Counted from the stretch's first letter, positions 1 through 64,000 are shown. The stretch is 64,000 nucleotides of DNA from Kudoa neothunni (GCA_964304625.1 OZ199838.1:16909469-16973468), one strand, 5' to 3'. Numbers and translations: made by a program. Notes: a model not told the origin generated them from the letters alone.

Positions 1-567
1 ACTTAGAAGATTTGATAAATTACGTTTCTGAGCCCAAGCGTTTAAAACTTACCGACTCAGATGAAATCCTCAATTTTACATGTCATGACTTGATGACGGA
101 TCGCTTAGAAAGAGTTCGAAAAGCCCTTTCTAACATAAGACCCACGAGCATTAATTCCGAAAGATGTTTTTCCTTGTGTAATCACATCATAACCCCACTC
201 AGAACAAGATTGAGCGATCCAAAACTCGACACTATCGTGTTTATTTATGAAAACCGGAATAGTTAATTTTCGTTTAATTCTAATGATATTTGTTATGATG
301 GATTATGTAGAATTCTAACATAAATAGACTATAACCATTTATAAAAGGAAGGATCTATCATATTTTGAGAATTAAATTTTTTAATAAGAGAATACAAAAT
401 TAATTAAACTGTAAGATAATTTTAAACCTTTTTTTAAAAAGTATGTTTAAAAATGAATAGTTTATATTTATATTTTTTTTATAAATCATTAAATATTTCT
501 TCTAAATAATTTAAAAAAAAACCGAAAACAGAAATACGGAACCGAAACCGAACCGAATTAAACCTTA
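1..567 (+). mobile_element. 3' end of a hAT DNA transposon (transposase dimerisation domain plus right terminus)
   Basis: ORF 12-266 contains the hAT C-terminal dimerisation signature (LSNIRPTSINSERCFS...IITPLRTRLS..KLDTIVF). Subterminal AACCG repeats at 520-557 end in ...AACCGAATTAAACCTTA, whose reverse complement resembles the TAGGG-type end at 31562. Confidence 0.8.
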
Positions 568-1191
568 GTGTACAGCCGACCAGCGTCCATTTCAATGCCA
601 GAGCAGGCGTTTTCGTACGCTGGGAAAATCTTGTCGGTTAAAATGTAGAATAGTGGTCGTAATCCAAATCAGCGATACCGGACAAAAACGCACCTATTGA
701 ATATTTTATTATTGAACATTTATAAATGTGGCATCTCCAGTAGGGTAACTTTAGCAACAGCTATTTGTCATCATAATAATAGTTGATGTAATCTATTATA
801 TGTTGTATTCCTAGCCCCTCGCGATTATATCAACAGGCTGTACCGCAAATTAAGCCGTTTCGAGTAAAGCTCGCTTTATTTATTTTAAAATTTGATTGTG
901 ACAACCATGATTCTTTATCGTTTGTTATATTTCATCCTTAGCAATTGCCTGGTATTAATTATATGTCTATAAGAAAAAAAATCTGTATTTTATGCAAGCA
1001 TTAGCTAATTAATTGTAGTAAATGCATAAAGTTAATATCAACAACAATTTATTATAATTAATTCAGTCATTCCCATCATTAAATGCTAAAAAAATATCAT
1101 ATTAATTTATTTTAAAATACGTAGGATAAGTGTACGAACTAATTATAATCTTTAATCGGTACATGCGGCCACTATTCTACATTTTAACCGT

Positions 1192-1285
1192 GTGCTGAAA
1201 TGGAGCGATATGTCTTTCTATAAAGAATGAAAAATGCGTACACACCGACACACACACTGATTACCGGTTTGCTTTATATAGTAGA
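1192..1285 (-). mobile_element. Helitron-like 5' terminal repeat, copy 1
   Basis: Minus strand reads A|TCTACTATATAAAGCAAACCGG...AGAAAGACATATCGCTCCATTT. Related copies at 42481-42567 (-) and 50843 (+). A 5' TC after host A is typical of Helitrons. Confidence 0.55.
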
Positions 1286-2791
1286 TGGGGAAGATATCTT
1301 TCGATTATGCATGACGTTTTTTAACTCATGAAAATTTTATTCAACTTCAATTTTTGAATATAAAAGCTACAGTGATGAAAAATTAACAAAATTCCGCCAG
1401 ATATCCCTGATATATTAGGAATCCTATTTAGAAATAATGACGAGGAAGAATCTAATCCACAAAAAAAATTAAGTTCTTTGAATATATTAAAGACTTTTTA
1501 ACAAACAATGACTCGATTACTTAGGAGCACATGTAAACATCAAGAGAGCGTAAGAACAGGGAAAAGTAACCGACTTTTTTTAAAATGGAATATTACGATA
1601 GAAATCGAATTTTAAATATACACATGTGGTCATAAAAGTGCGTATTATCTATTATTTTTGGCGAATTCGCACTTTTCCCCCAATGCCAAAGAGATTCCGT
1701 ATTTTCCGTCACCCCTTATATAGTAAAAATTAATGCGATTGGCAGATAAATTATATTGGTTATCATTATGAGGAGTTGGGTTTATGTTGATTCGTTCCAC
1801 CATTACAATGAGTCTTTATTTCATATTGATCTTTTTAATGAAAATAAAATCTAACCTCAATAATTGGCACAAATATTAAAAGATTGCTATATGACATGCA
1901 TTTTGAGAAAAAGAATATTACTGAGGAATGTTATAGTGGTTACTTCAAACTACATTGAGACTGACACATTCGCTTGATTATAATATAGGGGTTTACATTT
2001 ATTAAAAATATAAGTGTGATAAAAATTGAAAATTTAAAACATTTCGTCAATTCTAATGAAACTACATGAATGATAGCATTTTAAGACATAATTCACGAAA
2101 CAACTCCCACGAATTTACATTTGTCAGCCATGTGACTAATTAAATGTGATATAACTCTATTAATATGTTATACACGTATAGTATTTTAAATTTTAAAAAA
2201 TTATTATTTATTATCCGTAAATAGAATTAACAAAAATTGTATTATATGGAAAATTTATCGCTGATTCATGCGCACACATTGAAATATTAAAACGTCGCAC
2301 TTAAATACATTTTATTATTGCAAAATGCAAGGTACATGAAGACTTTATAGTAAAAATTTTAATTTTCAAATAGCTAAATATATGTGATTATTAATAAAAG
2401 GTGATCTCATAGTTAATTATGTTAAATTTTACAACAAATCCTATTTTTAGAAAAATTAATCATCACAAGGTTTAGGTGTGCCGATAGTTATCTGGTGTAA
2501 ATACCTGTGGATATTAGTAAAAACATGTTATTACAAGGAGAAGTATTCAATAAATTTTTTTAAATTTTAAATAAGGAAAATTAACTAGACGCTCATTGAC
2601 ACAGTGAGTATTCATTTTTTGATAGGTGTTATAAAATAGAATATTAATTTAATAATAAATATCTTATGATTACTAATCTTATGTTTTGTTATAAATTGGT
2701 AATAGTATTCATATTATTAACCAAACTCAATCAGATTGAAGCATTTAATAAATATAACGAATATTTTCGCCTATACATTATAAAAAATAGA

Positions 2792-5676
2792 ATGAGGAGT
2801 TCACTTTACCAACTGGGAGTACTTTTGCTTACTCTATGTAACTAGGAATATTTATTTGCGGTTAAATTGAATAAAGTATAGTCAAATGCACTCTTCAGGA
2901 AGCAGCATCCGGAGAAGCTCTAACTCAAGTTCAACCTCCAACTAATGAACTCAAATATAAAATTGCAGAGGCAAATAATAAAATGAACGTTCAAATTATA
3001 TTAAGCGGAAATGTATACACATCATCAAATTACTGTCAGATTAAAAAGTCGAATGATGGAGCTACATTATATGAAGATATAAGTTCTTGCCCTGGAGCAG
3101 CTAACACAAATAGTGGGAATAAATGCGTTAGAAAATGCGTGGGGAATGACAACATTTTGGAATTTAACAAATTTTCCCCGAGAACGAAATATATTGTTGT
3201 TTTCAAACATAATGACGTCGAAGGGGCTGTGGCAAAAAACAATGAGGGTACTGTATTTGGGCTCGAATTACGTAATTAATTAATAGTAAATTGTAGTGTA
3301 ACGATTTATTAGGTTTAATTGTCAATCCTAACGTAGTTGTGAGCACTACAGCAAAAAGAAAATTGAAGTTTTGCACAACCACATTTCCACAACTCAAATG
3401 TCCTATATATTACAAAGGGGTTGAATATGTAGCTGGTACGGAACAAAATGGTTGTACCGCCACGGAGAACTTAAACGAAGTTGAATTTGATTTAATGATA
3501 CCTCATTACGAAGTGAAATGTGAAAATTATCCAAGTTTCTTTTATAAGCTTCAAAATGATTACACTCTATCGAAAATTGATGTTTACAAACCACAATATT
3601 ATGTAGCTTACGCTTCGGCTCAGAAAAATAAATATTCACTTAAGTTCTCGAATAAATTTCCTTTCGAAATATGTCGCTTTAGTATTAGAGATGGGAAAAC
3701 TGAAGCGACCACAAACGAATATATATCAAATTGTGGTGGGCAAGATAAACCTTGCTATGCTCCTTGCAACAATGTAGAGCTTACTTTCACTGAATCGAAG
3801 ACAATATTAGAAGTGTTGATACAAACAAGACATTTTCCACTAGAAAAAGTCAACGATGAATATAAAGGTTATACACAAAAGAAATTCGGTACGAATTTAA
3901 CATTTAAATATTTAATTATTCTTGGATAGTTGTCTCGGAAACAAATTCAGAAAATGGTGTATTAATACCTGTCATAACACATGAAAATGTGTCTTTAAAT
4001 GTGCGTCTCTTTAAACCGGTGTCGGGCCATGGATTCACAAGTTGCACCGTCACCTATTTCGTTGCTGATAAACCACCATCTACTAATGCCGTTACACCAA
4101 AATGCAAAACAAACGATGAGAATTGTGGGACTGGCTGCGATTCATTATTAGAAATAAAGGATCTTTCCAGTGGAAAACCATACATTCTTGTAATAACACC
4201 TGGACCTACAGGTACTGGTGGCGTACCAACGAATTTCAAAGAACATATATTCATTAGAACTGGTATAATAATTGATAAATAAATTTTTCATAATAAATAC
4301 TTAGAAAAAGCAACAAGCCCAATGTTCCCCGTCATAACACCAACAATAGATGAGACAACAGCGTCGATTAAAGCACTTAATGAAGAGAGAGAAATCACAA
4401 AAGACGACCCGACATGTGCATATTATATTAGCCCTCGCGGAAAGGATATATACGTATGTGCAATGTGTATTGATAGTTATCCTTGCCGAGGTTTTTGCAA
4501 AGAAACTAAACAAATTGTTGGATTAACGCCAGGCACTGAATATGATCTTAAGGTAGTTGCCCACAAAGGTTATGGATTCAAAGAGCATCAAATAAAAACA
4601 CGTACGAAACAATTGAATGATAAAAAATGATTAAATTTATAGTAATGTCAAAACTGACACTTGAAAAACAATTTACGGACAAAGGTTTCAAAGTGATGGG
4701 TTCGTTGTCGACACCAGATCCCTTCGCTCTATGCAGCTACAAAGTTAAAGTTAAAAAGGGGAAAAATTTTGAGTTGATCCACGAATGTCCAGCTACTCCA
4801 CCCCAAACAGTAGCAACTCCAAGCAAGCCTAAAAACATACCAAAGGTTTCTAAAATTTTGGTTGCTAGATCAGCTGCTGATCGAAAACCTACATCCAACC
4901 CTGAAAGTAACACTGCCACAACAACCTCATGCAGTGAACTACCTACATGCTCCGAAATAATATATACTAATCTTTACGATCGTTCCAAAAAGTACCAGAT
5001 GTTGGTAACTGCCGTTGGTGGTCGTTCAGAGGAAATCACTATTGATATCCCTGAAAGTAGTTCGATTTTAATAATACTTCTAACAAAATTCTTCTCATTA
5101 ATTTTTAATATATTAGATAATTTCTCAGTAAGCGAAGATGTCAGCAAAAAAGTAATCATTGGCATAGAACGTGAAGGGAACAAGCTTAAAGTTACAGCTC
5201 TACTTCGGAGCGATGCCCCGGAAAGCACGTGTGGTTGGGAGTTACGTAAATCTTCAGAGGATGGAAAGAGTTTGGTAAAATCGTGTAATGGTGCCAACGA
5301 CAGTGGTTGTGAAACCCTTCCATTATGTAAGGGTTTTGAAATTCTTAACATAGAAGATACTAATGATTATCATCTCACCGTATATGTGAGCAGTGATCCA
5401 ACAATAATTAGTCATGCGATAATCAAGCAAGGTAAACAATGTTGTTACTTAATTTGATAAAATATTCTTAGGTGAATCGCACGATACAATGAAATCAACG
5501 TAAGTTGTGTAATTTTTTCATTTTTAATATTCTTTTAGATCAAAAAATACCATGTATTTTTAACTACGTTTAATTATGTTTGATTATTATTCCTTAGAAT
5601 TATAGCTTCGGCAGTAGCAGGAGTCGTAGTCGTTGCTATTGGAATCGGAGTGATTATTATGAAAAGAAAGAATTAA
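2792..5676 (+). CDS. Type-I membrane protein (830 aa) with about 7 Cys-rich FN3-like repeats, 10 exons
   Basis: Hand-spliced exons 2792-2837, 2882-3271, 3313-3888, 3930-4262, 4305-4601, 4643-5056, 5117-5431, 5472-5499, 5539-5553, 5598-5676. All introns are GT-AG (39-60 nt) and give one open frame of 2493 nt. Signal peptide MRSSLYQLGVLLLTLF; repeats of C-x13-19-C-xn-C-x3-5-C followed by FN3-like strands (GLTPGTEYDLKVVA, DLSSGKPYILVI, FSPRTKYIVVF); C-terminal TM IIIASAVAGVVVVAIGIGVIIM then KRKN-stop. Confidence 0.9.
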
Positions 5677-6308
5677 AGACCATTCATTACCTTATTAATA
5701 ATTTTTTTTTAATTTTATATCTTATTTTACAATATTAGGGTTTTTTAACATTTACGATGATATTTAAAATTAAATTTTGAATATGTCTTTTTGCTGTTTG
5801 CCTTATTTTCTAAAATATTCCACTAATATATATTCATTTTATAAATTGATAGTTTTATATATTTATAAAGTAAATTTTTGTATCTAAATTAAAAATTTTC
5901 CCATTACAAATTCCAAAAAAAAATTTGAGTTAATGTTTATAAGTTAAAAAATACTATTTATGACAATCTACTATATATAATGTATATTTTACAGAAAATA
6001 ATTATTGAAATATTTCCAGTAAATTTTCTAACCTTTACTTAATTTAAAATTTACATCTTCCAGATAAAAATAGGATGAAAAAGCACCCCAATTTTTTAGG
6101 ATTATAAACATATATAACAGTGGTTCAGTTTTGCAACTTTAAGATGGTTTTATGGCCTCAACATTACGTAATTACGTAACAAAAAAAGCTGTAAACCCAA
6201 CATTAACACCCACTCAAATGTTTACAGATAAATTCAGACAAAATAGGACGTTCAGAAAAAGCGGTCATTGTTGGCAACGTTTATCGAAAGGTGAAACTCA
6301 TTGGTTAA

Positions 6309-6555
6309 CCCTTATGTAATAACCATGGGTTCCACGAGCCCATCTTTCTATTATTTTAAAAATAAATTTTAATAATGAACTTGTAATATTCTGCGGATTT
6401 TCGTAAGAATTTCACCTAATTTAAAAAAATGTATTATTTATCAACTAATGAAATAAAATGGGTAAAAGTCCCGACGAAAATACTCGAAATGTAATTAACT
6501 TAACAACAAAATAATATAAAGGTGACAGGTGGAGCCTATAATTATTACATAAGGG
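6309..6555. mobile_element. piggyBac-family MITE (247 bp)
   Basis: Perfect 14-bp TIRs CCCTTATGTAATAA / TTATTACATAAGGG, with TTAA on both flanks (6305-6308, 6556-6559). Confidence 0.9.
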
Positions 6556-8779
6556 TTAACTATATCAAAAGGAAGTGGCTATTGACACGGTAAATAATAT
6601 TTAGATGACATTAGTTTTGACTATATTTAATTATTTCTGGCCCATCGCTCCGCTCTTTAGAGCTACAAATAATTGAATATAGCAGATTCTAAAAAATTAA
6701 ATCTCTAAACAGCTTGTAAATAAGAGTTGCTGAGATTAAAAAATTTGTGAGCGCAGGCGTACACGCCGTTTATGATTTAATTTGGTCATTGGCTATTGCA
6801 ACGGATGGGAATACTTACCGAAATAATGCTCATATCAAAATTTAATTCCATAAATACATATAAAAATAAATGAAATATTATTCAATAAATTTTTAAAAGA
6901 AAATAAATAACTTGACTTTTTACCTCTATATTGGCCAATTATGCAAAAATTAAGTTGTAATTTTCTTAATGAATTTGTATCTGCATTGATTGTTGAATAA
7001 CACTGATTATATGTATTGTAATTTTTATAAGAAATTACAACGAACATTGAACTTACTAGAAGTGTCAGCCGTCACACTAAAAATGCCCTAATGTAATGCC
7101 TTCCATTTTTTTCTGTCAATTTCATCACACTTTCTTGATCAAAAATAGGGGAAAACAAGAAATAATATTGTTTATTGCCAATTCTTTTATAAAAGTGGAT
7201 CTAACTGTTTTTAAGATCAAATAATTGGGATTTTTATTCTTTCCCCGTTCTATAAAAATGAAAGGGAAATTATTATATAATGGATATATTATTAGGATAT
7301 ATGCTTCATAGAATATTTTATTGTTTGTATATTTTTATGATTTAAAATTTCTCATCTATGCTTTTTAGGTAATCTAATTACTGTTACATCAAAATCATTT
7401 GGTCTCCCTATTATTCTTATTTTAGATGAAAATTTTAAATCTATATAACATTAAAAAAACAATTCTGTATGATTATTTAACTATTGAACTTATCGTCGAT
7501 TTCGCGCTCTTCAATCTGCTGTCGAATTTGCATATTGTACAAGTCTTAAAACGAGCCATTAGTAAATAACTTGGTTGAGGATGTTTCAAAAATTTTGTTC
7601 ATTTCTATCTTTTAATTTTCTTGAAGTTTGATATCTAATATTTATTTGAAAAAGTAATAATTATATTTATACCATTTCTTCTTTCATTTAGATCGTTATT
7701 TTATACCTGGTTCTCGTATATCGAATTATTTTCGTTGGCATCGCTTTTTAATTAAAGCTAGTTACATCATTCCGAATGAATATTTTATACCAATATTTAA
7801 TAATTTATCTAATTCCAAAACATTATCTCTAATATAGCTTCAATTATTTTAATAGCAATTATTGGACTAAGGATAAATTCGTTGCAATATTCTGCAAACG
7901 TTGACATATGTTGGTTTGTAGAGTCTTATGTATTTTATAAGCTCTTTTAAAAGAGTTTAAAATTTTCCTTGAATATTTCTTGTACTTTCGCATTGTGTCT
8001 CTATTTAGAATTATTATTAGATGGAAAATTATTCTGTACATATTCACTGACGGGAAATATCTTTTTCAAAATAAATTAAATGGTAATGTTACGTATAGTT
8101 GACATTAATGCTAAAACGATAAATGGTTATCTTTATCGATAAATCCAAAATAAAAATTAAACAACCAATTGAATGTAAAATTTATCATTTTAATTGAAAT
8201 CCATAATAAAGTAGTTTGTTTACAATCATTGTTGCGAACAAACCACATCAACGCAAGTTAATGTGTTCTTAATTAACGTATCGAGTATATCGATACTTCT
8301 TGTTGTATAAAATCAACAAAACAAGATTTGAAAATCACTTATACATTAAACAACATCTGCATACATGGCCAATTTATAGGTAAAAAGTCAACTGGTTTAT
8401 TTTTCTTTGAAATTTTATTTATTAATAGTTAATAGATTAATATATGTATGTATTTATGAAATTAAAATTTTGATACGAACGTTATTTAGTAGATATTCCC
8501 GGTCGTTGGAATAGACACTACTTTTAATTTTATCGTACCAATAGACCTTGCCATATCAAAATCCGGATCTTAAATGCATTCACAAATAATGAGGGAATTA
8601 TCTAAATTAGTTTCATATACAAATTCTTTATCATCTGCCAAAGTTAAATCGTCAATTTCATTATCTAATGAAAAAAATTAAAAATAGCGATCAACAAAAT
8701 TAATATAAATCTTTCTATTCTCATAATTTTCTAATATATTCGAAAAGCTATGTACATTGGTTAAAATATGAATGGAATC

Positions 8780-9730
8780 TTTAAATGTTTACTTTAAAAT
8801 TTGGAGATTTCTCAAATTTCTTCCTTTTAGTTTGAGTTGTAACGAATTCATACAATTAAACACCGTGTATTTAAACTGGTACCCAGAATCATTGTCAAAC
8901 GAAAGTTGTTTACGTATAACTTTCCTATTGTATATTTTTAAACTATGTGATTCCAAGGTCCATTTGTTGAAATAGGCTAGTGATGTCTTTTGAAAGAAAC
9001 ACAAGCTTAACGCTGGAAAAATTAAAATTTTATTGTAAATATGAAGAGAACTGATCTAGAATAATCAAATTCTTACTTTTTTATTTATGAATTTTTAATT
9101 TAAATCCTCTAAAATTTGATAAAACATTGAGGAGTACATCCATCCATTTTTCTATAAATGAAATTTTATTAGTAGTCCTGTAATTTTCTTATAACATTTC
9201 GGATTTTTAAACTTCATAATCACGTGTAGAGGAAATTCCTCTCTAGCCATAGAAACAATAAGAAACTCTGTTACTTATTTTTTGACTGCTTATATTCTCT
9301 TATTCGAGGTCTCGTGAGTTGTATACAAATTTTGTATTAACTGCTCCAAAAAAAGTGATGTTTTGTCTAAATTGATGATTTCCTCTGGTTTATATTTCAA
9401 TAATACCTATTTAGATTTAAATATCCATTCGTAAATAGAATTAATATCGATACTTCCTGCTTCTCCTTTAATTGACTTCTCTTTAAATTTAAACCATTCT
9501 TAAAGTTTATAAACAAATCCCTACTGACATTAAAATTATTTAATTCAATATTTTTTGCGATGATAATAGCTATTTCAATTATTGCACAGCCAGAAATTAT
9601 TTTCTTTCGATCTCCCATTAAAACCGCCCGGTTAAATAATTCACATTCAAGTTCTTCCAATTTTCCTAATTTACAACCTTTTGTAACTACCAAAATACTC
9701 ACATTTATCATTTTATATTCTTACGACAAG
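8780..9730 (-). mobile_element. Degenerate pogo/Tigger transposase
   Basis: ORF 9397-9711 resembles the CENP-B/Tc5 HTH (LEELECELFN...ISG..IIEIA..IAK...NF..S). Near 8950-9030 the minus strand reads VKLVFLSKDITSLFQQMDLGI, matching the DDE_1 motif KLVFLPPNTTSLLQPMDQGI. Multiple stops and frameshifts. Confidence 0.7.
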
Positions 9731-12094
9731 TTTCGATCTAGGATTGAATGGGCCATCCTAAATTCTCTAATTTATACATAGTATGGAATATAAGGTAGGT
9801 TAAAATACTTTATAATCAGTTTTGAGCATGCAAGTGATTTGATATAATTATAATATTGAATAATACGAATTTCTTCCTCAATAATACGTAGAGACCAGTG
9901 ATGTTGAATTTTTGTGAGGTGAAATATAGGAATTATGAGATCGAAATACGGAAAAAATATGGCAATAGCGCGACCTAGCTTAATTTGGTAATTTAATAGC
10001 GTTAAATCTTTTACATTATATTTCAGTATATATATGACTCCTTAAAGTAATTTCTAAATAATAATTAACTAAAGTAAGATAATTGATTAAATAATCAGAG
10101 GAAAATGTTTAATATACTCAATACCGAGACCTTATTGTAAAGCAATTTAGATCTCATTTTAATAGATTATACATCTAAATTTAACTAAATTAATATACTC
10201 TGAAAGAATTAATTTTGATTTATATCATTTATAAGCTTTGGAACAAATAAGTACTCTCAGTACGAAAAACAAAAAATAATCGAAGTTATATAAAATTTAA
10301 ATTTTTATCGAAAAATAAATTAAATGCGCTTTACGAATTTATTTAAATTAAAAATTAATATACTAATGTATCATCAACCAATTGATTTCTACCGTGAAAA
10401 TTTATTGTTATTATTATAATGAGAGCGATTCATAGATTATGTTATGATCATATTTAATTTATAATTCAATATCGGTCTAAGTTTTTTTAGAATAAAAGGA
10501 ATTTTAAATTGAATTTTCTAAAATTATTATTAAATTATGAAATACAAATACATCGAATAATGGTTAAAAATAAAGTTATATTGTTAAAAAACTGTAGTAA
10601 ATTTAGAAATACTCAATCCCAGTTAGTTTGGACCAGTTAAAATGCGTGTATATCCATATCTCATTTTAACGATAAAACCTATTTTAGCGGGAATGAAATT
10701 TTTTAAAAATATAATTAATAAATGTTTTAAAAATTGAGATCTTAATTTGAGTTAATCATTAAATTGTCATATTATTTTTGATTAATTCATAATTAAAGAT
10801 TCAACCAGCACAGCAATATTATTTTCTTATATATAAATATAAGAAAACAAAAATATATAACAAAATAAAATATAAATTATTTAATATGTAGTTCAATTAG
10901 AATAATTTGGTGAGATCTATTTTATATTATCTAAATCACCATATAATTGATTGGGAGGGAACATTTTAAAATTTGCATATTTCGTAAATTTAAAAATTAA
11001 TATATATGAAACATAATGAGAATATAAGCCATGCTCGAAATCATAAAATTATTTCAAGGTTTACCTGCTTTAATGCTTATTTTCTTATGTTTAATATTTA
11101 TAAAGCAACAAGTAGTGAATTCTAACATCTATATGTAATATATAAACACAACGGTTATCAAGTTCACTTAAGCTTTAAAAATTAACGAATTTTTTAAATG
11201 TTTTTAAGACTAAAATATATTACTAAATAAAAAATTTGTGGTCTTCTTAATGTATTGTGAAGCAGATTTCCAAAATATATTTATAGATTATCGAGATGTA
11301 AAAATAACTTTTCACGAAATTCAACACGATTAATGGAAAAGTGAAAAATTCAATTAATAATCAATGATTTTACATATAATATTTCTCGTGTATGTTAAAG
11401 CTTCATAAGGAAGACAATACAAGATACCACAGGAATAATTTTCTCGTTATTCTCTTAAATGTATGGTATATATAAATAGTATAATAATTTTATAATAAAA
11501 TTTTATACTAAATAATTCATTGAAATATTAATATTACAAATAAAATAATTTTATATTTTTAAATTGTCAACCTAGCAAAAAATACATTCATTTTCACTTT
11601 TTAAAATTCAGTTATCATTAAAAATGTTAAAATAAAGTCAACATAGATTTAATGTTTTCATTTTATATAGAAATTATTAATAATAACGATTCACAATAAA
11701 TATACCGAGTATAATATTTTTAGAACAAAATACTTAAAAAATATACAAAATTTATTATCCCAACTCTTCATGTACGTGGAAAATTATTAAAAATCAATAA
11801 ATATCCTAATAAAAGAACTTTTTTAAATTAAAATTATTTTTAAATTCCTTTTTCTAGAGCTCTATTTTTATAATCGTATTAATATTTTTTAAATGATATA
11901 AACATATATAATGAATTTTTAATTCCGAAAAATTTAAATATTTCGCAATTTTTTTATAATTGCTTAAATTGATGTCGAATAATATTTTCTTAATTAGATA
12001 AATGCATAATAATTAAATATAATTTTTATAATATTTTATGATAGAAATCGATATAAATTAAAATAAGAAAACATACAAAATTAATATTTGTTGA

Positions 12095-12106
12095 CGCGCA
12101 TGCGCA
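12095..12106 (+). promoter_or_regulatory. NRF-1-type palindrome CGCGCATGCGCA upstream of NOA1
   Basis: Exact match to YGCGCAYGCGCR, 31 bp before the ATG, in otherwise extremely AT-rich DNA. Confidence 0.55.
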
Positions 12107-12137
12107 AATAGAGATTGTTTTAAATTCAGCATTACGG

Positions 12138-14315
12138 ATGAAATGCTTGTTAAGTTGTCGTATAAGTTATCCGAAAACACGAACTGATGTTTATAAAATT
12201 AAAATATTTCGTTTTTTGTCAAGTATAAAACTTAAAGAAGACATGTTGCCAAGAAAAAAAGACAATGAGGGAATATCTCTTGCTGACAGTTATTTAAGAA
12301 GTTGGCTAAAAGTGATGAACAACTACCATGAGATAGTCAAATTTAGACAAGGAATTCGGCACGGAAGGATTCTCGCTCATCGATTCAGCAGTTTACCGTT
12401 TCGATGCAATGGATGTGGCTCATTTCTTCACACTAATAAAAGTGATAAACGTGGCTATCTTACAAATGATCAGTTTTATTGGTTGCTAAAAAATGCCATT
12501 TCATTTCATGATATTTATTGCGCAAATTGTTCTACTAATGATGATATCAGACTGCATCAAATAATTACCAAAAACGAATACATTAACGAGTTGTCGTTTT
12601 TGCACAATAAGCCAACCTTATATCTTCATGTGATTGATGTGTGTGATATTGAGGGAAGTTTTCGGATGGATTACTATCGTCAAATTCACCCCGAATCTCA
12701 TATACTGTTTGTGGTAAATAAAATAGACCTTTTGCCGACGGAAGTTACAACTTTGGAAAAACTTGACGATACAATGAAGGATTTTATCAGCCATTTCGGT
12801 AAATGGGATGCTGGACAGGTGGCTGATACAGTTTACGTGAGTTGCAAATATTTCTTTGGAGTGATATCCTTGTTCAAGCTATTGGCCCAAATTAGTCTAG
12901 ATCGAGACGTGTGTATTGTTGGAACAAGCAACTCGGGCAAATCTTCACTATTCAATCTAATTCAAAACGTGATGCATTTGAGTAAAATAAGAAATACAAA
13001 ACTAATGCCAGTTCAATCGACTGTTGGAAATTTCCCTGGAACAACTTGTGGTGTCATCAGACATCCTATAAATACTCTGTATTTACTACACGGATACAGA
13101 TACTTGAGATCACTCGTGGTTAAGGTAAATGAATTTGTATTTCTGAACAAAATTTTAGTTGATTTAGGACAAGGAAGTAGAAAAATTTAATTTGGATAAG
13201 GAAATTAACAACGAATTTAAATATTTTTACGTTGATCCAAATTTGAAAGCCGAAATATTTGGTTACAATCCACTCAAATCAACTGACAAGAAGCGTGCTG
13301 ATTACCTAGAATTGTGCCTCGAAAGCAACGCAAACGATCACATCCTACTTCATCAAGCAAATACCATTTATTCATCCCGCCCAAGAGTAAACTATTTGAA
13401 TCCAAAACACAGATTTGATCACGATAAATATTCTTGGATGTACGACACTCCTAGTTGCAGTGACAATACTGAAAGGGAGAAGTTATGTGCTAAATATGTT
13501 TTTGATGAGGTTTCCAATAATAATAACTCAGCTGTTGAGTGCTTGCGGAATATGCACATTAAACTAAAGCCTGACTCAATGGTTGCTGTTGATGATTTCA
13601 TGATAATTAGAATAGATAAAAGTGTAAACCTGAAAAAAATAATTCCAAAAGATGAGCCGTCTTCTAATAACGAATCAAATCATTTGGATATTTTCTTCTT
13701 CGTTCCACCGAAACTTTCAAGTAAAGTCCATTTGCTTCAAAAATATTCAGGTGAAGATTTATTAGTAGAAGTATGATTTCTCAGCATAATTAAACTAATA
13801 ATTTTTTCGTTGAAATTTTTTAGAGTAAAGATTATAATTTTGAATTTGTTGGAAATGGATTTAGTAAAACTGCCTGTGAAATCGAACTGAATGGCCTAGG
13901 ATGGATGACTATACTAGGACCAAGTGGATCTCTGATTAAGCTCAAAGTCTCTGTTTTAAAAAACTCAATCATTCCCACCATTAGAACAATACCAATATTG
14001 AAAATTCGACGTAAATTTGATAGTGATGACATTTTATAACATTGTGTAGCGAAAAAAGCACATTCGAAACCACTTCTTAACAAATATTTCACTGAAGGAA
14101 ATGTACATGCATTCGAAAGGAAAATAGAGCCTTGTGTTAAGCGTCATCATGAAATTAGTTTTAATCAAAGGCAATTACAAATCAACGAACTTAAAGACCA
14201 TTTGTTACAGCAGAAACCCCATCTGCAGTCAACCCAGCATCCCCACATCAACCCTCCAGAGAAAATTTTTAATGAAATTGATGTGGACGGCGAGTTTGAT
14301 CAACCTTGTGAATAA
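12138..14315 (+). CDS. NOA1: NOA1/YqeH-family circularly permuted GTPase (mitoribosome small-subunit assembly)
   Basis: Zn finger CNGCG...CANC; G4 NKIDLL precedes G1 GTSNSGKSS, G2 NFPGTT and G3 YDTP; C-terminal GLGW motif. Introns 13125-13167, 13771-13823 and probably 14011-14049 (without the last one the frame stops at about 14039). Confidence 0.85.
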
Positions 14316-16814
14316 ACCTGAAGAATTTGATTAGAATAGCTTTATATATCTGTGAACTATTTTTGTATTTAATATGAGAGAAAATGATAGCGCAATGTAT
14401 AATATATATTGTTGAAAAAACATTAATAAGAATATATTTTATGAGCTGAAATATTTTTTAATATAAAATTATATTTCTGATAAAATCGAAGCTACTCAAA
14501 TTACAAGGAATTTTCGATATGAATCAGATTAAGATTTCTCATTATTTTTTATTATTTCTAAAAATCTTATTGATTACATTTAAAATACTATCTATGAGAA
14601 CGATATTATGGGATTATTGCTTTTAGTATGATTTATGTTTGGCGATTCTATAATTTTTTCAATAATAGCTTATATATAACATTATGGTTGAGTTTTTTTT
14701 TTTACGGATACAGATGTAGTTCTAAAATATACAGCAGAATTTCGATACGACCCTAAGGAAAAGTCAATGTTTGAAAAACTGAAATATATATAGATTTATT
14801 AAATATGCTTAAAATAATTGAAATATTATTAAGTTTAGAATAATTAAAACAATATAAGCAACTACATTTTCACTTTTATTGAAATTATGCAATAAATATA
14901 ATAATAGGGTTCTATCATTCAGAGCATGACTATAAAATTTTCATTATTTTCCTTTAAAATTAAATTTTAGTCAAACTAATATTTTAACGACTTTTCTACA
15001 TTTCTTTGGAATAATATTTTGTTATTTTATAATCACTTATACTTATGTAAATTTGAAAACATTAAGGAAGGTTGCTGTTTTTTTGTTTTTTTGATGAGGT
15101 GGATTATTTGTTACATTATTTCAATATTATGCTTTTATTTAAGTGTGATTATAAAATTATACGAGTAGATGTTGTTTCTAATTATCTAAGAATTGATCTT
15201 ACGTCATTTTAATACAAATTAATAAAATTGGGGAACCTAATTAATATTGAATTTAGAATGAGTAGTTTTATTCAATTAGATTATTTAATAATATTGCTTA
15301 TTTATTATTATTTAATTTAAGAATATTTTTAAAAAATTAAGTTACAGATATTTTTAGAATAATAAATTAAAAATAGTTAAGTAATGTCTAATAAATGAAT
15401 AGATTGTTTTAACTATATTGACTAGATAAAATGCACCTGAAAGGTAATAAAATAGAGAAAATAAGTATATCTTCTCGGAGTTATATTTTCGAAAGAGTCC
15501 TAATTTTTTAATATTTTATCCAAAAATTCGATGTATTACAATAAAGTTGTTAAAGAAAATATTTTAATCATTTTTTAAATATAAAAACACGCATTCAAAA
15601 AGTTAATCAATAATAATAAATTAAATACTGGATTTAAAAAAAATTTACGAGGTGCTTTCTGTTATCGAGATTTTATAATAATGAATATTTTAATAAAAAG
15701 TATATAGTCATGAGAATTATTTCAACAAAAGGAAAAATTTAAAAATGATTGTAATACCTATTCTTGACAAAACTATTCGAAATTATTATTTCAGCGAAAA
15801 GCTACTAGAAAATAATAGAAAAAAAATTTAGTTAATTTTTTAATAGTAAAATAATTAAAAGTACTTAATTTTATTTTAAAAATAGGATTGTTTATTTTTA
15901 AATGATTTTTTTAATATTAAATTCCCTTATATTAGATATGCCCTTAGGAACGACTTCACATAATAGTAGATAAACAAATGAAAATAAAATATTTATTATT
16001 TTCTGAATGATTTTTATTTCAGAAAACTCAATTATAAACTGATTGAACTAATAATTTTCATATCAGAATAAATACATGTATATCTTGAATTTAATGCTTA
16101 CTTTCTACAAATTGTTACATCCAACAAATTGATGCTTTATAAGTAGAAATGAATTTTTGATGATAAGAAAGTTATAATTAACATTTTTTTAAGGCAAAAT
16201 AACTGATAACTGATTAATGGGATAGTTGGAAATGAAAGCGCTTCCCCTGTAGATTAGCGAAAATAGCCGGTAATTCAAGTTAGTTATGATTATGAAAGAA
16301 ATTAAAATGACATTTTTGAAGGAAAAAAGGTTAATTATTTAAGCTATTTTAAAAAAACATGAACTATATTCTATTTAATGTAATAAATATTAACTAGATT
16401 AATTAATAAAGTCCAAATGAGAATTTATTATGCCATCGGCTTGTTTACGACGGAGATTAAATTAGATGACTTTTGATAGTATTCGTTATAGTGTATTTTG
16501 AGAGAAACTAACTACAAAATAAAAATCCGTTAAGAAATTTATATATATCAATGCCATAGTAATTAATCTATTAATGTTAAAAATTTTGAGATTACATAGA
16601 ATTTTATAACATTATTATTAAATATTGAATTATAGAATAGCAGTCGAACTACTTAAAAAATTAAATACAAAAGTGAAATATTTGCGATAACAAGGGTGGA
16701 GACAAACTTTTGAATATTTTCGTGGCCGCTTGGATTGCTCGTTAAGATTAGAAAAATGCTCAAAATTAGGATTAAACTGTTGCACCGTTATTCGGTCTGT
16801 GTTGTTGAACGAGC

Positions 16815-18543
16815 ATGTCGGCCATCGAACTCATGAATGAATTCGTTGTTAAGGAAGGTCACTGTGAAAATCAATACTTTTCCATTTATCGACAACGGAT
16901 TGAATCTCTTCGAGAGACTATCACAGCCGTAGCAATGAAACGCTGGAAAATGGAGCCTATTGTATTAGCGAATGTATCTCCCGCGTTCAGTTGTTGTATA
17001 ATGGGAGTGCTATTCAAAAAAATGAAGCTTCAACCATCTGTGCTGAGCTCCATCGAGAAAAAAGTTTTTCTGATTGTGGTTCTCCAGTGTAGAATTTTTG
17101 TAGAATCATGTGGATGTGAGCATTCCTAAGAAACGTCTTATTGATGTGAACGATTATTTAATCCTAGAAGATAGCACTCAACGAGTGGTTTTGTGTGGAA
17201 CCAAAATGGACCCCAATAAATTTGTCACTGGTGTGGTTATGGGTGTAAAGGGTGTGATGTTGGCAAATGGCTCATTTGAGGTGGAAGACTATGTTTACCC
17301 TAATTTTTATGTCATTCCCAAAGAGTTGAATCTTTTGGGTTCCAAATTCTCTGCACCTTCAAAAAAGTATTAATACCAATCTCCTAAATTCTGTTATAAT
17401 TTTTCAACATATTGACGTTTTCCATGCTTCATGTAGTTGGATTTTGTTTCTCAGCGGGTTGAATTTTTCTCTTGTTGACAACCACTCGAACAGTCTACAA
17501 TATTTGTACCATTCACTGAAATTTGCTCAAAGCAACTTACACCCGTTGCATGTAATGATTTCAAAATAACTGTGATCTTTTGGCTAATTATTAACTAATA
17601 GAATTCTCTTGGTAATATTGGTCATGTGGTGATTTGTGGAGGGATTTTTGACGGAGAACTTTTTAGGAACGATGCAAAAATAATGGTATGAAATTAGATC
17701 TATTAGAATCCGCATGCTATTTTTCAACGTGATGAATTAGGTACGAAGAAATATGACCAACAATACCGCAAATACATTAAACAATGTTTTGAAGAGCGCC
17801 GATAACTTTCTCTATAATTTATTGGTATGTTGAAGAGCTCCAATGATATGTAAGCGATTTTGTGATGGTTTAGTGCCTTGGGGTTGAGATGAGTGTGATG
17901 CCCGGTGAAAATGATCCTGTGAGTTATTTTCTTCCTCAACAACCGTTCCATCCGTGCATCTTTCCCAAATCCTCCTCCACCAGGAATTTCCATGCGGCCA
18001 CCAATCCCTACGAATTCAGTTTAAATAACAATGAGTAAATTCACATCTTTTAATTGGACAATTTAACGTTTGTATTTCTATTAGAATCTTGGGAACTTCT
18101 GGCCAACCTATTTCCAGCATTCAAAACTACACTGATATTGATTCTGCTATAGATGCACTTGAATTGTGTTTACAATCACAAATCATTTCTCCAAGCTCAC
18201 CTGATATTTTAGGTTGGTATTATTTTTAAGGTATTTGTTTTAATTTGTGTTAATTCAATTAGGTTGTTACCCCTATAAAAACAATGATCCGTTCATCATG
18301 AATCATCCCCCCAAGGTTTTATTCTGTGGTTGTCAAAGTGAATTCTCGTCAAAACTTATTAATCGTATGAAGTTATATGTAATAGTAACAGGTGACTAAA
18401 TTGAATTTTTAGTCACTGATGTTACTGGGAAAGTACATGAAACGCTTTTGATGTCGGTTCCCAACTTTTCTTCTGAGGCCATTGCAGTTCTTTTGAACAG
18501 CGAGACTTTGGAATGTTTCCCTCTCGAGCTGCAAGCCATTTAG
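16815..18543 (+). CDS. POLD2: DNA polymerase delta subunit 2
   Basis: QYFSIYRQRI, GVLFKKMKLQPSVL, LILEDSTQRV, VTGVVMGVKG, MPGENDP...LPQQPFHPCIFP, TNPY, LGTSGQ, PSSPDILGCYP..NDPFI. Multiple short GT-AG introns (first 17064-17103); TAG at 18541-18543. Confidence 0.95.
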
Positions 18544-19595
18544 TAATGTAACCATCATTCACAATGATACAATTTTTTTGTGTGATTTGAACAAAGAATT
18601 ATTGCCTTAAAGATGAACAACATTTTAATTGTTATTTATTTGTAAGAAAAAAAGGAAAATTATCAGATCTAATTAAATTCGTCATTTTAAACACTCTGAA
18701 AATACACAAATTTATCATAAATATAGCAGTTGAGACTTTATTATATTTAAAAATTCGTGAATATTATTCAAATTACGTGTTCGGGTGACTACGACTCTTG
18801 AATTTAGCGATCGAACATCGATCTCATTTGTTTCTGGTGTAAAAACGTCTATTATGTTAAAAAATGTTTGAAAGAATTTTTATTACATGAGACATGCGAT
18901 TTATAGCTTAAGTCAATATAAGGATAAAGAGAAAAATAACTGCGTATAAATTACAAAATTGGGTGGTTCTTACCTATGTTGAATGAGGGAATTTTCACCA
19001 TTAATAGATATCGTTGGAGGTAAAGATCAGGCAAAATGCATCAGACCGTGACAGGTGTAAATCATTTTCTTCTCCATTTTTATTTATTTCCTTTTTAAGC
19101 GATTAATTTATTGAAATGAATATACATTGAGAAAAATCCCATCATACTGACAATATTTTTAGAATTTAGGGTGATAATTACTAGAGTAAAATCGAAATAA
19201 TTTTATTCAGAGTTATATTACTCAAATAAATATTGTTTTTTTAGTCCGCCGAGCCCTTGTCTCAAGGAGTAATTTACTATTTTAATCAATTAGTTTAAGC
19301 TTAAAAATTTATAATATTTAGAAAATAATTTTTTTTATTTTTATAATTACTGAAAAAAATCGATTGATGTGAATAAATGAATATATAGTGAACATAATAA
19401 CGATAAAATTAAACGTATGGAACGTTCATTTGACATTGGAAGTATATTGACAGCTAACTCCTTAGCTTATAACGAAAATTACTTAAATTTTATCCTAATT
19501 GTATCAATAGTTGCCCAAAAATTAATAACTTCATGTTATGGAATCAGAAAATTCAAAACTACAATGATACAAACGTTACTAAGCTAATACTCGAA

Positions 19596-19664
19596 AAATT
19601 TATTATTTATAAAATTTAAATTTTTAAATTTATTATTTATAAAATTTAAATTTTTAAATTTATT
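19596..19664. repeat. 30-bp AT-only tandem duplication (about 2.3 copies)
   Basis: AAATTTATTATTTATAAAATTTAAATTTTT repeated exactly. Confidence 0.85.
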
Positions 19665-20338
19665 GAACCAAACATTGATACAATAATGTGGTATCATGAT
19701 TTTTTTAAATTTTTTTTTTAGCACTACAATTAATATTATTACATTCAACAAATTTTAATTGAAGAATATAATATGGAAAAATGTTTATAACTAATTTTAT
19801 GACGAAAAAAGTGATATAAATATTTAAATATTAAAAATTTCTTTTTAATTCTATTTAAACTTTAATCTATAAAATTAAAAACTTGGACCAACATCACCAA
19901 CTTAATTAATGTATTCGTATAAGGTAGGGTGCTCGTATCTCCCACAAGAAATATGGAACCGATATAAATACTGGGCAACATTGCTTTCTGAATAACATTT
20001 AACGAGTTTATTCCATTCACCCTTTTTAGTGTTTAATAACAGAATTTAAAATTTTTAAATGATTTTAATATTTAACAAGAAAATTATGTTTAATGGCAAA
20101 GAATTAATTATTATTTAAAAAATATAAAAACAACACGACTAATATTGTTTACATATAGAAACCTTCTGAAAGTTCCACTAAAAATATGAACTATAAAAAC
20201 GAATTATTCTTAGTTATGGTTCACAAATCGTTGAAATAACCTTTTTTATTTGAATATCTCGGAATTTGTTACGATACATACGATCAAAAAATTATATTAT
20301 ATAATATTGAGATTTTCGACTCCCGAAAACCGCGAAAG

Positions 20339-20371
20339 GATTCTTAGATTCTTAGATCCTTAGATCCTTAG
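20339..20371. repeat. 8-bp tandem repeat (GATYCTTA) x4
   Basis: gattcttagattcttagatccttagatccttag read directly. Confidence 0.8.
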
Positions 20372-21358
20372 CCCAATTCACGAATCTCATCGCGATCTAT
20401 TTAATGATTATAAAATTAAAAATATTTTATTTATCTTATTTAAACACTATATATTAATTTTAAACACCTCATATCGCCTACTACTCCAAAATGATTCCCT
20501 AATGAGCATAAAATTATTGTATCCAAGAATATTATATATTTAAATTCCTACCTTCTATAATATTCTCAAAAATTATAACGCTACAAGACTTATATAAGGC
20601 TGATCTATAAATGTAAAGTGTAATCAAAAGCTTTATTCATCTTTGGACCCCAATAATCTTTCGCGCATAAAGTATTTGGTATATAAGCGGTAAAATAATT
20701 TAATAACTATAAAATCGTAACGTTAACATCAGACAGATGCCATTAAATTATATATATATATTTATAAATAATATTCAAAAAAGTCAAGCGATAGAAGTCG
20801 CATGGAAAATGAAGCGCAAACCTCAATTGGATTTAAAATATTCAGTGTAACACTACAAAAGCCAATAACCCATGATATGTTTCAAAATTAATAAAAAGAT
20901 TAGAACATTTAAACCATTGTTTCCTACTTTTTTGTTCACGGAGCTCCTACTAGCTATGCTAAATGAATACGAACCCCTATTTATATTTACCACGTATAAT
21001 CTACATCTATATTTATGCTTATGATATTACTGTTCCTTAAGTATTTTGTAAATCCAAATTTTATTATAATCAACAATTTATGAATAAAAACCCTTTCATG
21101 GAGGCTCTAAAATCAGGGACGTATCTATGTATCTATCCCTTTGGAAAAAAACCTCAAGTTTGAAAACATTGATTTACACTTCAAAATTTAAAAAAAATTC
21201 GCAATATTTTAAAAAAGATTAGTAATGCTTTTATACACGACGAAATTCTAAAATTCCTAACTGAATACTGAATATACAAGGGCACTGCATTAGAGTGGAA
21301 AAGTCAAAAAGTTGTATCAAATTACAAACTAAACATCTAAATTAAATACAACAGCCAG

Positions 21359-22351
21359 TTAACTATTTTCAACATCTTTCAAGTATAATGGTATAGCGAT
21401 CGAATCGTTGGTTTTGATATGTAACGACTTAATGGATTTCCAGCCTCCAGGTATGTGATTCACACACACTTTCACACTGTGAACCAAATTATGAAGAAGT
21501 TGGTCCTCATTCATATCAACCCTTCCAATTTTGACACTACTAAAAATCAACCAGTTTATATTGACCCCACATAAACTAGTAATAACTACCAATTTTGTGA
21601 ATCCTTTTTGAAGCGCACATAAACACACTGAGTGGCCTTTTTGATATCGGAGGAAAGAGATGACGACTTGAGGTCTATTCTAATTGGTAGTCTAAGAAAT
21701 AAGAACATTCAAATCGAATGGACAACAAAATTTTTAAAAAGTATACTTTTTGTGCTCGTAGAAATGTTTTCCGAGCAAATTCGGCAGCAAATGGAGAATA
21801 TATCGATCCGCAAGGAATATATCATACATATTGCAGAGTTTGCGTTTTTGTTCGAATGTTTTGAAGTGGGTTGTCAATTTTTGCAAGCTAATAACCTAAA
21901 TCGGGAAATATAAAAATGTAAAAATTAAAAAATCCTACTTCAGTGATTGCATCTATGTGTTGTGAAGATAGTAACTGTTTGACCACCTTACGGGGATCTT
22001 TGCTGAACAAACAAACTCTAGGATTTTCCACTGGAAAGTAAGGTAACGGTCTAAAATTGTATTTACATCTTTTTGAAAAAAGTCAACCAAACAATGATAC
22101 ATTCGAATAGGTTTGATGTGAGTTGTTTTTTTTCCACCCACAACTGAAACATTCAAAAAAATCGGATCTATATCTTCGAAAAGTTTGACCTTTTTATGGG
22201 AGTCTTCGGTTGTCGAGTTGGCATCATTATGGTGATGCTTCTCGTTGAAGATTTTGAGCGCTGAGATGGCTTTTAATGACTGAAAATAATTAAAATGTAA
22301 ATCTGCGGGAAGTTTACATGCAAATACCTGTTCGTTATTGATTTCTGTCAT
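21359..22351 (-). CDS. RSL1D1: Ribosomal L1 domain-containing protein 1
   Basis: Start MTEINNEQ; spliced exons include AISAL, DPIFLNV, VCLFSKDP and the C-terminal SVKIGRVDMNEDQLLHNL...IPGGWKSIKSLHIKTNDSIAIPLY typical of RSL1D1/Utp30/Cic1. Confidence 0.85.
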
Positions 22352-22591
22352 TTGATTGTATGAACGGTATCGCACGAGTTACCAAGTATCGGCAATATTC
22401 GTCCACCTAACGTTAATTTATAGTTTAAACTTTTAGTTATTTTATAACATTCTGTGGAGATTCTATTAAAATTAATTTTTTTTGATATTTCCACGATTCT
22501 ATAGATAATAATACACGGCAACAGGCATCCGATTAAATTGTATAAACCCCGCAAGCGTAATCCATTGTTGATAGTGAGTCAGATTTGTAAT

Positions 22592-23158
22592 ATGGGAAAT
22601 GTGTTGTCGAATTTTTATGAGCAAATAAGAAGTCTTTTTGGTAACACTAAGGTACGAATAATAATGATTGGATTGGACAACGCTGGCAAAACCACCATTC
22701 TATATCAACTGAAATTCTGCAAAAACACCCCAACAATACCAACAATGGGTTTTAATGTTGAGACTGTGAGCTATAAAAATTTCTCACTTGTTGTGTGGGA
22801 TGTGGGTGGTCAAGATAAAATCAGACATTTGTGGAGTGTGTATTCGGCAACCTCGAATGGAATCATTTTTGTTGTGGATAGTTCCGATCCAAGACGTATT
22901 ACAGAAGCCAAAACTGAACTGTTTAATATTCTACGCGAGAAATCACTGGAAAATGTCCCCTTGCTTGTTTTCTGCAACAAACAAGATATGGTGGATAGTA
23001 TCAGTGTAGCTGAGATGAAAGAGAGACTAGGCCTCAATGAGGTTGTCGATAGAAATTGGTTTCTTCAACCTGCGGTTGCCACTGAGGGAAGTGGTCTGCG
23101 GGAAGGTCTTGATTGGTTTGTCAACCAGCTACGGTCCAACTCTATTTTTTTCAAATAG
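22592..23158 (+). CDS. ADP-ribosylation factor family GTPase, intronless, 188 aa
   Basis: MG myristoylation start; GLDNAGKTT, TIPTMGFNVETV, WDVGGQDKIR, NKQD. The true start is the ATG at 22592, not the upstream TTG used in the ORF track. Subfamily not resolved. Confidence 0.93.
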   Translation: MGNVLSNFYEQIRSLFGNTKVRIIMIGLDNAGKTTILYQLKFCKNTPTIPTMGFNVETVSYKNFSLVVWDVGGQDKIRHLWSVYSATSNGIIFVVDSSDPRRITEAKTELFNILREKSLENVPLLVFCNKQDMVDSISVAEMKERLGLNEVVDRNWFLQPAVATEGSGLREGLDWFVNQLRSNSIFFK

Positions 23159-23601
23159 ATATCAGTTGATGACTGCTGTGTAATGTGTGTGTAATTTTTG
23201 TTTCAACGTCCATCCTCAAATTTTCCTCTTTCATATGGTAGCCTATCTGTTTATATTTTTTCAAAATAATTGATGGAGCTCTTTTAAAATTTATAGAATC
23301 TATTTAATGCGACACGATCCTATGGCAATCTATTCTAGTTTTATATTGATTTATTTATTATTTGAGTGTTTTTATTATGTGGCGTCATTAAGTTTATTTT
23401 AGTTATGAATTGCAATTAAAAAATTTATGTTTTATTTTCTCTTAATTTGTCGTTTGTTTACCTTAGCTTTTTACAAATTGATCTATGATCACCTATCAGT
23501 AACAAGCTTTTTCATTGTTTAGTGAGCATGTGGGTACTAATTCAAAACTAAGGTGTATAAAAGTGAGATATTAAATTTCACACTTACTGACATTTATCTT
23601 C

Positions 23602-24640
23602 TTCTATATATATAACGCCGTAGTGTGTGTTTGTCAATTCATATTCAAATAGGGAAACTTTTTTAATATTTAAGATTATTTTTATACTTTAAAAAATACA
23701 AGATTAACTACAAAAATGAAATGAAACTTGTTGATTGCTTATAAGGTGTTGAATTCGTAGTTTAAACTTGTTGTAGGCAGATTAGCACTGATGATAATAA
23801 AATTAACACTGCATATGCTTTTCTAACGGGTTCAGCGAAAGTATTGAAACGATTGATTTCTGTAAGGAAATACAACTTAAACTTTGTAATTTTACTTTTC
23901 TCCTTTTTGGATGTAGTTAAGACGATCTACAACATTCGTTTGTGTGTAGAAGGGAACCCGGCGTATTCGAATATTTGTTGTTTAAACGGGAAGTTAATTC
24001 GCGTGGAAAAATTACCTGCTTCACATGTTGAATTAATGCTAAAAAGTGTTCATTATTTTTTAAATATATTGTAACTGAAGTTGAGATGTTTTCTTTAAAT
24101 GGAACACTACTAACAAATTTTTAGATTAGTTGGATAATGCGATTAATATGCCGCATGAGTTAAAGTAATTTTGATTTCTAATTAAGATAGAATGCACTCT
24201 AGGAGAAAGTGAAGAAGAACGGGATATTACCCTTTAATTTGATTAACATTGTATCCATAAGAATGATACCGTGATTCTACTTTTCGTTGAATACTTTAAA
24301 CGATGGGTCCGTGGTCTGTTAAACCTCGGAAGATGGAGCTAAAAAATTAACGCGGGAAACGAAGGGGGTGCATTTTGTATCCAGAGAATTTTCATGTTAT
24401 TGCACTTATGCGCCAAACAAATTATTTCATATACTTGACAATTTATTTAAATTAACAAATACCACATAAAAGTAAAAATAGTTTAGCAATATGGTAAGAA
24501 ACGCGTATTTTATCGATAGTCACGTTTCACGAAAGAAACAACGAATCGGTTATATATCCGACATAAATATATTTTACAACAAAATGAAAAACCAATTAAC
24601 TACTCCTAGAGGAATCAACGTTCAGCTTCAATGTTTTTTC
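23602..24640 (+). mobile_element. Degenerate Helitron 5' region and Rep remnant
   Basis: Begins TCTATATATATAACGCCGTAGTGTGTGTTTGTC (Helitron-like 5' end). Fragments CCLNGKL..., VSREF and ETTNRLYIRH resemble Helitron RepHel N-terminal motifs. Heavily decayed. Confidence 0.45.
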
Positions 24641-25189
24641 GCATCTCTACCATAAAACCAACAAACTCAGCGGTTGTAGATTACCGATAATTCTCGTTAA
24701 TCCCAAAGATGGATTACTAGATTAATTTGGAGTGGAGCTCTTTTTCAACTTAGCATTCATCGTTTAACTATAATCTTCAATTTAATAATTGGGGGAAAAA
24801 TATAATATTGATGAGGGGTGAAGACTAAATAAAATCAATTACATGTATATACATACACTAAAATGAACGATAATAATTATTTTTGAGTTATTTGCATTAT
24901 TAGCTTTCACAGCATACTATAGTATTAATGAATATTATTTTTTAAGTTAAATTGATTTTTTAATACAAAATTTAAAACCTCCGAATAATTATGCGAATTA
25001 AAAAATTTTTTATATATTGACTACTATCATAATTTTGAATAAAGTATAATTTATTCGAAATGTAGATTTCGTTATATTAATATAAATTTCATCCATACAA
25101 TGAATGTTTGCCCTCAAAGTAGAACGTAACTTGAATAAATATATTGAGCTTAATTTATTTAAAAATGCAATTGAGACATTTTAAATTGC

Positions 25190-26570
25190 TCATGTAATTT
25201 AATTAGCCCGAATTCAGTTTTTGGAATGTTTAAGACAAAATTCTGGTCCTTTTTTTCAATATTTTTTGAACAGTGAGTATATCTTGACTGCATCAGGTTT
25301 AAAATTATTTCCCCAGAAATAGATGTTTTGTCGCTCCTGGTGTGTTTGTTAAATAATAGGAATCTAATTTTAATATGTGAATAATGGTTATTTTCTAAAC
25401 TTGGACGATTCAAAACATTCGGTTTGATGAGATACGCTACAAGTTTGCGAAAAAAACATCGCCACCGGTTTCGATTACTTGATCACAGGTCTGGGAACTT
25501 CGATATCCATATTATGTAAGCGTTAAATTCTGGAACACCGATAAGATTCATAAACATGCTGAAAGGCCATCTTCTAGTTATAAAAACACAGCTGTACTTT
25601 TACGCCATTCGATTGTCACCATCAAACCTCGGTTGGTTTGATTATAATTGATAATTATTTTAGAGTTATTTTTTTATGATCGTTCAATCTCTCTATCATG
25701 GAAATCCGATGATAACAGATAAATGGTACGCTTTTTCTTTTGAACGTATGGCATTAGCGTTACGTTCTCACTGAAGATAAATTATGGCGATGACTCATCG
25801 CGATTAGTCATATTCTGTAGAATTTCAGGTATGCAGCATTTTTTTCTTATAAAAATTGTCATTAACTTAATATTCTTTTGCAACAAGAACAGCGCCATTG
25901 GATGCGGGTGAAAAAATTATCAGTTTCTAATCCTCCCCTAAAACCATGAAATGATGTAATATTTTCTAAAATCCCCACAGAATCAATCTAATTAATAACA
26001 CGATTGCGAAAATTCATCCTTTTTCTTGATTTTCGAATACATTCCCATCGGAAATCCGACTTAGTAATTGATATCTTCTATAATATCTCATCACACTCGA
26101 TTTTGGACTCATATAAAATTTCTGAATATTCGAAAAAGTCATAGTTAGAACATTCATCACATTAACCATCCTCAAATTCCAGGCCACTGTCAACATATCC
26201 TCCATTTTTAATTAAATTCCCAATAACATCATCCGAACTATTTTTTAATATCATTTCCTTATGTAAAATGTCAAAAATTAAAGACCGAAAAATTTTCGAA
26301 TGAAAATACACGTACCCGCAAAAACCAAATAACAAAGTTAACAATCGTGTGTACGTCAAATTAATCTCATCGTCCATCGGATTCTGTCGGCGGAAGTTAA
26401 AAGAATAATTTCTTAAGGTTCTTCGACATTTTATTTTAATTTCGTTGAATCTTCTTAACCCTTCCCGTATTGCGAAAAAAACTGGACGTGATCCTACGTG
26501 GAGTACTTGCCGTACCTCAGCAAAAATACGCCTAGTCAATTTTAAATCCTCCGAAGTATACATAATTTAA
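25190..26570 (-). pseudogene. Decayed RapGAP-domain gene (Rap1GAP/SIPA1-like)
   Basis: Collinear minus-strand fragments across stops and frameshifts: KSSVMRYYRRYQ..NVFENQEKG, SVGILENITSFHGFRGGLE (Rap1GAP FKGFRGGLD), ENVTLMPY (HVSTMLPY), AFQHVY (SHFQHVF), LKKRTRIL (RTR..L). Coding-like sequence probably continues beyond the piggyBac at 28966-29290. Confidence 0.55.
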
Positions 26571-26597
26571 ACTATCATAAACATATGTATATATTAA

Positions 26598-28961
26598 CCC
26601 GTATAGACTATATGTTGCGATAACGCAAAAAAACTTTGTTGTTATTTTTCTCATATGTTAGTGGGTACGATGACACAACATTGATTTAGTTATTTAGAAG
26701 AATACATAAATTTTTTTTTTATAGAAAAAAATAACTTCTGCAATTTAAAATGTGACTATAATTAAATGTGCGAAAGGTCATCATTGAAGTGTTTTCATAT
26801 TCTTCCGTTTATTTCATAGCGTTAAACTCAATGATGCCAATAATTTAAAAATAATTAGATCATGATATGATAATTGTCCTTAAAATGATAGAAGCGATCT
26901 AAAAAGTTTCCTTCAAAGTTTAATATAAGGATCAATTTTTGTTGCGCAAACTTAACATATAATCTACGGCGGCAATTTTGTCATAAAATGGAGAACAAGC
27001 GTTATAATCTATACCTTGACGTAATAAATGAAATCGAAGAAAATGCGGATGAAAATCTGATCGATATAGTTATTATTCCTCCAGAAAGGGTTGATATTGC
27101 AACTGATAACGAAAGTACAAATGACAAAGACACGAATACTTTCAGCGATAATCAACTCAACAAAGAAATATCAAGTCAAGTGGAAGTAATTGATAGAGAT
27201 TTGGACGATATTGAAGACGAATTATTCTGTTGGGAGCTTAATGATTACTCAAACAGATCTGTATCCAATAGGGATCCAGATATTTCTCTGGAAGGTATAA
27301 ACAAAAGGGTTTTTATACATAATCTTAAGTATTTTATTAGATGGTTGTGACTTTTACTTGGATAAATTTGAACCCACGATTGTTGCAATGGATGAACGCG
27401 AGATTTTTGAATTGTTCTTTGACTCCAATGTCTTAAATTTGATTATTAAAGAAAGTGTCACATACGCCGGTCAAAATAACGGGATTGATTTTGACATTGA
27501 AAAAAATGAATTGATGAATTTTATTGGAATTTTGATATTGAGTGGTTATAACCGTCTTCCAAGACAACGAATGTATTGGGAAGAAGGTATGGATTGCGGT
27601 GTTGAAGCAGTAAAGAAATGTATGTCCTACAAAAGATTCACACAAATAAAAAAATATATTCACTTATGCGACAATAATTTACTTTCTGATGATGCATATA
27701 AAAATGATCGCTTTTTTAAGGTTAGAAATTATATGAACATCTTGAACAAAAACTTTCAACGATTCGGTTACTTTTCGAGATGTCTTTCCATCGACGAACA
27801 AATGATACCTTATTTTGGACATCATTCCGCAAAAATGTATATAAAAGGTAAACCAATCAAATTTGGTTTTAAATGTTGGTGTCTATGTTCGTAAGATGGC
27901 TATGTCTTCTCCACAGACATTTATTGTGGAAAAGGAACAAACATAGATAAGAAATTAGGGTTAGGTGGTAGTGTCGTAAAAAACTTTGTGAAATTGGCCG
28001 AATATCCTAGACTTCACGAGTTTTATTTCGACAATTTCTTCACTTCAGTGGGACTTTTAAACTATTTGTCTTTTTTAAACGTAAAAGCCACCGGAACGGT
28101 TCGATAAAATAGGACCCTGAAGTGTCCATTTGCATGCGATACAGTTTTCAAAAAAGAAAATCGTGGTTTTTTTGAATCATACAATGTCAACAAAGTGATG
28201 CTGGTTAAATGGAATGATACCAGGCCAGTTATTATAGGGACAAATTTTGATCAAATTGAACCAATAAAGAATGCCAGAAGGTATTCTAAGGGTAATAAAA
28301 GAGATGTGTATATTCCAATGCCAAACGTTATTGCCACCTACAGAATTTCAATAGCTGGAAAAACGTGATATTGGAATATATTTTGCAATTATATCGATAT
28401 GGCAGTTTCAAATTCACAACAAATATTTAAATTGCTCCATCCTGATACTGGGGATTCCCTTATGTTTCGAAGAACGCTTGTGTCAAAACTTTTGACTGTC
28501 AAATTCGATACAACAAGAAAACGCATGTCCTCAGTACCTTTCCAATTTACACGCAATTTATGTAGCGATAAAACTATTGAGCGACGTACGGATGAAAAAA
28601 GAGCAAGATGCAAAATTTGCAAGTCCAATACTGTGTTTGTTTGTCGTGGTTGCTGTTTGCCATGTCACCCTACTTGTTTTAACAAACTTCATTAACTGGC
28701 ACCTTACACTCAATTATTTTATTATTTTCATGCTTGTTTTTTTTAAAACAAAGTTATGTATACGATTATAAATAAATTTAATCCATTAATCCCTATGGTC
28801 GCTGTAGATTATATGTTGCGTTAACGCAACATGTTAAAGAGTATGTTAAAACAAAGATATTTTTATTATTTTAAAATATATAATTCACAAATGTATTCTG
28901 AGAGTATATACAAAATTATAGCTCTATAACTTAAGGACAAAGGGTACCGAGTCTATATGGG
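26598..28961 (+). mobile_element. piggyBac element with both ends and an inactivated transposase
   Basis: TTAA TSDs (26594-26597, 28962-28965); TIR CCCRTATAGACT; subterminal TATATGTTGCG..AACGCAA repeats. Transposase 26988-28695 with SIDEQMIPYFG, KPIKFGFK, FDNFFTS and C-terminal CKIC..CRGC..CH..CF; in-frame stops at 27892 and about 28105; deletion of the GGVD motif near 28342; 46-nt intron 27295-27340. Confidence 0.93.
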
Positions 28962-30020
28962 TTAACTCTCTAAACATCTTCGTACGTTAGGCAACCATCA
29001 CCCCAAACTCTATCCATAAAGATTTTTCCTCTACAGAAATTCCAAGCCTATTGGTGCATCCACGATGATGCAAAACGTCTAATTCAACCTCCTCCGCCAA
29101 TTCGAACCTTTATTGTGGCTTAAATTTCACTTTAATGCAATCTTACCCTAACAATGACTCGTATTAGGGGGTAAAATCACTCGTACGGAAACAGTAGACT
29201 GATTAACAACAGTAATCGAATCCAGTCATCACACCAATTGGCTCTATGTCCTCAGCAGAATACAAAGTTTAAAAATGGTGAGTGATGAGGTGAGTCCGTG
29301 GACATTTATTTTATTTTCGATAATATTTAACGCCAATTAGCAACAATCATAATAAAGTAAGTGACTTTGGTACGTAAAAGGCAATTTATGCTCTTTAATG
29401 AATCACTAAAGATAGATAGTATCGAAATGCATTATTGAAGTATATTCACAACTCAGCTAATTATTAGAAGACAAATCTTATGTCCCTTATCAATGTATTT
29501 AATTTTAAAAATACTTTAGTTAATATGAATTGAATTTTTCGATATAATAAAAACGATTAACAAAAATAATCCACAAATCAAATTCCATTCTACGTAAGCG
29601 CAAACAATGGCATGTGTCACATGTGAATGGACAAAACCAAAATTTTGACTGGCCTAATAAATCTAATATCAGAGCGAATTCAATTGTCCCTGAAAACTCG
29701 CAAAAATCTACTACCAAATTACTTATTAAACACGCACTAACATTCACTATAACTTCCCAGCTCCTTCGCTAGAGTTTGCTAATCGTAAATTATCTCTGCT
29801 ATATCATTAAGCTATTTTAGGGTGAAAAAATTCGCCATTGCCAATATTATACTACACAAAAGTGGATTTGAATATAAATCCTGGCAGGTGTTTTCTTAAC
29901 AACTAGCTAATAAATACGATAAATACGAGCTAGAAAATTATAAAATTAACGCTGAAACTATACTCATAGAGTAACACTAATGAAATCAAGTTGTCACAGC
30001 TGTTATTCTATCTAGTTAAA

Positions 30021-31003
30021 TCAAACTTTTTGGAAAGCAGCAATATCAACGGATTGAACGTGATCTTCGAAACTGGCAATCTGTTCTTCGAGATCATCGG
30101 TTGAAATCTAAAAACAAACAATATAAATGACACACGAAAATATTTCAACAACTTTAGCATCTTCTATCTCAGCTGAGACGACCAATTTCTTTAGACCGAA
30201 ACAAATATCCTGAAATTGGGCTAAAAATTATGAGTTAAATGGCCGAACAAATCCAAAGAATAGGATTTACTTTCTCCCCAAATAAGACCTTCTTGTTTAA
30301 TACCAATAACCATTTTTTTCAATTCCTCAAGATCTACAGTTGAAAATGTGATTAAAAATAAATAGGATAGGGTGCTCCAATGGGCGAACAAAGCAAAGAA
30401 TATGATATGATACCAGTTTCATCATCTATGGGTTTAATATCAAAAACAATTGTAGATTTAGCGATAACGGCAGCTTCTATCAGTATCAAAAAGGAGTTGA
30501 TTGGTTCAGAACCATAAACTATCTATTACTTGCTTTCTTGGCAGCTTTGGCCTTCTCGAGTGAAGCTTTTGCAGCAGCAGCAGCAGCAGCGTCCTCATCC
30601 TAACGAACGTTAAGATTAAACAGGAATACTTGGAACCAGTTAAGTAAAATACATCATCTCCAAAAAGATCAAAATCATCATCATTAGCAGCTGGTTTGGA
30701 GGCTTTGGACGATTCTTCAGGTTTGTAATTTATCAGATCAGTGGGAACTTCTTTTTTACCACCGAACGCAGCAATCTCGCTGGTTGAATAAGATGTGATG
30801 TGTTTATACCAACGTTTCGCGTTTGTTTTATTGGAAGAATCTAGTTCAGACTTTGAAACATTTTCATACACAGCCAAATCAGCCAATGAAGGTGAAAATC
30901 TATTTTTTTCATTATCCAATTGAATATAATTGATTTAATACCCTAATATGTAGCTTCTGAAAAGCAAATATTGGTCCAATAATTCAAGAGTGAATGAAGC
31001 CAT
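30021..31003 (-). CDS. EEF1B2: Elongation factor 1-beta
   Basis: MASFTLELLDQYLLFRSYILG..FSPSLAD, RWYKHI, DDDFDLFGDD, AKSTIVFDIKPIDDETDL, GLIWG, FGLKKL, STDDLEEQI...VQSVDIAAFQKV-stop; six short GT-AG introns. Confidence 0.95.
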
Positions 31004-31561
31004 TGGTGAACACGTTTCCTGCCTTTCGTTCTTTTTCGTCTGTCGTCAATATTCCTGTAATTGTTTGATGTGTGATGTGTTGTGTAGGATTTTGTTAATT
31101 TTTACAAAACAACAGATATATAAATAAATCAATGATCAAAATTAAAATATTTAAAAAATAATTTTACTTCCTTCGATATACATAGTCTGAAAATTAGTTT
31201 ACACACTTATATTGACGTGAAATAGTTCAAGAACTTTATCTACATTTTTTAAGATAATTCATTCTTCGTAACCTCAATATATCATTGATAATTGTAAAGG
31301 CTGGGATTATTGGTACAATAAATCTTAATCCTACATTGCATTTGCGCTTGCGCATTGTGGTATTTTAATCCTTGCAGTTTCTACTCACATGCTGAGTAAA
31401 AATTTAAACATTTAGAATTTGTTATATTTAATTATTTATAACCCTTCTCGAGTTTTTAATGGTTAGGTATGATTAAATTCAGTCAAAATCAGAGACACTT
31501 AAGTATAATTTATAATGCAAATAGAAACAAACTTCCGTTTTTTACAGCAGTGCGCTCCGAT

Positions 31562-31610
31562 TAGGGGTTAAGACGGTTCGGTCTCGGTTATTTTAAAAAC
31601 GGTTTTCGGC
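31562..31610 (+). mobile_element. Orphan hAT-like terminus
   Basis: TAGGGGTTAAGACGGTTCGGTCTCGGTT with CGGTT repeats, similar to the reverse complement of the hAT end at 541-567. Confidence 0.5.
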
Positions 31611-31712
31611 TTTATAAATAATTTTTCCAATTGTCAATGTCAATTTTTTTCATGCAAAAAATATCTAAAAATATTGTCGATTGAAATCTCAATTTAGTTG
31701 TTCTTTGTTCAG

Positions 31713-34133
31713 CCTTCCAAGTAACACAAAATTGGGCACCTTCCGAATAACAATGCAATGGGGTGAAAAAAAGACCCCAAAGGTTTTTTGCATGTCTCAC
31801 AACCTTAGGATATTTACTAACCAAAGGTGAAATAATATTGTAAAATTTGTAGGTTTTCCATATTATTTTCACGTTTTTAATTTATCGCGCATGTGCATAT
31901 GTACACATTGTCTATATATAGCGCGATTGTCGAAATGTAAAATTACTGTTTCTAGAACTCTCAGAAAATGCAAAAAATCCATTAAACTAACTATAATTGG
32001 TTTATTGAAAAAAATAAATTTTTGCATTTTTATTACGTAACATTGGCAATATAAGATTAATACAGTAAACTACACAAGCGTTTATTTCATTGAATAATTT
32101 CTATTTTAATGCCATTGTTTAGCAGTAAATAAGTTAAGTTTAAAATTTATTTGATATATAGAAAATAATTGAACAACTATAGTAAACTAACGTATAATCT
32201 TGTGAACAAATTAATTAAAATTTATGTTATAAATAAAAATCTTTGCAAGAATAAGTTGCATGTTCTTTGCAACATGGGCGCTTATAGAAATCACATGTGA
32301 TGGTCGTTTTTTTATCTTTGTCTCAACGACACCAGATACCAGATACGTCTTTTTCGCAATATTTTCCAACGGAATGTCGAGGATTTATGGAACCTGTACG
32401 CTCTATTAACTGTGGAATTTTGCTTTCCTTAATGTTTAATGGTTAAGGTAATTCAAAAGCGACTTTTTTCAAAAAGTCTCTTCTTTTAATATTTGGTTCG
32501 TTAAATATCTCCTTGTGAACTACAAATGCATTTACAAGTGAGATATCAATCATGTTGTAAAACAACTAACCGCCATCTTCTGGTGAATCGTCTCACTGAA
32601 ACCGATGCCAACAAACGATCTACAGTGTCAACGCCTCCTTTAGTAGCATTATAGTGTAGGATAACATCTGGCTTATGAAGAAACATTCTAGAAAGTTTTG
32701 TGTTATGGTTGAATGTACACAATACACAATAGGGGGATATTCTTATTTTTCTTTCTGTTGAAAACAAATTTTGATTCATTTACCGGGGTTCTTCTATTAG
32801 GGAGGAGGAATGGTGGCATATCTCGTTTGTTTTTACGAATTGTACCAATTATAGTCATTCTTCCTTTGATCAATTCATCCGTTAAAGGAATCTATGTAAA
32901 ATAATTATCGCAAACCAAATTGTATCTTGAACCGATTAGATTTTCAGTTAATTTGAGAGCAATATTCCTACCAACATCATGAATTTTGGCATCAGTCGAA
33001 CATTTCTTAAAAATATATGCATCCATATTTAATACATATGAAGTTTGTGGATCTAATAGTAACAAAACTTTTAACCCATATTTCGCAGGTTTATTCTTTA
33101 TGTATTGTGTGAAGGAGCAGTTACCCCTAAAGGATACCAACTGCTCATCAAGACACACATCAAACGCTGGATTATAACTTTTGCTCGCAATATTGACCCA
33201 GATCTCTCTAATGGAGAAAAATTTATCCAAGAATTTTCTCTGCTCTCTTGTGTTTGTGTCGTCAAAATGGATCGCTCTGGTTAATTGTCTAAATCTCCGC
33301 AGAGAAAATTATCTTTGTATATTTACCTGCCTTCAGTAGAACTAAACAAATCAACTAATGGTTCTTGACGATATTTATGGATAGCCATATATAATATACA
33401 TCCAATAAAGCCATTTAGTTCATCAATGTCAACGTTTTCCCATAATGATTATTCCCATATTGGTTGGTAAATTAAATGATTTTATTCATTATTTCGAAGG
33501 GGGAAATGGTGAAAACATCCAGCGATATTAAAAATTCTTTGAATGGCGTATGGAGTCACATCTCGTTTAAGATTTATCATGTTTTCCGTTGCATCTTTTG
33601 TTTTTCTCGGTTTCACGGCGCTCCACAAATTATTATTTTTATCAGCGAGGGAATCAGCATATTCGCAAATCATGGATTCATCTTCAACGACTTCATTTTC
33701 AGACCCCCATGTATATACCAAATCCAATGTATCGAGGTCAGATTCATCGGTAATATCATCGCTACTTGCTAAAAAATACTCCATCGCCATTAAAACAATA
33801 TTTTCGCACTCGGGTTGGTTTTAAGTATTTGTCATTTTTCAACATGAAGCTACTCTTCAATTTAAGTTTGCCTTTATTTTTGGAATTACTGAATTATATA
33901 GTGTTGTAATAACAAATAAAAATCTGAGGTTTTTTCACTCCATGTTATTTGATGTATTATATTGTTTAAATATTAGTATAAAATATGGAAATCTCTTTAA
34001 TTATTATATTTTTATATATGTTTGTATTTTAGGAGAATACTAGAAATTTAAGCTTTGGCAATTATTTATAATTCGAGAAAATCGGGGTTTAAATCGCTCT
34101 GGGGTCTTTTTTCACCCCATGTTACTTAGAAGG
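31713..34133 (-). mobile_element. piggyBac element (PGBD4-like), degenerate
   Basis: TIR CCTTCYAAGTAACA at 31713 and inverted at 34120-34133 (TTAA at 34134; the left flank is TCAG); internal inverted repeat ATGGGGTGAAAAAAGACCCC at about 31758 and 34101-34120; transposase motifs LDEQLVSFRG, KPAKYGLK, DNYFT, YNATKGGVDTVD. Confidence 0.88.
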
Positions 34134-37100
34134 TTAAACATGACCGTAAAAACATATGGCAGCTTTATATTAACGGATGAAAAAATATTAGTCTGACTTT
34201 TAAAATATTTTGGAGAGGAATTAGAACCTTAATCTATCAAAAATAGATAACCTCTATGGTAAACTTGCTGTTGTTCCCCGATGGCCGAGTGAAACATCTT
34301 GGGCAAGATCAGGCCATATTTTGTTCATCTCTGTTCTCGATTCTTCTAGGAAACCTTAGAAGGATCCGAAACGTTAAAAAGATTTTTATATAAAACACAA
34401 TATTTTAATTTATTTGTAATGTTGAGAAGTTAATGCTTTAATATAATTATTTATGTTGGGGTCAAAAATAATAATAATAATATAATTGTTTCATACAAAA
34501 TGACATATATAGGATAGAATTTACAACAACATATTATATGTTTTCATGGTGATCAATATAGCTTTTAAGAAGTGAACTTTTCTCTGGAGTCACTTTTTAC
34601 CCCAAACTCAGCATGAGTGTTAAACACTCGATAATTAACATTACATCGTGCATATTTAGGTCCCCTTATCAGTATCGTATATTATGATTTGAGAAAAAAG
34701 TTTCTAATATATTAAAGTTTATTTCTTTCCAAAAAGTCTTAATTTAAAACAAAGAATTAAAAGATTCAATGAACAGCTAAATATTACAAAAATCACTCTC
34801 TACGAATATATTTAATTTATAGATTCCTGAAATTATTACACAAAATATCATTTCTCAATTTTAATTAAATAAACTATTAAAAACTCTGTACGATAATAAA
34901 GATACTTTATTTGATCAATTTATACTTGGACCAAAAAGGGACCCATTGAGCCGTTGTGTAATATTTTTTGGTGAGCTTTCTAAAGTTAATTAAAGATTAT
35001 CTATTCAAATACATGATTACTTAATTCCATATATGTTTTAAAAAACATCTAATTATTTATTACTTGAAATTTTTTATAAGATAAATCATTAAAAATATAT
35101 TTAACGGTGTAAATATTTCATAAAACGGTCCTAGAGGTAAACACTGGTTATTTTGGTTAGGTCCACGCGTGAGCCTCATAATGAGTATATGGGTTAAAGA
35201 ATATCGCAGATTTTTTAAGTTGTAAATTCACCGTTAAATATCTATCGAAAAATACAACAAAATTATGATATTATTATAAATAAAACATATTTGGTGGTTA
35301 GCAACTTATTATTTTAATGAATGATTTGATTATAGCGTTCTAATATTTTTCAAATAATCAAAATCTTCTGAATGACAATCATATTCAGTCAAAAATTTTA
35401 CGAATATTCCAATTCTTTATAAATTATAAAGAATCTCTGCTATGAGATATTATTCTATCGAAAATACACCGATTTTATTTATAATCCGAAACGTTACTAT
35501 TGAGAAGGTGATACATAACTCTTTAATATTTAGATTTGATTAAATCATATTTTAACAAACGATTCATGAAGTAAAGTGTATTTAATAAAAAATCTTAATA
35601 ATTTCTAATTCTGAGGTTAAAAGTAAACATTTATATAAATTTGATATGCGCTATGCTAAAGGTTATTTTTAATTTCAAAACCCCTTCTCATCGTTTGCTA
35701 TTCTTCTATAAAGTATGTTATTTATCTCAGAAAAAGGATTATCACGTTTTATCGATTAATTTGAAAATTATTACATAAAATAATTAATTATATTTTTAAC
35801 CCTAAAGGAGACCAGGAATAAGAGATTAACCGTTTGGAATTCAATTAATTGGAAAATAATAAAAAAATTATATATCTAACATTTAATATATTAGATAAAG
35901 TTTCCGTTTTTATGAAAATTATTTTATGTGCCCAAAGGAAGACAAATTTAATGTTTCCTCATAGTTTTTATTCAAAAGTTAAACTTCTAGGTAAATAACA
36001 GAAAAACGTATTTATTTAGTTGCATCTTTGCAAACACGTAACCTTCGTGATATTTACGTTTCTAATTGATTTGTAGAATAATTTTATATTTTTTGAATTA
36101 ATAGTTTTATTACATTTCGATTTCTTAAAATTGCACAAAATATTGAAGTACTGAATTGACTATTCACATAACAGTCTTGTTTAATAGATATTGGTCTTCA
36201 CCTTGATTTTAGATTTCCCGTACAAGTCTTAATATATAGTATCTCTCCTCTCATTAATCAAAAAAAATTTTTCGTTTCGGTTTTTATTAAATAAATATTT
36301 CACTGTTATAATCTCAAGACTTAATTAGATTGTTTTTAGATTATATGAAAATTGACTATATACAAAACTTCCATACATTCTTATAAAAAAGCCAGAATGA
36401 TCGAAAATACTTTGTATAAGAAAGACTTAAGACCTCTTAAATTGCAGAATAGGAAGCTCGATATTCATTAAACTAATAAGGGTTAATTACTAAAGTATAT
36501 TCAGAATTTTAGGGTAATTCACAGCGGAAAAGTTCTCAAACAAGACAAAGGATAAACACGCAAATCATTAATATTAGCAGAAGCATGCGAGAATATTTGT
36601 TACTTTGATACAACGATAGAACACAACGTTGCTTAAAAGTAACATTCACTATAGCCTAGCTCTGGCAGTTATGTTGCTTATGCAGTAAACTGTGGCGAGC
36701 CGGCGTCAATTAAATATGCAAGAGAACAAAAAAACACTAGCGCAAACGCAATCGGGTAGAGGCAGTTGCGCAGGTGCCACGTTTGTATACCTATTGTGCA
36801 CGTGATGTTTCGATCTAACTCGTGACAACTCGCGAAACTTGTGTTTTTTCGCTTTTCCCCAATATACTCATACTACTACAATTAGTTTATTTTACTTTGT
36901 CTATTTAAATAAAAAGATAACTAAAAATTTTTTAAAACATAATTCTTGTTGAATATCTAGCTAGATTATGGGTACCTATTTAAATTTCACATGATATTTT
37001 GTTATATCATTGAAGGGGAACTAATTTTAAACTTACGAATTATTGACAAGGGATGTTTAAATATATTGGAAAGATTGCTGTCTCCTGAAAAATCTATACG

Positions 37101-37759
37101 TGACGTATTTAACCCTCTAAAAACGCAAGCAAACTATCCTCCAATTACTTTGGGGTCGATATGACCCCAGATTTTTATTTGATAAATTTGATAAGCAAAT
37201 TTTTATAAACTTACTGATAAATTTTGGAAGTTTTCCTATGGGCACATTTCCGAATAAACCGATAATAAATAGTGGAATTAATCCGCTTAAATCGCGTTCG
37301 CAACATCGCTCCCCTCGTCACCCGCTGTCGTTAAATTAACATTTTCAAGAATATCCGCTTTTAGGATAAAAAAATTGCACAGATAATTATAAAACCTGTG
37401 ACACCTGGAAAACACCCTTTTGCGCATACTTTAATCGCCAATTTTGTACGATTCTTTTTAATAACATAAATAAATATGGAGAGAAAAAACTCAGCTTTAA
37501 AAAATAACATCTAAATTTTAGCCAAATTCCACCTCAAGTGACATCGTCCCCGCGTGTAATCTTCCATTTTTTATAAAAACTTACCTATTGCATAAGTCGT
37601 TACACATTTTAACATGTTAGTAGCACAAAATCACTTAAATTATTTTTATACATTAAGAAATAAATAGATTAACTATTTATTCGTTTTTGTTTTCCACATT
37701 CTATTCCGAATTGGGATAGGATTCCTAAGTTTTAAAGGTGGTTTAACTTTTTTTGTTTG

Positions 37760-38460
37760 TTATTGATTATGAAATATTTTTTCATACATTCGTACCTACA
37801 AGTTAATGAACAGAGCTCCAAATCGTTGCAATAATTGCAGACATTTCAATTGTTTGATTCCAAGAAATTGGAACAGAAACGTTATCCGGCCGATAACTAA
37901 ACAGTCTGCGTATGACACAAATAATGTGGATCATTCTTTCAGAAACTTAAGTGAAATTTACCTCAATTTACTGCTTTTAAAAACAATAAGTGTAAAACTA
38001 ATCCCCCCAAATATGAAACCTTTTTTTCAAACTCTGTTATAGATGGTTCTTCTCAAAACTTCATGCAAAAAATTTTTTTAAATATTATATCTTTGGTACA
38101 TGAATGAAACCATTTTAACTACCGATAAAAATGATAAGATTGTCAACAGTTTCAACGTGGTTGAAAAAAACTGCGAGTACTCCACTAATCACCCATCGAA
38201 AAATAAATAAATTTCTTCTATCATCAAAAGAGAAATTCAGAAGGGGTCAACCATATCCAGTGACGAATGGCCCGTCTATAATGGTATACGTGAGCTTGGC
38301 TATGATCACGTCAAGATTAATCACTCGAAAGAATACGTACAACATGGTTCCCACATAAATACTATAGAATGATGCTGGGGGAGACTAAAAATAAAATTTT
38401 TTCGCGTAAATCGGGGGGTGTCATTCTCATACCTTGAGGAATACCTTATTTAAAAAAGAT
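37760..38460 (+). mobile_element. Merlin/ISXO2 (IS1595-like) transposase remnant
   Basis: IQKGSTISSDEWPVYNG...GYDHVKINHSKEYV..GSHINTIE*CWGRLK; upstream CNNC zinc-finger fragment. Confidence 0.8.
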
Positions 38461-38625
38461 ACCGATTTATCATGTGTGAAGAAATAAATCTTCTCACAAC
38501 ACTTAAAAACAATTTATCTTTGTTTTAATTAAGTTATTATAAATCTGTTGTTGGAAATATTCAGATTTTAGTCTTTTTTTCTATGCTCAAAAAGTCGATG
38601 TTAACATAAATGGGAAAATAAACTA

Positions 38626-40503
38626 CAGTGGGAAACCGATTTTGCACATTTTTCTCGACCATCTTTTTGTCTAATTTCTGTTTGATATCAATTAAATAAT
38701 ACAAATGACGAGAACTAATTCTAAAATTGTTAGAACTTTGAAAGAGAAGTACAAAATAATAAAGTATTTCGAAAGTTTACCCTTTAAACACGCTAAGATA
38801 GCAATAGTAAAACATTTCCTAATTTCGAATATTCCCACCATAAATGGGATTCGTCGTAAGAAAGAGAAAGTAATTTCTATTATTGAAGGAGGATTGGCAT
38901 CAAGTAAAAGAAAAAACATTCATAATGGATCAAACATTGGTTATGATCACGGTTTTTATGATTGAATCTGTTTGATAAGGGATAAAAAATTGAAATCACC
39001 GCCTCTGATATCATAAATAAAAGAATTGAGCTTTCCGTTGAAAATAAGAAGCCAGAAAGTGTGACAATAGGGTGGTTTAAGGGTTTTAAAAGCGAGTTAA
39101 ACTAAGAAAAATTAATTTCCATGGCGAAGCCGCAGGTGTGGATTCTGCAGTTGTTGAAGAATGGATTCCACAACTTAAAGACATGTAAAAATTATAGCTC
39201 AGATTGTATATCTAATATCGATGAATCTGCATTATTCTACCAGCAACAGATAGGAATATGTAGTTTTTTAACGTTTTGATTTATTTTGTAGGTAAAAAGT
39301 TTGTAGTTTCATCAGAGAGAAATATGAAGAGGACCAACCAATGTATGAAGCGAATAACTATTTTATTAGGTGTCTCAATGAGTGGTGAAAAGCTCGAGTC
39401 ATTAATAATCGACAAACACAAAAACCCTCGTTGTTTTATGAATATTAAATAACTTCCGGTGTCATATGAAAACAATAATAAAGGTTTGATGAATAACGAC
39501 GTATTCTTGAGATATATAACCAAGCTTGATCAATTATTTGAAAAAATGAATAAACATGTGTTATTGTTTCTTGATAATGCATCCTCTCATTGTAAACAAA
39601 AATTGAGCGTATTCAAATGATTTTTTTCCAAAAAAAACTACGAGTATTTCACAACCTTCTGATCAGTGGATAATATATTCGTTTAAATATGCCTACGAAA
39701 TAGCTATGATTAAGCGATATATTGCTCGTGTTGAAACAGGTATTGATCCCATCCATCTGAACATATTAGAGGCAATGTTTCTTATAAGAGATGCTTAGGA
39801 TATGGTTGCTCCTGAACAAATTAGAAATTGTTTTAAAAAAGCTTATTTTCTATTGATAAATTGTCCTCTATAGCACTAGGCGATGATTTAATTATAAAAA
39901 TGCATCTAATAGAGAAAGCAATGATAGCATATGCCCAGAGCAAATTAATGATGAAATAAACGAAATGATTCAGATTCTGGAGGAGGAGGATAAAATTGGT
40001 CGCTTATATGATGGCTATTCTACATTAGATTTAGATAGTAGGGACAATTCAGTGGACTTTGTTAAGTATGGCGAAGGATCTGGTGAGGAAATGCTTGAAG
40101 ATAAATCTGAAGATACCCCTATTCTGAATTTCAAAGAGGCTACTGATTCCATCAGCGAACTTAAATAATTATTTCTGAAAAATGATGTTGATCGATTTAG
40201 AATACTTTAAAATCTTGAGAACGACGTATACGATATCAAGTGGAAAAATATTAAACAATCGAAAATAACAGATTTTTTCAAATGTTAGAATATAAATATT
40301 GTTTATTTTACTGTATTGAATTTCATCTTTATCTAAATAAATTTCCTCGGCGATTAAGAATTAAAATTTTACCTTTAAGTGTTAAAAATATAATGTTAAA
40401 ATATTGCCTGCGCGCACACAAAGGTGTGGAAAATCGGTTCTGGATCGATTTTACACACTTTTTTCATGGTCTGGAGAGAATATGCAAAATCGATTGCCTA
40501 CTT
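38626..40503 (+). mobile_element. pogo/Tigger element with both ends, degenerate
   Basis: TA|CAGTGGGAAACCGATTTTGCACATTTTTCTC with a matching inverted end followed by TA (40504-40505). Transposase from 38705: psq-HTH (RTLKEKYKII), FHGEAAGVD, NIDESALFY, SGEKL, LFLDNASSH, ending KQSKITDFFK. Confidence 0.9.
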
Positions 40504-41639
40504 TACTCCAATAACAATATGTTAGTTCTTTAAGAATTCATTAGATAAACCAATAATTTCAACGCAACATTTTCTGAATTTAGTTAAAGCAAAATTTTAA
40601 AAAATTAATAATTTTTTTATAAAAATAATTAAATGTTTGTGCACAGTTAGAAAATCTACCAATTGAATAATGTCTTTAAAAAATATCAGAAAATCTGTTA
40701 TAGCGGAAGAATTTTTCTTTTGAATTCACTAACATGAAGGTTTTGAAATCAGAAAAGGATTATTAGACGTAAAATTCAAAAAATTATATAGTTCGTTTGT
40801 GGCACTTAAATAATTCTATATTCACACTTTCGACAAAATGTTACATTTACATAAAACCAGTTATTGAATAGTATTAAAAAATGTTTATTTCAACATTTTA
40901 GATTTCTTACATTTACTCAAATAGCGTACGCTAGAAATTTATGTATGATACAATATTATTTTTATTGAATTTATCTACATAACCTTAAAAATCGTCTATT
41001 TTATATTTTGATAATAGCTGTATTATTTATTAAGTTACGACAAACATAACAGTCTATAATTTTTTTAGAAGACAATGGACACATAAAAATGCAAACATTC
41101 AAAATTAAACAATATTTGGGAACGATACCAGAATCGGTGGTACCCTCTTGCGCGAATATAAACTGAGAATTAAATGAGAATCGGCTTTAGAAGCGCGCTA
41201 TCGTCCACAGACATTTATACTGGCTAATTATAATATTACGTGGTTTATTTTTCAAGTCCGCGTATTTTATCATTGAGCAGTACTCGGACTACTTACCTTT
41301 ATATCTGTTGAGCTTACTAATCACACGCGAATCTAATTACATTATGTTAGGACACATTATTGATTTATATATGTCATTTTACGTAACTTTTTTTGGCGTG
41401 CAGCAACTTTCTATTTTAATATAATAACGAATCATGATGTATAACTTTAAAAAAATAGTTGAAAATTAAAGCTTTCAAAACTAATTTCCTAATACATTAT
41501 ATATGTGGATTAAAACAAAATGAATTTTCGTCGAATATAACAAATGTATTCCAAATGTGATTATTTAAATTATCAAATATAGAATATATTTCAGTAATTA
41601 AGTTTAAAATTCAAGTCGTCCCAATTGTTTTAGCATTTC

Positions 41640-42160
41640 CAAAAAGGGATCTTCCTTGTTTTTCAGATATTTTCGCTTGAAAATATGTGTAGAAATAACT
41701 AAATCAATATTTAATAATTTACCAATTATCGATATAAAAACCTTGAATACAAGTATTTTCTCGTTCCATTAGAAGGTAACAAAAGTTTCAACTGAAGCCA
41801 AGTTGATTCGATAGTGTTAGTGTGTGTGCTGTCTTTGGCGACATAGCACTCACTATGGTTTACCGCGCGATGTTGATAACCTAATGAGGACAACTTTTTG
41901 TGCACTTTTACTGCATCGGTATGTATAATGGTGTCTAAATACAGTTATATTGTTTTTATTTAAGATAAAAACCAGGTAAAATATATTTCTTGATCAATGG
42001 TATTAGAGTTTGATGGTTTCTTTTATTGACTGGGACGGCAAAAATATTGTCAGATCCCCGCTCTATACCACCAAATACCCACTGTCCTTCGATAGTTCTG
42101 CCGCGATTATACTTGCGTTTCCCGAATTACGATTCGTATATTTCGACGATTTTACCAGGA
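41640..42160 (-). mobile_element. Merlin/ISXO2 transposase remnant
   Basis: PGKIVEIYES*FGKRKYNRGRTIEGQWVFGGIERGS ... HRAVNHSE...THTNTIESTW. Confidence 0.85.
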
Positions 42161-42480
42161 TCTGATGAAATATTAATTATGAATAGAAAATATAATTACT
42201 CCCAATCTTTTGGGAGTTCATTTGGAGAATTTCTCCACACAGGAACCTAAATTCTTTTTTCCCGCCCCCAAGTGTGTTTAAGGAGGAAATCCTTAAATCA
42301 GAAATTATGAATTTATTCTTACATTCGTGGATCCAGTAATAAATAAGTAATAAAATCTTCTAAAACTATTATATATAACGTAGAGTAAATCCAAATACTT
42401 TAATTTTTAATGTTGAAAATTCGAAAATATAATTTTTACGTATTTTTCTGTTTTAATATAAAATTTATTTTCCATATGTA

Positions 42481-42567
42481 TGCTCAAAATGGAGCGATAT
42501 GTCTTTCTATATAACAATGAAAAATGCATACATACCCGTGTATTACTGATTTGCTTTCTACAGTAGA
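42481..42567 (-). mobile_element. Helitron-like 5' terminal repeat, copy 2
   Basis: Shares AAATGGAGCGATATGTCTTTCTATA...TGAAAAATGC...TTTGCTTT.TA.AGTAGAT with 1192-1285. Confidence 0.55.
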
Positions 42568-43445
42568 TCTCGTATTATTCTTTTTTCAATTATAATAATT
42601 CTAAGTTATAATCTCGTTATAATTTATTAATTTTGTATTTAAAAAACATTTAGGATTTGCGAATTGGTAAAAACCATGTTTTAATTCTTAAAATTAATGA
42701 TTTATAATTGGTGATTATAGTATTTGAGGATTTTGGCATCAACATTGTTGACATGTAACCCTGAAAAAATTTCTAAAACTAAAATTGTCGTGCAAATATT
42801 TTTTGAAACATAAAAGAATGCGCTAGCAACAGAATATCAGCCGATTCCTCGCTTTAGAGCGAAACTGGTTGACGCGTGCGCAATGAGGTACCACTGATTC
42901 TGATATGGAGGGAATTTGTAGGTTCACGAAGCATTATTCTTTGAATATTAATTACACGAATTTTTAAACTCAAACGACGTCATATGATTTGGTTTGGGTC
43001 ACGATTATTTATAACCCTTGATATGAAAGAATATTTAATTTTGAACCAAAAATTGCACTTAAAAGCAATGAAATTTGTTTAATTTAAAAGATATGTTGAT
43101 CTTCTTAATCTTACGATCAGTCCTCCACCGTCATGCGGCAACCGATTGTTACCAATAAAACGTCCAAATGTTGTGTAATATTATGCCTCTTTTACTTTCT
43201 AATTATTGATTCCATAATGTCTTTAGTTTTAAAAGAAAATTAAATTTTTCCTGTATTAACAATATATGTAAACACGAAAACATATAATGTGATCATTCAT
43301 GTGTAACCTCCCGAACCACAAGAATTTAGATATTTATTGACAATCAAGAAATTACTTAATAATCGTAACATCAGTCAGTTCATTATTGTGTTTAATATAA
43401 AATGTACGATTTTGATGTAATTTAATTAAGTTTAAGCTCTATTTT

Positions 43446-44346
43446 CAAGCGGGGTCTTGCGAGACCCCGCTTGGGCACACACGGTTTTTCAAATAGGTTG
43501 GTCACGGAAGGGTTAATCAAAACCCACAGATATTTTTCTATTTCCTTAATATCTATTTTAAAATTAGCAGTTTGTTGAGTAGCGTATAGATTTGATTCAT
43601 ATGCAATATTCCATATCAACTCATCAGTGAAAAAAAATTTGAAATACTCAATGGGCAATATGAAGTAATGCAAGTCACTAAAAATTGTCTATTTGATCTC
43701 TAAATTTTCGGATAGACTTGGAACGTTCTGTTTCTTTCACCACTTTAAATTTAATATTTTATCGTCATCGGAACCATTGGAATTCTTGATATGTTTCATC
43801 ACCCAATTGTGCCTCGTTATTTTGAATGATACGACATTCCGACTCATCTAACATCACATCCGGCTGTGAATTATCCGTATCTGGAAATACAATTACTTCT
43901 GTGATGGTTTTTCCATTTTCTTTCAGACTAAAAACAATATCGTGGTCCATTAGAATATACTATCGGAGATCCTCGAAGCCCAAAAATCCACTATAATTAA
44001 CCTGTGGAGATTTTTATGTTTTTGGGTATATTTAAATCACATATTAATTTAATTTATTAAATATTCACTTCATTTTTTAAAATATTAAATTTTTTTAGTA
44101 ACATTTTATGGTTTATTGTACTTATTTTTTCAAATGTTTTTGATTATTTCAGCGTTATAAAAAGGGAGGGGTTGTATCACACATTAAAATGACCATAAAT
44201 CATTTCTTAATATAGTATCCCCTTTGTTGTATAGAATAACATCTTATGTTTATCATATTCATAAATTATTCTTTAATAATTAATGAGCTCTAATATATAA
44301 GCGAATTAATTTGTGTCCACCAAAATGGGAAACGAGAACGAAAGGG
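43446..44346 (-). mobile_element. Nested piggyBac remnants
   Basis: Element end TTAA|CCCTTTCGTTC on the minus strand at 44346; N-terminal transposase fragment EYFKFFFTDELIWNIAYESNLYATQ...EIEKYL is cut at TTAA 43513-43516 by a second piggyBac end (...GGAAGGG|TTAA) carrying the palindrome CAAGCGGGGTCT-TGCG-AGACCCCGCTTG (43446-43473). Confidence 0.75.
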
Positions 44347-44489
44347 TTAAGGAAATCATCACAATTTATAATTTAAACCCTTAGTCAAACATGTTTTATC
44401 ATAAAAAAATACATAAATTATTATTATAAAACCGGTAGATATTTACTTATAATATAATTTATAAAGTATTGTAAGAATAATTAACAATA

Positions 44490-46245
44490 GGCAGTGTTTA
44501 TTTTGCCGGACGCGCTTTTTCTCATAAGATAATAATTCAATCTTTACCATTTTTTCCAAAAAATATCTTTTATAAATGCCAAATATAAATTTAGTTTCAT
44601 ATATTTTTTTAGTTAAAAGTTAGGCATCCAAATGCATCGAGAATACTTTTGATTCTTGTATAAGTATCAATGCAATATACTTTAAGTTTTCCACAAATCA
44701 ATGTATACTTCCCTAATAAAGCTAATTTTATGTAGTATGGTGGCATAAACGAGTAAAATGATCTTTATAATGCAGCTGTAATGTTGATAGTATCAAGTTC
44801 AATCATTGTGGAAGGAGAGTCTTATCAAACGCTATTTATGCAAGATGTTACACCCGACCTTAAGGTCGTTGACGCATTCAAGAATTTCAGAAAGGCTAAT
44901 GAATCAATGGAAACGTAATAAAAGCGGATGCACTTTTGTTACTGGATCGGATATTCTAGAAGATTTTCCGGTGATCTGCTAAATTATACGTCAAGTATGA
45001 GGACTGAGCGAGAGAGTACAGCAGTTAAAGAGTTAACAACTCGAAATGTTGAAAAATTAAACTCAGCCATTAACATAAGATATAACACATCATTAACGTT
45101 ATAAGCATAAAATATTAGGACAGTTGAAATAAATAATTGAATCGGATCATATTCGAATAGTTTTACATATTTCTTCTACCTAAGTATGAAGTTACCATAC
45201 AGCCGTGTTGTCTCTACTAGAAAGGAAACGAATACGGATTTATATGACAAAAAAAATTTGTATCTGGAAGGGTTACCAGAATTATTACCTTTCATTCATT
45301 CAAATGACCAAAGATATACGTATTCAGAATCATTTGTGTAATGTGCAGCCAGTTATTACAGAAATTTTGAGTCAATTATCTGCTCCGACTTTTAGATTTA
45401 AGCGATATATGAAGCTAAATTCTTTTCAATAAAATACCATTACTATGGTATGAACAGAGGGACTTAACACGATTTATTAAACAAAATTGTGAATGAACTA
45501 ATCTCGCTTATTTTCAATGGAATTCTTTGGATAAGGTAGCTCATTTGTTCCACCATTCATATATCAACTTAATTTAGTTTAAATAAACGTCTGAATTTAT
45601 TATCAACAACAATCAAAAAATTTCAGATTCAAAATGTAATGAGAGTGCCTTTGGTAAAAATTCCATTGTACATTTCGTTACTGAGGAATCATGAACGGAG
45701 AGGGTGGATATACAAGAAGCAGTTCGAGATTATGACACGTAAATAACTGATATGGGAATATTAGATATTGTAATTCACAAAATTATAGGAATAAAGTTGC
45801 CAACAGTAATGAAGTTGAGAGTTAGACCAAAAGTTGTACTACAAACAGCTATAGATTTTAAGAAAATTTTTTTTTATTATGTTGATAATAATGTAACAAC
45901 AATGTCGATATATAAGATTCAAACATAATTTTATGTAGTTACACAGTACCATTTATATAAAAATTAAAAAGTATATTGTATTAAATTTTAATGTTGTATA
46001 AATCATTCCGTGAGAATATTTATCTTATTGTGAGAATTATATAAAGTGAATGAATCAAATAGTTATACTACATCGTGGTTTCATTCTGATTTTATTGATA
46101 CAAATTAGTTATGTTAAAGTATATTCCTGAATTAATGAAACAATATTTTTATTCCGCATTTATAAAAGCTATTTTTTGTAAAAAATGGTAACGATTGAAT
46201 TATTATTTTAAGAGAAAAAGCTCGTCCGGCAAAATAGACAGAGCC
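44490..46245 (+). mobile_element. 1.76-kb TIR element with GGC termini, possibly ISL2EU-type with a YqaJ-like nuclease remnant
   Basis: 34-bp TIRs, 30/34 identical (GGCAGTGTTTATTTTGCCGGACGCGCTTTTTCTC versus inverted copy at 46212-46245). Internal decayed fragments QLSAPTF, YYGMN and FQIQNVM...FVTEE..ERV loosely resemble YqaJ motifs. The TIRs are solid; the family call is tentative. Confidence 0.65.
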
Positions 46246-46319
46246 ATTTTTGCAAGGTTTACAAAAGGGAAATTTTTCATTATATTTATATAAGTTGGAT
46301 TAAAATATTCGAAATAAAA

Positions 46320-46440
46320 AAAGCGTTAAAAAACCAAACTTGTTTTATGGTCAATGAATATTACTATTGATTGACTACATGTGCCAATAAACATCGGCGT
46401 ATAATTCATTTAACGAAGGTCTCAATTGAATATTAATATC
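46320..46440 (+). promoter_or_regulatory. Conserved upstream blocks shared by the two Kunitz genes
   Basis: AGCGTTAAAAAAC, ATGGTCAATGAATA, AAACATCGGCGTAT and TAACGA.GGTCTCAATT recur in the same order on the minus strand at about 58950-59065. Confidence 0.65.
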
Positions 46441-46471
46441 TAAGAATATCATTTATTATAACTGCTACAAA

Positions 46472-47877
46472 ATGTTATTTTTATTAACATTTGTTGTTGT
46501 AAACTACAATTATTTTAATATTAGATCAGGTACACTTCATTCATCCACGCTAATAATACTAATATAGAACCAGCACTTACTTCCTATGAAAAGGACATGG
46601 GTGAATTTAAGGATGGTGAGAATATAAACAACGAACTAACAAGATGGTTTATAAATAAAAAAACAGCTCAATGCGAAACTTTCCAATACAGAGGAACAAA
46701 GGGAAATTTTAATAACTTTAGAACGAGAGTAGAATGCGAAAGACATCGTAAATTCTCGATTGTTGTAATATACTAATTTCATATAGTTGAAAATCCTATT
46801 TATGATAAAATTAACGGATGCCTAGACCCTCCTAAGGTGGAAGGGTTTTGCAGTAATACAAACACAGATAAATGGTCATGGGACCCATCTAAAGCTCTTT
46901 GTGAGAGTTTTAAGTACACTGGTTGCGGAGGGAACAAAAATAGATATGATTCAGAAGACGAATGCAAAATATTCTGTTATAGTACGTTCTATACAAAATA
47001 TTTATTAATAACTACATTGATACGAAGATATGGAATACGGGAAACCAGCTACTGGGGTGAGTTTAACTAGTCAAGAAGATAAAGATAAATACGCTATTCC
47101 AAGTTATTATGATTGCCAGTTGAAACCAGACCTTCAAAAGAGAGATGCTGAGATAAAAGCTATCGCATTAATTAAAGAGAAACAATGTGTGTATGCAGCA
47201 GCAGGATTGAGTGAAGCTGGTAAAAAGATAAGAGGAGCATTCGATACTATAAACGATTGCGTTAGAAAATGCTTTCGTAGTTAATATTTTTATGATTTAA
47301 ATAATGTTTCAATAGCATACGAACATGATGAAGGAGCCAAGGACGAAGATAAAGCGAAACAAAAAATACCTGCGTGTAGTAGAGTGCAGCCTGATCAGTT
47401 CGCAGCACCAAGTTCAACTACCGGTGTAGACCCTACAATAAGATTCTATTACGATCATAGCAACAGGGGCTGTTCACGCTTTGAGAGCTGGCCTGGAGAT
47501 TTTAGCATATATAAAAACAATTTTCCTTCAGCCGAAATTTGCGAAAGTTATTGTGGATGGGGTAAGTTAATCACATAATCAAAAATATTTTTACTGGAAA
47601 TTAAATAGACAAGCCTGTAGAAGTGGATGCTATAGAAAGAGAACCTGTTTGTTATCTACCAAAAGCTGGAGAATACAGCGTGAATGATAATATTAATGGA
47701 AATCTAAACGTTAAAAGGTGGTATTTCGATAGTTCCGAAGATCAGTTTAAATGCCGTTGGTTTATGTTTGGTGGTCTCAATGGAAATGCTAATAATTTTA
47801 AATCATTCGAAGCTTGCAAAGTTATTTGCTGGCAACAAATGGACCCTGATGAAACGAATTTTACTGACGGAAATTAA
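46472..47877 (+). CDS. Secreted five-domain Kunitz-type protein, copy A (398 aa)
   Basis: Exons 46472-46529, 46568-46747, 46787-46981, 47028-47276, 47316-47561, 47609-47877; all introns phase 1, 38-47 nt. Hydrophobic leader MLFLLTFVVV; canonical Kunitz domain 2 (C..C..CESFKYTGCGGNKNRYDSEDECKIFC) plus four Cys-reduced Kunitz-like domains. Confidence 0.92.
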
Positions 47878-48299
47878 AATGAAAGAACTGGAGACGATCA
47901 ACAAAAAAGTTAACATTGAGATGTCTATTTTCAATATTTACATTAACCTATTATAATTAGTAAACCTTACATTACATTTACATTAAAATATTACTTTCAT
48001 CTAGCGAATGCTATAAAATTAGTAATACAGATTTTATCGATCAATAAGAAATAATTCTGCAATAAACGTGAGAGTAATTAAACAAAAGAAAGTTTTATCG
48101 TTGAAATATTTAGCTCAAATAAAGATAGATTTAAATTATTTGCGAAGAAGTGTTTTGAATATTTACGTATAAAACTAATATTATTAGCAGATAAATAATT
48201 GCGAGATTAATTATTACTTAATTTTCTGCCCCTTTTATATATTTTTAGATTTTACATAAGCTATCACAATACGATCCATTATTCTCATTAAATTTAGAT

Positions 48300-49180
48300 A
48301 AGATTGATCCTTTTAATTCGTTCTCATTTTTTGCTTCTGTAATTACAACTGAACTAGTCCAAATAATATGCGTTTTAAGGTTTAAAAGGGAAAACAAGTT
48401 AATTTGGAATGGATCAATCGTATTATTGAATCCTCCGTACTGATGGGTATACGCGGTATCGAGGATAGTAACTGAATTCTTTATATCATTGGGTACGCAG
48501 GCATGCTTTGTTTTAATGATACGTTTTCTTTAATTTTTCGCCATTCACAACCTTATCTTGAGCTTTGTGATATTTCATGTAACATTTATTCATGGGTTAC
48601 ACAACCGAATTATTTTTACTCTGTACAGTTTTGACGCAAAGAAACGGCGACACATATATTGTTGAATGATCCCTTTTGATCTCGTCATTAACGAGAATCT
48701 TACCTCCTCCACAAATCTTGTTTCTACCTTATATTTCCAATTCAGAACGCCCAATGTCTTTGGCATATTTAACTTTCATCTCACTTATAGATTCATAATT
48801 TTAACTCTTAGGAGTTGAATCGATAGATTTGATTGTGTAAAGAAAGCTCCGAATACTTCTATTAACTGTACTTATACTCACTGAATTTCCAAACCTATCA
48901 CTGAATAACCTGATAACATCACTAAGTCGAAGTGCACAAGTATGGTCAATCCAGAATAAAATGATTATCTGTTGACTGTAAGATAACTTCGGTTTTCTGT
49001 CAACTACATGCTTGTGAAATCTTACAACACCTTTTTGTTGTAATAGTCAATAAGTCTCCAAGAAGACTTGTATTTTGCGGAAGCGTTTCGGAAATATATT
49101 TTTCTTAAATTCGTTCTAGAGACTTTGCTATGATTTTTGTCCTATCCTCATCACAAATACTTACTGGGATTTTATTACGT
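48300..49180 (-). mobile_element. Tc1/IS630-like transposase remnant
   Basis: Minus strand RKPKLSYSQQIIILFWIDHTCALRLSDV...FGNSVSISTVNRSI (HTH region), then ILVNDE and VTILDTAYTHQ (similar to V.VMDNA..H). Confidence 0.55.
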
Positions 49181-49358
49181 TAACCGCTTCCAAAATTAAC
49201 TTTCATCCTACAAAATATGAGTCTATAAAATATTTACAGTAGAATTTATAAAATACACTATTTATATAAGTTTATTTTGTATTAATAATTATAAAGAAGT
49301 ATTTAATATCTTCATTACATCATTAATGTTTCTTTCAATCTCACTTGACTGCAACATA

Positions 49359-50830
49359 CAGTAGTGCAGGGATACTACGCACTTTTTTCGAACAAAACTT
49401 TTAGGTGCGTAGTATCTTTGCAGTATCCATGCTCTCGGGCGCGTCTTGTTGAATTGATCTTAGTGTCGCGCTTTCCTGTTTTGTATGCAACAATTTCGTT
49501 TGCTTTCTTATTTTATTAATAACTCGTAGATATTATTAAGTAGTTGGATATTAATCACATAAAACAAAAAATATAAAATGAATAGACCATTATAATTCCA
49601 AAATATACAGATTTTTTGAATAGTCCGTTATTTTATCATTCTTTTGTGAACCATGTCTTCTTTTTCAGGTGTAAAGATTCAACTTTGTTGTATTTTCTTT
49701 CTTAATTTATTTAAATTGTTAATGATTTCATTAGTAAAACAAATAATACCAGTTTTTTCGTAATTTCCATAAGTAACCGATTCATTCATTGCGCTGACTT
49801 CATTATTATTGAGGCATTTTTCTGATGGAACTCTAATTGAAGCAATTTATTCATCGTTTACACAATATTCAGGTAGATTCTCTGAGGAATTACTTCCAAC
49901 TGTCAGAATAATGTTTTCTGATCCACAGTTATTAAAAATAATGATTTTTTGAAAGGTTTTTGATTGTTTCTTCATTCACTAATTTCCATACTTTTTTCAT
50001 CATGTACATATCTTCAAATAAATCTATAGGATCATTAGTTAAGTTGTTAACAAAAACACAAGTGAAATCAGCGGTAACTTTATTTATAAAATAATTTGTC
50101 AGATGATTTTTGTACATGCATTAAAATTGTAAATAATTCCTTGGTCTAATAGTTGCAATACGTTGGCTGTTGTTATTGAAGGAAAACAGAGTTGAATGTT
50201 TGGAAAACTTTTAATAAATAATATGATTCTCCTTTTACATTGATAAAGTTCGCGCTTTTATTGCGTCAAACATTTTGAAAAAATAAAGTCTCCATGTTAG
50301 TCTAATGCCTAATAGGGACGTGGGAGGTCTTTTATTTTACAAAAGCAACAAGGTTTTCATGATCGCGAATTATTAATAATAGTCTTCTCTAGCACCAAAC
50401 AGATGGAAAAAATTGTTACTCTCTCATTCTTTGAATTTGTTAGAATCGCGCAAATTTCTCTTCATTTTGAACACAACCATACATTAAATTTCATAAAGAG
50501 ATGTAAATTTAAAGGACATTTTATCTTTTATTTATTGGCGAAAGAGTCCTATTTCATCAAAACTAAAAATATCCTTTGGATCGTTATTTTCGATCAACTT
50601 TAACAGTTGATATTTCCAAGAGGAAACTATTTCAGAAATAACCCTCTTGGACATGGATGGCCAAAAATTAATTTTTATCCTAAAAATCAATTAATATACA
50701 ACCAATTAATTTTAAAAACAGATTTTTAAAATCAATGATCGCGATTATTGGTGATAATCCAACATCACTGGAGATCATTTATATATCTCGAGATAAAAAT
50801 ATCCCATTAGTTATTTTGGTCGCAAATAAT
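49359..50830 (-). mobile_element. pogo/Tigger remnant
   Basis: TA|CAGTAGTGCAGGGATACTACGCAC end with an internal inverted copy (GTGCGTAGTATC); minus strand TTANVLQLLDQGIIYNF and VWKLVNEETIKN (DDE_1). The other end is not found. Confidence 0.7.
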
Positions 50831-51849
50831 TGTAACTAGAAATCTATTATATGAAGCAAACCGGAAATTCGTGTGTGTACGTGTTATGTACATAATCTCT
50901 TCCCAGCCCTGTACACAAACCTGGTAATTAGTTGAGTAATCCATTTAATCCATTTTTCATATTCATTGTATTTTTGTGTCAACGTGTTTTCCCTTGCTAA
51001 CGTTTTGCTAAACTTGGACACAACAGTACGTATTCTTCATAGAACGACTGCACAATCTCTGGTCCACCTTGTGCGGGGAACTTTTTGCAGAAATAAAACA
51101 TTGACATCAGACCCAAGCACATCCACATCATTAACGACAATTCGTTTCCATTTATAGTTACTCGCGAATCGGACTCGTAAGCTGGCCAACATACGCTGAA
51201 ACCCTAACTTGAATCTCGAACTTCTATATGCTTTCGTCACCTTGGATATAAACTTTTCCACCTTCAAACGCTTCTTCAATCACCGCCTTGTGGCTTAGAT
51301 GACAAAACTTTAACTTATATACATTAAATTTTTTTTCTTTAAACTTTGATATGTTTAGAACCAATGTACACATTATGTTCTCCATTAAAACTTATTCACA
51401 AAATTGTTTTGTTTTTATACGAAAACAAATACCACAAAATTTAATTGAGCTTTTCGATTTACACGTTGAAAAGTATGATTAGTCCTCTTTAATTAAATCT
51501 TATTTAAATTAATATTTATTATAATTGTCTATTTACTTCTCTCCATAAACATATCAGAGAACTAAATTCAGCTTTTAATTGGATCAATATGGAATCGACA
51601 ATTTCCATTTAATGATGCGCCTGAGATACGTGACGATCGTTCTCAGATAATGAATTTCTTGTTTTTGTCAACGGAATGTAATAATTTAATTGAACCTGAA
51701 TTATCATAAATATTTTGATTAAGGATAAAAGGTCTAAACATCCAATTGCAATAAATTTATACACGTCAAGCACTTAACAAAAATAATCAAAGGAAAAAAT
51801 TCTAATTTGCTTAAGTTGCCTTAATATTTCTATGAATTCATCCGTCCTC

Positions 51850-52860
51850 TCGACCAAATATTTCTTTCTGAAAATATGCTCGTCAAAGTAACTAAAATAT
51901 ATTAAATATTTCTTTATACAAAATTATTTACCTTTGATAACGATATTTTCTTGTCCCATTTTTTGGTAAAGAAATCTTTAACTGATGCCAGTAGCACTCA
52001 ATAGTATTGGTACGAGAGCTATCAGGTGCCACGTAGGTTCCACTTTAATTAACTACCCTATGTTCGTAATCAAGAGACGGAAGTATCTTGTAGACTATAG
52101 TAGCATCAATTATGATAGTTGTGCCTAATATATTGGATTTAAGATTGAATTACATCCCCACTAACCTGGCAAAATATATTTTTTAATGAATGGAACCAAA
52201 ACTTTAGGATTTCTATGCTGAACGGACACAAAAAACATATTGTTGGAATGTCTTTCAATTCCTCCAAAAACCCTTGACCCACTACTCCACGGCCTCTATT
52301 ATATTTGCGCCTTCCAAATTTGCTCTCGTCAATTTCTACTATTTTCCCAGGGCCCAAACTTCATGTTATATACAAAGTATCGTTAGATTTTACCTCCAAT
52401 TGGTTTGGAATCCATAAGCAGAATTTCGGGGAAAATAAAACGAAATCCCTTTTTCCAATCAATAATCGTATGATCAGAATATATTTCCAGATCATTTTTA
52501 TGAAATTATAGGGTACTTTATTCACCCAATAATAAATGAGAAGGAATATTTTCTGTGTATAAATATAATAATGTAACCATAATATGACATACTTTTATCT
52601 TCAAATTAGAAAAGGAGAAAATTGAATGGTTTCTTGTGGAGATGGTTTTACGGCAGTATTTATTTATGCATCCCCATACACATTTGTCATTCTTAAATGA
52701 TGCATCTTTCTGTAGGCTCAATTGGCTGATTTCGCATGTGTCACATGTAACTTCAAACTTATTAATAAGTCCCTTTTTGAATTAAAAATCCATTATTTCC
52801 TGTTTATTCGAGCATAATTTCGAAATTCTATTAGTGTTAAACTTCTTAACCATCTCGAAT
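51850..52860 (-). mobile_element. Merlin/ISXO2 transposase remnant
   Basis: N-terminal CDTC..WGCINKYCRKTISTRNHSIF, then GPGKIVEIDESKFGRRKYNRGR and TNTIECYWHQLK. Confidence 0.88.
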
Positions 52861-53810
52861 TTGTAACCATGTGAAAATCGCCTGAGAGTAAACAAACTCG
52901 ACATTAATTTAAGTCATCATAACATAAATTATTAATATGTAATCCAACTTTAAATATATTTGACGTTAATTTTTCTTTTAAATCGTAACAGAAATAATTT
53001 GTAGCGTTTGTTGATAAATGTTTACAACTAGTAAACACAAGCTTACTATACAGGAATTCCTAGATTTTTCAAAATATAGTATTATAAAAGTTATAACATT
53101 ATTAATATATTTAAGACATAAGAGTTTATGATTGATTTATTCATTTAAATAATATATATTTCTACAATAAACTAGACCAAACATAACAAATACGATATAT
53201 GAGATGCGTACTCAATGTATTCAACATTTCCTGCAGTAATTTTTAAACATATATACCCACAAAAAATGTAAAACCTAAGTATATGACTCTACTTTTAAAA
53301 TAAATATTCTTTTTTAAATTTTATTTTAATAAATTTATGGTTTTAAGTATTAATTCAATAGGATCATCAAACATGATTCGAGCATGTACAGTTTTAACCA
53401 GAGATTGTACAGTCGGCCGTTTATTTTACTTTAAATTATTGAAAGTAATTCATTAATTGAATTAGTTCAAATAAGGAAGGTAATATTAGGTTATGTAGCC
53501 AAGCATTAATACGAAATTCACTTGTTGATGTTTCACAAGATTAGTCTTATTCGTATGGTATGATTTTGAGATTACTGTGAACAACAAGGAGAAAATTGAT
53601 TCTTTAGGAGATCTAAAGAGGAAATTTTAAACGCTCAATAATGTTTATTGATTTTTAAAACTATTAAATAAGGTTCATGCGTCTAATGTGTTAAATAAAT
53701 CATCAGTTAATTGGGTAATCTTTGTACTATTTATCTAAATACTCTGAATTTACTTTGGACTTCCAATGACCTTGGCCTACTCAAGGCTTAGTCTGAGTGT
53801 CCAGTCAAGG

Positions 53811-53841
53811 AAGCCCATGCGAAGCGGGGCTTTTATGCTAG
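53811..53841 (+). mobile_element. Helitron 3' end (hairpin plus CTAG)
   Basis: AAGCCCATGC-GAA-GCGGGGCTT hairpin, 5-nt spacer, then CTAG followed by T. Confidence 0.7.
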
Positions 53842-54018
53842 TTGTATATATATATATATATACAGAAAGACATATGGGAAAAACCGCAACGTAATCAGAA
53901 ATAATTCAATAATAATTCGAATAATAATAATGTTATAACATAATTCGAATATATTTTATTCTTCTTGTTCTAGTGGATCCATGGAATATTTGAGGCTAAA
54001 TCTAAAAAATATCGTAAA

Positions 54019-54996
54019 TTAATATAATAATAGTCGGAATTTTTTTCCAACTAACATAAAATCTCTTATTTTATCTATTAGATAGGGCTTTGCATAGTCA
54101 AGAGGAATCTTTTTCGTGGTCTGAAAAACCTTTCAAATTAGAAAACAATAAAAATTATACGTCGTTATATTTAGTAGTAGAAGCCCCATATCTCAATAAC
54201 AAATGAATTGCAGGAAGGTCTTCGTTTTGGATAGCTAGGATTCTACAAAAATAAAATAAAATTAGTTGATTAAAAAAAGAAGGTACAATGGCGTTTCCTC
54301 TTTTTTGTTGAACGTGTTGACTTTTGCATTATACATGAGAAGAAACTCCATAATGCGATGGTTTTGACTATTTACCTCGTTAAATTGAGAATATCCAAAT
54401 TTCTACTTATACGTTGCTGTAGCTCTGTGTAAAGGAGTTTCATAGAAACCGTATTCTTTGATATCAACATCAGCACCATGTTTTAAAAGAACTACTGCAG
54501 CCTATGCAGTGACAGAAAACTGCTTGCAATAAGAATATGGCAATAATCTACGCTTAAACGGTTCTTCGAACTGCAGAAATGAAGTGGTGTACAACCGTGA
54601 GAGTTTTGGACGTTAATGTTACAGTTGTGTTTCAAAAGTAACTCGACAATATCATCTGAGCCAGCACTGGCAGCACACAATAAAGGTGTCGTGCCATACT
54701 ATCAAATAAAAACATTTTTTAAAATAGTTTTTAAAACGTTTGTCATATTAAATTGACAATTACCCCGTCAGCTACGGATACGTCAGCACCTAATTGTTCG
54801 ATAAAATATTCAACCACATTGTAGTGTTTTCCAGAACAAGCCCAGTGGAGAATGGTCCGACCATACTGAAAAAAGTTATTTGGCAAGCTAATAAAAGTAC
54901 TGTATCTCTGCGATTCACATCACTGTGTTCTAATTCAAAAACCGTTTTTAATGTCTTTAAATCGCCGTTATATGCTTCCTCCCAGAAACTGATCAT
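54019..54996 (-). CDS. PSMD10: 26S proteasome assembly chaperone gankyrin (ankyrin repeats)
   Basis: GRTILHWACSG, TPLLCAASAGSDDIV, NSHGCTPLHFCSSKNR and TPLHRA match gankyrin (LHWACSAG, AASAGRDEIV, NQNGCTPLHYAASKNR); six short introns. Confidence 0.9.
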
Positions 54997-55995
54997 ATCT
55001 ATATTAGTCGATTTGTTTCGTCACATTCGCTAATTTCTTTCAAATCTTCGCAGCATCCAGGCGAATAACAAAACACAATTAGATAATTAGATATTAGCGG
55101 ACATCATAGCCATTTCAAATGGTCGTAAAGGTTTGACACCGGTAGATAAAATATTAACCATATATTTTGTTAAAGAATTGTCCACCTATTACACAGGAAT
55201 AATATACTGGAGATTGACTTCTTATTTCACAGCTAATACAGCTGGAATAATCTTATCCTTAAATCTTGTGGCCAAACACGTTTTATGACAAGTTCTCATG
55301 CCACACCCGATTGTTTTGCAAACAATTGTCTTAACTCTCTTTTGTTTAACTCATTTCCTTCCTTCGATGATTTTTTACATGATTGTGAAAAGATATGATT
55401 AATATACTGTCAATTGTTACATCTTAGCGGAAAAAGGACTATTAAGTATATCGTTGATTGATGCTTCTGTAGCAGGGTTTCAGAAAATAATCACTAGGAG
55501 GCCAAGCCTTATCCATTAACATTGAATCAAGGAAAAAATTACGCGGTTGATTATGTTTTTCATGGAATGCATTCATTCTACCCAATCGGAATCTCCTCCG
55601 AAACTGAATTATATGCGATTCGAGCGCAGTTGAATATGTAAGTCTCGCAAACAACCAATTCTACTAACGAATTAGTCTGAAATTAAATTTCTGTTTACAA
55701 TTAATTATTTTCCATTCGTAATAAAATAAAATAGAATAAATATAATATCGCATTATTATATTGTTAATAAACAAACTATTACATATATACATAAACATGT
55801 ATGCATGGTAGAATCATAAAAATCCGTTATTTAGTGGAAAATAAAAATCAACTTGTGAATTAGTTGAACCTGTTTACATTTTTAATGTTGTGTATTATTG
55901 CGTTCGAGTAGGATTAAATAAAGCGATAAAATAATTTATAATTACATTAAAAGTGTTTTTTCAATTGTTTGGCTCATTAAATTTCAATTTTTATA

Positions 55996-56159
55996 CAGTC
56001 GAACTCCATTTATTCGAAATTCGCTTTATCCAAATGATTTTTTAAAATTTATTTGAATATGATGTAGATTCTAAATAAAAAATTTCGTTTAACCGTAATT
56101 TCAGTATCCGAAAGGGAAACGTCAGATCCCAACATTTTCAGATAAACGAGGTTCGACTG
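55996..56159. mobile_element. Tc1/pogo-type MITE (164 bp)
   Basis: TA|CAGTCGAAC...GTTCGACTG|TA; second copy at about 59375-59545. Confidence 0.85.
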
Positions 56160-56371
56160 TAATTCGAACTTAACTTACTTCGAATTAAAAAAATATATAA
56201 ACTATAAAGTTAATCATATAATTGTTTCGTATGTTTACTTTAAAAAACTTTTATTTTTGAGTTTACAATTACAACAAAAAGTTACAATAATATACATTTA
56301 GCGCATGCGCCAATTAAAACCACCGATATTTTTCATTAAATATAGAATATCCAGTCAAGTAACTTAATTAA

Positions 56372-57016
56372 CCCTTCCGGGACGAAGCGGGGTAGTTCAT
56401 TCATCCCATTGTATGTATTTGTTGAAATTTTCCTCTTAAAATTTTAAAGAACTATTTTTTGTTTCGCGTAATCTTCCAACATAATTAATGATTCGTATAT
56501 ATTAAAAAATATTTTTTTATCCTTTAAATTAAACGTAGATAAGGCATCTTTAAATTTGAAGTTAGTTTATTAAGATTGATTGCTTCAAATCGCTTCCCGG
56601 CTAGTTTAAACCTCGGCATAAATATTAGATTAACGAATATCCTCAGGTAATCTCATCATGATGCTACCCTACCGTCGGTCGTTTCGTAAAAATAATAGAA
56701 ACTCAATAAAAATTAGTATTAAGTTTTCTATAAATGTGCAGAAAGCCATTTTATCACATAATCTATATTTCTGGTAAGTATAATGTTTTGCCGTGCCTTT
56801 TTTATGGAAATACCCATTATTAATCACTTGTATTTTTCTTCTAAATGATTGAATTATTTTCACTGCCAAGGTCGTTTTATTCAAGTTCATATGATTGTTA
56901 ATCATTTGAAATAATAAATCTTATAAAATAAGCGCAGAAATATTGAGGATCTCTGGGGTAAATGAACTACCCCCACCGGTACTCGCGTAAGTTTTTTGAG
57001 TTCCGGCTTCCGATGG
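56372..57016. mobile_element. Non-autonomous piggyBac-like element
   Basis: TTAA|CCCTTCCGG start and GG|TTAA end; subterminal inverted repeat GGGGTAGTTCATT(C/T)A(T/C)CCCA, 18/20 identical, at about 56389 and 56954. Confidence 0.7.
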
Positions 57017-57462
57017 TTAAAGTGTTGAAACGTTAAAAATTCATTTCACGTGATTAGAGAGATATAAACAGTTTAGCTTTGTAAAAAAAAAGGATTACTG
57101 ATGGGTCGTTTTCGACCCAACAAATCTTAATGGATTAAGACATTTGCAATATCAGGGTCTAAGTAGTTACGAGCATCAAACGGATATTGAACGAGAAGTA
57201 CACAATAAAATTAAAAATATTATTATAAATGAAAAATTTCCTCCCTTCCCCCTTAAATAATGTATCATTCGAGTTGATTTATAGCATTTTTCTTCCGCGT
57301 TGACGGGTGCGCATTCTTGGAATTACGAACCATCCATCACCCCTTGTATTGTTAATTTTGTAGAATTGGCTAAACAAAAGTCATTATTTTAAAGTAAATG
57401 TATATGAGATTAAGTAATTATACTAGTTTAAAACAGTTATTAAGAAAAAATATGTCTCAATG

Positions 57463-58913
57463 TTAAGTTGGTGATTGATCGTCGTTAGTTCCATTGTATT
57501 GATCTTCTTTTTCAAATAATGTTTCATCGGGATCCATTTGTGCCCAGCAAATAATTTTACAAGCTTCAAATGATTTAAAATTATTAGCATTTCCATTTAG
57601 CCCGCCAAACAAGAATGAGCGACACTTAAATTTTTCCTCGGAACTATCAAAATACCATCTTTTAACATTTAGATTTCCATTAATATTATCATTCACGCTG
57701 TATTCTCCAGCTTTTGACAGATAACAAACAGGTTCTCTTTCTATAGCATCCACTTCTACAGGCTTTTCTATTTAATTTTCAGTAAAAATATTTTTGATTA
57801 TGTGACTAACTTACCCCATCCACAATAACTTTCGCAGATTTCAGCTGAAGGAAAATTGTTTTTGTCTTTGTCAAAAGTACCAGGCCAGCTCTCAAAGCGT
57901 GAACAGCCTCTGTTGCTATGATCGTAATAGAATCTTATTGTTGGTTTAATGCTGGAATCTGAACCTTCTTTTTCAAATTGATCCGGCTGTACTCTGCTGC
58001 ATGCAGGTATTTTTTGCTTCATTTTATCATTAATGTCAGTAACTGTTTTATCATGTTCATTAGCTATTAAAACATTATTTAAATAGATGAAATATTAATT
58101 ACGGAAGCATTTTTTAATGCAGTCGTTAATAGTGTCGAATGCTCCTCTTAGCTTTTTACCAGAAGCACTCAATCCTGCTGCCACATACACACACTGCTTT
58201 TCCTCAATTAATGCCATAGCTTTGATCTCAGCCTCTCTCTTTTGAAGGTCTGGCCTTAAGTGGCAATCATAATAACTTGGAATAGCATATTTCTCTTTAT
58301 CATCATTGTTACTTAAACTGGCTCCATTATTTGGTATCCCGTATTCCTCATCTTTGCGCATTAACGTAGTAATTAATGAATATTTTTGTGTAAAAGATAC
58401 TGTAACAGAATATTTTGCATTCTTCTTGTGTATCGTATCGGTTTCTATTCCCACCGCAGCCTGTGTATTTAAAACTTTCACAAACAGCTTTTGACGGGTC
58501 CCATGACCATTTCTCTGTGTTCGTATCACTGCAAGATCCTACCTTCCTTGGAGTGTCTTGGCATCCATTAATTTTATCAGAAATCGGATTCTCAACTAAG
58601 CGAAATTAGAATATTACATCAATAGAAGATTTACGATGTCTTTTGCATTCTATTTTCGTTCTAAAGTTGTTAAAGTTGCCTTTTATTCCTCTGTATTGGA
58701 ATGTTTCGCATTCAGCTGTTTTATTATTAATATACCATCTTGTGAGTTCGTTGTTAATATCTTCACCTGGCTTAAATTCACCCACGTCTCTTTCATACGA
58801 GGGGAGTGGTGGTTCTGTCAGCGAATTATTTAGAGTGTACGAAATATATATATACCTGATTTTATGTTAAAATAATTGATTTTGACAACCACAAAGATTA
58901 ATAAATATAACAT
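57463..58913 (-). CDS. Secreted five-domain Kunitz-type protein, copy B
   Basis: Same six-exon, phase-1 structure as copy A; leader MLYLLIFVVV; open frame in all exons; many synonymous differences from copy A. Confidence 0.92.
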
Positions 58914-59374
58914 TTGTTCATTTATTGTAAATGCTATTCACAAATACTAATATTTAATTGAGACCGTCGTTATATATGTAATACGCCGATGTTTCTAAAT
59001 ACAAGTAATCAATTAATTGTATTATTCATTGACCATGAAACATGGTAAGTTTTTTAACGCTGATTTTAATTCGAATATTATTTTAATTATTATTTTTATG
59101 AATATAATCGAACAATTTACATACGATAAATCTATTAATATTTTATTATTCCTAAAAAATAGAGAAAACCAAATAATATTTTATAATCTCATGGTTAATC
59201 ATTGAGGTATATGTAAATATACACCTGCTGATATAACTCAAATTTGTGATTAGTATGATTCTAATATCACATGTAGACGAAACTGTTGACTTCCTGAGCC
59301 TGCATCGCCCTCTAACCTTGTAAATATTCAATATAATAAAGAGACGTCATTGTTATGCCAAATCTCTCTATATA

Positions 59375-59545
59375 CAGTCAAACCGCGTTTATTCGAAATT
59401 CACGTTATCCGAATGATTTTTTAAAATTTATTTGAAGACGATGTAGATTCGTAATAAAATATTTCGTTGAGCCAAAATTTCAGCAACCGCAGTCCAAAAC
59501 AACGTATGGCTGGAATTTTCGGATAAAAATGCTTTCAAGTCTGGA
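59375..59545. mobile_element. Second, more decayed copy of the 164-bp MITE
   Basis: TA|CAGTCAAACC..TTTATTCGAAATTC..TTATCC.AATGATTTTTTAAAATTT aligns with 55996-56159; right TIR degenerate. Confidence 0.75.
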
Positions 59546-62500
59546 TTAGTGCCTGGCCAAAATGACACCTACATTTATTTTTTTGGTGCATATGTTCTTT
59601 ATTTATTCAATTTCAGTTTATATTTTATTCATAGAAATAACGTAACGTAGATAATATAGTATTTAATGTTCATGATGAACGAATAAATGTTGGGTAAGGA
59701 CAAACTCCCTTATATCTTTTCATGAGTAATAAAACATAAAAATGGAATTTATTGGATTTTTTAATCACAAACTAGCAGTGACTTCATAAGACTAATTTAT
59801 CTGCGGAATTGACTCAATTCAATAATGTTCGCACATCACTTTTTTCCTAAACACCTTCATTTTTAAGTCTTATTGAATATTAACAATCATTAATCAATAT
59901 TAAATTGTTGGAATATAGCATAATTTAATTAATGAGGAAATTCTAAATATCGTTATGGAGAATTTTGGGGAAAACTCCTCACTGTTACTTTATTATTCTT
60001 ACCATCATTATTAATACAGCTCATAATATCCAAATAAGGAAGTGATTAATAATAATAGTCCATTTTTTAGACTCTAGAATGTATCATTCTAATATGGCGC
60101 CAAGGTCGCACATATATATAGTTCGTATGCACAGACTACGTTGGATCTAGAACTTCATTGTCTTAAACTAATGTTTTCACATTGTATTCACTATTGTAAC
60201 TGATATATAGTAGAGTTTTCTTTGAAAATATAAAACAATCATTGAATAATGAAAAATAAAGTACGTAATCAACCAAATAAGCATTAATGTAATTGTAAGC
60301 GCTCGTTTTTATCAGACAACTTCGTCATCGTATTTACACACTTAATACTCGAAATGCGCGGGATTAACAAATTGAAACGTGAGTTGAATAGTGCGGTTCT
60401 CAAAAAGGGTATTCGCGGAGATTCACGTTTTAAATTCACCGAATAGATTCAACCTAACCAAATGGTTTAGCGTATAAAATTATTTCGTATAATAGTGAAA
60501 TACATGAATTTTATGGTAAAATTTAGATCAAACGAGAATCAACGCTTAATGTAAGACAATTATTAAAATTGTGAGATCATACGAGATATGCGACCAATAG
60601 AACTTAATTCACTAACATATTGTGTATAAGCATTTACTAAAGTTTAAAAATCGAGAACAGCTCGATTTTGGTATACGCAAAATGGTTAAAATACGGTTTT
60701 AATTGACAAATTCTCCATTTAAAATTATAAAAAAATTATAAAATTTTATAGGACAAATATAACCTATTAGAACTGTGAAATCAAATTTTTAATATCTCAC
60801 ATATTCTAGGAGATATTCCCATCCATGCAAACAGCCACTACCTACGAATAAAGGATACATTAATTATTAGGAGTTAATAAGATAAATTATACAAATAATT
60901 GAAACAGTTTTAGTTAAAAACCAATATTTAAGAGATATATCTGTTCAACATTTCTAAGAAATTGACTGAATCGAAGTAATGCAATTAAAACAAAAATATT
61001 TTCCATTGCGGTTGATAGAAAGATTAACAATTTATTAATAGAATAGTTGGAAAAACATAACAGAAATTTAAAATAACGCAAAAATATGTTTAATCATGGT
61101 TGTTAAATTAAACTCATATGGAAAATAGAACAAAACTACTTTTCATATACATGTATACATATGTACGCACACCGATTGAAGCCGACCGTGAATTTTACCA
61201 ATAATTTTAGAAGTGAATTAAGGGGCTAATTGTTATTCGGTCATAAGTTTAAAATAGTGAATAATCGATTTAAACTAAAATCGGAATTGTCGGGCATACG
61301 CAAAGGACGAAAAATGGGAGCTGTACTCTTTCTAATTACATGAATTTTTATCCTACTCACATATATGGCGGTGTAATAAACACCATAATCTCCATTTAAA
61401 CACTAATTTCTATATATTCTATATTTAATTATGAAATAATATTATTTTGCACACAAAAAGTGCAATAAATTAATTGCCATATTTTTATTATATTCTACTC
61501 ATAAAATTAACACATCAAATCATTAATCACGATTGTGGTTCACATAAGTAGAATAGTAAAAATTTCTCCATACTCATAAAAATTTGTCATTAATATTTTT
61601 TCTAAATTAAAGCAGTATAACTATTTTCAGTATTATTAATTTTTTAGGTTTAAAATAAATTTTTATTAAATGCAATTATTGATCAACAGAAGATAAAGTG
61701 TCTCCTAAACTGGGCTTAAATAGTGAGAATTAATTACAAAATGATGACACAACAAACGTCATAGTTCAAAATAATTTGTTAATAAAATTTATTTTGATGG
61801 ATTTTTATGTATGAAAAATTACTTTATTAATATAACTAGTTGAAATAGTAGTTTATTATTGTTTGAACAATTTTTAGAATTAAATTTTTTAGTTATTATG
61901 AATATTTTATTATATTTTTTAAAGGTCTGTAAAATACAGTGAATTACTTGAAGACAAAATTAAATAAAACTTGACCACTTGAGTTGAAAAAATGACTTAA
62001 TTATTTGTGTGGTGACTAAATACACCCAATTGTATTTAGAATGATAAAATAAACTTTTTTTTTCAATTGCGTAAGATCAAAAAATTACGAACTAACCAAT
62101 TTAACAAATTATTTCGTATCTTTGTGTGGTCTCGAAAGGATTACGGATGAGCGGTTCATTACTGTAGTTAAATTTAGTGTATCGAAAGCAACACATAAAC
62201 CTAGAATACATAACACAGAGTTCGAAATCAATAATGGATTAGAATGAATTAGACGGCTCATAAATAAAGTCTTTCGAAACATTTGAAATCAAATATTTCT
62301 ATAATAAGACATTAAATTTAAAAACAGGGATAATAACTGGTTTAGCCTCACAACTGTCTGTTCCTTTTCATAACATGTATTTTTTATATAAATTGAGTGC
62401 AAAGCTTTATTTTGCCTTTAGGAATGGGTGTGACATATCGTTGTTGTATTTGCGAGATTGTGCGAAAATGATTTGAGCAGGGCAGCGCTAACTCTGGAGA

Positions 62501-63149
62501 GGTTCATAAACGGGATAATCTCCAAATAATGGATATGTTTTCAAACTGCCAACTGATATCGTAAAAAACATTCAGAGAATTACTTTAATATCTTAATTTT
62601 AAAATTGAGGGCTTATAATGATTATAAAATATTTATTACGTTTTAAAAATTAGATCGGATATTAAGAATTAGTAATATCGCGTAAATTACAACCTGCTAT
62701 TTGTAATTAGGTCAACGCATTGGAATTATAGCAGTTTCTATTGCTAATTTTAACTAAAACAAAATTATTAATAAAATTATTTTGTCATAATTCCTGTGAA
62801 TGTTAATTTTGATTTAATAAATGCCAGAAAAAGTTCAAAAATAATTGATTTTAAGTAATACTCATAGTCACTCTACTTTTCCGATGTCATCACTAAATGA
62901 GCACCTAATGTCAAAGAATAATGAACTTAAAATATAAAAAGATAAGTTCACATTTAATACACGAATACAATAACCACATGTATATAAAGTCTAATATAGA
63001 ATCATATTGCTACTTATTATAAACTACTACAATTTTGATCGTCCAAATAAAAGTTTTGCAATTAACACCAAGTACTGATCAACCTCTTAATCGTTATGAA
63101 GTGATTGAAAAGATTAAATTGATTTGGTTTAAAAACCCGGAATTATTGT

Positions 63150-63680
63150 TAATATAAGTAATCTGATAGAGCTTACTTGAGCTAGAAGATAATGCTAACA
63201 AAACTTCACAATGGTAAAGTTAATAGGCATTGATAGTTTAGTAATATCCTTTAGAATGGATACTAGGATGTGTGCTCTTTGCAGTCGGCACAATCACGAG
63301 GAGTGTGGAAGAAGCCTCAGACAAGTAGGCTAAAAATTTGGTTGTGTCTATTTTGCCGAACGCGATTTTTCTACTGAAATAATAATTCAGTCTATCATTT
63401 TTTTCCAAAATTACCTTCAATGAATGCGAATTACACATTTAGTTTAATCTATCTTTTAATTAATAATTGAACATTAAATACACAGAGAATAATTTTTTCT
63501 CCTTTATAAGTATCGATATAAAATACTTTAAGTTTTTTGAGGCATCGATATATATTTCCCTAACACAGCTAATTTTATGTTGCATAGCATCGTGAACGAG
63601 TATAATAATCCGTTGAGTCCAGTTGTAACGTTGATTGCGTCGTGTAGAACCATTCTGGAGGGAGAGTCTGATCAAAAACT
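63150..63680 (-). mobile_element. MULE/Mutator-like transposase remnant
   Basis: IILVHDAMQ...REIYIDASKNL (first catalytic D region), MCNSHSLK (CxxH) and KGYY*TINAY (similar to RG..TNNY.E), in the expected order. Confidence 0.45.
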
Positions 63681-64000
63681 AATTATTCAGAAAATTATAT
63701 CAGTATCAAAAGTCGGCGATATATTTCCGAACCTTTAAAAATTTAAATTATTCAAGGATAAGTACCAAAATGGAACAACTTATGTTACTGAGACCGAGAT
63801 TCTAAAAAAATTACGACTGTCCTAAAAATTTGATAGAGACATGAATACTGATCTTGTTTATTGCGAGTAATCTTTTTTCTGTGCCCATGGTGATAAAACT
63901 GAAATTATATATACACACGTTGACGTGCTTAATTTTAATTCGGATATAAATTCAAAAATAATGGAAGAAGAAAACCTAATATCCGTACATGTGGATGTGA

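Follow-up and report, generated by a model that had tools for sequence, protein, structure and literature searches.

A large family of probable surface proteins with cysteine-bearing FN3-like modules in the myxozoan Kudoa neothunni

The gene at positions 2792 to 5676 (plus strand) of the 64,000-nucleotide stretch of DNA analysed here (the window; Kudoa neothunni, GCA_964304625.1 OZ199838.1:16909469-16973468) encodes a protein of 830 amino acids and belongs to a set of paralogues that numbers at least 220 in the K. neothunni genome. These paralogues probably constitute a lineage-specific, diversifying family of surface adhesins or coat proteins of Kudoa-like myxozoans, of which the window contains an intact, membrane-anchored member. 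If real and expressed, the family would be among the largest of a Kudoa genome, with at least 220 copies in comparison to 5,316 annotated genes, and it appears to be absent from the published description of the species. An earlier, sequence-only reading of the window had proposed a lineage-specific surface protein and called it an orphan; the latter term can no longer be used, given the number of paralogues in its own genome and the presence of colinear relatives in other data sets.

The gene and its predicted product

The gene model was rebuilt from the sequence with GT..AG splicing: ten exons on the plus strand (2792-2837, 2882-3271, 3313-3888, 3930-4262, 4305-4601, 4643-5056, 5117-5431, 5472-5499, 5539-5553 and 5598-5676) form an open reading frame of 2493 nucleotides. 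All nine introns are of the type GTA..TAG and between 39 and 60 nucleotides long, and each of the exons 2 to 7 is in phase 1 at both borders. The ten-exon model of the sequence-only reading, with its signal peptide-like start and its phase-1 exons in a layout as expected from exon shuffling, was reproduced, and homologues of exons 2 to 7 keep their order in 29/29 other loci. Support for the exon junctions is comparative, namely the same exon order and open frames in 29 paralogous loci; the runs that contain the stretch (X1-X3) are DNA, with contigs that include the introns and are broken up by paralogues, and one metatranscriptome run gave no reads. Database searches and fold predictions were run exon by exon.

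The protein has the topology of a type I membrane protein, with a signal-like N-terminus, seven modules of about 100 amino acids, a trans-membrane helix and the tail KRKN. It contains 30 cysteines (3.6%), a single tryptophan and only three N-x-S/T sites. We infer cleavage of the signal peptide, formation of disulfides, display on the surface and a function of the family protein at the host interface.

The start codon is preceded by a region common to the paralogues (2161-2791, plus strand), a putative promoter and 5' UTR defined by blastn homology to the neighbours of the gene in its array: homology begins at position 2161, 2189 or 2348 for the array neighbours and at 1871 for a copy on chromosome 2, and positions 2411-2910 are 78-92% identical to the paralogue copies. 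Exon 1 (2792-2837), placed by splicing and by its presence in paralogues, carries the start codon and the signal-peptide-like N-terminus (M-R-S-S followed by a hydrophobic run) and ends in phase 1. Exon 2 (2882-3271) encodes the membrane-distal module 1, which has four conserved cysteines and is among the two most variable cassettes. Exon 3 encodes two modules: its first half (3313-3608) corresponds to module 2, with an atypical cysteine spacing in the translation and a low-confidence AlphaFold2 model, and its second half (3609-3888) to module 3, with the canonical pattern C-x19-C-x6-C-x3-C of invariant cysteines. Exon 4 (3930-4262) encodes module 4, the second variable cassette, to which AlphaFold2 and structure searches assign an FN3 fold, and exon 5 (4305-4601) encodes module 5, the most conserved one, with five cysteines and a sub-threshold fn3 signal in Pfam and profile searches.

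The remaining modules were delimited by translation, for module 7 also by cysteine conservation: exon 6 (4643-5056) encodes module 6, which has a Pro/Thr/Ser/Lys-rich insert (4789-4929) between its second and third cysteine, and exon 7 (5117-5431) the membrane-proximal module 7. The size of exon 6 differs between paralogues (363-540 nucleotides). Exon 8 (5472-5499), defined only by its splice sites, is a stalk exon of 28 nucleotides that leads from phase 1 to phase 2. Exon 9 (5539-5553) is a micro-exon of 15 nucleotides, recognised only by its AG/GT flanks, and is the least certain exon because the frame is kept if it is skipped. The translation of exon 10 (5598-5676) consists of 21 hydrophobic residues (trans-membrane helix, 5599-5661), followed by KRKN (5662-5673) and the stop codon (5674-5676).

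Size, genomic layout and distribution of the family

The assembly consists of contigs of 17.15, 12.04 and 11.05 Mb and one contig of 18.2 kb; the latter encodes COX1 with TGA read as tryptophan, and no tRNAs were detected on this mitochondrial contig. The window has a GC content of about 30%, Rfam gave no match in the window nor in the mitochondrial contig, and a (TAAACC)n telomere is found solely at the end of contig 2. Gypsy and piggyBac elements are present near the gene, and a neighbouring Arf-like gene has 52-59% identity to Arfs across all eukaryote groups and 68% to a Logan protein. The assembly was made from data of infected yellowfin tuna and published with a size of 40.2 Mb, an N50 of 12.0 Mb, three chromosomes and a circular mitochondrial genome, a GC content of 30.4%, a median intron of 49 bp, a (TAAACC)n telomere at a single chromosome end, 45.6% repeats and the gene number given above (Weber, Paulini, Blaxter, G3 2025, PMC12239612). 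Its annotation was done by masking with RepeatModeler and RepeatMasker followed by BRAKER3 with protein hints, without parasite RNA, and the paper does not mention surface, fibronectin or gene families (PMC12239612). We suggest that the family has stayed undescribed because its unit of 3.5 kb, with 220 copies, was very likely masked before annotation; as a practical warning, de novo repeat masking may conceal large lineage-specific gene families. A literature search linking Myxozoa and fibronectin type III returned only fish gut genes and nothing on this family, and no surface antigen family of a comparable kind in myxozoans is described in the literature searched.

The sequence-only reading had suggested a search of the genome for paralogues, and both the exon-4 peptide and the exon-3 motifs identified a large family. 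A stringent DNA pattern of exon 3, consisting of two invariant motifs 15 codons apart, is present at 220 places in the 40.26-Mb genome (110 per strand; the reversed control gave 0), which is a lower bound on the family size. The exon-4 peptide gave 150 scored matches (298 candidates), only two of them with a stop. In all 29 other loci that were fetched, homologues of exons 2 to 7 are found in the same order and orientation and with similar spacing, with exon 7 undetectable in one of the 29 and a few exons aligning as two pieces; no in-frame stops were found in the alignments of these loci. Of 20 paralogues examined, 16 have a first exon of 46 nucleotides (M-[KR]-x-x-hydrophobic, followed by a GTA donor) upstream of exon 2. 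The earlier observation that the trans-membrane helix is followed only by KRKN holds for the gene itself, and the C-terminus of 23/23 paralogues checked likewise consists of a trans-membrane helix and a tail of 1-8 amino acids, basic in 22 of them. These tails are of two groups: KRKN, KKKN, KKRN or QKR directly after the helix, and K/R-N-K/R/Q-N/S/G after a conserved G-Y motif.

Copies of the family are present on all three chromosomes and are partly arrayed at a spacing of 7-11 kb. On contig 1, 21 of the 53 copies lie within the final 0.85 Mb, and the gene of the window is the last one of a seven-copy array (C1:16.85-16.92 Mb), but arrays are also found mid-chromosome (C2:7.86-8.61 Mb): the family is partly, not exclusively, subtelomeric. 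The duplicated unit comprises the gene together with 0.45-0.9 kb upstream and 60-280 nucleotides downstream, has ragged ends and contains no extra ORF and no terminal repeats. It is therefore not a transposon, and a transposon-borne unit, which would have fixed ends or an extra ORF, was ruled out.

To find relatives outside of the genome, a HMMER profile built from 29 exon-3 sequences was used for an exhaustive search of 1.84 billion representative proteins. Only 17 proteins matched, all of them short, unnamed singletons of ENA or Logan assemblies, and exon 3 gave no match in a word search. Within the sensitivity of this one exon-3 profile, the search detected no family member in named proteomes, those of annotated myxozoans included. 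The contigs whose source was looked up are from SRR31175926 (17-23% GC), SRR33849685, ERZ795007 and ERZ28624939. Two of these contigs are colinear with the gene: one (L034) has homologues of exons 2 to 7 and another one (L036) of exons 2 to 6. Their DNA identity to any K. neothunni copy is at most 77%; they are therefore from other species and the family is therefore older than K. neothunni. A further contig (L032) contains an SNF5 fragment that matches K. neothunni at 44% in a different chromosome region, and no family copy was seen near this match. As judged from these sequence searches, the family appears restricted to the Kudoa-like myxozoan lineage, as had been proposed for a parasite surface family.

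Module fold, constraint and diversification

The claim of seven modules with a common four-cysteine pattern and an FN3-type strand holds for six of them. These six (exon 2, the second half of exon 3 and exons 4 to 7) have the spacing C-x13-19-C-x6-47-C-x3-5-C, followed by a strand of the pattern (L/F).(P/S)(G/R)..Y.(L/V).V that resembles the E-F motif of FN3 domains with its conserved tyrosine; module 2 also has four cysteines, but in a spacing unlike that of the others. The modules are, as stated before, highly diverged: BLAST does not link any of them and profiles link only some. With hhalign, links were found between modules 4 and 5 (E 7e-5), 1 and 6 (E 4e-4), 6 and 7 (E 2e-3) and 3 and 7 (E 4e-3), and none between module 2 and any other module; cross-matches of the exon HMMs on the modules of the relatives are in agreement with the pairs 4/5 and 6/7. 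Altogether, the sequence links between the modules appear weak.

No named family was recognised by the earlier reading, and none is by Pfam: exon by exon, nothing scores above the gathering threshold, and exons other than exon 5 give nothing. Exon 5 reaches 17.9 bits with PF00041 (fn3; cut-off 25) and 19.1 bits with PF25059 (DSCAM C-terminal Fn3-like; cut-off 39), and these sub-threshold matches recur among 26 family members, in 21/26 for one model and in 9/26 for the other. A profile of exon 5 matched FN3 segments of titin (E 1.2e-6) and fibronectin (E 6e-3) among the PDB sequences.

The suggested FN3-like fold has its best support in module 4. The AlphaFold2 model of this module, calculated from an alignment of 28 paralogues, has a pLDDT of 81.8 and a pTM of 0.75, and the top Foldseek matches in the PDB are all FN3 domains (10FN3, monobodies, tenascin; E about 2e-3, TM 0.44-0.69). 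When the model was compared with 48,161 chains by VIA-align, the top 50 of 50 matches were FN3 domains with Z scores of 6.8-8.2 (a Z of 7-8 is middling by the tool's own scale, with all 50 top rows in agreement); these include sDscam, PTP-delta, fibronectin, LAR and tenascin, aligned over 75-90 residues at about 3 Å. A search of the ESM Atlas with module 4 also returned proteins with FN3 domains. The model thus shows an FN3 beta-sandwich fold for module 4, as far as predicted structures go. In this model, the first cysteine opens strand B and the other three lie in an irregular segment at the position of the classical C/C' strands. For exon 3, which holds modules 2 and 3, the model consists of beta strands only, with low confidence (pLDDT 58). 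An FN3-like fold is plausible for the five modules other than 2 and 4. The modules would represent a new variety of FN3 fold that is stapled by cysteines and missed by sequence models.

Each cysteine of every quartet is 100% conserved among the paralogues compared (21-29 sequences): this is true for exon 2 (21 sequences) as well as for C120, C140, C147 and C151 of module 3 (29 sequences). Pairwise dN/dS values are between 0.08 and 0.68 in every exon and above 1 in no exon pair compared, and therefore give no sign of positive selection. Most of the variation is found in modules 1 and 4 and in the loops, and neighbours within the array have a mosaic relation: between the gene and its array neighbours, exons 5 to 10 and their introns have a DNA identity of 93-99%, the middle of exon 3 of 86-94%, and exons 2 and 4 of only about 74-76%. 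Such a mosaic along the gene suggests that recombination or gene conversion has acted around two variable cassettes, modules 1 and 4. The column entropy of module 4 is at its minimum in the predicted strands (0.6-1.2 bits) and peaks in the cysteine loop and in the FG-like loop (about 2.0 bits). The least similar paralogues have an identity of 33-45%.

Possible functions and comparison with known systems

If the family does encode surface adhesins or coat proteins, the signal peptide would direct the entry of a type I membrane protein into the secretory pathway, and the seven beta-sandwich modules, of FN3 fold where modelled and with four invariant cysteines each, would form a rod-like ectodomain. 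The lone trans-membrane helix and the short basic tail would anchor the protein; there is no signalling tail, and therefore it would be the ectodomain that acts, at the surface of the parasite. The family would have expanded as a gene-sized unit was duplicated, both in tandem and to dispersed sites, and its diversity may be kept up by mosaic recombination or gene conversion, with constant beta-sheet cores and cysteines and with variation in modules 1 and 4 and in the FN3 loops. Most likely, the proteins serve as a variable coat or as adhesins where parasite and host meet, in binding, immune evasion or both. The losses that fisheries and aquaculture suffer from myxozoans are large, and the family is a concrete candidate for molecules of their host interface or immune evasion. 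Several observations were counted against a coat: there are just three N-x-S/T sites, the copies are not exclusively subtelomeric, only one of seven modules is folded with confidence, the modules are weakly linked, dN/dS exceeds 1 in no exon pair, and the plasmodia of Kudoa are intracellular. They grow within muscle fibres, and a disulfide-rich ectodomain would there be exposed to host cytoplasm.

A more specific version of the same idea, which we regard as possible but rather doubtful, is an antigenic variation system on an FN3 scaffold: at least 220 cassette-like genes, whose modules 1 and 4 undergo gene conversion, would serve to express one or few variants on the surface of a metazoan parasite (a myxozoan cnidarian), in the style of protozoa. 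Antigenic variation is documented in myxozoans and its mechanism is not known (preprint 10.64898/2026.02.11.705288); such a system, if true, would be the missing molecular basis.

The proteins could instead serve the parasite itself, in cell-cell adhesion or self/non-self recognition (cell-in-cell organisation, plasmodium fusion, sporogenesis), away from the host interface. The clustered allorecognition genes of the cnidarian Hydractinia would then be an analogy. In favour of this reading are tandem beta-sandwich ectodomains on a trans-membrane anchor and clustered polymorphic paralogues in a cnidarian lineage, and arrays of FN3 domains are typical for the animal adhesion molecules that are the best structural matches (Dscam, PTP-delta, NCAM). 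We nevertheless consider it unlikely: tails of 1-8 residues leave no room for signalling motifs, and for a genome of about 5,300 annotated genes, 220 or more copies would be extreme if their task were housekeeping adhesion. It is slightly less likely still that the family supplies structural proteins to the spore, at the surface of valve or shell or associated with the polar capsule, made only in sporogenesis and from many copies for the sake of bulk production rather than variation. Cysteine-stabilised extracellular modules would fit a resistant extracellular structure and the conserved common upstream region is compatible with co-regulation, but families for bulk production are usually homogenised, while this one has conserved cores but strong diversification in modules 1 and 4 and in the loops, and paralogue identity goes down to 33-45%.

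That the family is a functionless repeat, transposon-borne or made of decaying pseudogenes, with the gene model a by-product of open frames, is very improbable. The high copy number in a repeat-rich genome (45.6%), the gypsy and piggyBac elements nearby and the fact that the family is known from DNA alone would all agree with it. Against it stand the conservation of nine introns along with their phases, open frames in 148/150 exon-4 matches, dN/dS values well under 1, invariant cysteines, the ragged unit ends without terminal repeats and an architecture that is kept in other species. A diversifying family of adhesins or coat proteins remains our preferred reading.

Animal FN3 proteins (fibronectin, tenascin, Dscam, PTP-delta/LAR and titin) have the same beta-sandwich as predicted for module 4, and are also like the K. 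neothunni family in the E-F motif with its conserved tyrosine, tandem modules, phase 1-1 exons and a trans-membrane anchor. The family differs from them in that it stays below the Pfam gathering scores for fn3 and has a fixed number of seven modules, a tail of four amino acids and no other domain type. Moreover, the classical FN3 domain has no cysteine quartet, whereas the family modules have four invariant cysteines, three of them in the segment that replaces C-C'.

The variant surface proteins (VSPs) of the Giardia type are similar: they too are numerous type I membrane proteins of a parasite, with cysteines in the ectodomain, one trans-membrane helix and a C-terminal tail that is conserved, basic and very short; their proposed function is surface variation (preprint 10.64898/2026.02.11.705288). 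VSPs have more than 10% cysteine, many CXXC motifs and another fold, in contrast to 3.6% cysteine on an FN3 scaffold here, with quartets of the form C..C..CxxxC and CxxC present only once, in module 5. The tails differ too (CRGKA or [KR]x[KR]xK[KR] in VSPs, KRKN, KKKN or KNKN in the family), and the similarity is one of analogy only. From Sphaerospora molnari, VSP-like, RIFIN/STEVOR-like and ETRAMP-like families have been reported, with 18 VSP-like genes (preprint 10.64898/2026.02.11.705288); these are different from the K. neothunni family with its at least 220 copies.

The modules of class I cytokine receptors share with the family FN3-fold domains with four conserved cysteines. These receptors have D1-D2 pairs and a cytoplasmic box motif; the family has neither, its cysteine spacing is different and the motif WSxWS is absent from the 830-residue translation. 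The Alr cluster of Hydractinia, also a cnidarian, encodes clustered, polymorphic trans-membrane proteins with tandem beta-sandwich domains that escape sequence-based detection. In the Alr proteins, however, the domains are Ig-like and the signalling tails are long, whereas the K. neothunni family is FN3-like, with a tail of four amino acids.

Variation in module 2, tails and exon structure

The first cysteine of module 2, which is the first half of exon 3, is shifted in the gene itself: it lies four residues earlier, within the sequence F-C-T-T-T-F or similar (window 3372-3401). Among the 28 paralogues in the alignment, four (L002, L004, L019 and L025) share this shift, and the others have the first cysteine of the module at the T-C position (79% of the sequences). 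Despite the shift, module 2 keeps its count of four cysteines.

The last exons of the paralogue loci elsewhere in the genome (L002-L030) fall into two tail subtypes: in one, the trans-membrane helix ends in KRKN, KKKN, KKRN or QKR, and in the other the helix ends in a conserved G-F-Y-F-G-Y motif that is followed by [WML]-K/R-N-K/R/Q-N/S/G.

In a relative from another species (L036, a contig of run SRR33849685), a single open frame (positions 67-1065) holds the counterparts of exons 2 and 3; the intron that separates module 1 from module 2 is either absent or in frame in this relative.

Mitochondrial contig and contig ends

Contig 4 of the Kudoa neothunni assembly (18,219 nt; L031 is its first 10 kb) is the mitochondrial contig. 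It has a GC content of about 43%, in comparison to about 30% in the nuclear contigs, and its forward strand is strongly skewed, with far more A than T. COX1 is encoded on the reverse strand (2629-4005) and is readable only if TGA codes for tryptophan. Most ORFs of this contig had no Pfam match, and neither tRNAs (ARAGORN) nor rRNAs (Rfam) were found on it.

A telomere-like (TAAACC)n array is present at the end of contig 2 (12039536-12040069) and was not found at any of the remaining five chromosome ends.

Other reading frames in the window

About 22 kb downstream of the seven-module gene is an ORF (27358-27894, forward strand) that strongly matches piggyBac-type transposases (PF13843, DDE_Tnp_1_7; E 1.9e-43). 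A 350-aa ORF (12138-13190, forward strand) has a weak match to a GTPase (MMR_HSR1). Immediately after it comes an ORF of 194 aa (13192-13776), to which no family could be assigned.

The window further encodes an Arf-family GTPase in one exon (22538-23158, forward strand; PF00025, E 6.9e-64). Its identity to the Arfs of any eukaryote group is only 52-59% and reaches 68% to a Logan protein. Such divergence is unusually high for an Arf and in line with reports that proteins evolve fast in myxozoans.
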